Below the pieces are notes generated by a model. It saw only the letters and a program-made list of their open reading frames with translations, did not search any database and was not told where the DNA came from. A program made the position numbers and the translations under genes. Shown here one piece after another: positions 1 through 64,000 of a stretch of 64,000 nucleotides of DNA; within the stretch, counting starts at the first letter, position 1, and each line of letters begins with the position of its first letter. The stretch spans positions 83,881-147,880 of the forward strand of contig CAWJQM010000001.1 of assembly GCA_963845095.1 (NCBI GenBank), given 5' to 3'. This stretch comes from an uncultured delta proteobacterium (lineage in GTDB: Bacteria > Desulfobacterota > Syntrophia > Syntrophales > Smithellaceae).

Positions 1-1
1 G

Positions 2-1474
2 CAGAAAATCCGTCATTTTTTTCTGGGTGATCGGATCGCCGATTTGTACCGCAGTCACCGGCGAACCTTCGTGCAGCTCTTCGGACGAGAAGGTGGCTCC
101 ATGAATTCCGTCTTTCCCGATACGGCCTCCGGTCATAATGATGGCGTCGCCGGGACATATCTCTTTGTTATGGGTCGGCTTGCCGTTGAGTCTGGCGGGC
201 ATGATGCCGGCCGTGCCGCAATAGACCAGGGGCTTGCCCAGGAACCGGTCGTCAAAAACAATGCTGCCGTTCACCGTGGGAATGCCGCTCTTGTTTCCGC
301 CGTGTTCAACGCCTTCGCGCACGCCTTCGTAAATGCGGCGCGGGTGGAGAATCCGGGGCGGCAGCTTCTTTTTATAGAACGGGGAAGCAAAACAGAAGAC
401 ATCGGTATTGAAAATCAGCTTGGCGCCGATTCCGGTCCCGAAAGGATCGCGGTTAACTCCGACAATGCCGGTCAGCGCTCCGCCATAGGGATCAAGCGCC
501 GACGGAGAATTATGTGTTTCGACTTTAAAGACCAGATTATGATTTTCATTGAACCTGATTACTCCGGCGTTGTCGACAAACACGGATAGGCAGAAATCTT
601 TTTTGCCTTTAGTTTTCCGGATTTGGGCGGTGGAACCCTTGATATATGTTTTAAAAAGCGAGTCAATGGTGAGTTTTGCCCGGGAAGTCGTGTAAGTGAT
701 CCGGCTGTTAAATATTTTGTGCTTGCAATGCTCCGACCAGGTCTGGGCCAGGCATTCCAGTTCGACATCAGTGATGTTTTCGTCAAGCCCGATCTTCTTT
801 CTGGCACTGACGATCTGCGGCGTGCGAAAATACTGCTGCAGAGCCTTCATTTCTGCCAGATTAAGCGCCAGCAGCTTGTCCGCGCTGATCTGCATCAGCT
901 GACTGTCATTGAGGCCGGCCAGGTTTATTGTTTCCACTGCCGGTTTGTCTTCTCCCTGAACGTGGGGAATATAAGCAGGCAATCCGGACTGGAAGTTAAA
1001 GTCATTGCGGCCGACAATCTGCTGGCGTTCAATCAGTTCGTTGGATAAAAGCCCGGAGGTTACCTTTTCCACATCGGTCCGGGAAATTTTCCCGCTGATC
1101 AGATACTGACGGGAAGTATAAACATTTATTTTGCGTTGGCCGAGACTGTCGTGCAGCAGCAATTCAACCGCTTCGCGGGCGGTTTTACCGACGTTATCGG
1201 TGACGCCGGGCCGAAAACCAACCTCAATGAGCCAATCGAAATCAACGGCCAGCGGTTTGCCGACAGCATAGTGCTGGATAACAGGGTCGGACAGGGGACC
1301 TGCGGCGGCGAGGTTTAATTGAGCTTTGGTCAGCCCGCCTTCGATGGTGTAAACCTCGATGGTGGACACTTTTTCCACCGGCAGAGAAAAATTATCGCGA
1401 ATTCTTCTTTTGATTTTTTCGCCCAAAGCATCGCGAATGCCTTTTTTAAAGCCAACTTCAATTCTCTCCGCCAT
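2..1474 (-). CDS. purL: Phosphoribosylformylglycinamidine synthase, 5' part (runs off the window)
   Basis: Manual translation from ATG 1474 (not in ORF track): MAERIEVGFKKG...LAQTWSEHCKHKIF...FKVETHNSPSALDPYGGALTGIVGVNRD...GKDGIHGATFSS. Confidence 0.95.
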   Translation of the reverse strand, partial: MAERIEVGFKKGIRDALGEKIKRRIRDNFSLPVEKVSTIEVYTIEGGLTKAQLNLAAAGPLSDPVIQHYAVGKPLAVDFDWLIEVGFRPGVTDNVGKTAREAVELLLHDSLGQRKINVYTSRQYLISGKISRTDVEKVTSGLLSNELIERQQIVGRNDFNFQSGLPAYIPHVQGEDKPAVETINLAGLNDSQLMQISADKLLALNLAEMKALQQYFRTPQIVSARKKIGLDENITDVELECLAQTWSEHCKHKIFNSRITYTTSRAKLTIDSLFKTYIKGSTAQIRKTKGKKDFCLSVFVDNAGVIRFNENHNLVFKVETHNSPSALDPYGGALTGIVGVNRDPFGTGIGAKLIFNTDVFCFASPFYKKKLPPRILHPRRIYEGVREGVEHGGNKSGIPTVNGSIVFDDRFLGKPLVYCGTAGIMPARLNGKPTHNKEICPGDAIIMTGGRIGKDGIHGATFSSEELHEGSPVTAVQIGDPITQKKMTDFL

Positions 1475-1756
1475 GTTAACCCTTTAATTATCCGATATTT
1501 TGCCTGACACGCCGGGGCAGTCGAAGGGCTTATACCGAAAAGCAGCAAATTATGCAACTTGCAAATAATCAGCGTTCTTGAATATCACGAGACATCACCC
1601 GTTGGTCAATAATTGAGACTGACGCGCATTGCCTACATCTTCCTATCCTTATTGTGCAAACAAGATAAAGGCAAATCTGAATTGTGCTGGATACGTATAG
1701 CACCTGCTTATCAATAAAATTTGATCAGAGAGAATTTATTGATAACCATTTGAAAG

Positions 1757-1808
1757 GTACAACGAAGGAATCAGCCGGAGCGCAGCGATCGGCTGTATTG
1801 CTTTAGCA
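1757..1808 (-). mobile_element. Degenerate integron attC-like site
   Basis: Minus strand TGCTAAAgcaataCAGCCGatcgctgcgctcCGGCTGattccttcGTTGTAC; inner inverted repeat intact, cores imperfect; directly after the antitoxin stop. Confidence 0.55.
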
Positions 1809-1815
1809 TCTCAAT

Positions 1816-2040
1816 TCAAGATGCCTTTCCAAGACGCTCTGCTACCCAAACTTTAATAATAGATTGTCTGGGTACACCTAATCTCCTTGCTTCTTTATCC
1901 AGTAATTGAATCATCCAAACGGGAAAATCTACATTTACTCTTTTCTGTTCCTGTTCCGGTCGTCTTGCCTTTGATATATCAAGATGTTGGGAAATATCCC
2001 CGCCTTCATCAAATTCTTTGTCAAACTCACGAGCTTTCAT
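1816..2040 (-). CDS. BrnA-like (CopG/RHH) antitoxin
   Basis: MKAREFDKEFDEGGDISQHLD...KRVNVDFPVWMIQLLDKEARRLGVPRQSIIKVW; overlaps the upstream toxin. Confidence 0.85.
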   Translation of the reverse strand: MKAREFDKEFDEGGDISQHLDISKARRPEQEQKRVNVDFPVWMIQLLDKEARRLGVPRQSIIKVWVAERLGKAS

Positions 2041-2290
2041 ATATATCAATCTCCTCTTTTCTGGATCGTCGTACCGAAATAATTCTTATTTTTTCAGACC
2101 TATAAGTAATAATGCCTGACCAATCTTTCCCTGAAATATTGCCGATTACTAGAAATCTTGGTTCATCAGTGGTTTGGACGGGAATCTCCATTAAATCAGG
2201 ATCATTCCACATGGCTTGAGCTTCGTAAAAGTCAATCCCATGTTTTTCCTTATTGCTGTTACTTTTTATCGCGTCAAATTCAAATGTCAT
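2027..2290 (-). CDS. brnT: BrnT-family type II toxin
   Basis: MTFEFDAIKSNSNKEKHGIDF...IRIISVRRSRKEE, typical BrnT motifs. Confidence 0.9.
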   Translation of the reverse strand: MTFEFDAIKSNSNKEKHGIDFYEAQAMWNDPDLMEIPVQTTDEPRFLVIGNISGKDWSGIITYRSEKIRIISVRRSRKEEIDIYESS

Positions 2291-2327
2291 GGTATAATTA
2301 TTATACCTTTATAATACATAAAGTCAA
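2291..2327 (-). promoter_or_regulatory. sigma70 promoter and palindromic operator of brnTA
   Basis: Minus strand TTGACT(2327-2322)-16 nt-TATAAT(2305-2300), overlapped by near-palindrome GGTATAATTATTATACC (2291-2307). Confidence 0.75.
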
Positions 2328-2339
2328 TAATCATTTTGG

Positions 2340-2402
2340 TGCTAACGCAGCCATCACCCGGAGCGCGTTGTTGGCGCGATCGGGTGCCTGGCATGGTTAG
2401 CC
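2340..2402 (-). mobile_element. Integron attC site (63 bp)
   Basis: Minus strand GGCTAAC-catgccaggCACCCGatCGCGCcaacaacGCGCtcCGGGTGatggctgc-GTTAGCA: AAC/GTT cores and a long imperfect inverted repeat. Confidence 0.75.
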
Positions 2403-2785
2403 GTTCTTGCTTTTTGGATTCTTTCACTGAAATATGCCAGCAGAATAAACAGCATATTCGACACAAGCACCATCAAGGTTCTCAAGGCTTCATTGTTTTT
2501 CATAGTATCCGACTCCTTTCCAAAGATCATTCCTGTGAAACTTCCGATCAGCAGAAACAACATTAGAAAGGAAACCGCATTTCTATATCTGAGAATCAAC
2601 CATCCCAAAAGAACCAGAATGATCTCAAGTCCAAAAGACAGATAGGGATAATTCCATAGTCCCAGACCGGTTTTAATATGCCCGAAGAAAATGGAAAGGT
2701 CGGGAGTGTGAACAATAAAATCAATCACCCAATGCGAGAACACGCCCAAGGCTGCAATTAGAGCCCAAGACTTTCGTTTGATCAT
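2354..2785 (-). pseudogene. 5'-truncated membrane protein (metal-dependent hydrolase-like C-terminal half), cassette gene
   Basis: SHWVIDFIVHTPDL...GLGLWN motif sits at the very start, so the N-terminal part seems missing; ORF ends inside attC. Confidence 0.55.
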
Positions 2786-3124
2786 AATGAAAAGCAGATC
2801 AAAATAAATCTTCGATAATTTCGATCATTGTCCTATGCTCACTTTCAGAGGAAGCAGTTAATATTAAGCCCGCCGGAAAAATCGTGATCATAAATCTGCG
2901 TATTTCAAGCCGTTATCATTGATCCGTAAACGCCTTCACCCTCTCGCTTGGTATTTGAACTCTGATGTATCCCTTCATGGATAATCTTTGTTGAGAAAGT
3001 ACGCAGGCAAATTGGTATTTGTTTTTGTTTTGTTTTTCTTGACACTTTCATCTTTTGACCGCTATATTCAGCGAGTGTTTTAACCGTCACGAACTTTTCA
3101 GGATTTAAAGGAGGATTTGGTACT

Positions 3125-3760
3125 ATGAGACAATATATTAAATGGAGCAGCATAATTGCTATGGGCATCATCGGCTTATTTCTGACCGGATGCGCCTCCA
3201 GCATGAAAATAACCATGACCCAGGAAAAATATGCTCCGTCATTTAGGGCAAGTGATTACAGCCGTTACAAAGGCAAGAAACTGGCTATTTCCAGCTTTTA
3301 CAATCAGGCCCAAAACACCAAGGCATACAACTATTTCAGTGCTGATAAAAAATATATTTATGAAGGCAATGCCACGCTCGAAAATTATTATATGAGCTGT
3401 TTCCAGAAAGCCTTTCGTCATATCGGAGTCAGCCTCGTGGATTACACCTATGATAATGATAATCGCTACCATCATGGACCCCGTTACGGCTGGTGGGGCG
3501 CCCCGGGGCCCGGCGCCTTCAAGGCGCCCAGGGGTGTGGCCGAATTTCAATTTGTCCTGTTGTCGCTAACCGATCAGGAATTTAAATTTAAGGCGCTGCT
3601 GTTCAAAGACGGGGAAGCAAAATTCGACAAAGACTACACTGTGACAATGGCGGCGGCGGGAACCGATAATGCCGCCCAACTCGAAAAACGCGCTTATTCA
3701 CTGGTGGATCTGGCCTTTACGACCATTATGAAAGATCGCGATTTCCAGAAAGCTTTCTGA
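3125..3760 (+). CDS. Hypothetical lipoprotein
   Basis: Signal peptide with lipobox FLTGC; GGAGG RBS upstream. Confidence 0.8.
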   Translation: MRQYIKWSSIIAMGIIGLFLTGCASSMKITMTQEKYAPSFRASDYSRYKGKKLAISSFYNQAQNTKAYNYFSADKKYIYEGNATLENYYMSCFQKAFRHIGVSLVDYTYDNDNRYHHGPRYGWWGAPGPGAFKAPRGVAEFQFVLLSLTDQEFKFKALLFKDGEAKFDKDYTVTMAAAGTDNAAQLEKRAYSLVDLAFTTIMKDRDFQKAF

Positions 3761-3771
3761 AAAGATATCCG

Positions 3772-5103
3772 ATGGAGCTATTCTTCTACATCATCATTCT
3801 TCTGCTGATTGTCTTTGCCGGACTGCTGAGCTGGCAATTGAGGCATAACCCTGTTGATTTGACGCCTCTCGCCGCCCGGCTGGCCGCTCTGCAGGACGCG
3901 CAGGAAAGGACGGATCGCGCCGTCCGCGAGGAGATCGCCAATTTTCGCGCCGAAATCCAAAATCAATCCCATCAGGAAAGAGCGGAGTTGGCCGCATCGC
4001 TTACGTCCTTTGGTGATTCCATAGGCGCCCGCATGGCGGAAATCGCCGGTCTGCAGCGCAGTCAACTCGATGGTTTTGCCGCCCAGTTATCAGTGTTAAC
4101 CATAACTAACGAGCAAAAGATGGATGCGGTCCGTCTGGTTATCGATGAAAAGCTCAAACAGATCCAGGAGGATAATACCCGCCAGCTCGACCGGATGCGC
4201 GAAACCGTTGATGAAAAATTACAGGGTACGCTGGAAAAGAGGCTGGGTGAATCATTCAAGCAGGTTTCGGAGCGCCTCGAACTGGTGCATCAGGGCCTGG
4301 GCGATATGCGCAATCTGGCCGCCGGTGTCGGCGATTTAAAGAAGGTCCTCACCAATATCAAAACACGCGGGACCTGGGGCGAAGTGCAGCTCGGCGCCCT
4401 GCTGGCGGAAATTCTGGCGCCGGAACAATACGAAAAAAACGTCCGCATTTCGGAGCATTCCGGCGAGACCGTGGAATTTGCCATTAAACTGCCGGGCCAG
4501 GGCGAGCAAAGCGGCGATCATGTCCTGATCCCGGTAGACGCGAAATTTCCGGTGGAAGATTACTCCCGCCTGCTGGAAGCGCAGGAAAATGCCGATGCGG
4601 GAGCCGCCGATGAAGCAGCCAGATTTCTGGAGGCCAGAATCAAAAAAGAAGCGAAGGACATATTCAGCAAGTACATCTCTCCTCCCCGGACTACGGATTT
4701 CGGGATCATGTATCTGCCGTCCGAAGGTCTGTACGCCGAGGTAATTCGCCGCAGTGCTCTCGTGCAGATATTGCAGCGGGAATATCATGTCGTTGTTTCC
4801 GGCCCTTCGACTTTTGCCGCATTTTTAAATAGCCTGCAGATGGGCTTCCGCAGCCTCGCCATTGCGAAGCAATCCGGCGAAGTCTGGAAAGTCCTGGGTG
4901 AAGTAAAGAACGAATTGGACAAGTTCGGGCTCACCCTGGATGCCGTCCGCAAAAAACTGGAACAGGCAACCAATTCCATGGATGATGTGCAAAAGAAATC
5001 ACGCACTCTGCAAAGAAAACTGCGCTCCGTCCAGGTGCTTCCCGGCGGCTCTCCCGAGGCGTTGCCGGACGACAAAGCTCCTCTCGAATTGGATGATAAC
5101 TGA
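3772..5103 (+). CDS. rmuC: DNA recombination protein RmuC
   Basis: N-terminal TM, coiled coil, NIKTRGTWGEVQL, VDAKFP, MYLPSEGLYAE, LQMGFRSLAI. Confidence 0.95.
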   Translation: MELFFYIIILLLIVFAGLLSWQLRHNPVDLTPLAARLAALQDAQERTDRAVREEIANFRAEIQNQSHQERAELAASLTSFGDSIGARMAEIAGLQRSQLDGFAAQLSVLTITNEQKMDAVRLVIDEKLKQIQEDNTRQLDRMRETVDEKLQGTLEKRLGESFKQVSERLELVHQGLGDMRNLAAGVGDLKKVLTNIKTRGTWGEVQLGALLAEILAPEQYEKNVRISEHSGETVEFAIKLPGQGEQSGDHVLIPVDAKFPVEDYSRLLEAQENADAGAADEAARFLEARIKKEAKDIFSKYISPPRTTDFGIMYLPSEGLYAEVIRRSALVQILQREYHVVVSGPSTFAAFLNSLQMGFRSLAIAKQSGEVWKVLGEVKNELDKFGLTLDAVRKKLEQATNSMDDVQKKSRTLQRKLRSVQVLPGGSPEALPDDKAPLELDDN

Positions 5104-5199
5104 CAGCGGCCCAAGCACGGCCTTTGATGAGGACACTCCCTGCACGGAGTAAAGGGCCGGCATGATTTTGGCCTTCCATTCTTTCAGCCCTGTTTTCGA

Positions 5200-5228
5200 T
5201 TGACTTAAAAGGCCCCATGTCTTATACT
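5200..5228 (+). promoter_or_regulatory. sigma70 promoter of the TRAP operon
   Basis: TTGACT-17 nt-TATACT. Confidence 0.7.
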
Positions 5229-5286
5229 CCGGCCTTCAAAAATGCATGCTTTATCAATTTAACTTTAAAAAAGGAGCTCGAAAATT

Positions 5287-6282
5287 ATGATGAAACGCTG
5301 GACTGTTTTATTGTTTGCTTTCTTAGCAGTGGCGCTCGTCGCCTCACCTGTTCTGGCCAAAACAAGCTGGAACGCCAACTCCGTCTGGCCCCCCAAAAAT
5401 CACCAAAGTGTGGGCCTCAACGATTTTGCCGAAAAAGTTAAAAAAGCCACCAACGGCGAACTGGAAATTGTCGTGCACACGGGCGGCGCCCTGGGCTATA
5501 AGGGTCCCGAGCTGCTGAAGACCGTCCGCGACGGCCTCGTTCCCATTTCTGACATGCTCATCAGCGGTGTTGCCGGCGACGAAAAGATTTTTCAGATTGT
5601 GACTCTGCCCTTCCTGGTGCGTGACTTTAAGGAACTCCAGACCCTGCTCAGCATTTGCCGCCCCTATTTTGACAAGACTGCGGAACAAAAATGGAACCAG
5701 AAAATTCTTTATATCGCCCCCTGGCCCGGCGCCGGACTCTGGACCAAGAAGAAGATCACCTCCCTGGAGGAAATGAAAGGTCTCAAGACGCGAACCTATG
5801 ACAAAAACGGCGCCCTGGTCATGGAAGCCGTCGGCGCCACGCCTCATGCGCTGCCTTTCAGCGAGGTTTATACATCCCTCCAGACCGGTTTGATCGACTC
5901 CGTCATGACCTCCACGCCAACGGCTGTAGATGCCAAATTCTGGGAGGTCCTCAAATATTACGAGCCTTTCAACATTACCATCGCCACCAATATGGTGACG
6001 GTAAACCTCAAGTCATTTCAGAAACTCCCCAAAGACCAGCAGAAAGCTCTCCTGAAAATCGGCGGGGAAATGGAAAAAGAAATGTGGGCCAATGTCCCCA
6101 AACTCGATAAGGATCAGGAGGCCATCTCCAACAAAAACGGCATTGAAACCATTGCCCCCAGCAAAAAGCTGATTGCCGACCTGGAAAAGATCACGGAAAA
6201 CATCCGGGCGGAATGGCTGAAAACAGCCCCTCCCGAGGGCAAGAAAATTTACAGTGACTTCTTAAAAACAGTAAAGAGATAA
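5287..6282 (+). CDS. dctP: TRAP transporter substrate-binding protein
   Basis: Signal peptide, KGLKTR, LPFSEVYTSLQTGLID. Confidence 0.92.
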   Translation: MMKRWTVLLFAFLAVALVASPVLAKTSWNANSVWPPKNHQSVGLNDFAEKVKKATNGELEIVVHTGGALGYKGPELLKTVRDGLVPISDMLISGVAGDEKIFQIVTLPFLVRDFKELQTLLSICRPYFDKTAEQKWNQKILYIAPWPGAGLWTKKKITSLEEMKGLKTRTYDKNGALVMEAVGATPHALPFSEVYTSLQTGLIDSVMTSTPTAVDAKFWEVLKYYEPFNITIATNMVTVNLKSFQKLPKDQQKALLKIGGEMEKEMWANVPKLDKDQEAISNKNGIETIAPSKKLIADLEKITENIRAEWLKTAPPEGKKIYSDFLKTVKR

Positions 6283-6303
6283 AAAAGAAAACATCGTGAA
6301 AAG

Positions 6304-6342
6304 CGGGAATCCCCTCCTGCAAAGGTGGGGATTTTCGTTTTT
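6304..6342 (+). terminator. Stem-loop after dctP
   Basis: CGGGAATCCCC...GGGGATTTTCG followed by a T run. Confidence 0.6.
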
Positions 6343-6359
6343 GCAGACGGGAAACCATC

Positions 6360-6897
6360 ATGAAAAGATTCATTAATGCCATCGACGCTCTTTCGGGTAT
6401 CGGCGGCTGGCTGGCAGCCGGATTTATGTCCATCGCCTTGTTGCTGGCGCTGGCCGAAATTGCCACCCGGAGCTTTCCTGGGCCGGACTCTCTACATCGC
6501 CGACGAGTACTCCGGCTATCTCATGGCCCTGATGACATTAATCGGCCTGGCTTATACACTGCGGGAACGGGGGCATATCCGGATGATGTTTCTCGTCCAT
6601 GTGCTGAAGGGCCGGACAAAAACAATCTATAACATGATCTGTCTGGTGGTCGGATTTCTGTTCTGCCTCGCCTTCGTCTGGTTTACCTGGGATTTTTTCT
6701 GGGATTCGGTCGTGAATAAATCCCAGTCCATGCAGCTGTCGGAAACCTATCTGGCCATCCCCCAGTCCTTTTGCCTCTGGGCGGCATCCTCCTGGCCCTG
6801 CAGTTTCTGGCGGAATTCCTCAAAGGGGTGGCCGTGCTCCGCAAAAAAACAGAGGGACTGCGCATTCAGGAAGAAGCGGATGAACTCGGACGTTAGG
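6360..6897 (+). CDS. dctQ: TRAP small permease (frameshifted)
   Basis: Pieces MKRFINAIDALS... and ADEYSGYLM...LAYTLRERGHIRM; indels near 6475 and 6770. Confidence 0.85.
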
Positions 6898-6914
6898 AAA
6901 AGGAGAAATGATTA

Positions 6915-8219
6915 ATGCACGTTGATCTGGGACCGGCCTCGGCGGTCATTCTGGGCTTACTGCTGCTCTTTCTCGGCGGCTCCGTCTGGATCGGCATCGC
7001 GCTGTTTCTGGTGGGCATCGGCGGTTTTTTTGTTTTTACCGATGTATCCTTTGGCGCGATTCTCGCCAACATCGTCTGGAACAACACAAGCGGCTCCGCC
7101 ATGATGGCCCTGCCGTTCTTCATCTGGATGGGGGAAATCCTCTTCCGGAGCAGGATCTCGGAGAGCCTTTTCCGGGGGCTTTCTCCCTGGATGGACTCTA
7201 TTCCCGGGCGTCTCGTGCATGTCAATATCCTGGCCTGCACCTTTTTCGCAGCGGTCAGCGGCTCTTCGGCTGCGACTACGGCAACTGTCGGCAAGATCAC
7301 CGTTCCCGAACTGCAGAAGCGGGGCTACGACCATGACCTGTCCATAGGCTCCCTGGCGGGCGCCGGAACGCTGGGTTTCATGATTCCGCCGAGCATGATG
7401 ATGCTGGTTTACGGAATTATCGGGGACGTGAGCATCGGCAAACTCTTCATCGCCGGTTTCATCCCCGGTTTTATGATTGCTTTTCTGTTTTCCGCCTATA
7501 TCCTGATCCGCTGCCTCATCACACCCAGCCTGGCCCCCCGCGGTGAGGACCGCTACTCCTGGAAGGATCGCTTCCTGGCCCTTCCCGCAATCGCCCCGGT
7601 TGTAATCCTGGTGCTGTTTGTCCTGGGTAGCATCTATATGGGATGGTCCACGCCCACCGAGGCCGGCGCCATCGGCGTCCTGGGTGCGTTCTTTTTTGCC
7701 GCCCTGACACGCAGCCTGACCTGGGAAGTTTTTAAAGTCAGCCTGCTGGGTGCCGTCAAGACCAGTTGCATGATCATGCTGATTGTCATGGGTGCATCCT
7801 ATCTGTCGAATGTCATCGGTTACCTGGGCATCACCCGGGCGCTGACGGATTACGTCACCACCCTCGGCCTTTCACCATACGCTCTGATCATCATTCTTTC
7901 GATACTTTATCTGATCCTGGGCTGTCTGGTCGACGGTTTTTCCATGATCGTCATGACGGCGCCGGTGGTTATACCGCTCATCTCGGCGGCCAAATTCGAT
8001 CCTATATGGTTTGGCATTTACCTTGTTCTGATGATTGAACTGGCGCAGGTCACGCCGCCGGTGGGGTTCAACCTTTTTGTGATCAGCGGCCTGAATAATG
8101 ACAGTCTGGCGACGATTGCCAAGGCCGCTTTCCCGTTTTTCCTGCTTATGTTGCTGGCTACGTTCCTGATCACCGTTTTCCCGGAGATCGTCCTGTATCT
8201 GCCCAGCAAGATGAAATGA
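6915..8219 (+). CDS. dctM: TRAP large permease
   Basis: FAAVSGSSAAT, GTLGFMIPPS, TPTEAGA, TPPVGFNLFV. Confidence 0.95.
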   Translation: MHVDLGPASAVILGLLLLFLGGSVWIGIALFLVGIGGFFVFTDVSFGAILANIVWNNTSGSAMMALPFFIWMGEILFRSRISESLFRGLSPWMDSIPGRLVHVNILACTFFAAVSGSSAATTATVGKITVPELQKRGYDHDLSIGSLAGAGTLGFMIPPSMMMLVYGIIGDVSIGKLFIAGFIPGFMIAFLFSAYILIRCLITPSLAPRGEDRYSWKDRFLALPAIAPVVILVLFVLGSIYMGWSTPTEAGAIGVLGAFFFAALTRSLTWEVFKVSLLGAVKTSCMIMLIVMGASYLSNVIGYLGITRALTDYVTTLGLSPYALIIILSILYLILGCLVDGFSMIVMTAPVVIPLISAAKFDPIWFGIYLVLMIELAQVTPPVGFNLFVISGLNNDSLATIAKAAFPFFLLMLLATFLITVFPEIVLYLPSKMK

Positions 8220-9202
8220 TCTGCACTCCAGCCCTACCAGGCTTTCTTAGTACCCGCCGGACTACCTGCCTGATTGAGGCAATGCTTTTTTGCCGGCATT
8301 CCCAGAGGTGCTCTGCTTCGTCTGTTTCGATGAGCTCAAAAAGGACATAATCGCCCGGTTTCAGATGCGCCAGCCGATCCAGGTCTGCTCTGACCACCCT
8401 GGCGATCCGGGCATAGCCGCCGATTGTCCGTTCATAAAGCATGATGATGGGCAGGCCGTCCCCGGGAATCTGCACAGTACCGGGCAGGATGCCCTCGGAA
8501 ATAATGCTTTTATCAACTGCATCGCTAAACTGCAGCGGCCGGCCTTCCAGGCGGATGCCTGTCCGGTTAATGGTCGCCGATACATCATAGACTTTCCCGC
8601 TTTTCCCGTCTGCGAATTTTTTTTGGAAAGCCTCCGGAAAATAATGATATTCCGGTCCGGCGATAACACGCAGACGATGGGGAGATTTCATCGGGGGGAT
8701 TTCGTTGTCAGGAATCGCGCCCCACGGAACGCCATAAATGTTGTCGATGTCGATCCAGTCACCTCCGGCCAGTGCCCTGCCCTGATAACCGCCAAAACCG
8801 CACTCCAGATTGGTGGCAAAGCTTCCCGACAACGCGCTCCAGAACCATATGTCCGGCAAAACCGAGATAGTACCGGAAACCTTCTGTTATCTTCTGAACC
8901 GTCAAAATGTTGCCGGCTTCCGCCCTAAACGATGTCCAGGGGTTGAGCGGTTTGTCATCCAGTGATGCCCGAACCCGCGCCCCGGTCAGCGCACAAATCA
9001 TTTTCCGATGAAACCGGAGGGAAAATTGTTCGCCGATGATTTCCAGCGCCGGCGCATGGCCATCCTGGGCCAGCAGGCGATTTAGGGCGCCGTAGGCAAA
9101 GGCGTCCAGCGCGGCGGAAGGCGGCACACCTACGGCAGCGTGTCCATAGCGACCGCTGTCCACAATGCAGGTCATTGTTCCCGGATGAATGATTTCAATC
9201 AT
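8170..9202 (-). CDS. pxpC: 5-oxoprolinase subunit C (KipA-like), frameshift near 8820; 3' end uncertain
   Basis: DSGRYGHAAVGVPPSAALD; NRTGIRL, GTVQIPGDGLPII, TIGGYARIARV. Confidence 0.88.
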
Positions 9203-9873
9203 GGTGTTTGGACAAATTTGACCCTGTCGCCAATCTGCAGGAGACTGTAGGGTTCCTTCCCGGAATTAAATAAGGGGACATCGGTGCGGCCGATAATCCG
9301 CCAGCCGGCCGGTGATGCAAAGGGATAGACGCCGGTCTGACCCTGGGCGATGCCGACGGAGCCGGCAATAATTCGCGTCCGGGGAGTCTCCAGCCTGGGA
9401 ACATGGATACGCGAATCGAGTGTTCCCATGTAGGGGAAGCCCGGGATGAACCCCACGGCAAAAACAGTATAAAAGACATCGGCATGGATGGCGATGACTT
9501 CCTGCTCCGAAAGCCCGGTCTGCCGGCAGACGACTTTCATGTCCAGCGCGTCCGGTCCGCCGTAGTGCACGGGAATCTCATGCCGGACAGGATCAGGTGT
9601 GTTGCCGGGACGGAGCGCTTCGTCCTCTTTTTCCTGCAGCAGCGAAGACAGGCGGTCATAAGTTGTCCGCTCGGTGTTGAAGTGGATGAGACAAGACCGG
9701 AAACTGGGGATAAGGTCGATGATTTCCGGCAGCTCCAGGAATTTCATGTAAAAATAAAAATTCCTGACTTTTTCATGAACTTCCGGATCAATCTTTTCGC
9801 CAAAGATAATCCGGATGCCGTCTTCGCCAAACCGCGAAATATTCATCTGATCCGGTGTCGCGTCCATCGTCAT
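9199..9873 (-). CDS. pxpB: 5-oxoprolinase subunit B (KipI-like)
   Basis: IPVHYGG, GFIPGFPYMG, GSVGIA, SPAGWRIIGRT. Confidence 0.93.
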   Translation of the reverse strand: MTMDATPDQMNISRFGEDGIRIIFGEKIDPEVHEKVRNFYFYMKFLELPEIIDLIPSFRSCLIHFNTERTTYDRLSSLLQEKEDEALRPGNTPDPVRHEIPVHYGGPDALDMKVVCRQTGLSEQEVIAIHADVFYTVFAVGFIPGFPYMGTLDSRIHVPRLETPRTRIIAGSVGIAQGQTGVYPFASPAGWRIIGRTDVPLFNSGKEPYSLLQIGDRVKFVQTP

Positions 9874-10655
9874 CTGGGTATGATTTCTCCCAAAGGCTTA
9901 ATTGCAATGCCCTCCCGGGCAAAGTATTCAACCATCAACCTTGCCGCAGCAACGCTTACCGGATTGTCGCCGTGGATGCACAGGGTATGCACAGCCACAT
10001 CGATCCACCGGCCGTTGATACTTTTGAAGCCGTTTTCCATGACCATTGCCACTGCGCGCTTGGCAATCAGTTCCGGATCATTCAGAACGACGCCTGCCTG
10101 TTTGCGGGGGACAAGCTCCCCTTCGTCCGTGTACTGGCGATCGGGAAAGGCCTCCAAGGCGATGCGCAGTCCCTCCCGGCGCGCCTTGGCGGCAAGCTCA
10201 GCTCCCCGTTTTGTGCCGAGCGTCAGGAAGACGGGGTCGCCGAACGCCCTGCTCACCTGACGGACGAGCTCGAGAAAAAGATCAGGCTTGGTGACAAGGT
10301 CATTGTAGAGAGCGCCGTGGAGTTTGATGTGCTGCAGAGGCAGGTCGTGCAGGGACAAAAAACCGCGGAGGGCGCCGACCTGATAGACAACATAAGCGTT
10401 AAGTTCCGCCGGGCTGATATCCATATACCTGCGGCCAAATCCCATCAGATCGGGAAAACCCGGGTGGGCTCCGATGCCGATATGATGGTCGCGGCAAAGA
10501 CGCACTGTACTGTCCATAACCAGCGGGTCGGAAGCGTGAAATCCGCAGGCGATGCTGGCCGAGGAAATGTAACGGACAGCCTCTTCATCCCGGCCCAGCG
10601 TGTATGCCCCGAAAGACTCGCCCATGTCACAATTGATGTCAATTACCTTTGCCAT
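9870..10655 (-). CDS. pxpA: 5-oxoprolinase subunit A (LamB/YcsF)
   Basis: IDINCDMGESFG, IACGFHA, GAHPGFPD, HIKLHGALYN, LCIHGDN. Confidence 0.95.
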   Translation of the reverse strand: MAKVIDINCDMGESFGAYTLGRDEEAVRYISSASIACGFHASDPLVMDSTVRLCRDHHIGIGAHPGFPDLMGFGRRYMDISPAELNAYVVYQVGALRGFLSLHDLPLQHIKLHGALYNDLVTKPDLFLELVRQVSRAFGDPVFLTLGTKRGAELAAKARREGLRIALEAFPDRQYTDEGELVPRKQAGVVLNDPELIAKRAVAMVMENGFKSINGRWIDVAVHTLCIHGDNPVSVAAARLMVEYFAREGIAIKPLGEIIPR

Positions 10656-10895
10656 GTTGGATCACCCCGTTATTAAAGTGCTCAGAAGTAGAATTGCGAT
10701 GCGACGACTTCTCGTCCGTTTCCCTGCCGGCAGGAGTGCTTAAGTGCTTAGGCTGCTGATTTAACACACCCTGCCTTCCCCGGCAACCAAATTCTTCCCC
10801 TTTGTGCCCGTCATTTTTTATTTGACACGCAAGTGGATATATGATTTATCTAGGACAACAATAATTAAATTTCATTAATCAGGTCGCAGACGGAA

Positions 10896-10997
10896 ATGGT
10901 CAGCAGAAACGATTACAGGATGGAAAGCAAAATAAGCCGTAACTATTATGGCTATTACTATTATTGCAATATCCGGTATCGGTCTGCCCCTTGCTGA
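10896..10997 (+). CDS. Putative Tyr-rich attenuator leader peptide (alternative start 10920)
   Basis: MVSRNDYRMESKISRNYYGYYYYCNIRYRSAPC*; 6 Tyr in 7 codons at 10944-10964; too short for the ORF track. Confidence 0.7.
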   Translation: MVSRNDYRMESKISRNYYGYYYYCNIRYRSAPC

Positions 10998-11018
10998 AAC
11001 GCTGCAAATAAATCGAAG

Positions 11019-11061
11019 AAAAGCCACGGGTAGATAGAGAAACCGTGGCTTTTTTGTTTTT
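11019..11061 (+). terminator. Intrinsic terminator (attenuator) in the leader of the LIV-paaK operon
   Basis: AAAAGCCACGG(11019-11029)/CCGTGGCTTTT(11043-11053) plus T tract, about 40 nt before the start codon. Confidence 0.85.
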
Positions 11062-11099
11062 AGGTCAAGCAGTATAATATCTGGAAAAGGAGAAGGGTT

Positions 11100-12241
11100 A
11101 TGTTGAAAAAAATGTTGAAGTTAGTTTTTTCCATAGTAGTCGTCGGGATTATGGCGGGATCTGCTGTTGCTGCTCCCATTAAGATCGGGGCGCTTTTTTC
11201 CGTGTCCGGGCCGGCTTCGTTCTTAGGTGAGCCGGAACGCAACACCGCCGAAATGATGGTGAACGAAATCAACAAAGCCGGTGGAATTAAGGGCCGCAAG
11301 CTGGAGCTGATCGTTTACGACACTCAGGCTGATGCGACCAAAGCAGTACAGGCGGCAAATAAGCTGATTAAGGACGACAAGGTTGTCGCCATCATCGGAC
11401 CCAGCACAACCGGCGACACGATGGCGGTGATTCCGGTAGTGGAAAAGGCCGGAGATACCTCTTGTTTCCTGCGCTGCCGGCATCAAAATAACCGAACCGG
11501 TGAAGAAGTGGGTTTTTAAAACGGCGCAAAACGATGCTTTGGCCGTAGCCAGAATATTTGATTACATGAAGAGACAGAAAATTTCTAAAATTGCCATTCT
11601 GACCGTATCGGATGGTTTTGGTTCTTCCGGCCGGGAACAGCTTGTCTCGCAGGCCGGCAAATACGGCATATCAGATCATCTCGGATGAAACATACGGGCC
11701 CAAGGATACGGACATGACGGCACAATTGACTAAAATCCGCAGCGGCGCAGCGCAGGCCATTGTCTGCTGGGGAACAAATCCCGGACCGGCGGTAGTGGCC
11801 AGGAATGTCCAGCAACTGGGGATTAAACTTCCCTTGTATATGAGCCATGGCGTATCTTCCAAGAAATTCATCGAACTGGCCGGTGATGCGGCCGAAGGCA
11901 TTATCCTGCCCTCAGGCCGGGTTATTGTTGCCCACAGCCTTCCCCAGACTGATCCCCAGAAAAAGGCGCTGCTCAACTACGTTGAAAATTACAAGAAACA
12001 TTATAAAGTTGAAGGTGATCATTTTGGCGGGCATGCCTATGACGCCATTATGCTGATCAAAGGCGCTATGGAACGCGGCGCGGATACACCTGCTTCCATT
12101 CGCGATCAACTGGAAAAAACAGCCAACTTTTCCGGCATCGGCGGAACATTTCATTTTTCACCGCAGGATCACGCCGGTCTGACCAGCGATGCTTTTGTCC
12201 TGGTGCAAATTAAAAATAAAGGCTGGACACTGCTTAAATAA
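11100..12241 (+). CDS. LIV-type ABC transporter substrate-binding protein (frameshifts near 11460 and 11670)
   Basis: IKIGALFSVSGPASFLGEPE, IIGPSTTG, DTDMTAQLTKI, FGGHAYDA across three ORFs. Confidence 0.9.
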
Positions 12242-12308
12242 GTGTGTATTTATTGCGTCAGGAGCAACGCCGGATTCATTCCTGCGTTGCTCTTACTATA
12301 TAAAAAAT

Positions 12309-13193
12309 ATGGATAACTCCAGTCAATTATTTCAATATATTTTATCAGGGCTCTCCAACGGAGCGATTTATGCGCTGATTGGTTTCGGCTTCGCCATTAT
12401 TTATAATGCCACCGGGATCATCAATTTTGCCCAGGGTGAGTTTGTCATGCTGGGGGGCATGCTGACGATTTTTTTTCTTGGCTTGCTGAATTTCCCTTTA
12501 ATTCCGGCAATTGTTCTGGCCATCCTAATTTCCACACTCATCGGCATTGCTTTTGAGCGGCTGGCGATCAGGCCTCTGAAAAATGCCCCGCCGCTGAGCA
12601 TGGTAATTATAACCATCGGCGCCAGCATTCTGATTCGCGGCATTGCCATGCTGGTCTGGGGAAAAGATACTTCCGCCGTCCCGCCCTTTTCCGGCAATGA
12701 CCCGCTGTATATAGCCGGAGCAACAATCCTGCCCCAGCATCTCTGGATTTTCGCCATAACCCTGTTGATCATTGCCGCCAACAAGTTATTTTTTAATTAC
12801 AGCATCGTCGGCAAGGCCATGCGCGCCTGTGCCTATAACAGTCAGGCCGCCAGCCTTGTCGGAATCAATGTCAAGACCATGGTGCTTCTTTCCTTTGTCA
12901 TCAGTTCCGCTATCGGTTCCATGGCGGGAATAATCATCGCACCGCTGACGATGACTTCTTACGATGTCGGCGTCATGCTGGGGCTGAAGGGTTTTTGCGC
13001 GGTGATTATCGGCGGCATGAGCAGCGGACTGGGAACAATAATGGGCGGCTTGCTGCTGGGATTATTGGAATCGCTCGGCGCCGGTTATATCTCCGCCAGC
13101 TATAAAGATGCTATTGCTTTCATAATTTTATTGTTAATCCTTTTTGTGCGGCCGGAAGGCTTATTTAAGCAGAAGGAAACGGAAAGAGTTTAG
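12309..13193 (+). CDS. livH: LIV-type ABC permease
   Basis: GAIYALIGFGFAIIYNATGIINFAQGEF, GKAMRA, VRPEGLF. Confidence 0.92.
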   Translation: MDNSSQLFQYILSGLSNGAIYALIGFGFAIIYNATGIINFAQGEFVMLGGMLTIFFLGLLNFPLIPAIVLAILISTLIGIAFERLAIRPLKNAPPLSMVIITIGASILIRGIAMLVWGKDTSAVPPFSGNDPLYIAGATILPQHLWIFAITLLIIAANKLFFNYSIVGKAMRACAYNSQAASLVGINVKTMVLLSFVISSAIGSMAGIIIAPLTMTSYDVGVMLGLKGFCAVIIGGMSSGLGTIMGGLLLGLLESLGAGYISASYKDAIAFIILLLILFVRPEGLFKQKETERV

Positions 13194-13207
13194 TCGCAAA
13201 AACAGCC

Positions 13208-14198
13208 ATGACCAAAGAAAAACGTGAAATAATAATATTTCTGATCTTTACGCTGGCCGTATTGATTACGCCTTTCTTTCTGCAGGGCAGCTATTTTCTC
13301 AATGTGCTGGTTTTTATCGGCATCAACACCATGCTGGCCGTGGCACTGAATCTTCTGCTGGGCTATGCCGGGCAGATTTCCCTCGGACATGCCGCCTTCT
13401 TCGGATCAGGGGCATATATATCGGCGATTCTTACGGCCAGGTTCGGTCTTGACCCCTGGCTGGCCATGGGCGTTGCGGCTGCCGCCAATGGCGTCCTGGC
13501 CTTTGTTATCGGTTTCCCAATTTTAAAATTGAAAGGGCATTACCTGGCAATGGCGACACTCGGTTTCGGCATTATCATGTTTATTATCTTTAATGAAACC
13601 GTATCGATCACCGGAGGACCGTCGGGATTTTCGGGCATTCCCAACATTAATATCGGCTCCCTGATCTTTGACAACGATTGGAACAATTATTATCTGATCT
13701 GGATAATTACTCTGCTGGTCATGCTTTTATCAATCAATTTATCTCAATCACGCATCGGACGCGCGCTGCGGGCGATTCACGATTCGGAAGTCGCTGCCCG
13801 GGTCATGGGCGTCAATGCCCGGCTGCTGAAAGTTCAGATATTTACTGTTTCCGCCGTTATTTCAGCGATTGCCGGCAGCCTTATATGCTCATACCATGAC
13901 TTTCATTTCTCCGACTTCTTTCGGGTTTAATTTTTCCATCGAACTTTTGACCATGGTAATCATCGGTGGTCTGGGAAGCATTTACGGTTCCTTTCTCGGT
14001 GCGGCAATTTTAACCATTCTGCCGGAGTTCCTCCGTGTCTTGCATGATTTTGACATTATTGTTTACGGCCTGATGCTGATTATGATGACTATGTATATGC
14101 CCGGCGGCCTGATCAGCGGCTTGCAGCAGATAGCCGGAATTCGCCGGCAGGAAAATAAAAAGCCGGGGGGCAGAGCATGCTTAGACTTGAAGGGATAA
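13208..14198 (+). CDS. livM: LIV-type ABC permease (frameshift near 13880)
   Basis: LNLLLGYAGQISLGHAAFFG, LKGHYLAMATLGF, GRALRAIHDSE, MVIIGGLGS. Confidence 0.9.
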
Positions 14199-14928
14199 CC
14201 AAGATATTCGGCGGGCTTACCGCTCTGGAGGATGTGTCCCTCGGAGGTCAAGAAAGGCTCCATAACCGGCGTTATCGGCCCGAACGGCGCAGGCAAAACA
14301 ACATTATTTAATATTGTAACCGGCCTTTATACACAGACATCGGGCAAGGTTTATCTCGGTGAAAAAAATATTTCCCTCCTGGCGACGGAAATCCTGGCTC
14401 GCTCGGTCTGGTGCGCACTTTCCAGAACGTGGAGCTTTTCGGGCAAATGACCGTGCTGGAAAATGTTATGGTCGGACTCCATACCAAGAGCAGGAGCGGC
14501 ATAATTTCCTGTGCGTTTAAATTACCCCGGCAGATTAAGGAAGAAAAGCAAATCAAAGAAAAGGCCCTGCACTGGCTGGAATTTACCGGCCTGGCCGACG
14601 AGGCCGAAATACGGCTCATAATCTGCCTTTCGGCAAGGGTAGGATCCTGGAGATTGCCCGTGCTCTGGCCGTGGAGCCGCAGCTTATCCTGATGGACGAA
14701 CCGGCGGCGGGATTGAACAGCCAGGAAACGGCGCAGCTGGCTTTGCTCATCCGTAAAATCCGGGAATCGGGCATCACTATCGTGCTGGTGGAGCACGATA
14801 TGGATCTGGTAATGGACATTTGTGACTCGGTCATCGTTTTAAATCTGGGTAAAAAGCTGGCCTGCGGCACTCCGCGCGAGATTCAGGAAAATACGGCGGT
14901 TATCGCCGCGTATTTGGGCGAAGGTTGA
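14177..14928 (+). CDS. livG: LIV-type ABC ATPase (several frameshifts)
   Basis: [35 protein letters not shown]. Confidence 0.88.
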
Positions 14929-14935
14929 TTTCGCT

Positions 14936-15702
14936 ATGTTGAAGATTAAAAACATCAATACTTACTATGGTCAGGTCCATGCCTTGAAAAATGTTTCTCT
15001 GCATTTGAACGAAGGGGAGATAGTCACGCTCATCGGCGCCAATGGAGCCGGCAAAACCACCCTGCTTAATTCTTTATCCTGCATTGTGCCGGTGCAAAGC
15101 GGCGAGATTCTCTTCGCCGGAAAATCCATCGGCAATCTTGCCCCGCAGTCAGATCGTCAGACTGGGCATTTCGCAGGTTCCGGAAGGCAGGCAGGTCTTC
15201 AAACCGCTGTCGGTGGAAGATAATCTGGAACTGGGCGCTTATCAGCAATACCGATCCCGGACGGGCAGGGCGGAGGCAAAAAACACCGCCGCCGAGATTT
15301 ACGATTTATTTCCCATATTGCGCACAAGAAGAAAGCAACTGGCCGGAACGCTGTCGGGCGGAGAACAGCAAATGCTTTCCATCGGTCGCGCGCTGATGGC
15401 CAAACCAAAGCTTTTACTGCTCGATGAACCGTCGATGGGACTTGCCCCGATGATCGTCCAGGAAATATTCAGGGTTATTGAAAATCTGTCGAAGGAAAAG
15501 AAAACAACCGTTTTGTTAGTGGAACAGAATGCCCGTGCCGCCCTGAAAATGGCCCATCGCGGCTATGTGATGGAAACGGGGAAAATGATTCTGGAAGGAA
15601 CTGCCGCCGAATTACTGGAGCAATAAAGACGTGCAGCGGGCCTACCTGGGCAGGGATAAAAAGGAAATATGGGAGAGATGGAAATTTTACAGCAGTATTT
15701 GA
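14936..15702 (+). CDS. livF: LIV-type ABC ATPase (frameshifts)
   Basis: GANGAGKTT, VPEGRQVF, LSGGEQQM, LDEPSMGLAP, VEQNA. Confidence 0.9.
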
Positions 15703-15715
15703 AGGATTAGGATGG

Positions 15716-17018
15716 ATGAACATCTGGGATTCGGCTCATGAGTGTATGTCGCGTGACGAACTGGAGCAACTGCAATTGGAAAGACTGCAGGCGACAATCA
15801 ACCGGGTGCATAAGAACGTTACTCATTACCGGAAAAAATTCGCCCAGCCGGGTATCATACCGGAGGACATCCGATCGCTGGCCGATTTGACGAAACTTCC
15901 TTTCACCGACTAAAGAGGATTTGCGCATTAACTATCCTTATGGAATGTTCGCCGTTCCGCTGCGGGAAGTAGTCCGCATTCATTCGTCTTCCGGAACAAC
16001 CAGCAAACCGATTGTCGTCGGTTATACTAAAAACGATATCCGTATCTGGTCTAATCTTGTCGCCCGTTTTATGACCGCCGCCGGCGTAACTTCCGATGAT
16101 CTCGTGCAGATAGCTTTCAGCTACGGTCTTTTTACCGGCGCTTTCGGCGTCCATTACGGCGCGGAAGTGATCGGGGCTTCGGTAATTCCGATGGGTACGG
16201 GCAACACGGAAAAACAAATCATGATTATGCAGGATTATAAAACAACCGTTCTGGTCAGCACACCTAGTTATGCCCTGCAGCTCGCCGACCGCATCAGCCA
16301 ATCCGGCATCGAGGCGAAAACGCTTTCTCTCAAATTCGGCCTTTTTGGCGGAGAACCGTGGTCGGAGAATATGCGCCGGGAAATAGAAAGCCGGCTTTGT
16401 CTCAGTGCAACCGATAACTACGGAATTTCGGAAGTGATCGGCCCGGGTATTGCCGGCGAGTGTCAGTGCAAAAACGGCATGCATATTTATGAAGACTCTT
16501 TTATTCCGGAAATTATTGATCCGCAGACAGGGGCGGTGCTCGAGGCCGGACAGGAGGGCGAATTGGTGCTGACGACACTGACCAAAGAGGCCTTCCCGAT
16601 GATCCGTTACCGCACCGGCGATATAACCCGCCTGGATTACGCGCCCTGCGCCTGCGGCCGAACTCTCGTGCGCATGCAGAGAGTCTTGCGGCGTTCCGAC
16701 GACATGCTGATTATTCGGGGCATCAATGTATATCCTTCGCAAATTGAAGAGGCCATTATCAGCAGTGCCCAGGGGGAAGCCCCCTATCAGATTATTGTTG
16801 ATCGCCGGGGCGCGATGGACAGCCTGGAAGTGGTAATTGAAATTACCAGCAAGATCTTCTCCCTGGAGCTGCAGAAACAGCGCTCTTTTCTGGAAACTCT
16901 GAAAAAGCGCATCGCGTCGGTAACCGGAATTGGAGTGTCCGTTAAGTTAGTGGAAGCCAATAGCTTACCTCGGACGGAAGGAAAGATTCGCAAGGTGTTG
17001 GATCAAAGGCGGATTTGA
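15716..17018 (+). CDS. paaK: Phenylacetate-CoA ligase family protein (frameshift near 15910)
   Basis: YPYGMFAVP, HSSSGTT, YGLFTGAFG, DNYGISE, RYRTGD, RSDDMLIIRGINVYPSQIE. Confidence 0.92.
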
Positions 17019-17397
17019 TCGCTTTCCAGTTCATTCCTCGAAGCTTGCTCTTCGTCTCTAAAAATAACGAAAACAACAGGGACGAGATCAATGCCGGATA
17101 GTGAGCAGCCTAACTTCATCTACCATCAATGAACTTGATTGCCCTGAAAGATTAAAAATTATTTATTGGAGTCAATATTCTTGATTGTGTGCTTGTCTAG
17201 CAGATTACTACCCGCATTGTGCAGGCAACATTAAAGCAAATCTGAAATATGCCGTTTATCTCTGTCACTACAAAGTCTCAGAAGTGGAAATTGTTAGAAT
17301 CGATGATTATCATTTGAAAAGTTGTATCCGACTTCGCTAATAAACCAACCAATGAATTAACCCATCGACTCCCATGTAAACTATTTTAACAGCTTTT

Positions 17398-18190
17398 CTA
17401 CAAATAAGAATATGAATGGCAATCAAAGTTTGAATCAGCATAGCACTTGCAGTCGCAGTGATTAAGATAGGGAAGACCTCTTGGACAACATACATAAGGA
17501 CATCCCATCCCACCTCCGCAGAAATTGGTCATACACACAAGGTTACCAGGGCAGAATTCTTGGTTCGGCGGGAAAGGCTCCGTCCTACTCGGATCAACTA
17601 CTCCGCAGTCGGCCCTATAGGCAAGGTCACCACTCTTGTCGGCTTTGGTCAGGCCAGAGATACGCTGGAGAATCTTTTTATTGTTGCCAGGTTTTATTTC
17701 ATATCTAACATTATGTGCTTCACCAGTTGCCGTGTTTAAATCCCAGTAGAATAATTTTGAATCTGATTCTATCGTGATAAAATTTCCATCAGCTGAGAGT
17801 GTGTAGGAATTATTCAGCGGAACTTTTTGGCCGGCTAACTTTTGAGCTACAGAAGCTGGTATACTGCTTCCTTCAAAGTCATCTTTAGGATTGAATAGTA
17901 ATTCGATTGTTGTATAGACAATACGCCTATCATTACCGGTGCATAACCATGGCGCTTCATTGTTCGATCCCTTAACTTCATAACGATTACCTTGGCGTGA
18001 AATTGATATCCTACTTCCTATAAACGATTTATCAGTGTCTAAAGTAACTGAAATTACTTCCCACACACCTTCAACGGTCAGTTGTTCCAGCCGCACTTGC
18101 GGCTTGTATATTCGCAACAACAATGTAAGAGATTACTAAGAACAGTATCAAAACTGATTGCAGGAATATGGCATCCAATATTTTTCTCAT
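17398..18190 (-). CDS. Hypothetical exported protein with Cys-rich C-terminus (frameshift near the start)
   Basis: C-terminus FCPGNLVCMTNFCGGGMGCPYVCCPRGLPYLNHCDCKCY; probable ATG at 18190; AT-rich. Confidence 0.6.
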
Positions 18191-18412
18191 AAGAAACCTC
18201 TTCAGCTAGACAATTAATATCCACTCGTCACTCTGATTATCACGATTTCCGCATGAAATCCATTATGAAAGAAAAATTTGCATAGGTCAGACTTCAGGAA
18301 GAAGCAGTGCTTGCTGCATGCACCTACGAAGTCAAGCATAGGAGATATAGTATTGGATTGCGGATTACGGGATAAATCAAATATAACTTTCGGTTAGATT
18401 ACAGGCACACTA

Positions 18413-19501
18413 TCAATCCACCTTTATCGGACGACTGACGGAACCATCGGTATTAAATGTTACCTTGTATCCGGCGTTCAGTATGAACGTGAATCCTGTC
18501 TTATTTTCCGTGATCTCCAGTTGACCGAATTGAAGTACCACGGAGCCGCTGCCATCAGGGTTTACGGTAGCTTCAAAGTCTGTTCCTCTGATACCTACAT
18601 GCATTACCGGGAGCTTGACCTTCATCTCTGCGAGGTCCTGAAGCGGTTTTACCTTCCCCGTTACCCAGCGGAACACCCCTTTTGAGACGTTTGCTATAAT
18701 GGTCTTCGGGCCTTTATCGTCGTCGTATACGAACTTATCTATGACGATGTCGCTGTTCGGACCTATGGTGAAGGTGGTATCGTCGGGCAGCTTCATGCGT
18801 ATATGGCCGTTGCTTCCGGTGATTACCTTGGTCCCTTCCTCAAGGGGTATCTGGTCTGCACCCTTTCCCGTTAGTTTGCGACCATCTTTGGTGAGGACAT
18901 AGAACTCCCCGCGTGATTCGACCTGGGCTATGGCTGAAGTAATGGCCTTTTTGCTTTAGCTTGCTCCGGCCCAGAGACACGGACGAGAGTAATTATCGCT
19001 GCAAAAGGCTGTATTTCATAGTTGACCAACAGACCGGACCGCATTCCATAATTCACATATAATGTATCACAGGCATATTCCGCAGAACGACCATCGGCGA
19101 GAAGCGTTATTCTCCTTCTCTTGGTAACCTTGCCGGCCAATTGCCTAAGAGCTGAGCGAAAAGCGTCGTCTTGAGGATTGCCAAATTCATCAATTAGATC
19201 ATCATAAGATGCAATATAAGTAGCCATGATCTGCGTTGGAGTGCCATGAAAATCATAATCCTTTGTGTCCCCCTGCCTGCGATTTCCAGGATGTTTCGTA
19301 TACGTCACCCTTTCGCATAATTATAAATCTGTCGTCTCTTTTTTTCGACTTTGTCCAAGATGATGTAACCGCCCACTCTCCTTCAAGGGGCGGCGTATTC
19401 TGTCCATTCGCCATGTTCATATCGCCCACAAAGATGAATGAGAGTGTTAAATAAAATATCAAAACTGATTGCGAAAATACAGCTGTCATCAGCTTTCTCA
19501 T
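18413..19501 (-). CDS. Exported protein with C-terminal FecR-like domain (split in three pieces)
   Basis: Signal peptide; TGSNGH..MKLPDDTTFTIGPNSDIVIDKF...GIRGTDFEATV. Confidence 0.7.
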
Positions 19502-19691
19502 AATGCCTCCTTGGTACCACTTAAATAAATGTGAGTTAATACCTCATTCTTGAAATTTATTGTGCATTTATGTAAGTGAAATTTCAAGCAGGAAATTGTT
19601 AGAAATATTATTGAATGCTGATTGAATGTTGTGCGAATTGGGAAAATAAGAAAAACAACATTTCAGGAAGAACGTTGATGCTGCAGACTAA

Positions 19692-20457
19692 TTATTTTTC
19701 TCCTCGGAGAATACCGATTGTTCCAACCATGAAGGGCAATTTCAAGGCTTTTGGGATGAAGGGGAGGTTGTTTGTCGGAATAAATTCCACCGAGGCTATG
19801 CCCCATTTTTTGATTGTTGCTACTAATTCATTTATATCTCCGTAAACAGCCTTCCAGAGAAATAAATCCTGGAAGGCAAACCGCCCGCCTTTTTTAACGA
19901 CACGCAGGGCTTCCCGAATCACTGCGCGTTTATCTTTGGCATCCCTTACTTCATGGAATACTAGATTGCTTATGGCGGCATCGAAACTTTCATCAGCAAA
20001 CGGCAAATCAGAAGCTGAAGCTTTTTGAAAAGAAGTACGTGACGCTACTCCTTCTATCATTGCATTTCTTTCACAGACGCTTTTGGAATATTCCCACATG
20101 TCACCCCAGTAATCTATTCCGGCAATCTGCGCTTCCGGGTATGTGTGTGCCAGTCTTATTGTGAGCGGGGCATTGCCGCAACCGATATCCAGTACCCTTC
20201 CCCAGTCCATCCCAGTCCATATTTGTCAGCAACGCATCCTGAATCTTCGTTTGAATATCGCCCCCTGATGGAGAAAATCGATATCTAGCATAGGCAAAAT
20301 ACGCCGCCATTAAGAAAAATATCAGAGCAGGAATAGACAGCACCGGAAAAACAAATGCTAAAATTAAAAAGAATAAGGTTATAATTCCAGGAACATAGAT
20401 AAATTTTGTAGACACCCAATTGCTGTAGTTCGGTCTTTCTGTAATTACTTCATTCAT
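19692..20457 (-). CDS. Class I SAM-dependent methyltransferase with N-terminal TM (frameshift near 20200)
   Basis: VLDIGCGN, SASDLPFADESFDAAISNLVFHEV, RVVKKGGRF. Confidence 0.88.
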
Positions 20458-20910
20458 TGACAGCTATTTCTTCTATTTATTGGCCTAATGTCTATGCTTA
20501 AAATCTCTTTGTGATTATTGTCAAGATAAAATACGAAGCCTGTTATTTTGATTCGTACTGTTGAATATTTTTTCAAAACAGCGATGTGCAGAGTTACAGG
20601 AAGACACAAATAGCGCATCATCCTGAAAATACCAGGCTCGTAAATCTGCACGTTTCAAGCCGTTATCATTAATCCGGCCAGATCACTAAAACGCTTCCTT
20701 TTGTATTTGAAGTGTTTATGTCTGTCCAGAGAAACCACTTTATCGATAGTCATAAAGAGAAAGGTTTAATTTCCTGCCGGATGATAACAATATTTGCTTG
20801 TAATGACAGCGAATATTCGGTAATAAACGGATGCGGCATTATCTAAAAGTATGTTTTACCCGGCTATCTTTTACAAAAACCAGCAGGTTGTTACATAATG
20901 AGGAGAGAAA

Positions 20911-21846
20911 ATGGGTGACGGAATCAGTGATTATACAAAAAACATGGTCGATTTAAGACGGCACATGTGGATGGCGGGAGTGGAAGTGGAATTGCGCCGC
21001 CTGATCTGGCAAATTGCCGTGGTCGGGAAATATATTTCTGCAAAAATTCATGAAGCCAATCGCAAACTGGCTGGATTCAAAAATATTTACGGCGAAGACC
21101 AGCTTTCCCTGGATCGCAGTTCGGATGAGATTTTAAAAAATCAACTGCAGTTCTCCGGTTTTGTCCGGGAATATGCCTCGGAAGAGCAGGATGGGATAAT
21201 GTCCATCGGCACAGGTAACGAAAAATATATCGTCACCGCTGATCCGCTGGACGGCTCGTCGCTTGTCGAAAGTAACCTGGCAATCGGCACGATTATCGGC
21301 ATTCACAAAGAATCGGTTTTGGACACCGGCAAAAAAACAATGGTCGCAGCGCTCTACATTACTTATGGCCCGCTGATTACAATGGTTTATTCGGCAGGTT
21401 GCGGAACACACGAGTTTGTGCTCAACCGGGAAGGCGAGTATGTTCTGGGCCAGGAGAACATAATGCTGAAAGCCAAAGGCTCCATCTTTTCGCCCGGCGG
21501 CCTGCGTCGTGAATGGCTGCCGGATCATCTGAAATTTATCGAAGCACTGGAAAAAGACGGCTACAAACTGCGCTACAGCGGAGGATTCGTGCCTGATATT
21601 AACCAGGTGCTGATTAAAAAGGGCGGGTTGTTTACCTATCCGGCCCTGCAGAAATCACCACAGGGCAAGCTGCGTCTTCTGTTCGAACTGCAACCCATGG
21701 CTTTCATTATGGAACAGGCGGGCGGGCGGGCAACCGACGGCAGAACCGATATACTGTCTTTAAAAGTAGAAAGCCTTGATCAGTGTTCGCCTGTTTACAT
21801 CGGCAGCGCCGCCGAAGTTGAGATGGCTCAGCAATATTTAAAGTAA
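20911..21846 (+). CDS. fbp: Fructose-1,6-bisphosphatase class 1
   Basis: ASEE, DPLDGSS, LRYSGGFVPD, GKLRLLFE. Confidence 0.95.
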   Translation: MGDGISDYTKNMVDLRRHMWMAGVEVELRRLIWQIAVVGKYISAKIHEANRKLAGFKNIYGEDQLSLDRSSDEILKNQLQFSGFVREYASEEQDGIMSIGTGNEKYIVTADPLDGSSLVESNLAIGTIIGIHKESVLDTGKKTMVAALYITYGPLITMVYSAGCGTHEFVLNREGEYVLGQENIMLKAKGSIFSPGGLRREWLPDHLKFIEALEKDGYKLRYSGGFVPDINQVLIKKGGLFTYPALQKSPQGKLRLLFELQPMAFIMEQAGGRATDGRTDILSLKVESLDQCSPVYIGSAAEVEMAQQYLK

Positions 21847-21856
21847 AGGAGCTTGC

Positions 21857-23251
21857 ATGATATACGAAAACAAAGATCAGCTGAAAAAAGGATATTCCCG
21901 GATTATTAAACTGGACGGCGGTGATGTCCGCATTCTGGATGAGGCCAAATTGAGAAACAAACTGATTGACGATCTGATTTACACAGCGGTGTTCAGCCCC
22001 GATCGTGCGACCGCGGATGCCGCCTGCTGGCTTATCCGCCGCTCAGCCGCCGCCGCGGGAATTCTGTCCGCTTCCATCCAACCGCTTTACGAGGCGATGG
22101 GACAAGGACTGGTCAAGGGCTTTACCGTTCCGGCGATTAATCTGCGGGCGCTGACCTACCATTCCGCCCAGGCTGTTTTTCGGGCGGCAATCAAAGGCCA
22201 GGTTGGACCAGTTATCTTTGAAATTGCCCGGTCGGAAATAGACTATACTCTGCAGAGACCGCTGGAATATACCTGTGCGGTAACTGCTGCTGCTATAAAA
22301 ACCGGCTATCAGGGACCCATTTTCCTGCAGGGAGATCATTTTCAGGTCAATGCCGCTAAATTTGCCGCCGATCCAGCCAAAGAGACGCAGGCGGTTAAAA
22401 ATCTGATCTGGGAAGCGATCGAAGCCGGTTTCTATAATATTGACGTTGATACATCCACTCTCGTGGACTTAACAAAAAAAACCGTTAAAGAACAGCAGGC
22501 TGCCAATTATCTGCTGGCCGCAGAACTGACCACAATGATCAGGGATTTGGAACCACCGGGCATTACTATCTCCGTTGGCGGCGAAATCGGGGAAGTCGGT
22601 GGCAAAAACAGCACTGTTGAAGAATTGCAGGCCTTCATGGAAGGTTACCTGGAATCACTACCCCAGGGCGATCAACCGTCCGCCCCGATCAGCAAGATCA
22701 GCGTCCAGACAGGAACAACGCATGGAGGCATTCCCCTGGCGGACGGCAGCGTAGCGAAAGTTAAAATTGATTTTGACGTTCTGGAAAAATTATCCGAAGT
22801 GGCAAGAACCCGCTACGGATTAGCCGGCGCCGTGCAGCACGGCGCCTCCACCCTGCCCGATGAGGCTTTTGACAAATTCCCGGCAGTCGCGACCGCCGAA
22901 ATCCATCTGGCCACCGGTTTCCAGAATATCATTTATGACAGCCCCGATTTCCCGCCAGACCTGAAGGAGAGAATTTACGGGCATTTAAAGAAAAAATTTA
23001 AGGGCGAATGGAAAGAAAAGGACACCGAAGAACAGTTTCTTTATAAAACCCGCAAAAAAGGTTTTGGTTCCTTTAAGCAGGAGATGTGGAATTTGCCGGC
23101 TTCCACAATTTCTAAACTGGGTGCCCAACTGGAAAAGCAGCTCGTTTTTTTGTTCGGCAAGTTGCAGGTAAATTCCACTTACGAAATTACTCAAAAATAT
23201 GTTCAACCGGTCGACGTAAATTTGGAATTGCCAACAGCGCTTAAAGGGTAA
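21857..23251 (+). CDS. Class II fructose-bisphosphate aldolase family protein
   Basis: LQGDH, GGEIGEVG, GTTHGG, VQHGAS; directly follows fbp. Confidence 0.88.
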   Translation: MIYENKDQLKKGYSRIIKLDGGDVRILDEAKLRNKLIDDLIYTAVFSPDRATADAACWLIRRSAAAAGILSASIQPLYEAMGQGLVKGFTVPAINLRALTYHSAQAVFRAAIKGQVGPVIFEIARSEIDYTLQRPLEYTCAVTAAAIKTGYQGPIFLQGDHFQVNAAKFAADPAKETQAVKNLIWEAIEAGFYNIDVDTSTLVDLTKKTVKEQQAANYLLAAELTTMIRDLEPPGITISVGGEIGEVGGKNSTVEELQAFMEGYLESLPQGDQPSAPISKISVQTGTTHGGIPLADGSVAKVKIDFDVLEKLSEVARTRYGLAGAVQHGASTLPDEAFDKFPAVATAEIHLATGFQNIIYDSPDFPPDLKERIYGHLKKKFKGEWKEKDTEEQFLYKTRKKGFGSFKQEMWNLPASTISKLGAQLEKQLVFLFGKLQVNSTYEITQKYVQPVDVNLELPTALKG

Positions 23252-23267
23252 TACCATTTCTCAATTC

Positions 23268-24297
23268 ATGAAAGCGGCAATACTCGAAAAAATAGCCACG
23301 ATTTCCGGCAAGCAGCAGCCGCTGAAAATAGTGGATCTGCCTTTGCCGCAGGTGAAGGCCGGAGAAATTCTGGTTAAGGTTTCTGCGTGCGGCGTTTGTC
23401 ATACGGAACTCGATGAAATCGAAGGCCGGACACCTCCGGCGAAGCTCCCCTGTATCCCGGGTCATCAAATAATCGGCACTGTTGTTGATCATGGGAAAGG
23501 AGCCGCTAAATTTGCCACAGGCGACAGAGTTGGAATCGGCTGGATAAATTCCGCCTGCGGTCATTGTGATTACTGCCTTGCCGGGCAGGAAAATCTCTGC
23601 GATAATTTCCAGGCCACCGGGCGGGACGCGCCCGGCGGGTATGCGGAATTTGTTGCCGTCGCGGAAAATTTTGCTTTTGCCATTCCGCGATATTTTTACC
23701 AATGCGCAGGCGGCGCCTTTATTATGCGCCGGAGCAGTAGGCTTCCGTTCCCTGAGACTGGCTGATTTTAAAAATGGCCGGCGCCTGGGCCTGACAGGTT
23801 TTGGCGCCTGTGCGCATCTGATCCTGAAAATGGTTCGCTACTGCTATCCCCAAGCGGAAGTTTTTGTTTTCGCGCGGCAGGAAAATGAACGCCGCTTTGC
23901 CCGCGAAACCGGTGCGGTCTGGGCGGGGGATATCGGCGAGACATGCCCGCAAAAATTGCATGCGGTCATTGATACGACTCCGGCCTGGAAACCGGTTGTC
24001 GAAGCTTTGAAAAATCTTGCTCCGGCGGGAAGACTGGTCATCAACGCCATCCGCAAGGAAGACAATGACAAGAATTATCTTTTACAATTGAATTATTCTG
24101 AGCATCTCTGGATGGAAAAAGAAATAAAGAGCGTGGCCAATGTCAGCCGGCAAGATATCGAAGAATTTTTAACTCTGGCCGCGCAAATACCTTTATTCCC
24201 GGAAGTTGAGGAATATCCGCTCGCTGAGGCCAACCGCGCGCTGACCGAACTAAAAGAAGGCAAGATCCGCGGCGCCAAAGTGCTGAAAATCAGTTAA
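23268..24297 (+). CDS. Zinc-dependent alcohol dehydrogenase (frameshift near 23690)
   Basis: CGVCHT, PGHQIIG, CGHCDYCLAGQENLC, APLLCAG. Confidence 0.9.
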
Positions 24298-24319
24298 AAG
24301 CGGACTTCCTGGGATAGAT

Positions 24320-25245
24320 TCAATTCTTTACACTTTTGAGAAAAGCCAAATAAGCATTCGCGGTCTCCTGCGGTTTTTCGAGCATGGGAGCATGACCGCA
24401 ATCATTGATAATCACTGTCTTATACCTTTTTAAACCTTTCTCGAAAACAGGCACACTCGACACATCGATTATTTTGTCTTTGTCGCCCCAAAGAATCAAT
24501 GCCGGCGCTGCAATTTTCGGCAAATCATTTTCCAGAGAAAAAATATCCGGGCGCAATATCTCCCATTATTTTTTGATTAATGATTTTATTAGCCAAAGCT
24601 TCGCGGACAAACCATTTCTTTATCGGGTAGGGCATAAAAGGAGGATGAACAAAAATCAGACTCATTAACCGGGAAAGATCATTTTCATCCTTTAACAAAA
24701 GAGGATTTTCGCCTTTTTGCCCCATTCTGCATTACTTCACTTAATTGCGGCGATTGCACACCTGCTGCATTCAATAACCCGACACTGATAACTTCCGCGG
24801 GGTAGCGTGCTGCATAAGCGCCGGCAAACCATCCGCCCATAGAATTCCCCACAATGTGAAATTTCGAAATTTTATTTTCCTCGGCAAACTTATGCAGGCG
24901 CTCTATCTGGCTTGATAAGTCATACCGGGCAGAAACCAGCTTGGAGCTTTCGCCATGTCCGGGAAGATCCGGGATTACAACATGATAATTCTTCAAATAT
25001 GCGGCAAAACGAATCCAGTTATCTTTATTGGCCGAATAACCATGCAGAAGCAATATCGTCTCCTGCCCTGTTTTGCCTTCCAGATAGACCATATTATGGT
25101 CCCCGATCTTAATTGCTTTTTTGCTCAAACCGGCCTTGCTTCTGGCCTGGCTGATTAAAAAACCCGCTACTTTTTCCGGGAAAGCATAATATCCGCCAAC
25201 AGCGGCGACGATAATAGCCAGGATAACTATTAAAAGCTTTTTCAT
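24320..25245 (-). CDS. Alpha/beta hydrolase, lipase-like (two frameshifts)
   Basis: LLHGY, PDLPGHG, GNSMGG, LWGDKD, CGHAPMLE. Confidence 0.88.
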
Positions 25246-25283
25246 GTTGACACCCTCCCTGTTATCCCTATATAGAGGGAATT

Positions 25284-25352
25284 AGACTAAAGGCGTATAG
25301 ACTGAAGGAATCAGAAATATTCTTTTTCAGTAAGCCTTTAGTCTTCAGCCTA
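25284..25352. repeat. Intergenic REP-like inverted repeat
   Basis: AGACTAAAGGC(25284-25294)/GCCTTTAGTCT(25334-25344) plus TAGACTGAAG/CTTCAGCCTA. Confidence 0.5.
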
Positions 25353-25382
25353 AATACCTGAAGACCTTTATAGCATTAATTT

Positions 25383-26038
25383 ATGGACATTATCATCTAT
25401 TTTATCGATTTTTTTATTCACCTGGACAAATATCTGCCTGTTATCATTAAAAGTTTCGGCGTTTGGGCATATGTTATTGTTTTTCTGGTTATTTTCTGTG
25501 AAACGGGCCTGGTGGTTACACCGATTCTGCCGGGCGATTCGCTTTTGTTTGCTTTGGGCAGTTTTGCCGCCCTGGGTGCGTTAAATATTGAAATACTGTT
25601 GATTTCCCTTTGCTATCGCTGCGATTGCCGGTGACACCGTCAATTATTCCATCGGTCATTTTATCGGCCCCAAGGTTTTTCATTACGAAGACAGCCGCTT
25701 CTTCAAAAAGGAATATCTCGAGAAGACGCACCAGTTTTATGAAAAACATGGCGGCAAGACCATTATCATCGCCCGTTTTATGCCGATTATTCGCACCTTC
25801 GCTCCTTTCGTCGCCGGTGTCGGCGCGATGACTTATCCTAAATTTATCTTGTATAATATAGTCGGCGGCATTGCCTGGGTTTGTTCTTTTTTACTGGGCG
25901 GCTATTTCTTCGGCAACATACCTGCTGTAAAAGAGAATTTTACTGTGGTAATTATTGCCATCGTCATCTATGTCTGTGCTGCCCGGGTTTATTGAGTACT
26001 GGCGGCAGCGGCGCATTGCCGTCAAGGATAAAAATTGA
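25383..26038 (+). CDS. dedA: DedA family membrane protein (frameshifts)
   Basis: [34 protein letters not shown]. Confidence 0.9.
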
Positions 26039-26060
26039 AAGTCCATTTGCAGGGGAAGCT

Positions 26061-26957
26061 ATGAAGAAGAAAATTATACCGGTCATTACAGCCTTATTGT
26101 TGATCATGCTCTTGGCGGCAGCTTCCGCCGAGGCAAAGAATATCTTCAAAATCGGCAGCGACGTCACTGTGGAAAAAGATCAGCAAGTGGACACCGTCAT
26201 CGCCATCGGCGGTCAGGTAACAGTTCATGGCTTGGTCGAACGCAATGTCGTGGCGATCGGCGGCTCGGTAGTGCTGGCCAACGACTCCGTAGTGCGCGGC
26301 GATGTTATTTGTGCAGGAGGAGTCATTGTCAAAGCCAGCGGGGCTCAAGTCTTCGGCGATATCACGGAAATAAACTCGGTTAATATTGCCAACGCTTTTT
26401 CTTCCGCCCTGCGCGGGGAACTCGAAGGCTGGTCATTAATATTCAACATTATTTCGCTGTGCTTTTTTGCCGTCATCTTCATTATTTCCCTGCTGACAAC
26501 CATTCTCCTGCCCCGGCCACTGCTTGCTGTCGTTCAGGAAATTCAGAATTATAAAGTCAAATCCTTTTTCTGGGGACTGGCCGCAACACTGATGATGGTT
26601 CCGTTCTTCATGCTGCTGGTAATTTCCATTATCGGCATTACCTTGATTCCCCTGGTCTTTACCCTGCTGTTATTGGCTTTTATCCTCGGTTATATTGCTG
26701 CCGGAAACATCACGGGAAAGTACATCTTCAACAAAATATTCCGCCGACCACCGAAAGCGCTGACCGGTGTGACGATCCTGGGATTAATTTTACTGTGGCT
26801 GATCGGCTGGCTGCCTTATCTGGGCTTACTTGTTAAAATCTTTGCTCTGACGTTCGGCCTGGGCGGTGTCCTGCTCACTCTCTTTAACCGCAGATGGCAG
26901 TCGGCCGCACCATCTCCGCCGGTTAGCGAAGAGCAGGTAAAACCAGCTGTCGAATAG
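26061..26957 (+). CDS. Hypothetical membrane protein with periplasmic beta-helix-like (IGGxV) repeats
   Basis: Signal peptide, VIAIGGQV/VVAIGGSV/VICAGGVI repeats, multi-TM C-terminus. Confidence 0.75.
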   Translation: MKKKIIPVITALLLIMLLAAASAEAKNIFKIGSDVTVEKDQQVDTVIAIGGQVTVHGLVERNVVAIGGSVVLANDSVVRGDVICAGGVIVKASGAQVFGDITEINSVNIANAFSSALRGELEGWSLIFNIISLCFFAVIFIISLLTTILLPRPLLAVVQEIQNYKVKSFFWGLAATLMMVPFFMLLVISIIGITLIPLVFTLLLLAFILGYIAAGNITGKYIFNKIFRRPPKALTGVTILGLILLWLIGWLPYLGLLVKIFALTFGLGGVLLTLFNRRWQSAAPSPPVSEEQVKPAVE

Positions 26958-26992
26958 ATGTACAGCGATTCGAAAATACAGGCTTGCCTGGT

Positions 26993-27813
26993 CTATAACC
27001 ACTCTTCGGAAAGCACTTCTCCCTGCGTGCTGATGATTACCGCTTTCAGAGGAACTTTTCTTTTGGCTTTTTGCAGTGCTGCCTGCGCTATTTGCAGAAG
27101 TCCGCGGCAGCAGGGAACCTGCATCATGATGACCGTCAGAGTATTTATTTTCGCTTCATCGACCATCCGGCGTATCTTTTCCGCATAAACTTCCAGATCG
27201 TGAATCCAGCTTGGGACAGGCAATGGCGAGATTCTTTCCTTTTAAAAACCTGTTGTGGAATCCGGCCAGACTGTAGGCCACACAATCCGCAGCCAGAACT
27301 ACATCTTTCCCCCGGAAAAAAATCGGCTGCCGGATTTAGCAAATGCAGCTGAATCGGCCAGTGCGTAAGTTCCGATTGCTGCGCATCTTCGTGCGAAGCA
27401 TTTGCGGCAGCGGGAAGCTTCTTTTCAAAAACGGCGGGCGCCGAACCGGGACAACTGCCCTGCCTGTTCACCGTTTATTAATTTCAGAAAATTGCCATAC
27501 TCGTTATGCAAGTTTGCATCAAGACCTTTGCCTGCAGGATTTTTAAATGATCATTCCGATTGCTGCGGCTTCCTTTTGCTTCCAGATTTTCCAATACCTT
27601 TTTTTCATCAAAAGGCTCTGCGTCCCGTTCTTCCAGAGTCAGTGCTCCTTCCGGACATTCGCCCAGACAGGCGCCCAGGCCATCACAGATCGCGTCGTTG
27701 ATCAGCCGCGCTTTCCCGTTAATAATTTTTATTGCCTGTTCATGGCAGTTGGGTATGCACAAACCGCAGCCGGTGCATTTTTCTTCGTCAATTTTAATTA
27801 TTTTGCGCTTCAT
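26993..27813 (-). CDS. 4Fe-4S ferredoxin-domain protein (multiple frameshifts)
   Basis: CTGCGLCIPNC, CDGLGACLGECPEGA, CPGS, HWPIQLHL, MQVPCCRGL. Confidence 0.85.
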
Positions 27814-27904
27814 GGCATTGCTTACCTTTTCATTCGATCGCTGTATTCGCCTTACTTAGTAATTTTTATATGGATGCAAAAGTCTGTTCATGATTCTGCC
27901 GTGA

Positions 27905-28600
27905 TTAAGAAGGTATGGAGTGCTTTTGAATAACTCTGTCGGATTGCGGGATGAGGGAAAGCGTGATCAATTCCACTGCCATCTTTAAGTTCTTCTTTAG
28001 AAAACCATTGGTTTTTTTATCTTTTGACTTCTGTTGCTCCAGTTGAACAATGCCTGTGAACAGTCCCCAAAGAATGCAGGCCAGCGAATAAGAATCCATT
28101 TCTCTGATCAATCCCTGATCCATCGCAATTTTCAGTATTCTCCTGTTGAGAGCGCCATAGCGACGCCAGGTATCGGCGAAGCGGGCTTTCGTATTGTCGC
28201 TGTGTCCCCATATAATACCGGTCTGCTGCACCATTTGAAAGATAGTGAACAGTCCGGGGTCTTTCTCGTAGGTTTTGTAAAAGCCCCGGAAGATGTCTCG
28301 CACAAAAAGAGTTCCGGAAGAATACTTGCCCTTGAGTAATTTCTTTTCCAAAATGATCTGACAGCGTTCTAATTCCTCCATCAATGGAATTAACAGCAAA
28401 AAGTAGAGATCGTCCTTGTTTTTGAAATATTGATATAAAGTAGGCTTGCTAATTTCTACTTCTAGTGCTATTTCATCCATGGTGGTATTGAGATATCCTT
28501 TAGCGACAAAAATCCTTTTTGCCGCTTCTATAATGTTCTCAATACGCAGGTCCTTTTCTCTTTTTTTTCGATTCTCCAATACTTGTTTGGGGGTGCCCAT
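27905..28600 (-). CDS. TetR/AcrR family regulator
   Basis: IIEAAKRIFVAKGY..TTMDEIA...ISKPTLYQYFKNKDDL. Confidence 0.93.
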   Translation of the reverse strand: MGTPKQVLENRKKREKDLRIENIIEAAKRIFVAKGYLNTTMDEIALEVEISKPTLYQYFKNKDDLYFLLLIPLMEELERCQIILEKKLLKGKYSSGTLFVRDIFRGFYKTYEKDPGLFTIFQMVQQTGIIWGHSDNTKARFADTWRRYGALNRRILKIAMDQGLIREMDSYSLACILWGLFTGIVQLEQQKSKDKKTNGFLKKNLKMAVELITLSLIPQSDRVIQKHSIPS

Positions 28601-28728
28601 GGCGATCTCATCCTCGAATTATTTTTCCTTCTTAAAAGTATATCACCTCTAGGATATGGATACAAGGGATTCTATATATTTCCGCAAAAAATTTATCTGA
28701 AAGTTTATCTGGGAAAGAAATAAATCCC

Positions 28729-28773
28729 TTGACAATCAATGGTTACTCTTGGTAATTATTTTACTAAATGTAA
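28729..28773 (+). promoter_or_regulatory. Promoter with tandem palindromic operators (probable TetR sites)
   Basis: TTGACA 28729-28734; TTAC-N5-GTAA at 28743-28755 and 28761-28773. Confidence 0.6.
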
Positions 28774-29002
28774 CTAGTTTTACGTCCAGTTTACCAAAGT
28801 CACAGTGGCTGTTCGTCGCAACGCGCACCTAGAGGTTCTCTTGAAATCAAGAGAGTAAAGGTGAAAATTATTTCTAGTTGTGTAAAAATTGAAGCAACAT
28901 CTCCAACCGCGAATGTTATTCAATCCTAAAGAAAGGGGGAAAAAGATTTAACGGAAGAGGAGAATTCTCATTTATTTCTAACATAAATAGGGAGGGTATC
29001 TT

Positions 29003-30326
29003 ATGTTCAAAACTAGAAAAAGTATTCGATTATCAATAGGATTGGCCATTTCATTCACTGTGTTTTGTATGTTAAGTATTTTAATGATTTCACATGCCGA
29101 CGCTAAAAGCATCAAAATCGGTGTTATCGGACCTATGAAAGACATTCAGGGGAAGCACCATTGGATTGCCGCCAACATGGCAGCCGACGAAATCAATAAG
29201 GCCGGCGGCGTAAAGGTCGGCAAGGAAAAATACACGATAGAACTTGTCAGCGTAGATTCCAATGAAACAGCCAGTGTTCCCGATGCCGTGAATGCATTTC
29301 AGCGTGTTATCGGAAACGTTGATTTCATGGTCGGCGGGTTTCGCTCCGAGCCAACACTGGCGATGATGGAGGTAATGGCAGACAACAAAAAGGTTTTCCT
29401 GAGCTGCGGGCCGTCTGCTTCACAACTGGCCTTAAAGGTTGCTCAAAATTACGATCGTTACAAATACTGGTTCCGGGGCGGACCCGTTAATACAGATGCA
29501 TCCATGCCCTCCGCTTTTTTACCGCTCAAGATGGTCGCAGACGCCATCCGAAAAGAACTGGGAATTAAAACACCTAAAATAGCACTGCTGGCCGACAAAG
29601 CCCTTTATTGCGAACCGGCCATCCAGTTGATCCAGAGCAAGGCCGCCGACATTGGCGTAGAGGTGGTTGGGGTCTGGAGACCTTCCTTTACGGCCTCTAA
29701 TGTTATGCCGGAGTTAACGGCCATCAAGAATGCCGGCGCCCAGATGATCAGCACTTATACTGCCGGACCTGCCGGACTGGCCTATTCCAAACAGGGAGGC
29801 GAACTTAAGATCCCTGCCGCAATGATCGGCCTTAATGTCCAAGCACAGACACTCAACCATTGGCAGCAGACAGGAGGACTATGCAACTATAACACCATGC
29901 TGGCCTTTTTCGCTCCAGTGGAAGCGACATCCAGAAGCCTTCACTTCTATAACAACTTTGTCAAAAAGACCGGTGAAGCACCTACTTCAACAGCCGCTAC
30001 ATATGACGGGATCTACATCCTGAAAGAGGCCGCGGAAAGGGCAGGGACGATTGAAAGCGAGGCCATGGTCAAAAGCCTGGAGAAAACGGATTTCGGCGGA
30101 GCCCAGGGAAGAATTGCGTATTACACCACTAGTGAACAATGGCCTCACGATCTGCGCTATGGTCCGGGGTACATCACTTTCTTTTATGTCCAGTGGAGAG
30201 ACGGGGGAACAGAAGGTTGTATGGCCTGACGGCGACTCGTCCATCAACAAAATCAGATACAAGGGAACAGTTGATTACAAACTACCTCCCTGGATGGTCG
30301 AATACTGGAAAAAAGCAGCAAAATAA
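29003..30326 (+). CDS. LIV-type ABC substrate-binding protein (frameshift near 30205)
   Basis: IKIGVIGPM, AADEINKAGGV, GGFRSE, YKYWFR. Confidence 0.88.
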
Positions 30327-30438
30327 CTTAAAAAAGACAGTATGCTTAGCCTTGGGCGGCATGCTGTCTTTTTTCGGCACTTAATAACTAGAAACTGCTA
30401 TATCTGGCATACGCAGCAAATATGGAGGGGTTTGTTTA

Positions 30439-31314
30439 ATGACAGAAGCAATTATTATTAATGGTCTGATCTCGGGAGGAATCTATGCGATTCTGGCGAT
30501 CGGTTTCTCCCTTATCTTTGGCGTTGCTAAAATTCTGAACATGGCCCATACGGCCTTTTACATGATAACCGGTTACTTTATTCATATCATCTTATCCAAA
30601 TTGGGGGTATCGCTTTTTATAGCCGACATCACCGCCGTCATTCTGACGGTCCTTGTAGCGATTATTTGCTATCAGTTGTTTTTTGATCGGGTTAAGGAAC
30701 AGCATAATGCCGTCATGATCATCTCCATCGCTCTGGCTATGCTCTTTCAGGAGATCTTTAGCATCTCGTTTGGATCAGAGCACTTGTCACTTCCCTCGTT
30801 TATCACAGGGTATGTGGAATTGATAGGAGGGGTGAGGGTTACCTGGCAGCACATCATCGCTCTTGGCTTTTTTATTCTCGCAATTATTCTCATGTGGATT
30901 CTCCTTCAGTTTACAAAACTGGGAAAAACCATCCGCGTGGTTTCGGAAGATCGAGAAATCGCGAATCTCATGGGAATAAACGTCTCGAATATATGCCTTA
31001 TCACCATCGGCATCTCATCATTACTGGCTGGATTGGCCGGTGTATTTGTTATTCCTTTATTCTCTTTTTATCCGACTATGTGGTCCGCTCCTCTTGTAGT
31101 AGTACTGGCAGCCGTGGTGCTCGGTGGGCTGGGAAGCATCTGGGGAAGCATTCTTGGGGCTTTTATTCTCGGTTTTGCCGAGACTATTGTGACGTTTGTC
31201 GTCCCCATGGGATCTTTTCTGGGTGGCGCAGTATCCTTGATTATCATGATATTTGTCCTATTGATCAGACCGGAAGGCTTGTTCGGTGTTGTTTTTGAAG
31301 GGGAGAGACTATGA
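30439..31314 (+). CDS. livH: LIV-type ABC permease
   Basis: GIYAILAIGFSLIFGV, VVLGGLGS, IRPEGLFG. Confidence 0.9.
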   Translation: MTEAIIINGLISGGIYAILAIGFSLIFGVAKILNMAHTAFYMITGYFIHIILSKLGVSLFIADITAVILTVLVAIICYQLFFDRVKEQHNAVMIISIALAMLFQEIFSISFGSEHLSLPSFITGYVELIGGVRVTWQHIIALGFFILAIILMWILLQFTKLGKTIRVVSEDREIANLMGINVSNICLITIGISSLLAGLAGVFVIPLFSFYPTMWSAPLVVVLAAVVLGGLGSIWGSILGAFILGFAETIVTFVVPMGSFLGGAVSLIIMIFVLLIRPEGLFGVVFEGERL

Positions 31315-32384
31315 TGGAACAAATTACTTGGATGCTGAGAATTTTCCAAAAAGAGATCCTGGCTGTACCGGGAAAGGCCATAATCCTCTCCTTTTTTATA
31401 ATTGCGTATGCACTCCCGCTGTTCATCAAGGATCCCTACATCCTGAACGTGTTGATTATCGCTGCCATTTACGCAATCTTCGCCACCAGCTGGGACCTAA
31501 TCTCCGGCTATACGGGCCAAGTCAATCTCGGCCACGCCCTTTTCTTCGGGGTTGGCGCCTATACTGTGGCTATTCTCAATGTTAATTTTGGCTGTCCATC
31601 CTGGATCGCTATAATAATAGGAAGTATCGCCGCGGTCATTGTTGGACTGATCGCGGGAATTCCCGCATTGCGTTTAAGGGGTTTCTATTTGGCTCTGGTT
31701 ACACTTTCCTTCCCGATTATCCTGGCTGGAGTCGTGATGTTCTTCGCCGATTTCACCGGAGGGGAAAACGGCATACCGGGGGTGAAATCACTTTCGAATA
31801 ATCGCCTGGTTAATTATTACATCGTTTACCTGATCATGACTCTCTCCATTTTCATTATGTATAAGCTGACAGATGCGAGCAGCAAATTCCTCCGAACGGG
31901 TGTGATTATTCAGGCAATCCGGGATGATGAAATATCCGCCCGCAATTCGGGAATCAATACAACCAGGTATAAACTTCTGGCCTTCGCCTTCAGTGGTTTT
32001 TTTGCCGGGCTTGCCGGTGGGCTTTATGCCGTAACGATGAGGGTTACGGGGCTCTCCACGCTGGAACTGGGGCTTACTTTCCAGGCAATCCTCTGGACTA
32101 TTTTTGGAGGCATATCAACTATCTACGGTCCCGTCATGGGTGTTTTTATCCTCTACCCGCTAATCGAATTTTTGAATTTATTTCCGACTGTTGCTGAATT
32201 TCGGTGGATCCTTTTTGCCTTGATACTTCTCTTCGTTCTTCTTTTTATGCCCGAAGGATTGGGGCCTTGGATACGAGATAAACTGGAAGTGAATTGCACC
32301 AGGTGCAAATTACCTAATATTTTTACCAGGCGTAAATGCAGGGTATGCAACACGGAACTACATCTCGAGAAAAAGAAAAATTAG
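31311..32384 (+). CDS. livM: LIV-type ABC permease with C-terminal zinc ribbon
   Basis: GYTGQVNLGHALFFG, LRLRGFYLALVTL; tail CTRC...CRVC. Confidence 0.9.
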   Translation: MMEQITWMLRIFQKEILAVPGKAIILSFFIIAYALPLFIKDPYILNVLIIAAIYAIFATSWDLISGYTGQVNLGHALFFGVGAYTVAILNVNFGCPSWIAIIIGSIAAVIVGLIAGIPALRLRGFYLALVTLSFPIILAGVVMFFADFTGGENGIPGVKSLSNNRLVNYYIVYLIMTLSIFIMYKLTDASSKFLRTGVIIQAIRDDEISARNSGINTTRYKLLAFAFSGFFAGLAGGLYAVTMRVTGLSTLELGLTFQAILWTIFGGISTIYGPVMGVFILYPLIEFLNLFPTVAEFRWILFALILLFVLLFMPEGLGPWIRDKLEVNCTRCKLPNIFTRRKCRVCNTELHLEKKKN

Positions 32385-32396
32385 GAGGATTCCCCA

Positions 32397-34093
32397 ATGG
32401 AAAAATCTTTTTACGAACAAAAACCATGGCTTAAAGCATATCCTGCCGATATCCCTCCCGATATAGAAGTTCCGGATACATCCTTAATCGAGAGCTTTGA
32501 TGAAGCGACAGATCGCTGGAAAAAAAGAACGGCGCTCTCTTTTACGGCGCTGAAATTACCTATCAGGATTTAAGGGATAAGGTGGATCGGCTGGCGGCAG
32601 CCTTGCATGATCTCGGCATAAAAAAAGGAGACCGCGTTGCACTGCTGCTCCTGAATTCCCCGGAGTATGTTATCGCTTTTTATGGGTTGATCAAGATAGG
32701 CGCTATTATTACCCCGATCAGCCCGGTCTATGTCTCTAAAGAAGTTAAGCACCAGATAGAGGACAGTGGCGCTACATCCGTCATCTGTCAGGATATTCTT
32801 TATGAGAACCTGGAAAAGGCGGGTCTGCAATTTCAGAATGTAATTTTGTGCAACATTTCCGATTCCCTGCCGAAACTTATGAAATTGATCGGCAAATCCA
32901 TTCTAAAGTCATTTTATCAGAAAATGTCAGCCCCAGCCCCCGACATCTTTCTCCAGAAGGGTTTTTACAAACTGTACGATCTGATCAAATCCCATAAGGC
33001 AGTACCACCAAAAATCGCAATCAACGTAAAGGAAGACATAGTCATGCTCCCTTACACCGGCGGTACGACCGGACAGCCGAAAGGAGTTATGCTGACTCAT
33101 TATAATATGATTTCCGCCTGGGAAATGGTGAGAAGATTCTTTCCGCTGCTGGAAGAGGGAAAAGAAAACGCTCTCGCTTATATGCCTTTTTATCACGCCG
33201 CGGGGCACATTACTTGTGTGATTACCGGAATTCTCCAGGGCTGTACTTCGACGGTTTTGACAAACCCGGACATCGAAGATATCCTGAATTCCATCTCTAA
33301 AAACAGTATTACGCATTTTCTGGGCGCTCCGGCTATATTTGAAACTTTTATTGATCACGAGAAGACCGGTCGGGTAAACTGGAAAAAACTCAAGTATGTC
33401 ATGAGCGGTGCAGATGCCCTCAACGAATCCACAGCGGAGGGTTGGAAAAATCGCGCCGGCATTGATCTGCTGAACGGCTACGGAATGACAGAGACAAGCG
33501 GAACGGGCATTTGCATTCCCGTCGGCGTCAAAAGAAAAGATTCCATCGGCTTGCCCATGTCCGGTACGATGGCGGCGATCGTTGATCCTTTCCAGGATGA
33601 ATATATAGCCGTTGGTGAAATCGGTGAACTGGTAATTGCCGGCCCGGAAGTTACACTCGGCTACTGGAAAAACGAGGCAGCCACGAAAGAATGCGAAGCG
33701 TCTATTAATGGAATACGCTGGTGGCGCACAGGTGATCTGGCTCGAATGGATGAAGAGGGCTTCGTCTACATCTATGACCGCAAGCGCGATCTGATCAAAT
33801 ACAAGGGACTCCGGGTATATGCGCGGGAAGTTGAGGAGGTTCTGTCAACTGATCCTAAAATCAAGGAGGTTGGTGTAATTGGGGTAAAAGACATTAAAGT
33901 CGGCGAAAATGTCAAAGCCTTTGTGGTTTTGGAAGGAGAGGCGCGAGGAAATTTATCGGAGCGGGACATTATAGATTACTGCCAGGATAAATTGGCGCCG
34001 TATAAGATACCCAGGATCATCGAGTTTGTCGGAGAAATTCCGAAAACCGACATCGGCAAAGTATCACGCCGCGAATTAAGAGGACAGGAGTAA
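32397..34093 (+). CDS. Acyl-CoA ligase, long-chain fatty acid-CoA ligase family (frameshift near 32540)
   Basis: YTGGTTGQPKG, GYGMTE, RTGD, YKIPR..GK. Confidence 0.9.
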
Positions 34094-34096
34094 AGC

Positions 34097-34878
34097 ATGG
34101 CTAGACATTTTCTGGAAGTTCAAGGTCTGACGAAGCAGTTCGGGGGGCTCAAAGCTGTTGACAATGTAAGTTTTCATGTGGACCGCAACGAAATCATCGG
34201 CCTGATCGGGCCTAATGGCGCCGGCAAAACGACTACTATGTCCCTGATTACGGGAAAGCTTAAGCCGACAGCCGGGAATGTTTACTTCAAAGACAGAGAT
34301 ATAACGGGCAATCAAATCTGGGATGTGGTCAATGCAGGCATGGCCTCTACTTTTCAAGTAGTTAAGCCTTTCCGCCATTTACCTGTTCTGGCCAATGTTA
34401 TGGTCCCCTGCCTGTCCCCACGGGCGAAAAGAAAAGGTGAATGGGTGAAAAATCTGGAACGCCGGTCGATGGATGCACTGGAATTTTGCGGAATTTCGGA
34501 TTTAGCACTGGAGCCTGCATCAATCTTATCACATGGTGATCTGAAGCGGTTGGAACTGGCTAAGGCTATCGCGACCGAGCCGGAGCTTCTCCTGCTTGAT
34601 GAGCCATTCGGTGGTTTGAATCCTGCGGAAACTTCCCTGATTGCGAAATCACTGAAGCGTTTACGGGAAGGGGGACGCTTCGGCAGACTGCACAGCGAGG
34701 GCCGGCCATGATCATTGTAGAACATAAACTGCATGATTTAATGAAGATCGTGGACCGGGTGGTTGTGATCAGTTTCGGAAAATTATTGGCAATTGGCACG
34801 CCACAGGAGGTGGTTAACAGCCTGGAAGTCATCGAGGCGTATATAGGGAAAAAAGGAGGACAACACCTTGTATCTTGA
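34097..34878 (+). CDS. livG: LIV-type ABC ATPase (frameshift near 34700)
   Basis: [29 protein letters not shown]. Confidence 0.87.
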
Positions 34879-35621
34879 AGTTAAAAATCTGACGGTTCTT
34901 TATGACCGGGGAATGGTGATCAACAATGTCTGTCTTGGTATTGAAAAAGGAGAATTGGTCAGCCTTGTGGTGTGTAAATGGCGCAGGTAAAAGCACCTTC
35001 CTGCGCGCTATGGCTGGGCTGATCAAGTGGGGAAAAAGATACCCTCAAAGGGACGGTGGGAGGCAAAATAACGCTGCAAGGAAGCGTAATCTTCGATAAT
35101 GAAGAAATGATCAATTTGGCGGCACATAATGTTGCCAAAAAGGGTTTGATTATTATTGCCCGGAAAGAGGGCGTCCCCTTGCTGAAATGACCGTACTGGA
35201 GAATCTCGAAGCCGGCGCCTATCTTATAAATGACAAGCATGTCTTTAATGAAAGTCTGGAAAAGGTATTTCATCTCTTTCCGATATTGAAAGAAAGAGCA
35301 AAACAGGTATCGGGAACATTATCCGGCGGGGAGCGCACTATGCTTTCCGTAGGAAGGTCTCTGATGAGTCAGGCCAAGCTTCTTCTCATCGACGAACCTT
35401 CGGTAAGACTGGCGCCCAAAGTCAAAGAAGAACTTTTTGGGCGTATTAGAGATGTCCACAAATTGGGAATCACAATTTTTATGACCGAACAGGATGTCAG
35501 TTTCGCCTTTGATCTAGCGTCCCGCAATTACGTTCTTTCCCGGGGGAAGATAATTGCGGAAGGCCGGGCTGAGCAGCTTATCGAAGATGAAATCCTCAGA
35601 GAGACTTACCTGGGGCTCTGA
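34868..35621 (+). CDS. livF: LIV-type ABC ATPase (several frameshifts)
   Basis: NGAGKST, MTVLENL, LSGGERTM, IDEPS, YLGL. Confidence 0.82.
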
Positions 35622-35689
35622 AGTTAAACACTTGCCTTTGATCATCTACAAACAAGACCTGGCCAAAACTGCGGTTTGTTAATTTTTGG

Positions 35690-36816
<1,127 letters not shown>

Positions 36817-36944
36817 AGATTATCCTTATGATGATGTTATGTGATTATCTGTAGATATACGCCGTAAGCTCTGAAGATGTCAAACAATTTTCCAGAAGGA
36901 TGCGCTTTTGTCCTTTTGATGGGCACCCCTTTCTGGCGTCGGTG

Positions 36945-36973
36945 TTGACAGCGGCCGGCCTAATGGCTATAAT
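36945..36973 (+). promoter_or_regulatory. Consensus sigma70 promoter
   Basis: TTGACA-17 nt-TATAAT, exact match. Confidence 0.85.
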
Positions 36974-37007
36974 GATAGCAGATTCAATAATCTTATAAAG
37001 GTGCTTT

Positions 37008-37547
37008 ATGGTTCGCTATTTTAATGCAGCGCAGATACCGTTGGCCAACAAAGCATTTAACGATGCCGAGAAGCTGGTTGCGCGCAATTTTAGAATAAGC
37101 GAAGAGCAGTTGAAAAAAAGCAGATACGATGTAAAAACACTTGCGCATTTGGAGCAACATGAAATAAAGGAAGGCGCTTTTGCTCATCTTTGCAAGTATG
37201 CTTATGGGAAGCCTGCTGATTTCGCGCAAAAGGATAATGAGGGCTTTGATTTTTATCGAATCTGCCTGCAGGACAATATTATTCTGGATGCAGTGGAGAG
37301 GGCCAATTCTTTTATCAAGTTTAATCCCTTGATGCTTTATATCGCCGCCCATGAATTAATTCATGTTTTGCGTTTCAGCAGCGGCGAGATTGACTTTGAT
37401 GCATCACTGGAAAAGAAGGAGCAGGAAGAGGCCATTGTGCACAATTTAACCAAAATCGCTCTGCAATCGGTCAAGCATCACGATTTGGATATAGTCTTGG
37501 ACTGCTTTAACAGCAGTTTTGATATTTCCAATTTATATAATCAGTAA
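37008..37547 (+). CDS. Hypothetical protein with HExxH motif
   Basis: YIAAHELIHVLRF...QEE. Confidence 0.75.
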   Translation: MVRYFNAAQIPLANKAFNDAEKLVARNFRISEEQLKKSRYDVKTLAHLEQHEIKEGAFAHLCKYAYGKPADFAQKDNEGFDFYRICLQDNIILDAVERANSFIKFNPLMLYIAAHELIHVLRFSSGEIDFDASLEKKEQEEAIVHNLTKIALQSVKHHDLDIVLDCFNSSFDISNLYNQ

Positions 37548-37569
37548 TAATGAAGGAGGTTTTTTTGTT

Positions 37570-37863
37570 ATGCCAATTTATGAATACAAATGCCGGAAAT
37601 GCGGCAGGCAGTTCGAAGCATTTCAGGGCATCACCGATCCGGAATTAAAGAGCTGCAAATTCTGCAAAGGCAAGGTCAACAAGCTTGTTTCCATATCGTC
37701 ATTCAGCCTGAAAGGCTCAGGATGGTACGCAACAGACTACGGCGGGAAAAAATCACCGGCACCGGCTACTGCCGCGACGGCAAGTGAAACAACGTCACCA
37801 TGCTGAAAAAGTCAGCTCTCCGGCGAAGCGGCGAGCACCGCAACAACCGGCAAGGAAGACTAG
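37570..37863 (+). CDS. FmdB-family zinc ribbon protein (3' end uncertain)
   Basis: MPIYEYKCRKCG..CKFC..FSLKGSGWYATDY. Confidence 0.88.
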
Positions 37864-37886
37864 AGTTTATTGATCAGATAGCAGGG

Positions 37887-37919
37887 AAAAAGGCAGCGCC
37901 GGAAACGCTGCCTTTTTTT
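37887..37919. terminator. Bidirectional intrinsic terminator
   Basis: AAAAAGGCAGCG/CGCTGCCTTTTT between convergent genes. Confidence 0.8.
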
Positions 37920-37926
37920 GGGCATT

Positions 37927-38965
37927 TTACAAGGTCGTAAAATAGGGCTGAAGTTCCCGGCACAATTCCTCCGGCACAACCGGGCAAATGACTTCATTAT
38001 GCAGTTTTTCAAAATAATTAATATCACTTGTCCCCAGGGGATTGATTTCAAAACGCGGCACAATTTTGCCCTGCACCCAGAAGTGCTTATCATTGATCAG
38101 CGGAGCATACAGGGACATATTAAAACTCATAAAATTATTCAAATATAAGTAGTTGAAAATTTTAGACAGCCCTCTCAGCAGTTCATCAAAATTAGCCTCC
38201 GTCAATTCAAAAAAAGATGATTTTTCCTGAAAAATAAAATCAATTTCCCCCGCCATGCCCTTTGGCGCAAAGCTGACCAGCCAGCTGATCGCTCCCGTGG
38301 AGGCAATAAATCTTTCCTGAGCTTCTCTTTCCTGAATAATTAAATTCCGCCATAAATTACCTCCCGAGGCCTCAGCATACTTTTGAGCACTGGTCAGAAG
38401 GCGCTGCACCAGGTTCGAGGGTTTGAAGCCCGCCATTGTCTGCAAATGCGGATGAATCAGACCCCCACCGCTGGGCGGCATATAATTCCAGTTAATCGAA
38501 CAATGTTTATAACCCAAATTCATTTGGGCGACGCGGTGAAAATAGTCGCCGCACACTTTGAAATCCTTTCTGCATAAACGCCGGTGTTAATTCGTCCAGA
38601 GGAACAAAATGCCGCGCTGAAAATATGGCAATGGAATTGTTCTGATCATAAGGAAAGGCATTAGGGAATAAATAGGCCTCGTCGCGCTGAAACTTTCCTG
38701 CGGGAAGAATATCCGGGATAAATTTTGGCGTCAGCTTTTCAAAAAGGCCGGGGCAAAAAGGACAGAGCGATTCCGGTGATTTTCCCAGATAGGAATCGAT
38801 ATCCGGTTTTTGGGCGAGTCGGACGCGATAAGGCAAAATACGGCTGGAAACGCCGGTAATTTCATCGTACCTTACTTCGAAGTTGACTTGTTTCTCCTGA
38901 AAGTTATTAAAAGGGTCAAGGTAACGGCCGATTGCTGTTTCTTTTTTAAATCCGATTTCTTTCAT
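37927..38965 (-). CDS. Galactose-1-phosphate uridylyltransferase-like protein (frameshift near 38560)
   Basis: CPFCP, FPNAFPY, NY.PPSGGGLIHPHLQ. Confidence 0.82.
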
Positions 38966-40011
38966 TCAATTCCCCTTTCCGGTTTTGCTTTCTGGATATT
39001 CTGGAGATTTTCGATAAGAAACTGATCGACTTTTTGCTGCGATAAGTCCGCGTTGAGCTGCTCACTCAGAACCGCCAGGGGAATTTCCATGCGGGCCGCG
39101 CTTCTGTGTCCTCCGCCATTGCCGTATGAACCGAAGGCTTTTTGGGCCAGCGCCCCGCAATCCTGCCGATAACCGTCGCCCCGAAAAGTGATAATGAGCT
39201 TGTCTTTAACTATTCCGGCAACGACGACGTAATAAGTCCCGATTAACCGCAGGTAGAAATCGGCTACCTGTACACAAACATCCGGGCTTTCTATTGTTCC
39301 CAGAAAGCAAACCCGGCGACCGCGAAAATTATTCATGTGATGGAAGGCCTGGTCAAAATATTTTAAATACCGGCCAGGGGTTTGATTGAGTTCGATCCGG
39401 CGGATCAACTGCATATTGGCGTATTTCATATGATAGGTGTATGCGCTGATATCTTCAGAAATCGTGTCGCGGTCGAAGTTGTCGGTATCTGTCTTAATCC
39501 CATAAAGGAGGGCAGTATGCAGCAGACGGGAAATCTTGATATCTGCACAGAGCAGATATTCCGTCATTATACTCGACAACGCCCCATACTTGGGGCGGAT
39601 GTCTGTCACCGGAGCTTGCCAGTCGCCCTCGCGCGGATGATGATCGAAAACCATATGCGGTTGCAGAAAGCTTAATATGCCATCGAGAAAAGAAGGTTGA
39701 GCATCGACCAGGGCGATCAAACGATAGGAAGCTAAATCTACATTACTTGCCAATTGGATATTAATCCGCATGGAAAAGATAAAATCGTAATTCTGCTGCC
39801 TGGAGACCGGCTCCGTAGAAGCAATAACAGTCCGGGCCAGTCCGCGAGTCCGCCTCAGCAATTCTTGCAGAGCCATCGCCGAGGCAACGGAATCGGGATC
39901 GGGGCTCCCGTAAAGCAGCACGAGCAGGGAATCATCAGGCACAGCAAGATCCAGCAGCTTTGCCCAATTCAGCTCTGTTTCTCTTTTGATGAGAATCGAT
40001 TCTTTGTTCAT
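38962..40011 (-). CDS. DHH-family phosphoesterase
   Basis: PDPDSVAS, VFDHHP, GIKTDT, GGGHRSAA. Confidence 0.9.
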   Translation of the reverse strand: MNKESILIKRETELNWAKLLDLAVPDDSLLVLLYGSPDPDSVASAMALQELLRRTRGLARTVIASTEPVSRQQNYDFIFSMRINIQLASNVDLASYRLIALVDAQPSFLDGILSFLQPHMVFDHHPREGDWQAPVTDIRPKYGALSSIMTEYLLCADIKISRLLHTALLYGIKTDTDNFDRDTISEDISAYTYHMKYANMQLIRRIELNQTPGRYLKYFDQAFHHMNNFRGRRVCFLGTIESPDVCVQVADFYLRLIGTYYVVVAGIVKDKLIITFRGDGYRQDCGALAQKAFGSYGNGGGHRSAARMEIPLAVLSEQLNADLSQQKVDQFLIENLQNIQKAKPERGIE

Positions 40012-40033
40012 GAAATTAAGGCTGCCTGCCAAT

Positions 40034-41086
40034 TCAGTAAATAAATATCCTGCCCGGATGATCTGCAACAACTTCGCCGACAATAGCCGCAGCAGGAATT
40101 CCGGCGTCATGCATTTTTTCTACCAGGGGTAAGGCCTGCTCCGCCGGCACACTGAAGAAAAGACCGCCGGCAGTTTGAGGATCAAAAAAAACATCCAGCA
40201 GCCACGCGGGACATGCATCTCCGGCTTCGATCTGAGCAATACGAAACTCTTTATTGCGGTACAGACCGCCGGGGACCAAGCCTGCCTCGACTAATTCTTT
40301 TAATCCGCTAAACAGGGGAACGGCTGCCGAGTTTATACGCAAGCCGACAGCGCTGCCCTCGATCATTTCACAGGCGTGGCCTAAAAGGCCAAAGCCGGTT
40401 ATATCGGTGCAGGCGTGAATGCTGCCATTTTCCGCAGCCAGCTCGGCGGCTTTCTTGTTAAGCTGGGTCATGGAATTTATGGATTGCTGCAGCAGTTGCG
40501 GATCGATTTCACCGCCTTTGGCGGCGGTGCTCGCAATTCCGGTGCCCAGGGGCTTGGTTAAAATAAGACTGTCTCCGGCAATGGCTCCGCGGTTAAACAA
40601 AACTTTATCCGGATGAATCACACCGGTTACAGAAAGGCCGTACTTGATTTCACTATCTTCGACGCTATGACCGCCAACCAGCAAAACACCGGCCTCACGC
40701 ATTTTATCCAGGCCGCCGCGCAGAACATCACGCAATATGCCGATGTCCATTTCTTTAACCGGGAAACAAACAATGTTCATTGCCGTCAGCGGTTTGCCGC
40801 CCATGGCATAAACATCATTGAGGGCGTTTGTCGCCGCTATCTGGCCGAAGGTATAAGGATCATCAACCGTAGGAGTAAAAAAATCAACCGTCTGCACCAG
40901 GGCAAGTTCCGGGCTTATTTTATAAACCCCGGCGTCTTCCGCGTGTTCAATTCCCGTAATTAAATTCGGATCAGTGATCAGCGGCAAATCGCGCAAAGCT
41001 TCTTTCAGGTCGCCCGGACCTATCTTACAGGCTCAACCCGCGCCGTGCACTGTTTCCGTTAACCGGATAAATTTTTTTTCGTTCAT
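40034..41086 (-). CDS. selD: Selenide, water dikinase with selenocysteine at codon 18
   Basis: MNEKKFIRLTETVHGAG-UGA-ACKIGPGDL continues in frame into EDAGVY, QTVDFFTP, DITGFGLLGH, DPQTAGGL. Confidence 0.95.
41007..41021 (-). promoter_or_regulatory. Bacterial SECIS hairpin of selD
   Basis: AGGUC-CGGGC-GACCU begins 11 nt after the UGA (41035-41033). Confidence 0.7.
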
Positions 41087-41286
41087 TTTCCCCAGGCCAA
41101 TTATCTAAGGCGCAAATTCTCCTCCGCAATGCCTCGTCGTTATTTTTAACACACCCAGGCTTATTTTCCAACCGGAAATGCTGGAGCTCGATAATTTTCC
41201 ATTGTCGATAAGCGCTCTCTGTTTTTCATTGATTTATTTTTCACAATAAGTTTTAAGGGAAGAAAGAATTTCCCAAAAGGACCAGT

Positions 41287-42673
41287 ATGCCTATTCGTTA
41301 CTACAGCACTAATCGCCATTTAACCGATACAGCGGGAATCATTCCTTTTACCGGTGCTGTTTCGTTTAAAGATGCCCTGCTTGCCGGACAGGCGCCGGAT
41401 GAAGGATTATTTGTGCCTGATGCCATCCCGCAACTTTCTCTTAAGGATATTCATGCCTTAAAGGGCAAACCATACCGGGAAGCGGCACTGCTCGTGGCCC
41501 AGGCATTTCTTGCTGATGAATTTCCCCGCGAAGTTTTAATGAAGGTTGTTTATGACGCCTATAACTATCCGGTGCCCCTGGAAGAAGTATATCCGCAAGC
41601 TTTCCTGATGCGCCTGGATCACGGGCCGACGGCATCTTTCAAGGATTTTGCGGCGCGCATGATGGCGCGGCTGATGAGCCACTGCCGCCCGCAGGGAGAA
41701 AGGCTCAACATTCTTGTGGCCACTTCCGGCGACACCGGCAGCGCTGTCGGTGAAGCTTTCCGGGGCGTGGCGGGCATTGATGTTACCATTCTTTATCCGA
41801 CCGCGGAAGTGAGCTTAAGGCAAAAGAAAGCAGCTCGACACAATCGGCGGCAATGTTCAGGCGCTTTCGATTGACGGCAAATTTGACGATTGTCAGAATT
41901 TAGTCAAACAGGCATTTTCCGACCCGCAACTGACAAAATTTAATTTGACATCGGCCAACTCGATCAATTTCGGCCGGATTCTGCCCCAGAGCATTTATTA
42001 TGTTTATGCTTATGCGCAGCTGGCCGCACCCGGAGAAGAAATAGTATTTTCGGTGCCTTCGGGTAATTTCGGCAACGCTCTGGGCTGCGAGTACGCGCGG
42101 CGGATGGGTTTGCCTGTTGCCAAACTGCTGATGCCAACCAACGAAAACGATGAATTCCCTAATTATCTCCGGACAGGAAAATACACGAAAGTTGCCCCCT
42201 CCCGGGATTGCATCTCCAATGCAATGAATGTAGGACATCCCAGCAATCTGGCGCGTTTTTTCGAGTTATACGGCGGCACCGTCGATCGCAGCGGTGTTGT
42301 CCACCGCTATCCCAACATTGCAGAAATGCGGCAGCATATTTTTTCGGTAAGTATTGCTGACGATGAGACCAGGCAGACTATTAAAAACATTTATGAACTC
42401 TATAAGATTGTTCTGGAGCAGCACGGAGCGGTCGGCTGGGCCGGGCTTATGGCATACCGGAAAATGACCGCGGATAAGCATTTAGCCGTGTCCCTCGAAA
42501 CAGCTCATCCGGCCAAATTCCCGGAAGAGATTGAAAAGCTGTTAGGCTTTTCCCCGGAACTTCCCGCCAGCATGCAGGACATAGATCAACGCAAAGGTGA
42601 CGCTTTGGCCATGAGCAGCAACTATGAGAATTTTAGAAAATACCTGCAAGGTAATTTAAAAATCAAAGAATAA
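41287..42673 (+). CDS. thrC: Threonine synthase (frameshift near 41825)
   Basis: HGPTASFKDF, ATSGDTG, SANSINFGR, VPSGNFGN, ETAHPAKF. Confidence 0.93.
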
Positions 42674-42717
42674 TGGCTATTGTGCTGAGTTATTCTTGGC
42701 CTCTTCAGGAATAACGG

Positions 42718-42903
42718 CTATTTTTTCTCATCTTCTTTTTTAGCGGGTGAATTGGCGGAATCAGTGTCTCCGCTCACTGACTTCTTAAAATTTTTAATAC
42801 CCTTGCCCAGTGCTGAGCCAATTTCCGGCAACTTACCGACGCCAAAAATAATCACTACAATAACCAATATTATCAACAGTTCCGGCACACCTATTCCAAA
42901 CAT
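42718..42903 (-). CDS. tatA: Twin-arginine translocase subunit
   Basis: [41 protein letters not shown]. Confidence 0.95.
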
Positions 42904-42929
42904 TTTATCACCTCATTGAAACATTTTAT

Positions 42930-43796
42930 TTATGGTAGTTGCAAATGGATAACTTCACCCGGCTTGCCCAGATTTTCGACGGTTTTCCCTTTAAACTGCA
43001 TTGTTATGCCACCGGCATTACCGATATCCAATTCAAAGACGGAGCCGGTGCGTTTAATTTCCTCTCCCGGCTTCAAAAGGACTTGAAACGGTGGATTTTG
43101 ATCAATCCTTATTCTCAGCCATGCTTCTTCCGTTGCCTTAATCACCAGAAGATCGGTTCCTGCGCTGATTACGCCCGTTGCTTTTTTTTCCACTAACGGC
43201 AAGCCTTGCCCGGGGGGAATAATTACCGCAGCGGTGCTTTTTTGTTGCGGCGGCGCGGATTGGTCGTTTCCGCCGCAGGCTTCGTAATAGTTTTGGCCTG
43301 CACCGCCTGTTCCGAAGGATTTTCCGGCGTGCTTACGGCGGGCTGGGGCGCCGCGGGGATAATTGACGGCGGTGGTACGACAACCGAAGGCGCAGGTTCC
43401 TGTCGTAGAAAAATAATAAGGGCAACAACAATAACGGCAATTATAATGGAGGCCGCCGCTATAGATACTTTGTACGGAGCAATTCTCTTGATCAAAGGCT
43501 CGGGGCGGTTCCATTTCCGGCAGTGGTGTCTGGATGGCCTGGAGTGAAGTCAGATAAGCTTCGTAACTGTCCAGGAGCGGCTTGCTGTCCAAATTCAGCG
43601 CCCGGGCATAAGATTTAATAAAATTTTTCGAGTAGATCGGAGCGGGGAGATGGCAAAAAGCACCGTTTTCTATGGCTTCCAGATTAATCAGGCTGATCCG
43701 GGTCAGAGCGGAGATGTCTTGCAGTGTAAGCCGTAAAGTTTCTCTTTTTGCCTTCAGACCTAAAAAATCGTCAGGGGTGTCTTTTTCTGGACTCAT
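42930..43796 (-). CDS. rodZ: RodZ-like protein (HTH-TM-DUF4115-type), internal frameshifts
   Basis: LKAKRE..LTLQDIS..LEAIENG..FIKSYA; C-terminal IGNAGGI..LGKPGEV. Confidence 0.8.
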   Translation of the reverse strand: MSPEKDTPDDFLGLKAKRETLRLTLQDISALTRISLINLEAIENGAFCHLPAPIYSKNFIKSYARALNLDSKPLLDSYEAYLTSLQAIQTPLPEMEPPRAFDQENCSVQSIYSGGLHYNCRYCCCPYYFSTTGTCAFGCRTTAVNYPRGAPARRKHAGKSFGTGGAGQNYYEACGGNDQSAPPQQKSTAAVIIPPGQGLPLVEKKATGVISAGTDLLVIKATEEAWLRIRIDQNPPFQVLLKPGEEIKRTGSVFELDIGNAGGITMQFKGKTVENLGKPGEVIHLQLP

Positions 43797-43958
43797 ACTT
43801 AGAATCACTAACAAAAATATTTATTTGGCGTTGTTTAGCATTTATTCCGGTGAAGCGCAACTTTTTATAAAAGAAAGCCAACCATTTTAATCCTTTATAT
43901 TCCTGAAAAAGTTTATTACAAGCACTATCTCAATCATTGAAAAAGGAGTGATTCTTCC

Positions 43959-44738
43959 ATGCATCAAATGAAAGATTTTGCCGTGAAATTAGCCCGGGAA
44001 GCAGGCGCTTTATTAATGGAAAAATTCGATCAATCCATTGCCGTATCTTACAAAGGCGATATTAACCTGGTGACCGAAGCCGATAAAATGTCGGAAAACT
44101 TAATTATTGCGGCAATCCGACAAAACTTTCCCGACTCCGGAATTCTCGCCGAGGAATCTCCGGCGATTCCCGGCTCTTCCCTGCGCTGGATCATTGACCC
44201 TCTGGACGGCACCACTAATTATGCCCATGGCTATCCTGTTTTTTGTGTTTCTATTGCCCTGGAAAAAGACGGGGTGGTAGTATTGGGGGTGATTTATGAT
44301 CCGACTCGCCGGGACACCTTTACCGCTGTGCGCGGCAATGGAGCATATTTAAATGACAAAAGAATCGCTGTATCACAAACATCCGATCTGAACAGAAGCC
44401 TGCTGGCCACCGGTTTTCCTTATGACATCAGGGACAGTAAAGAAAATAATATCAATTATTTCAATGTGATGGCAAAAGAAGTGCAGGCGATACGGCGCGC
44501 GGGAGCGGCGGCCCTGGATATGGCCTACGTTGCTGCCGGCCGCTTTGACGGCTTCTGGGAACTGAAGCTTCAACCGTGGGATGTGGCTGCGGGCGGTTTG
44601 TTGATCGAAGAAGCGGGCGGAGAAATAACAGAAATTACGGGCAGTTCCTGGAATATACTGTCGCCGAATATCCTTGCTTCCAATGGCCGGATTCATCAAT
44701 CAATGATTGCTGTATTGCAGAGAGCTGCCGCCGGTTGA
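43959..44738 (+). CDS. suhB: Inositol monophosphatase family protein
   Basis: WIIDPLDGTTNY, WDVAAG. Confidence 0.92.
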   Translation: MHQMKDFAVKLAREAGALLMEKFDQSIAVSYKGDINLVTEADKMSENLIIAAIRQNFPDSGILAEESPAIPGSSLRWIIDPLDGTTNYAHGYPVFCVSIALEKDGVVVLGVIYDPTRRDTFTAVRGNGAYLNDKRIAVSQTSDLNRSLLATGFPYDIRDSKENNINYFNVMAKEVQAIRRAGAAALDMAYVAAGRFDGFWELKLQPWDVAAGGLLIEEAGGEITEITGSSWNILSPNILASNGRIHQSMIAVLQRAAAG

Positions 44739-44935
44739 GGCCAAGGACCTGTTCAGGCTCTTTCGGATGCATCAGGTTTATGCGGACAGTTTTTTCATCG
44801 GCAGAAATAAATCATGGTAGAATTCCTGCTGAAGATGTATAGGTATCCAGTGCGAAGCAATCCGGTATTTTTTTATCAGGCCATTAATCTGCCCTTGGGT
44901 AGCAAACCAACGGCTCCGGAAAGAAGGAAAGAACT

Positions 44936-45586
44936 ATGACTATCAAAATACGAGAATATTTTAATTTCTATTCTCATCTGGCCGGAGCGATTGCGGCAGC
45001 GGTCGGCACTGTATTTTTAGGGCTGGTTGCCTGCTATTCATCATCCGCGTTGATCACTTCCCTCATCTATGGAATATCGGTGGTTTTTCTGTTTTTAGCG
45101 AGTTCATTATACCACGCCTTCAAGAAAGAGGAAAATGAGCTGTCCTTCTGGAGAAGAATGGACCGCTTTGCCATCTTTTGCATGATCGCCGGCACCTATA
45201 CGCCCATCTGTTATATGTTTCTGGATGGTTACTGGCGCTGGTCCATGATCGCTATCCAATGGGGACTTGTGGGATTCGGCCTTGTCTCGCAACTATTTTT
45301 CCCCCGTGCACCGCGGGTTCTATATGCCCTGATATATTTCATCATGGGCGGGCTAGCGTTCATTCCGATCAAGCAGATGCTTGCCTATATGACCGTTGCG
45401 CAGGGGGTTCTGTTGTTTGCCGGCGGTGTTTTTTTCTCAGTGGGCGGTTTAATCTATGCAACAAAGAAACCGCGGCTTGTACCTGGTGTTTTCAGCTTTC
45501 ATGAATTGTTTCACATCATGGTCCTGATTGGCGGCGGGCTTCACTACGCGATGATTTACATAGTATATTTAAATCAGGTTGTCTGA
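44936..45586 (+). CDS. Hemolysin III / PAQR family membrane protein
   Basis: SSLYH, IAGTYTP, HELFH. Confidence 0.9.
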   Translation: MTIKIREYFNFYSHLAGAIAAAVGTVFLGLVACYSSSALITSLIYGISVVFLFLASSLYHAFKKEENELSFWRRMDRFAIFCMIAGTYTPICYMFLDGYWRWSMIAIQWGLVGFGLVSQLFFPRAPRVLYALIYFIMGGLAFIPIKQMLAYMTVAQGVLLFAGGVFFSVGGLIYATKKPRLVPGVFSFHELFHIMVLIGGGLHYAMIYIVYLNQVV

Positions 45587-45675
45587 TGGCAAGAAAGATT
45601 TTGCAGATGCCGGCCTTCACTGCATCAGCCCCTGGTATGGAATGATGTTAGTCTCAGCACGAATGTAAGCGCCTG

Positions 45676-46512
45676 ATGCAGCGGGAATCCCTGCTTTTTG
45701 CCAGTGCTTATAAAAAACATTTTCTGGCAGGGGAAACAAAACCCCGAACAATCGGCGAACCATTCCTGCTGCATGCTGCCGAAACGAAGCGGGGAGTTCT
45801 CCTGATCCACGGTCTGATGGCCGCGCCGGAGGAAGTGCGGGAGTGGGCTGATTTTTTATATTCCCTGGGTTTTACGGTCTATGCGCCCAGACTGGCCGGT
45901 CACGGAACCTCCGCTGTGGATCTGGCCCGGTGCAGTTATCGTGACTGGGTGGATTCCGTGAATCGCGGACATGCCATTCTGAAGACCTGCTGCGAACAAA
46001 TCGTTGTCGCCGGTTTTTCCACCGGCGCAGCGCTGGCACTGCATCAGGCCATCACCAAGCCGGAAGCTTTCGCGGCGGTAATTTCTATCAGCGCTCCCTG
46101 GAAATTTAAGAGCATCTCTTCTTGCTTTGCAGAACCCCTCGACTATTGGAATTCATTTCTGCGCAGCCTGGGCATCAAATGCCTGCGCCGGGATTTTGTC
46201 ACCAACCATCCCGACAACCCGCATATCAACTATTTCCGCTGTCCCGTACGGAGCCTCGTGCAGGTAAAGGCATTGATGAAAAAAGTATATAAAAAGCTTC
46301 CCACCCTGTCCCTGCCGGCGCTGATCATCCAGGCCGACAATGATCCCAAGGTGGAGGCTCAAAGCGGCAGAAAAATCTATGACCGGATCTCGTCGCCTGA
46401 CAAAACATATCGGGAAGTTCACTTTCATCAGCACGGTATCGTCAGAGGTGAGATCTCCCGTAGTGTGTTTGCCGAAGTAGAAACTTTTCTGAACAAGTTG
46501 GCTTTGTTATAG
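45676..46512 (+). CDS. Carboxylesterase / alpha-beta hydrolase (start uncertain)
   Basis: LLIHGL, PRLAGHGT, GFSTG. Confidence 0.85.
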   Translation: MQRESLLFASAYKKHFLAGETKPRTIGEPFLLHAAETKRGVLLIHGLMAAPEEVREWADFLYSLGFTVYAPRLAGHGTSAVDLARCSYRDWVDSVNRGHAILKTCCEQIVVAGFSTGAALALHQAITKPEAFAAVISISAPWKFKSISSCFAEPLDYWNSFLRSLGIKCLRRDFVTNHPDNPHINYFRCPVRSLVQVKALMKKVYKKLPTLSLPALIIQADNDPKVEAQSGRKIYDRISSPDKTYREVHFHQHGIVRGEISRSVFAEVETFLNKLALL

Positions 46513-46583
46513 AAAAATGATTATATCCATGATAAGGAACACCGTTGATGTCCCTATTTAATCAGAGAAGGAGAAGCAACACC

Positions 46584-48732
46584 ATGGCCGAAAATCCTCT
46601 GCATACCCTGATGAATCCAAAATCCATCGCTATTGTCGGCGCGAGCAACAATCCCTTGAAAATGGGAACAATGCAGGCCCTGAGCGCTCTCAAGGACGGT
46701 TATTCAGGAAAACTTTACCCTATTCACCCCCAGGAGAAAACTGTCATCGGTCTGAAGGCATTCGCTTCGCCGGAGGATCTGCCGGAGACGCCTGACCTGG
46801 GCATGATCGTTGTCCCGCTGGCCCATGTTTTTCCCCTGATAGAGTCATTCGGCCGGATCGGTACGAAACGGATCATTGTCTGTACCGCGGGATTCAAGGA
46901 AGTGGGAGAGGACGGCAAACAGCTGGAAATTAAGCTGAACGAGACCGCAGCGCGCTGGGGAATACGTTTCGTCGGACCCAACTGCATGGGGATCCTGAAT
47001 TCCGCCATCTCGCTCAACCTGACGGTCATGCGTTTTGATGGCCGCCCCGGTCTTTTGGGAATTGCCTCCCAGAGCGGGACTTATATCACCCAGACTCTAT
47101 CCTACCTGCGCAACCGCGGCATCCGCTTAAGCAAAGCCATCAGCACCGGTAACGAGGCCAACATCGATCTCATCGAAGCAATGACCTATTTGGGTGAGGA
47201 CGAGCAGAGCCGGGCGGTCGTTCTGTATGTCGAGGCGATCAGAGACGGCCAGCGGTTCATCGCAGAGGCCCGCAAGATTACCCCCTATAAACCTGTTTTC
47301 GCTCAATACGTGGGCGGATCGACTGCGGGAGCCAGGGCCGGCCTGAGCCACACGGGCGCCATGGCCGGACCGGATTTTTTGTATGACGGTATCTTCAAGC
47401 AGGCCGGCGTTATCCGCGTTCACTCCATTGAAGACCTTTATGCCCACGGCTGGACGGCAGCCACTCAGCCGCCGCTCCAGGGTAACCGGATCGCTATCAT
47501 CACCCATTCCGGCGGACCGGGCACGGCCATGGCGAATGCCGCCGATCAGGGCGGGCTCACCATTCCGACCCTTTCCGCAGAGGTTCAAAACCAGATCAGG
47601 CCATACATCCCTCCTCATGCTTCCAGTGCCAATCCCGTGGATCTGACCTTTAACATGGATACGGACCAGATGACGACTCATATTCCGGAAATCCTGCTGA
47701 AGAGCGGAGAAATCGACGGGCTTATCATCCACGGCCCCATGAGGTCGGGATGGATGAAGGAGGTCTACCCCCATTTGTCGATGCTGTTTGACAACCTGCC
47801 TCTGGAAGATTTCCTCGCCAACTTCCCCTGCAATCTATCCGAGGCAATGGCGCTGCCCGCTAAATACAACCTGCCGCTGCTTATCTGCTCCTTCCTGGAC
47901 AGAAGCGACAACTTCGTAGAGGCCTACGAAGACAATAACATCCCCGTTTTCGACGCCCCCGAAAAAACAGCCCGGGCTATGCTTAGCCTGCTGCGACACA
48001 AGGATATCCGGGAACGCAAAGCCTTCAGTCGGCCGGCGCCACCGCCGCTATCTCCGGAGGCACAGAAGATCATCCGGAATGCCGTCGCTCTCGGCCAGAA
48101 AGCACTGGACGAAGCTGCGGGCAAGCGGATCCTGGCGCTTTACGGTATTCCCGTGACAAGAGAGAGACTCGTCTTCAGTTCCGACGAGGCGGCGGTTGCC
48201 GCCGCCGCTATTGGTTACCCCGTTGCGCTCAAGGCCTGCGACTGGCAGATCATGCACAAGTCAGGAAAAGGGCTGATCGCTTTGAATCTGCGGTACAGAG
48301 GAAGATCTGCAGGCCGCCTTCGCCTCGATCCGCCGGGCAGCCGGCCGCGACGTCCCCGTCCTCATCCAGGAAATGCTGGCGGGTGGACGGGAACTGGTCG
48401 TCGGAATGACCCGCTTCCCGGGTTTCGATCCCTGCATTCTGTTTGGCCTGGGCGGCATCTTTACGGAGGTACTGAAGGACAACACTCTGCGTCTGGCTCC
48501 GCTTAGCGCCGCCGATGCGGAGGAGATGCTGGACGATATCAAGGGGAAAGCCATCCTCGATGGCATCCGCGGGATGCCGGCAGCCGACCGGACCGCTTTG
48601 GCCGCAATCATCCAGCAGCTTGGCTTTATCGCCCTGCTCCATCCCGAAATCGCGGAGATCGACTTGAACCCCGTTATCCTCACAGGCGCAAACCCGGTTG
48701 TCGCCGACGCTCTGTTTGTCCTGAAAGGATAA
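46584..48732 (+). CDS. Acyl/acetate-CoA ligase (ADP-forming), fused alpha-beta (frameshift near 48295)
   Basis: PKSIAIVGAS, GPNCMG, SQSG, SHTGAMAG, NPVDL; ATP-grasp FGLGGIFTE, EIDLNP. Confidence 0.9.
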
Positions 48733-48763
48733 CGACACAGTCTCTAATGCCGGGAAGCTTATT

Positions 48764-49159
48764 TCAGGTTTTTACAATTTTGATTAGTACCTTGCGGGAG
48801 CGGGGACCGTCAAATTCGCAGAAAAAGATGGATTGCCAGGTGCCTAAAACCAACCGGCCGTTTTCGATCAAAACTGTTTCCGATGCCCCCACCAGGGATG
48901 ATTTGACATGCGCCGGCGAATTGCCTTCGCTGTGCCGGTAAGAAGCATTTTGCGGAACAGCTTTTTCCAGAGCACTGATTATATCGCGGGGCACATCCGG
49001 ATCAGCATTTTCATTGATGGTAACAGCGGCGGTTGTGTGAGTTGTAAAAACTATACAGTAGCCGTTATGAGCATCTTCTTCTTTTACCGCTTTGCTTATG
49101 GCAGCGGTAATGTCAATCATTTCCACAGGCGAATGTGTCCGGATATTTATTTCTTTCAT
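48764..49159 (-). CDS. yjbQ: YjbQ (UPF0047) family protein
   Basis: HTTAAVTINENADPDV, HVKSSL, LGTWQSIFFCEFDGPR. Confidence 0.93.
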   Translation of the reverse strand: MKEINIRTHSPVEMIDITAAISKAVKEEDAHNGYCIVFTTHTTAAVTINENADPDVPRDIISALEKAVPQNASYRHSEGNSPAHVKSSLVGASETVLIENGRLVLGTWQSIFFCEFDGPRSRKVLIKIVKT

Positions 49160-49180
49160 CAGTTTTTATCGCCGATAATT

Positions 49181-49846
49181 TTATTTGTTCTCCGCTTTTT
49201 GAATAGCCTGGTAAACGTCGTCAACAATCTGCGGCGAAAGCTTCTGCCAGCCTGAACTCATCGCCTGGCAGTAACCTTGAGGCGATTGTTCCGGAAGTGT
49301 TTCTTCCCGGGCGTATCTTTTCTGAAACATAATGCGTTTGCCCGCTTCGCGCTGTTTTGTATCTTTCAGCGTTATTGCCAGACTGATGACGGCGCTTTTG
49401 CCTTTTTTATCTATCTTCAGAAAAAATTCCTCGATGCCGCCCTGGACAATATATCGTCCTTCGTCCACAACATAGCGGGAAAAAACAGCGCGGAAAAAGC
49501 CGCTAGCCTGCAAGTCGCGCAACAAATTATCACTCACCATATCAGCGGGATTTGCCGCCCAGCGGGAATAATTAAAAGAATCAAGGGCGTAATTATCCTG
49601 ACGAAAAATCATGTTATTATTGTTATAGACAGTGGCTATCGTAAAACGGCTGACCCGAATTGTATCATCGATTTTGGTCCGTTTTTCAAAGATCGGCGCC
49701 GGATAATCAAGAAGGTAATTTTCCACCGGTGCCTGTGGTTTTCCGCTGCTGACACAACCTGCAATAACCGCAGCAGACAATAAAAGAAACAAACTTCTCC
49801 ACAAATTCCGGCCAGGTCGTTTGATGACTGATGAAAACTGCTCCAT
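49181..49846 (-). CDS. ABC-type auxiliary lipoprotein (PqiC-like)
   Basis: Lipobox IAGC; RWAANPADM; last gene of the Mla operon. Confidence 0.8.
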   Translation of the reverse strand: MEQFSSVIKRPGRNLWRSLFLLLSAAVIAGCVSSGKPQAPVENYLLDYPAPIFEKRTKIDDTIRVSRFTIATVYNNNNMIFRQDNYALDSFNYSRWAANPADMVSDNLLRDLQASGFFRAVFSRYVVDEGRYIVQGGIEEFFLKIDKKGKSAVISLAITLKDTKQREAGKRIMFQKRYAREETLPEQSPQGYCQAMSSGWQKLSPQIVDDVYQAIQKAENK

Positions 49847-49983
49847 TTCATTTCTCCCGGTTAGGATCCGCTGCGAAATAACTTGTTCATTTTCTGTATT
49901 TCGTTATGGCTCGTTATGCCGTTCTCCGTATTTATTTGACCACCCATGCGGGTGGCAAGACCAAGTTGCTTTTGTACAATGGC

Positions 49984-50917
49984 TTATTCCATAATTTTTC
50001 TGGGTGGTGCAGGCCGGCTGAAAATTAATTCCGACGGATTGTTGTTCAGACTCTCTGCCAGCTTCTGCAGATATTCCGATGTTATCCGGAGATTTTCCGC
50101 TGTATCCTGCAAATCAAGGGTGATCGACTTGGTTCTTTGATCCAGTGTATCCAGAATTACTCCGGTCTTGATGGTGTGCTGGGAAACATTCAGCGCTTCA
50201 ATTTCCTGTCTGGCGCGGTCGATTACCTGGCGGGCATTGACCAGCGTTTCCGTTGTTTCTTTGAAGACACCGTCAATTTTACCTCCGGCAATAGTCTTAT
50301 TTAGACTGGCAACGGATTCGTCGAGATTGACAGACATGGATTCCAGATTGCTCAATATCCGGTTAGTCCGATCACCGGCCAGAAAAGTTTCCAGAGCTTT
50401 GGTCGTATTTTTCAGTTGGACGGATATCCCTTTAAAATCAATTTCCTTAATGTTTTGCATTATTTTGTCAGAATCGGCTAAAAACCGGCTGATGTCCGAC
50501 CGGCGGGTAGGGATGATCGGATACGCCGATTTGAAAGTAACTGTTTGAAAATCAAGCCTTGTCTCCCGCCCGGAGATGATCCAATTCAATGAAAACTATA
50601 CCGGTAATGCCGGCAGTTCTCAGCTGGGAAAATATCTGATTCTGCAAATCGCCTGATAAATTTATTTTCATCACCACTTCGATCAGGCGGTAATCAGGCG
50701 CAACTTTTATACTGTCGACCTTGCCTATTTCCACGCCGCGGTATTTAACGGCAGAGTCGGTTTGCAGCCCCTGCACCGATTCATCAAAGTAGGAAACATA
50801 AGTTGACCCTTTCATAAACATATCGGCCGCACTGACCCAGATAATCACAACGGCGCCGATCAGCAAACCGGCGATGACAAAGAGGCCTATTAAAAATTTT
50901 GAACTTTTACCGGACAT
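49984..50917 (-). CDS. mlaD: MlaD/MCE family protein (frameshift near 50555)
   Basis: FDESVQGL..AVKYRGVEIGKV, GITGIVFIEL. Confidence 0.88.
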
Positions 50918-51701
50918 AAGACCTATCCTGGAAATTGTGGTCAGGCGCCTGCCGCAAAAAGAAGCTGCGCACCCGCGGATCTGTGGCTTTTGTTTTCAAA
51001 TCGTCGGGAGTGCCTTCGGTTATAATGCCTTTAGCCTTTTTATCCAACATTATTACTCTATCGGCGATTTTGCAAATTGACTGCAATTCGTGAGACACAA
51101 CTACCATTGTTGTTCCCAGGGCTTCGTTGGTTTTAAGAATTAAATCATCCAGCTCGACTGCTGTAATCGGATCAAGACCGGCCGATAATTCATCAAAAAA
51201 AAGCACCTGCGGATCGAGAGCCATCGCCCGGGCGATGCCGGCCCGCTTTTTCATGCCGCCGGAGAGTTCCGCAGGATGATGGTTTTCATAACCAGCCAGA
51301 TTAACCATGCCCAATTTCATTTTAACAATCAAGTCAATTGTGGCGGCATCAAGACTGGTATATTCCTGCAGGGGCAAAGCAATATTTTCTTTCAGCGTCA
51401 TCGAACTGAACAAAGCGCCGGACTGAAAGAGCACCCCGATATTCTGCCGGTAATTGTTTAATTCTTTTTCTCCTGCGGTCATTATATCTTTTCCACGAAA
51501 CAGAACTCTGCCGGCCGTGGTTTTTTGCAAACCAATCATGATTTTCAGGAGAGTGGTTTTACCGCAGCCGCTTTCGCCGACAATAACAAGAATTTCGCCT
51601 TTACGCACCTGAAAACTGACGTTTTCCAATACCGTGTTGCTGCCGAAACGAACGGTGGCATTTTCTACAATGATAATCGTCTCATTTTCCGGGAAATGCA
51701 A
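50907..51701 (-). CDS. mlaF: MlaF-type ABC ATPase
   Basis: GESGCGKT, FQSGALF, ELSGGMKKRAG. Confidence 0.9.
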   Translation of the reverse strand: MHFPENETIIIVENATVRFGSNTVLENVSFQVRKGEILVIVGESGCGKTTLLKIMIGLQKTTAGRVLFRGKDIMTAGEKELNNYRQNIGVLFQSGALFSSMTLKENIALPLQEYTSLDAATIDLIVKMKLGMVNLAGYENHHPAELSGGMKKRAGIARAMALDPQVLFFDELSAGLDPITAVELDDLILKTNEALGTTMVVVSHELQSICKIADRVIMLDKKAKGIITEGTPDDLKTKATDPRVRSFFLRQAPDHNFQDRSYVR

Positions 51702-51708
51702 AGCTCTT

Positions 51709-52854
51709 TTACCTCATATAATAAAACATTATGGCAAAAATAGAATCGGCAACTACTATGAGAAAAATTGCCGCTACAACAGCGGAAGTAGTATATTTAC
51801 CTACGTCCTGCGCGCCCGAGCGCACCTGAAAGCCCTTCTGGCAGCCGATTCCGGCAATAATCATGGCGAAAACCGCCGCTTTAATCAGGCTCGTCACTAC
51901 ATCAAAAACCTTGATGGCTTTTAATGACTGGAGAATATATGTGGTGGCCGTAAGATCGAGACCGGTAACACCGACTATTAATCCGCCAAGAATGCCGAAC
52001 AAATCGGCATAGAGCGTCAATACCGGCACAACTATTACTGCAGCCAGAACTTTCGGTACAGCCAGAAACCTGATGGGATCAAAGCCCATTGTGCTTAAGG
52101 CGTCTACTTCTTCGTTCACCACCATCGTGCCGATTTCCGCGGCAAAAGCCGAGCCGGAGCGGCCGGCCACCAGGATGGCCGTCATGATCGGCCCCAGTTC
52201 TTTAACCAGCGCAAAACTGACCAGTGAAGGAACATAAATGTTGGCGCCGACGGAACGAAGCTGTAAATAGGACATAAAAGCAAGGATCAGCCCGATCAAG
52301 ATGCTGATTAAACCAACAATCGGCAGGCCATCCACGCCGGCCCGCTTCATATAAAAAAGAACATCTCTAGCACGCAATGATTTTGGATGCAGGACAGTGT
52401 AAGCCATTGCCGACAGCAGTTCACCGGTAAATGTCAGAATATTTTCGACATCCTGGAGAATATATAATGAAGCGCCGCCGATTTGAGTCACCAGCCCCTC
52501 GCGGTGTTTTTTTTCCTTCAACGGTGGTTGTGTCAGGGCTTTTTCGTAAATTACACTGAAGATTCCTTTCGTTTCATCATTCAGGTTGATCAGAGAACAA
52601 TCAATTCTTGCCGCCGTCGCCGCTTTCTGGATCTGAAGTATGGAGAGCGCTGCGGCACTGTCCAGATAGGTGATTGCGGAAAAGTCGATGTCCAGAGCCT
52701 GGATCTGTTGTTCCCGGAATAAGCTGAGTATCTCATTAGAAAAGGAGGAAAGATTCTTCAGGCCGAATTCACCTGTCAGGTAAACAATCAGTTTGAAGTC
52801 TTGTTTTTTAGAGGATATTTGGTAGGACTTTTGCCAGTCTTTTTTTACGTCCAT
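51709..52854 (-). CDS. mlaE: MlaE permease with N-terminal STAS-like domain
   Basis: YLDSAA; ELGPIMTAILVAGRSGSAFAAEIG. Confidence 0.92.
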   Translation of the reverse strand: MDVKKDWQKSYQISSKKQDFKLIVYLTGEFGLKNLSSFSNEILSLFREQQIQALDIDFSAITYLDSAAALSILQIQKAATAARIDCSLINLNDETKGIFSVIYEKALTQPPLKEKKHREGLVTQIGGASLYILQDVENILTFTGELLSAMAYTVLHPKSLRARDVLFYMKRAGVDGLPIVGLISILIGLILAFMSYLQLRSVGANIYVPSLVSFALVKELGPIMTAILVAGRSGSAFAAEIGTMVVNEEVDALSTMGFDPIRFLAVPKVLAAVIVVPVLTLYADLFGILGGLIVGVTGLDLTATTYILQSLKAIKVFDVVTSLIKAAVFAMIIAGIGCQKGFQVRSGAQDVGKYTTSAVVAAIFLIVVADSIFAIMFYYMR

Positions 52855-53077
52855 AATAAAGAGATAATTACGGCCAGAAAAAATTAGTAATTATAAAAAA
52901 TTTGTCAGCAGTTAACGCTTTTGCCGCCGGTTTGTCAATGTCAAATCACCGGGCCTTTTTTTCATGCGTTTTTTATGTTCCGTTTAACTCGGTTTAACCT
53001 TTTATTAAAGGAAACAGCGCAATACAGAAGTAACACCTGTCTTCCCGAAATGCCCCGCTGCATTTATTTATGAGTAT

Positions 53078-53132
53078 TATCATGGTGTTATAAAATATTA
53101 TGCTGATCTTTTGTTTTTGGCACGATATTTCC
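53078..53132 (+). promoter_or_regulatory. Putative sigma54 promoter with upstream IHF-like site
   Basis: TGGCAC-GATAT-TTCC (53118-53132; -12 box imperfect); TATCATGGTGTTA (53078-53090). Confidence 0.5.
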
Positions 53133-53177
53133 AATAGAATAAAGCCAAACAGACAAACCTTGAGGAGGTAACAGATC

Positions 53178-53453
53178 ATGAAAAAGACTTTAGGAACAAT
53201 GATGGTAATGGCAGCGGTGGTTCTTTTAACAGCAACTTTCGGTTTTGCCGAATACGCGGCAGCAGGCACAACCAATTTTCCGTATTTCCAGCTGGGCTGC
53301 TTAATTGTCGGCGGGTTGATCATGGTTTCTTTAAAGAAGAGATTTGAAAAACTGTATACGGCGGAAGTGGTCGGTGCCTTCGCCCTTTATACAATCCTGA
53401 TGGCCCTGTTCACCAATCCGGTGATTGAAGCCGTGAAGAATATCGTCAGCTAA
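53178..53453 (+). CDS. Small hydrophobic hypothetical protein (91 aa), copy 1
   Basis: GGAGG RBS; signal-like N-terminus plus TM segments; frame conserved in the duplicate. Confidence 0.85.
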   Translation: MKKTLGTMMVMAAVVLLTATFGFAEYAAAGTTNFPYFQLGCLIVGGLIMVSLKKRFEKLYTAEVVGAFALYTILMALFTNPVIEAVKNIVS

Positions 53454-53526
53454 GGGACACGACAAAATCTCATCAATACCGGCAAGCCTATAAAGCCGAT
53501 TAAAACAGTGAAAGGAGGAAGGAGCG

Positions 53527-53760
53527 ATGTTAGCAACACACAATACACAGCAGGTACATAATTTTGGTTCGATCTTGATGCTGTCAGCCTGGGCTTTTGC
53601 GATGGTTATTGCTTCTTTCCTGTTCCTTTACGTCGGCCACTTGCTGGATGAAATTCTGGGAACAGCCCCTAACTTCATGCTGGGTTTATTCTTCCTGGCC
53701 CTTTTCCTCTGCATCATGCGGCTCTACCAGGAAGCATGGAAACAAAAAAAGGATGTCTAA
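53527..53760 (+). CDS. AtpZ/AtpI-like two-TM protein
   Basis: FLYVGHLLDEILGTAPNFMLG matches the G..lD...gT.P pattern. Confidence 0.7.
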   Translation: MLATHNTQQVHNFGSILMLSAWAFAMVIASFLFLYVGHLLDEILGTAPNFMLGLFFLALFLCIMRLYQEAWKQKKDV

Positions 53761-53796
53761 CCTCCGCCAATAAAAACATGATCTGTTTATATATGG

Positions 53797-53834
53797 AAAC
53801 CCCCTTAAAGCACACGCTTTAAGGGGGTTTTTTT
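53797..53834 (+). terminator. Intrinsic terminator
   Basis: AAACCCCCTTAAAGC/GCTTTAAGGGGGTTT plus T run. Confidence 0.88.
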
Positions 53835-53980
53835 ACAAGTGCTTTTCCCGTTGTATAAATAAGCCATTAGTCATTATGTGAGAGTCGCTTTTTGTTTCAT
53901 TGACTAGGGGCGTCTTTTCCTTTATGTTTACTGCAACTGATTTGCCGTTGGTGAATGTATTAGACAGCTAAGGAGGCTTT

Positions 53981-55351
53981 ATGGGCAATCGATATCCTGT
54001 TGTTTTTATCCATGGCAATGGTGATAGCGCGAGCGGCTGGAAGATCCAGCTTCAGCGCTTTAAAGAGCAGGGGTATTCCGAAAATGAACTATTTGCCATC
54101 ACCATGACACCGCCGCAAAACGAAACTCATCAGCACTATGCCAATCAGGTAAAACCATTTATTGATGATGTCCTGGCGAAAACCGGTGCAAAAAAAGTAA
54201 ACATTATGGCCCATTCGCTCGGCTGCACGATCTCCCGTTACTATATCAAGTTCATGGATGGTTATAAAGCAGTTGAGCATGCCGTTCTTATCTCCGGCGG
54301 CAATCATGGCCTGCCGGCGGCTGATCTCACCCTGGCGCAGGCGCAGGTATTCAAACAATCCCCGGAAATCAATACGCTCGGGGCGCAATTTCTTCGGGAT
54401 CTCAATACCGGCAATCAGGGCGGTCTGGAAACATATGGCAAGACAAAGTGCATGACCATAAGCGGCCCCGATGATGAGTTTTTTCTTTTCTTTGAAGATT
54501 CGCCGCAGCTCAAGGGTGCGGACAATAGAGTCATCAAGGGTCACGGCCATTTCGGACTTCGCGACTCCTCAGAAGCATTTATCTGCAGTCTGGCATTTTT
54601 CGAAGGGAGGGCAGATAGCTGCTCTCTGGGAAAAGCGCCGCCGGACCCGGTTCCTCAAATACCTGTCGGTTCCTGGATCGTCATCGGAGGCCCGAAAAAA
54701 GGCGACACTATTACATTCAACGAAAACGGCACTTACGAGGGAAAAGAAGGAAATCAAAAAATTCAGGGAACCTATACCATTGATCCAGGCACCCCCGCAT
54801 CCGCCATCATCCTCCATCAAACTGAGGGGCCGGATGGACCGGGCAGGCGCCAAGGAATTTTTCGAATAAACATTAATAAAACCTTCTTAAAGCTGAATTG
54901 CCCAAGAGTGAACAGTTCTGATCCACCGATTCATATCACCTATGCCCCAACGTATGACCGGGCCGTGCAATTAAGCGCCATCCCGGAATACTTAGCGGGC
55001 ATCTGGAAGGCTCAGGACCTGGGATTCTGCGCAGCAGCCGGGTGGACGGAAGGACAACTGGAAATAACTCCTGACGGCACCTTCACTATAAGAGGGAAAA
55101 ATATTTTAAGCCCGACAGGTTTCTTCGAAATATCGGGAAATGTCTCCGTCAGTTTCGAACCGGTCAGACATCAAATGACTTTTGATCTTACCAAAACCTG
55201 CGGAAACATCCCTTTCTTTCTCGCCGGAGATGTACTTCCTGCTATATTCACGAGAGAAGGCAATAAACTCAAGGCTCAATGGGGGAGCTTTTTATTCGGC
55301 ATACCACGGCCGAGTTGCCTGGATATGCCGATCACGTTTATTAAAACCTGA
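53981..55351 (+). CDS. Lipase class 2-type hydrolase with two C-terminal beta domains
   Basis: PVVFIHGNGD, AHSLG nucleophile elbow, GHFGL; upstream TTGACT-17-TATGTT at 53900-53928. Confidence 0.85.
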   Translation: MGNRYPVVFIHGNGDSASGWKIQLQRFKEQGYSENELFAITMTPPQNETHQHYANQVKPFIDDVLAKTGAKKVNIMAHSLGCTISRYYIKFMDGYKAVEHAVLISGGNHGLPAADLTLAQAQVFKQSPEINTLGAQFLRDLNTGNQGGLETYGKTKCMTISGPDDEFFLFFEDSPQLKGADNRVIKGHGHFGLRDSSEAFICSLAFFEGRADSCSLGKAPPDPVPQIPVGSWIVIGGPKKGDTITFNENGTYEGKEGNQKIQGTYTIDPGTPASAIILHQTEGPDGPGRRQGIFRININKTFLKLNCPRVNSSDPPIHITYAPTYDRAVQLSAIPEYLAGIWKAQDLGFCAAAGWTEGQLEITPDGTFTIRGKNILSPTGFFEISGNVSVSFEPVRHQMTFDLTKTCGNIPFFLAGDVLPAIFTREGNKLKAQWGSFLFGIPRPSCLDMPITFIKT

Positions 55352-55473
55352 AATAATCCGACTTCCCGCAGGGCAAAGATGACGTCCGGATTTTTGATGG
55401 CGAGACAGTTAAGATGATTTCACCGGCAGGCAGTCTGTGAAAACGATTCCCCGTCTTTTGATCAGAGGAGGCT

Positions 55474-56339
55474 ATGCCACATATATCAGCAGGGAATGTT
55501 GCTTTAAATTATGTAGAATTCGGCAAGGGCGATAATATTGTTGTCTTTATTCATGGGAACTTAGGCTGTTTAGACTGGATGAACCTGGTCTGGCCGAGAC
55601 TTCCCGAGGACATTCATGTTTTTGCTTTTGACTGGAGAGGCTGCGGGGATTCGGACAAGCCTTCGCCCACGGCGGATTACAGCAATTACTCCATTACTCA
55701 GCACGCCAGTCGATATGATTGCCGCCATCAGAAAACTGGGGATTAAAAAGTGCTGTCTGGCGAATCATTCGACGGGCGGCATTATCTGTACAAGAATGCT
55801 GCTCATGGAACCAGCCATGTTCGGCAAGGTGTTTTGCCTTGATCCTGTTGCGCCCGTTTCCGTTTTTTTCGATGAAAGCGGCATCGGGCTTTTCCGGTCG
55901 ATGAAGGAAAATTACGAATTTGCCTATTCGATAATGGCGGGCACGTCTCCGTCGTTGTTCACTCCGGAATCCATGCAGGCGGGTCAGGTTCCGCAATTCC
56001 GAGATACCGCCACGCAGGAGCAAAGGGATTTGTTTAAGCTGATTGTGGATAAGACCAGAGTGCTCAGTGACGGCATCTGGTTTGGCACACCGATCAACCT
56101 GACCAAAGAGTACCAGTCAGGTGAGCTGAAGAAGAAGCAGAAAAAATATAAATCATCAACACCTGATCCTTTGGGGGGAAAAAGACGTCTGGATTCCCCG
56201 CGGTGATCTGGAAGAAATGGCAAGGGAGATGCCCAACTGTGAATTGAAGATTCTACCCGATATCGGACATTGCATGAATCTGGAGAATCCCGCCGGACTG
56301 GCGCAGATGTTTGTCGAGTATTTTATGGGCAATAATTGA
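55474..56339 (+). CDS. Alpha/beta hydrolase (frameshifts)
   Basis: VFIHGNLG, FDWRGCGDS, NHSTGG, IGHCMNLE. Confidence 0.85.
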
Positions 56340-56429
56340 TTCGTGTCAGTGCCTGTCCGCGAATGACCTTTTCCCTGATGTTCTTCCTGGAAAGGAACGG
56401 CCGGCGATTCTAAAAGAATTCTCTTCTGA

Positions 56430-57063
56430 TTATTTTGAATATTTCTTCATCAACTGCAAAAGAAAATCATAAAAAAACTTATTGATTTTATCTACTTCAT
56501 CATTAACTATCTGTTGCTTTTTTTCAATGCTCAACTCTGGAACTTCTATGTTTTTGAGAAATGCAATCTGAGTTTGAATAGAACGGTTATTATCCAGTTC
56601 TATTTCATATAGTGTTTGTAAAAAGGGAGTATCCAGTTTAGTCGTAGCCGGGAAAAGGGGAATAAACCGTATGTCTGCCGCCAGGGCATGATTGAAAGCA
56701 AGGTATTTAAAAAATCTTATGACCGGTTCTTTAAAGTAATTGATGCATTCATAAATTTCAGATTCATTCCAAAGTTTTGTCCCTAGAAACATCAGATTAG
56801 CATAGACCGATGGATTCAGCGTCCAGCGGGTAGTTCTTGCCAGCAATTGAGAATATTCTAAATCTCGATAAAACTGATTTTGCAGGTGTTTAAATACTCT
56901 CAAATCTGCCAAAGAGGCTTCCAACCGGGAAATAATTATAAGATTGGATGTTTTTATGTTTAAAATAAACATGAGCAATCATACTTTCCATTTCATCGGT
57001 CAATGGTTGAGCGGCAAAAAAATCTTTGGCTTCCTGTTTAATATCGCGATAATTTTCCATCAT
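56430..57063 (-). CDS. Hypothetical protein (AT-rich, frameshifted)
   Basis: 182-aa ORF plus upstream MMENYRDIKQEAK in another frame. Confidence 0.6.
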
Positions 57064-57084
57064 AATAACCTGAACAATAATTTT

Positions 57085-58093
57085 TTATGCTCGACCGGCA
57101 AGATTCTTTGAAGATATTTTTTTCCTGGCCGCTTTCTTCTTACTTGGCAAGTTCCTCTTGTCAGTTGATCCCAGTTTGTTAAAAATGGGGATACTGCGTG
57201 TATGGTCGCCCTCGCAAGGGTAAAATAACCTTGCGGATTGAGGATCATCGGTAGCAATTAATACAGATTGGTCTCCCTGCCAGGTTCCATTCTCTACCTG
57301 TTCTATAAAATCGGTTATCACGCGGCTGACTATTTCCGGTATCTCGATGGTAAAAGCATGGCAAACATGCTGCATCAATATTAATTTTGAGTTCTTAATG
57401 TTTACTCTTAATTTTTCATGGTACCTTCGGGGTGTAAGAGCGTCAAATTCCCCGTTCAGAATCAAAGTCGGCGCCGTGATTTTTTTTAATTCAGGGGTAA
57501 AGTTTTTAAACTGCAGGAGTGACTCCATCAAACTCTGAATAGCATAGACATCATTATTGGAAAAACTATCCCGAATCATGGCCTGAAAATTATCCTGAAT
57601 TTTATGAAGATAATCATTGGAAAAATTATACATGGAAAACAGCTTTACCAGATACTCAAAACCAATCTGCATCATCCCTTCATAGAGATTAGCCCCGACC
57701 AAAAACAATTTATCATCCATTTCGCTGAAAGTACTTATCGGAATAATCCCGCTGATACGATCCGGGTAATCAATAGCAAATCTTAAGACCACGGCTCCGC
57801 CAAAGGAAATTCCGGCAATATAGGCTTTTTTTACCTTTCAAGTAGTCTAATAAAAGAGCAATGTCTTTTTCATGAGTCTGAAAATCAATAAACAGGGCTG
57901 GTTTTAAGGATTGCCCCTGCCCAATCATATCAAACAGCAGCACCCGGTAGCCGATCTTATTAAAATACTCCTGATAAACCTTCCAGTGCATAACTCTTTG
58001 CGTAAGGCCGTTGACAAATACAATGACAGGTCCTTTGCCGTTTCCGGTAAACTCATAGTAGACCTCTTTATTATTCTGGCGAAAAATCGGCAT
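57085..58093 (-). CDS. Alpha/beta hydrolase (frameshift near 57835)
   Basis: FVNGLTQ, FDMIGQGQS, GISFG, NGEFD, CHAFTIE. Confidence 0.85.
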
Positions 58094-58419
58094 AGGGTTT
58101 TCCTCTCAGGTTGATGAGAACATGCTTCTCCTGGAAGGGAGTATAGTCAAGACGTGGTTTTGAGTCAATTATAAACTGACCACAAAACAGGCGGCGGGCG
58201 CGGTTGTTCATTTCACATTTCGTTCAATTTCTTTTAACCTTTTATTCAAGGAAACAGCGAAAATAGAGGTCAACCCCTGTTTTCCCGAAATGCCCTGCTG
58301 CATTTATTTATCGAGTATTATCATGGTGTTATAAAATATTATGCTCGATCTTCTGTTTTTGGCACGATATTTCCAATAGAATAAAGCCAAACAGACAAAC
58401 CTTGAGGAGGTAACAGATC

Positions 58420-58695
58420 ATGAAAAAGACTTTAGGAACAATGATGGTAACGGCAGCGGTGGTTCTTTTAACAGCAACTTTCGGTTTTGCCGAATACGCG
58501 GCAGCAGGCACAACCAATTTCCCGTATTTCCAGCTGGGCTGCTTAATTGTCGGCGGGTTGATCATGGTTTCTTTAAAAAGGAGATTTGAAAAACTGTATA
58601 CGGCGGAAGTGGTCGGTGCCTTCGCCCTTTATACAATCCTGATGGCCCTGTTCACCAATCCGGTGATTGAAGCCGTGAAGAATATCGTCAGCTAA
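58420..58695 (+). CDS. Small hydrophobic hypothetical protein (91 aa), copy 2
   Basis: Two amino-acid differences from 53178..53453. Confidence 0.85.
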   Translation: MKKTLGTMMVTAAVVLLTATFGFAEYAAAGTTNFPYFQLGCLIVGGLIMVSLKRRFEKLYTAEVVGAFALYTILMALFTNPVIEAVKNIVS

Positions 58696-58769
58696 GGGAC
58701 ACGACAAAATCTCATCAATACCGGCAAGCCTATAAAGCCGATTAAAACAGTAGGAGAAGGAGCAGTAGC

Positions 58770-58989
58770 ACCTCCGCAGGTAAATAACTTGTTCGATCTT
58801 GATGTTATCGGCTGGGCTTTTGCGATGGTTATTGCTTCTTTCCTGTTCCTTTACGTCGGCCACTTGCTGGATGAAATTCTGGGAACAGCCCCTAACTTCA
58901 TGCTGGGTTTATTTTCCTGGCCCTTTTGCGTCATGCGGCTCTACAGGAAGCTGAAAACAATGATTCTACCCCGCTTAAAACATGATTAG
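58770..58989 (+). pseudogene. Degraded copy of the AtpZ/AtpI-like gene
   Basis: WAFAMVIASFLFLYVGHLLDEILGTAPNFMLG retained; start and end disrupted. Confidence 0.65.
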
Positions 58990-59111
58990 CCCCTGCTTTA
59001 AGGGGGTTTCTTCTTGCTGCACGAGGCAGGAATCACAGGTGTGAGAGATGCTGCTCTTGCGCCGGTATTGTCCTCAACGATGACGGCGACAGCAGGAAGG
59101 GGCTTTGCGGG

Positions 59112-59534
59112 TTATTCTTCCATATAAGGTTTTACAAGCAAGTCCCATTCATCCTCAGATTTGCATTTCTTTTTCATTACCTTGCAAAAAAAAGTTCCAT
59201 TACTTTGAAAGAATCCGTATTCCTTATTGTCGTCTAAACTAAACAAAAACTTTTGCGTCCGTTTTTTTTTGTTCTGTGTAAAATCATTGGTGGTAAATAC
59301 AACGAAACATTTCTTCAGTTTCTTGTTATAATGATTTTGATAACTATTGACCCCTGACTCCTCTTCATTAATCGTAATTTCATTCCCATATGTTTCTTTG
59401 AATCTCTCCTCACTCTGAATTCTGCATTGCTCCATTAATGCCTCATCCTCTTTATCCGAAGAGGAATAAATGCTCTGCGGGAAGAGAAATAATGAACAGA
59501 TAAGTATGATAATCACCGCGAAATTCTTACTCAT
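59112..59534 (-). CDS. Hypothetical exported protein
   Basis: Signal peptide, 4 Cys in the mature part, AT-rich. Confidence 0.7.
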   Translation of the reverse strand: MSKNFAVIIILICSLFLFPQSIYSSSDKEDEALMEQCRIQSEERFKETYGNEITINEEESGVNSYQNHYNKKLKKCFVVFTTNDFTQNKKKRTQKFLFSLDDNKEYGFFQSNGTFFCKVMKKKCKSEDEWDLLVKPYMEE

Positions 59535-60049
59535 TCCATGATGCCTTGATCATTTTTGTCGTTACGGCAAATAAACTTAGAATCCTTCTTCTTTTTCAAT
59601 GGTATCTTCGGGGTTACGCAAACTTTATGATATAATAAGTCCATCATACTATTGGGTATAATACCTTCCCAGGCACTATTGTTAAATGAATAACGATCTA
59701 AGACCTTTTCATCCTTGTTGAAATTAATAATATCTTTTAACCTCCACTGTTTGTTCTTACAATCAATTTCCCACAAAATAACCTCATGGGAATATTGCTG
59801 GTATTTTATGGATCTTTCTAAGTCATATTGTTTTACTTCTTCTATCCTCTTGTCCCTGGCAACATTCGTTACAGTCTTATAAGTCCAGACTAACTTAGTG
59901 TCCGATGATGTCGTGATAATTTTTATATTGTAATAGGAATTATATTCCAGCGGCTTCCATATTTTAGGGTTAGGTTGTTGCGCAAAACAAATCGCCGGGA
60001 AATAAGAGATAATGATGATTACAGAAATCCAGAAAATTTTGCGCTTCAT
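59531..60049 (-). CDS. Exported protein, surface-adhesin E-like
   Basis: Signal peptide MKRKIFWIS; VWT..EIDCKNK..WEGIIPNS..VC pattern. Confidence 0.6.
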   Translation of the reverse strand: MKRKIFWISVIIIISYFPAICFAQQPNPKIWKPLEYNSYYNIKIITTSSDTKLVWTYKTVTNVARDKRIEEVKQYDLERSIKYQQYSHEVILWEIDCKNKQWRLKDIINFNKDEKVLDRYSFNNSAWEGIIPNSMMDLLYHKVCVTPKIPLKKKKDSKFICRNDKNDQGIME

Positions 60050-60098
60050 TAATTCTTCCCTTTCCGGTGGATTGATCAAATTGCCTCCCTCTTCGTTG

Positions 60099-61198
60099 TT
60101 AAACACCGGCACCAACAAGCGGTATTTCCGGAATTCGTCCGGTATTACTGGAGATACGAACCAGGGACATGCTTTCTGTGGGGCATTTTGTAACGCAGAC
60201 TCCGCAGCCCAGGCAGAATTTCGGATCTATCTTCAGCTTATCATCGATCAATTTCAGGGCCTTCATTTGGCAGAAATCCACGCATGTTCCGCAGCCGACA
60301 CAAGTTGCTTCATCCACACATGCGCGAAAATTCGACGATGCAGTAATGCCATAATCAATTCCTGCTTTACGAATAATCCTGTCTTTTCTCAACATAGAGC
60401 AGCAGCATTTACAGCAATTACATACTACAATGTTTCCGTATCGGCCAGATTGCTTGTATAATTAACCAATCCTGCTTCCTGGCATCTCTTGAAAAGGGCG
60501 TAAACTTCGTCTTTGGTAATGCGTGTTACATACCCCCTGTCAGCGAGGTAATCGGCCGTCTTGTTAAACCATACACAGCACTTGGAAGGAGCCCCCGATT
60601 TGCAGGGATAGCCCAGGAGCTTATTGCCGTGTTTGCAGCCGCATTCGCCTACAGCATAGGACGTTGCATTTTCAATGATACTGCTCAGCTTATCCCAGGA
60701 AACAACCTGCTTGTCCGCTGAAACAACTTCTTCTACACCGATAATTCGGCCGATCTGACTGGAATATTCTTCCCGGACTCTTTCGGGTTGCTTCAGCATT
60801 TCCGTTAAGATGGCGTCTTCTTCAGCATGGGCCTTGCCTATCAGTTTTAGCATTTTTCTCTGCCGCTCATTGTCCTCGCCCCGGAGCAATTGCATTTCCA
60901 TCAGGCCCGGTTCAAAAGGAAGGACTGAATATTCTTTATCTCCGTTTTTTCTGCCTGCTTCAAAGATTAATCCCTGCTCGGACATTTCCTTCAGCATCCG
61001 ATCCAGAGCCTTCTCATCCCTGCAAAGCAGGCCGGACAACTCTTGGGACGTATGGGCGCCCAGAGGGAAATCCCCGATTAATGCGGCCTGTTCTTCATTA
61101 AAAAGAACCTTCAGAGCATCCAGCATAGCATTCGTCACCGGATGTTTGATATCATTTTTATTCATCCGCTCCATCAGTTTTACATAGCTATCCTGCAT
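60099..61198 (-). CDS. 4Fe-4S binding protein with N-terminal wHTH-like region (frameshift near 60435)
   Basis: CGC, CNCCKCCC (after frame correction), CVGCGTC..C, CLGCGVC..CP. Confidence 0.87.
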
Positions 61199-61565
61199 AT
61201 CTCCTCCAGCTTGCCTGTTTTAATCTGCCTAGAATTTTTTCATCATAAAGTCAAAAGATCGGCCATTTTGAGGACTCCCTGAAAACCTTACCGGTTACAC
61301 TGTTTTTTCTCACTTGAATAAGCCTCTATCTGGCGAAAAAATCAAGCATTTAATAGCCTGAAGAACTTTTTAGGACGGACCCATCCCCGCGATGTAATAA
61401 CAGTTATGATGACGGCACCCTGAAGGTTATTTTGTGACAGAGCCGGGATTATCCATGGGAAATTAATTTCAAGAATATCAAGCAAATGACAGGTTGAAAA
61501 ATCTATAAAATTTTTTCGCAAAAAAATAAGGGGATAGAGAAGAATCTCTAACCCCTTGATTTTAA

Positions 61566-61610
61566 TGGTGCGCCCAGCAAGATTCGAACTTGCGACATCC
61601 AGATTCGTAG
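61566..61610 (-). tRNA. 3' half only of tRNA-Arg(ACG); probable att core, not a complete tRNA
   Basis: CTACGAATCTGGATGTCGCAAGTTCGAATCTTGCTGGGCGCACCA: anticodon loop, T arm and CCA present; D arm and 5' acceptor strand absent. Confidence 0.8.
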
Positions 61611-61924
61611 AGTGAGAACTGCTAATAATAACAATTATTAACGTATAATAACATCAAGAAATATAAAGCAATATCTTAAAGAGTATTTTATCTTGTTCCA
61701 TGTTTTATTATGCTGTTTTTCAAGGGTCTGGTCACAATTTGGTCACAAATTCATTTCATTCAAATTATGCTTGAGATAGTAAACGAGCGGCCATTTCATC
61801 ACTGGCTTTCTTCTCCAAAACTCTTCCCGCAGATAAGTTAGTTTTCTAGCATTATAGAAAGCTGTAACAATGAGAAGAAATACTAAAAATACTGAAAATG
61901 AAAATAGAACAAATTATAATTTGC

Positions 61925-62545
61925 TGTCCAAGCGTTTGGACACGTAATCTGGAAATAGTAATCGGGCTACGGATAATATGCAGTGTAATACTGCTGTGGA
62001 TGTTGATAAAAATAGTACAGAGGGTAAAGTAACATAAAGCATGAATGTACCTGACAAAACGCACGATGTTAGGCAAGAGAATAAGGTAGACAAAAGTAGA
62101 CAACTAATACTGAGCGAAGCGCAAAAAAATATTCTTGTTTATCTGGCAGGAAAGGGGTTGCATGTTCCGCAGACAGCAACCAAGCTTCAATTCTGATTTT
62201 TTTAGCAAGTATCTCGTTACGACTTTATTAAGAGCAAACCTGTAATAAAAAGTGCCGTATAATTTGCCCCAGGAATGCCTCTATTTCGCTGATAAAACCG
62301 CCAGGATCATTCTTTTTCAATAATCCTCAGAAAATTAGGGGGTAAATGGAATAGAAATAACTTTACGTGTCCAAGCGCTTGGACACGTAGAGTGGAAAAA
62401 GTAATAGGTTTAAGAATAATTTACAGCCTGTTGTTGCTGTGGATGATGATAAAAATAGTACAGAGGGTAAAGTAATATAAATAATGAATGTGCTTAATGA
62501 AATGCACAGAAACAGGGCAAAAGAAAAGGTTTAGAAAGGTTTAGA
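61925..62545 (+). repeat. Two ~175 bp imperfect direct repeats (61925.., 62368..), each headed by a palindrome
   Basis: Offset 443 bp; identical 29-mer TGATAAAAATAGTACAGAGGGTAAAGTAA; perfect 26-bp palindrome at 62364-62389. Confidence 0.85.
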
Positions 62546-62551
62546 TTCAAG

Positions 62552-62779
62552 ATGGCATTTACAAGACGAAATAATACAGCAACATGTCAACCAAAAGAAC
62601 TGGCATTCATGGCTGAGTATATTGGCAATGGCTATAATGGAACTAAGGCGCACATGACCGTGTATAAGAATGAGAATATTAATACGGCGGCACCTGCTGT
62701 AAATAAATTATTACGCCGGGATAGTGTAATAAAAGAAATAGAGCGGCAGGAAAAATCATTGCCGATAATGTTAATTTGA
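62552..62779 (+). pseudogene. Phage terminase small subunit fragment
   Basis: KELAFMAEYIGNGYNGTKA...AAPAVNKLLRRDSVIKEIE resembles the TerS N-terminal HTH. Confidence 0.65.
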
Positions 62780-63324
62780 TTTATTCAATGTGGAAAGGCT
62801 ATAAACAGAAACACAACAATTCATTGAATGGTTTAAACTGGCATTAATGCTGCTGGTAATAAGAATGCTCCGGAAGGGAAAGCAAGATGATAGGCTTTGC
62901 TCCGATAAATGTTGTTAGGTGGAAGTCGATACTAAAGCCGTGGCATAAAAGAGCAGAAAATATTGAGCCTAACTGGAAAGCAATTATGAAAATGAGAGAG
63001 ACGTTACAAAATATGAATTTACCTAACAAAATGCACGATAACAGGCAGGATGTTAAGGTTGATAAAGGTTGATATTTGAGATGTTTGAAAGGGCGGCTGA
63101 AAATAAAAATATCGATGATGGCTCCTCCCGCGGTGTACTTCCTGTTATTAAGCATCCTGTAATTTCGACGGTCATCCAACATTTCAAATGATTATCAATG
63201 AAATATTCCCTTGACTTTTTTATGGGGTAAGCGCAAATTTTGGAACAGTGAATAAGGCATAGTCAATCGGTTAACAACCAATTTGAACCCTTTTTGTAAG
63301 GGTGATGCCATGGAGAGATTATTG

Positions 63325-63362
63325 AAACCCCGTTTCTGAGAAGAGGCGGGGTTTTGTGTTTG
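63325..63362 (+). terminator. Terminator-like hairpin in a 5' leader
   Basis: AAACCCCGTTTCT-GAGA-AGAGGCGGGGTTT plus T-rich tract, just before the RBS. Confidence 0.7.
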
Positions 63363-63375
63363 TAAGGAGGAAGCC

Positions 63376-64000
63376 ATGACTGATATCTATGAGAGACTCA
63401 GAGAAAGGCTCGATATGTTTCCCCAGGGGTTCCCGAAGACAAGGAGCGGGGTTGAATTGAAAATACTGAAAGAGCTTTTTTCTCCGGAAGAGGCGGAAAT
63501 CATGCTTGCCTTGCGGCCAACCCCGGAACTCGTCAGTGTGATATCGGAAAGAATGGGTCGGGACGAATCAGAAATGACTGACATCCTCTTTCAAATGTCA
63601 AGGAAAGGATTGATACTGCGAGGCACGGTCGAGGGGTATACCTTTTATTTAATGGCTCCATGGATGGTGGGTATATGGGAGTTTCAGTTGAATAACCTAA
63701 ATAAAAACAACATACCTCTGTATGAAAAATACTTTGAGGAGGGTATTGTTCCTGAAAGAGGCCGTTCACATATAGGTGGATTTCGAGTAGTTCCCATAGA
63801 AAATGGATATAGAGGCTTGTCCTGAAGTTCAGCCCTTTGAAAAGGTGTCCGAAATAATCGAGTCAAGTCATCGGTTCGCGGTGGCCGATTGCATTTGTCG
63901 CAAAGAAGCCGCAATGATGGGGCATGGCTGCGACAAGCTCCTTGAAGGCTGCATGATGTTTGATCTGGCTGCGGACTACTATATTGAAAATGGGCTGGGA
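63376..64000 (+). CDS. 4Fe-4S binding protein, paralog of 60099..61198 (partial; frameshift near 63810)
   Basis: MTDIYERLRERLD..GFP..LKELFSPEEAE..MSRKGLI; later AVADCICRKE..GCDK..C. Confidence 0.85.

Follow-up and report, generated by a model that had tools for sequence, protein, structure and literature searches.

A Tyr-codon leader, likely a ribosome-coupled attenuator, precedes a LIV-type importer and PaaK-family ligase operon in Syntrophales

The window, a 64,000-nucleotide stretch of contig CAWJQM010000001.1 from an uncultured member of the Smithellaceae (Syntrophales; host genome G000), carries on its forward strand a short Tyr-rich open reading frame (ORF), a terminator hairpin and six genes encoding an ABC importer and a CoA ligase, as listed here in window positions.

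10822..10827, + strand: candidate promoter −35 element, TTGACA; shared by 19 of the 20 leader regions, a contig end truncating the remaining one
10847..10852, + strand: candidate −10 element after a 19-nt spacer; inferred, weak here, TAnnnT in most relatives
10896..10997, + strand: leader ORF, 33 codons; uninterrupted in 18 of 19 distinct leaders, with every aligned length divisible by 3
10944..10964, + strand: control codons, YYGYYYY; at least 4 Tyr per 10 codons in 21 of 22 leaders
10979..10989, + strand: antiterminator 5′ arm, within the ORF and 18 nt past the last Tyr codon
11019..11055, + strand: computed intrinsic terminator hairpin and T-run
11028..11038, + strand: antiterminator 3′ arm, comprising the top 2 bp of the terminator stem and the terminator loop
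11100..12241, + strand: LivK-fold binding protein of the aryl-acid-binding group; indels near 11454 and 11674
12309..13193, + strand: LivH-like permease; intact
13208..14183, + strand: LivM-like permease; indels near 13879 and 14137, end approximate
14177..14928, + strand: LivG-like ATPase; several indels
14936..15681, + strand: LivF-like ATPase; indels near 15145 and 15619, end approximate
15716..17018, + strand: PaaK-family aryl-acetate CoA ligase of the Asn-pocket clade; indel near 15906

The elements read by the initial annotation (TTGACA at 10822, the Tyr ORF, YYGYYYY, TCTGCCC at 10983-10989, GGGTAGA at 11028-11034 and the terminator) were all found where it had placed them. The best −10 element lies 19 nt from the −35 element in most relatives. 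A consensus promoter and terminator scanner called neither the candidate promoter nor the leader terminator, the latter being missed because its 13-nt loop is above the scanner limit. Relative to the related genome G001, single-base indels, in all likelihood errors of assembly, disrupt five of the six operon genes, and none lies in the leader ORF or terminator. An assembly indel as the origin of the Tyr frame was rejected.

The leader has the short conserved ORF and run of cognate codons expected of a leader-peptide attenuator. A start at 10896 is preferred over 10920, the corresponding column holding ATG or GTG in 16 of 20 leaders, and the ribosome-binding site upstream of it is weak. The run is the sole window with at least 6 Tyr per 7 codons among the 5,903,448 six-frame codons of the host genome. 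Relatives write it with both TAT and TAC; it shows synonymous changes at fixed spacing, and the conservation on which the initial annotation had staked its proposal extends to run, frame and stop position. An overlapping Ile/Thr-rich frame (10948-11037) could in principle be the real leader, sensing branched-chain amino acids to match the LIV annotation, and it reads the shared RNA motif as G-L-P-L, like the ilvB leader. That reading is scarcely credible: internal stops interrupt the Ile frame in 18 of 19 leaders, against 1 of 19 for the Tyr frame (15 of 19 for the third); pN/pS in the run, from crude pairwise counts among related sequences, is 1.68 in the Ile frame versus 0.13 in the Tyr frame; and the Ile-frame ATG is replaced by ACG or ACA in 10 of 20 leaders. 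Furthermore, the Ile frame ends within the terminator loop, and a ribosome there would therefore block termination.

The terminator ahead of the first gene (stem 11019-11029/11043-11053, T-run 11050-11055) has a computed energy of −19.7 kcal/mol (z −4.6), equalled in 1 of 200 shuffles. The antiterminator is longer than first proposed, with 8 bp plus 2 (10979-10989/11028-11038), and is the sole consensus helix in an alignment cut ahead of the terminator's 3′ arm. Within it, 92.6% of alignment cells are paired and one pair exchanges among G-C, G-U and A-U; this covariation was reached in none of 500 shuffles, a test that overstates significance for kin, and the stretch by itself folds little better than shuffles (z −1.25). 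The proposed overlap of GGGTAGA with the terminator 5′ arm stands in part: the pairing with TCTGCCC is conserved, but the overlap is just 2 bp, G11028-G11029, with the remainder of the arm in the loop. It comprises 2 bp in 14 of 22 leaders and 4 nt in the other 8, compared with 9 nt in three of four aroF leaders.

The antiterminator arm begins 15-18 nt from the last Tyr codon in 21 of 22 leaders, and the stop codon ends 14 nt past the start of the arm in 20 of 22, a spacing which, with an assumed 12-nt ribosome footprint, leaves the arm exposed while the ribosome is stalled and covered once it has reached the stop. In the model, the mean probability of the antiterminator is 0.94 with a ribosome stalled at the last Tyr codon versus 0.04 with one at the stop. 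In the full-length RNA the terminator is favoured even in the stalled state (mean probability 0.90-0.96), and the computed barrier to refolding is about 16 kcal/mol. Because the terminator is the more stable computed end state, the choice of helix must be kinetic. The lower terminator stem might coexist with the antiterminator as a pseudoknot. The trp/phe/his-type geometry claimed at the outset holds for the Tyr run, terminator and spacing, less plainly for the antiterminator, a conserved helix that takes only 2-4 nt of the terminator stem, and not for a conserved upstream protector: two candidate trp-type protector or pause (1:2) hairpins, 83% and 74% paired, were not above shuffles, and consensus folds of the leader alignment contain none. 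The leader would therefore be a two-helix, kinetically set switch. When charged tRNA-Tyr is scarce, a ribosome would stall at 10944-10964 and leave the arm at 10979-10989 free to pair with the emerging 11028-11038 ahead of the terminator 3′ arm, so that RNA polymerase reads through; with ample Tyr, a ribosome at the stop (10995-10997) would cover the arm and the terminator would form.

The leader, with its Tyr-rich ORF and terminator, is present in all 12 other genomes of the genus. It is absent from 8 of 28 scorable orthologous loci; one clade lacks it, degenerate intermediates are present, and the leader ORFs of G081 and G006 have early stops. A quick protein tree, which gives no order of events, interleaves the leader types. 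The losses and intermediates, the 2-bp overlap, the equilibrium preference for the terminator and the weak ribosome-binding site would suit a decaying relic or near-constitutive leader, in which read-through stays at a constant low level set by the terminator and has escaped control by the Tyr codons. Such decay is improbable for a leader that all 12 other genomes of the genus keep and whose run shows synonymous changes at fixed spacing. In the similar Streptomyces ilvB leader, codon swaps were without effect, according to an extract of PMC1262725. The available RNA runs are four contig sets from relatives, none of which covers the Tyr ORF; a single contig that links the terminator region to the first gene may represent DNA or read-through and was set aside.

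The same RNA core recurs in the host genome with codons matching the operons that follow, and covariance model R1 recovered these sister leaders: a Phe/Tyr leader ahead of aroF-aroB-pheA-aroDE-aroA-aroK-aroC-tyrA, a Trp leader ahead of trpB2 and a Val/Leu/Ile leader ahead of ilvB, among others. A loose genome-wide scan for an ORF plus hairpin gave at least 131 matches among 61,367 ORFs and serves as a lead only. An Rfam search of the leader returned no family at the gathering score (best + strand leader, Thr_leader, 15.1 bits versus 55), and a T-box search (stem I specifier loop, T-box motif) gave no match up to E 10. A second, unrelated leader occurs at 45 loci in Syntrophales and consists of Tyr-x-Tyr-stop followed by a GC hairpin without a U-tract. 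It precedes the orthologous operon in 14 of 80 loci and a TRAP importer in 27 of the 45, with no PaaK-type ligase within ~8 kb in the TRAP loci among 20 regions examined. Seven loci with this leader gave no Rfam match at the gathering score. The second leader is likely Rho-dependent.

At 110 bits the binding protein falls below the LivJ/LivK cut-off of 477 (NF011933); among solved structures, sequence comparison places it closest to the R. palustris aryl-acid group and not to E. coli LivJ. For the ligase, the intact G001 orthologue scores 548.9 bits against the PaaK cut-off of 646.3 (TIGR02155), within the same wider family. AlphaFold models are poor (mean pLDDT 59.1 for the ligase and 58.5 for the binding protein), and a fold search, used for entry titles only, tied many periplasmic binding proteins. 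The ligase has Asn for Ile in the D-x-Y-G motif and, in most orthologues, Gly for Ala in G-x-E-P, positions which we take to line the aryl pocket; Asn is present in 61 of 61 ligases of the Asn-pocket clade and Ile in 36 of 37 others. CouP binds the 4-OH through Gln305 and His309 (PMC3610893); the corresponding positions hold His in 41 of 43 single binding proteins, whereas tandem paralogues have Thr/Ala (36 of 36) and Tyr (31 of 36). The carboxylate-binding Arg197 of CouP is replaced by Pro in 43 of 43. The polar pocket residues of binding protein and ligase, which their tandem paralogues lack, indirectly support salvage of 4-hydroxyphenylacetate. The leader could instead sense Tyr while the importer carries Tyr or 4-hydroxyphenylpyruvate, the ligase taking another aryl acid or riding along. 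The LIV-family fold, the missing Arg197 equivalent, the TRAP loci without a ligase and the binding of 4-hydroxyphenylpyruvate by CouP itself (PMC3610893, Fig. 6 legend) all lean this way. We regard it as unlikely, in view of the low LivJ/LivK score and aryl-acid relatives of the binding protein, the Asn-clade ligase that follows the transporter in nearly all loci long enough to show it, and the pairing of two binding proteins with two ligases beside one iorAB.

An aryl-CoA ligase and IorAB, as salvage would need, are both encoded in the genome, and in Geobacteraceae-type loci in a single operon. iorA lies upstream of orthologous operons in 32 of 80 loci, and by eye no convincing leader precedes it in the 28 scorable of these 32 Geobacteraceae-type clusters. 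An iorA-like gene is present in 107 of 116 genomes of the host's family, where iorAB stands outside the importer/ligase operon; the initial annotation's call to look for iorAB in the host genome led to copies elsewhere than the operon, scoring below the cut-off. tyrA, whose presence or absence was likewise in question, is present as the last gene of the aroF operon, and salvage would therefore be economy, not auxotrophy. An operon for degradation, taking up and activating hydroxyphenylacetate with a leader that induces at plentiful aromatics, could appeal to PaaK as the entry enzyme of phenylacetate catabolism (PMC4498308) and to PMC6737245, according to which direction is not established by the presence of PaaK together with Ior genes. 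It is very improbable: the geometry predicts termination when the ribosome reaches the stop, and Tyr excess would therefore shut the operon; furthermore, neither dienoyl-CoA hydratase nor 4-hydroxybenzoyl-CoA reductase scored above cut-off in any of five genomes (the host genome being 88% complete).

Salvage of 4-hydroxyphenylacetate gains independent support from iorAB gene order, pocket residues, the second Tyr leader type and the lack of catabolic markers in the five genomes. Judged from sequence, the Tyr-codon leader is probably a ribosome-coupled attenuator that would turn the operon on only at Tyr shortage, to import and activate 4-hydroxyphenylacetate for Tyr synthesis. The ABC system would take up the acid, the ligase would convert it to the CoA ester, IorAB would carboxylate this to 4-hydroxyphenylpyruvate, and an aminotransferase would yield Tyr; such salvage would spare the shikimate route, itself under a sister attenuator in the host genome. 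More tentatively, and with slightly less than even confidence, we suggest that Syntrophales sense Tyr over the aryl-acid import module by two unrelated leaders, the intrinsic attenuator and a widespread, hitherto undescribed Rho-type one in which a starved ribosome at Tyr-x-Tyr-stop would park against the GC hairpin and shield C-rich RNA, and that leader codons label orphan importers, CoA ligases and 2-oxoacid oxidoreductases which use reductive carboxylation to remake Tyr, Phe and Leu out of fermentation acids.

Leader-peptide attenuation is textbook knowledge for Trp, Phe, His, Thr, Leu and Ile/Val. Our searches of the openly accessible literature turned up no account of a leader specific to Tyr, nor of such a leader ahead of an importer/CoA-ligase operon. 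If the proposal is right, the codons assign a direction and a substrate to genes that now bear the labels 'branched-chain amino-acid transporter' and 'phenylacetate-CoA ligase', and energy-limited syntrophs would use 4-hydroxyphenylacetate, a waste of other fermenters, for anabolic salvage. Cultured Geobacteraceae carry the same genes, making the substrate claim directly testable, and with the second leader type starvation-driven Rho attenuation would gain a new, testable form.

The leader-peptide mechanism of the pheL and trpL type is established, and E. coli tnaC, with whose Rho-dependent attenuation the second leader may be compared, stalls on free Trp. The actinobacterial cys leaders, as described in PMC1262725, resemble the second leader in having cognate codons adjoining the stop, no intrinsic terminator and C-rich flanks, but they lack a conserved hairpin, whereas the second leader has a strongly conserved GC hairpin one base past the stop of Tyr-x-Tyr-stop. 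The proposed intrinsic attenuator is close to the E. coli pheL-pheA and trpL leaders (Rfam RF01859 Phe_leader, RF00506 Thr_leader; pheL is described in PMC3082878), sharing an ORF with cognate codons, an antiterminator arm in the 3′ end of the ORF, a GC hairpin with U-run and, as predicted here, activation at starvation. It differs in that its control codons are Tyr, it does not reach an Rfam gathering score, it has no conserved protector hairpin, and the genes behind it encode an importer and a CoA ligase instead of a biosynthetic enzyme; Tyr control at the RNA level is listed only for T-boxes in the extract of PMC1262725 (2005). The methanogen aryl-acid route (summarised in PMC6737245) likewise combines a PaaK-family ligase with IorAB for assimilation by reductive carboxylation, whereas here there are a dedicated ABC importer, separate paralogues seemingly split by ring substituent, and probable leader-peptide control, with iorAB outside the operon in the host's family. 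The best solved relatives of the binding protein, the group of R. palustris CouP (RPA1789; PDB 3SG0, 4DQD, 7YLT, 3UK0, 3TX6/4F8J, 4JB0; E 1e-45 to 5e-35), share the equivalents of His309 and Thr102, with His here at Gln305, Thr at Ser222 and Pro at Arg197; CouP itself feeds hydroxycinnamate catabolism under CouR, unlike the proposed salvage. Those of the ligase are B. cenocepacia PaaK1 and PaaK2 (PDB 2Y27, 2Y4O; E 3.5e-133, 4.9e-128), from which it differs by its score below the PaaK cut-off and by Asn for Ile in D-x-Y-G, and PaaK1 accepts 4-hydroxyphenylacetate (PMC3417372).

The leader proposed in the initial annotation, in which a ribosome stalled at Tyr codons would free an antiterminator arm for read-through and one at the stop codon would mask this arm and allow termination, is present in the window with all of its named features in place:

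10822: candidate −35 element, TTGACA
10896-10997: leader open reading frame (ORF)
10944-10964: Tyr run, YYGYYYY
10979-10989 and 11028-11038: proposed antiterminator arms, extended from the TCTGCCC (10983-10989) and GGGTAGA (11028-11034) of the initial annotation
11019-11055: terminator
11100-17018, + strand: livK-, livH-, livM-, livG- and livF-like genes, then a PaaK-family ligase

Six Tyr within seven codons occur nowhere else among the 5,903,448 six-frame codons of the source genome (G000, an uncultured Smithellaceae member), and the terminator has a folding energy of −19.7 kcal/mol (z −4.6). Single-base indels relative to G001, a related genome with intact orthologues, disrupt five of the six operon genes in G000. 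The extra bases near 11449 and at 11674 are missing from the contigs of relatives, which suggests that these indels are most likely assembly errors, and protein comparisons were made with intact orthologues in place of the broken genes. Within 10822-10852, which holds a conserved TG-N-TTTA block, most relatives appear to have a −35/−10 spacer of 19 nt, unusual for sigma-70. At 5287-10655, a TRAP transporter (+ strand) converges on a pxpABC 5-oxoprolinase set (− strand), with pxpA divergent from the leader promoter; many relatives instead have rmuC upstream of the leader.

A DNA search gave matches in 35 of 61 genomes, yielding 30 loci. Among the 28 loci with upstream sequence, 20 (G000 included) have the terminator motif, in each case together with a Tyr-rich ORF, and neither is found in the other eight. 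Alignment of the upstream regions, a check proposed in the initial annotation, shows that the Tyr run is conserved: 21 of 22 leaders have four or more Tyr within ten codons (in the same 22, Phe occurs no more than three times and Trp is absent), and pN/pS within the run is 0.13 in the Tyr frame versus 1.68 in the overlapping Ile/Thr-rich frame (Ile frame), from pairwise counts in which kin are not independent. Every aligned ORF length is a multiple of three, and the start column at 10896 has ATG in 12 and GTG in 4 of 20 leaders. Read from this column, 19 distinct leaders include one with internal stops in the Tyr frame, 18 in the Ile frame and 15 in the third frame. A conserved Ile-rich frame is ruled out by these 18 interrupted leaders, by replacement of its ATG with ACG or ACA in 10 of 20 leaders, and by its pN/pS. 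One Smithella clade (the L102, L124, L109-L132 group of loci) displays leader decay and loss, with degenerate intermediates that retain the terminator.

The consensus fold of the 22 full-length leaders contains the terminator alone; when the alignment is cut before the terminator 3′ arm, the proposed antiterminator emerges as the sole consensus helix, with 92.6% of cells paired over 8 pairs (29-45% in slid controls). One of its pairs alternates between G-C, G-U and A-U, and its covariation score was reached by 0 of 500 shuffles, a control that ignores relatedness. The last Tyr codon lies 15-18 nt from the start of the antiterminator arm in 21 of 22 leaders, and the ORF stop ends 14 nt past that start in 20 of 22. 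Of the trp/phe/his-type geometry ascribed to the leader, the spacing of arm and stop is found; an upstream protector hairpin is not supported by either of the two candidates tested. Comparison of the leader with Rfam gave no match at gathering score. Assuming a 12-nt footprint, the modelled mean probability of the antiterminator is 0.94 with the ribosome stalled at the last Tyr codon and 0.04 with it at the stop; this helix still forms, with a mean of 0.71, when no ribosome is modelled. When the complete transcript is folded, the terminator is favoured in every modelled state (mean probability 0.90-0.99), the two helices overlap by 2 nt in 14 leaders and 4 nt in 8, and refolding from antiterminator to terminator has a computed barrier of ~16 kcal/mol; the switch must therefore be kinetic. 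Judged from these sequence comparisons, the leader is very probably a real, well-conserved attenuator.

In G000, the GTCTGCC arm and a CC(A/G)(C/T)GGG terminator arm are also found before other amino-acid operons. The leaders located in this genome are as follows:

G000:C18:127536-127295 (L060): Phe/Tyr leader that carries two terminators in tandem, ahead of the entire shikimate-pheA-tyrA operon (aroF-aroB-pheA-aroDE-aroA-aroK-aroC-tyrA); homologues across the order
G000:C5:91886-92055 (L062): WWW leader ahead of trpB2, with one further pair of alternative helices (five-segment design by eye)
G000:C14:77450-77650 (L167): Val/Leu/Ile leader before ilvB, with the shared GGTCTGCC motif read as G-L-P
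G000:C15:67880-68033 (L061): Phe-rich leader ahead of a further LIV-type system, in which an acyl-CoA ligase appears to be embedded (genes judged by eye)
G000:C12:134700-134901 (L168, L252): Leu-rich leader with A-R-R-F at its end and a similar terminator, ahead of a POR/VOR-type four-subunit 2-oxoacid:ferredoxin oxidoreductase

In an alignment of 11 sisters, pairing reaches 100% in the terminator, which has four compensated pairs, and 92% in the antiterminator. A model of the shared RNA core matches 138 of 151 genomes of the order; 19 of 26 new loci could be parsed, giving 18 Phe/Tyr/Trp leaders before DAHP synthase and one Tyr leader before the transporter found in the window operon. Wherever the pathway is known, the codons of the sister leaders match it, which provides the best argument that the Tyr run in the window would be functional. 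The Leu-rich leader before the oxidoreductase is kept in relatives, and its locus suggests a route from isovalerate to Leu via reductive carboxylation. The frame in which the ilvB leader reads the GGTCTGCC motif is the Ile/Thr-rich one of the window leader. As (TAT)n and (ATT)n form the same repeat, a leader could be retuned between Tyr and Ile by frameshift.

The 80 loci that encode an orthologous binding protein (partly from the same genomes as the 30 DNA-search loci, so that the counts are not additive) divide as follows: 39 have this protein in a larger cluster, 10 have a window-type leader, 14 a second, different leader type and 16 neither, and one is too short; the 16 include a Tyr leader whose terminator contains N and a variant of this second type. 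This second type consists of a ~20-codon ORF ending Tyr-x-Tyr-stop, one base, and a GCCTGC...GCAGGC hairpin:

L106:9693-10070 and 44 other loci: second-type leader, before the ABC operon orthologous to that of the window (18 by tally) or a TRAP importer (27)

A pattern of stop and hairpin, from which the Tyr codons were left out, matched 180 of 339 genomes in the order (~25 by manual count with a reversed control), and Tyr-x-Tyr precedes the stop in 45 of 56 distinct pattern matches among the loci examined. In these 45, the first Tyr is TAT in 25 and TAC in 20, the second is always TAT, x is variable, and both TGA and TAA are used as stop. No U-tract follows the hairpin in the 45 leaders; C outnumbers G downstream of the hairpin in 44 and at the end of the ORF in all 45, and all five genomes checked have rho. 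We infer that the second-type leader is likely a Rho-dependent attenuator. It was not found in G000, and the seven loci compared gave no Rfam match. It is unrelated to the window leader and is independent evidence that the operon answers to Tyr, and it deserves study of its own. In L204-L208, some TRAP operons under this leader continue with an ADP-forming acyl-CoA synthetase, and in L206 also with an aminotransferase.

Upstream iorA is found in 32 of the 80 loci, typically in the order iorA-iorB-ligase1-ACT-SBP1-SBP2-livHMGF-ligase2, of which the window genes correspond to SBP2 (SBP, substrate-binding protein) and ligase2; no leader is evident before iorA in 28 scorable loci. The search for iorAB and tyrA suggested at the outset found both: G000 has two iorA-like loci, with iorB confirmed beside one, and tyrA in its aroF-tyrA operon. 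In the family, iorA occurs in 107 of 116 genomes. Within the genus, 13/13 genomes have tyrA-like genes, one of them interrupted by an internal stop, which suggests that salvage would supplement de novo Tyr synthesis. No hydroxybenzoyl-CoA catabolism markers scored over the cut-off in five genomes. In methanogens, a PaaK-type ligase and indolepyruvate:ferredoxin oxidoreductase assimilate aryl acids (PMC6737245). Three named Geobacteraceae loci (L134, L128, L154) carry iorA-iorB-paaK1-ACT-SBP1-SBP2-livHMGF(-paaK2) without a leader; their paired paralogues differ in pocket residues, and these clusters offer a tractable test system for substrates.

The best solved relatives of the operon binding protein are Rhodopseudomonas palustris aryl-acid binders. 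In the R. palustris protein CouP, the ring 4-OH is bound by His309 and Gln305 and the carboxylate by Arg197, Ser222 and Thr102 (PMC3610893). At these positions the operon protein has, in this order, His, His, Pro, Thr and Thr, as mapped via a 3TX6 alignment in which a single offset brings four residues into line with CouP numbering. Of the single binding proteins, 41 of 43 retain both pocket His; among tandem-second proteins, the two are found in 29 and 34 of 36, respectively. At these places, the tandem-first paralogues have Thr/Ala (36 of 36) and Tyr (31 of 36). Among 98 ligases, Asn is found in 61/61 of the operon ligase's clade and the Ile of PaaK in 36/37 others, at a position that Law and Boulanger (2011) reportedly place in the lining of the aryl pocket. 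PaaK1 can activate 4-hydroxyphenylacetate (PMC3417372). The main rival reading is that the importer carries Tyr or its keto acid instead; given the attenuator, the operon most likely imports and activates 4-hydroxyphenylacetate to make Tyr, a reading that we hold with reasonable confidence.

Mixed Phe/Tyr leaders may reportedly be listed in the comparative attenuator surveys of Vitreschak (2004) and Lopatovskaya (2010). In the passages of the literature searched, no description was found of a Tyr leader or of attenuation in these taxa. The passages covered include a possible pheL in Desulfobacterium (PMC3082878) and the control of gammaproteobacterial Tyr genes by TyrR (PMC5343134); by term search, PMC4833913 and PMC2965389 make no mention of tyrosine. 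Rho-dependent attenuation, as inferred for the second-type leader, was proposed for actinobacterial cys leaders (PMC1262725). Although it falls outside the Rfam families of pheL and trpL and does without their protector hairpin, the window leader would, by analogy, work as they do.
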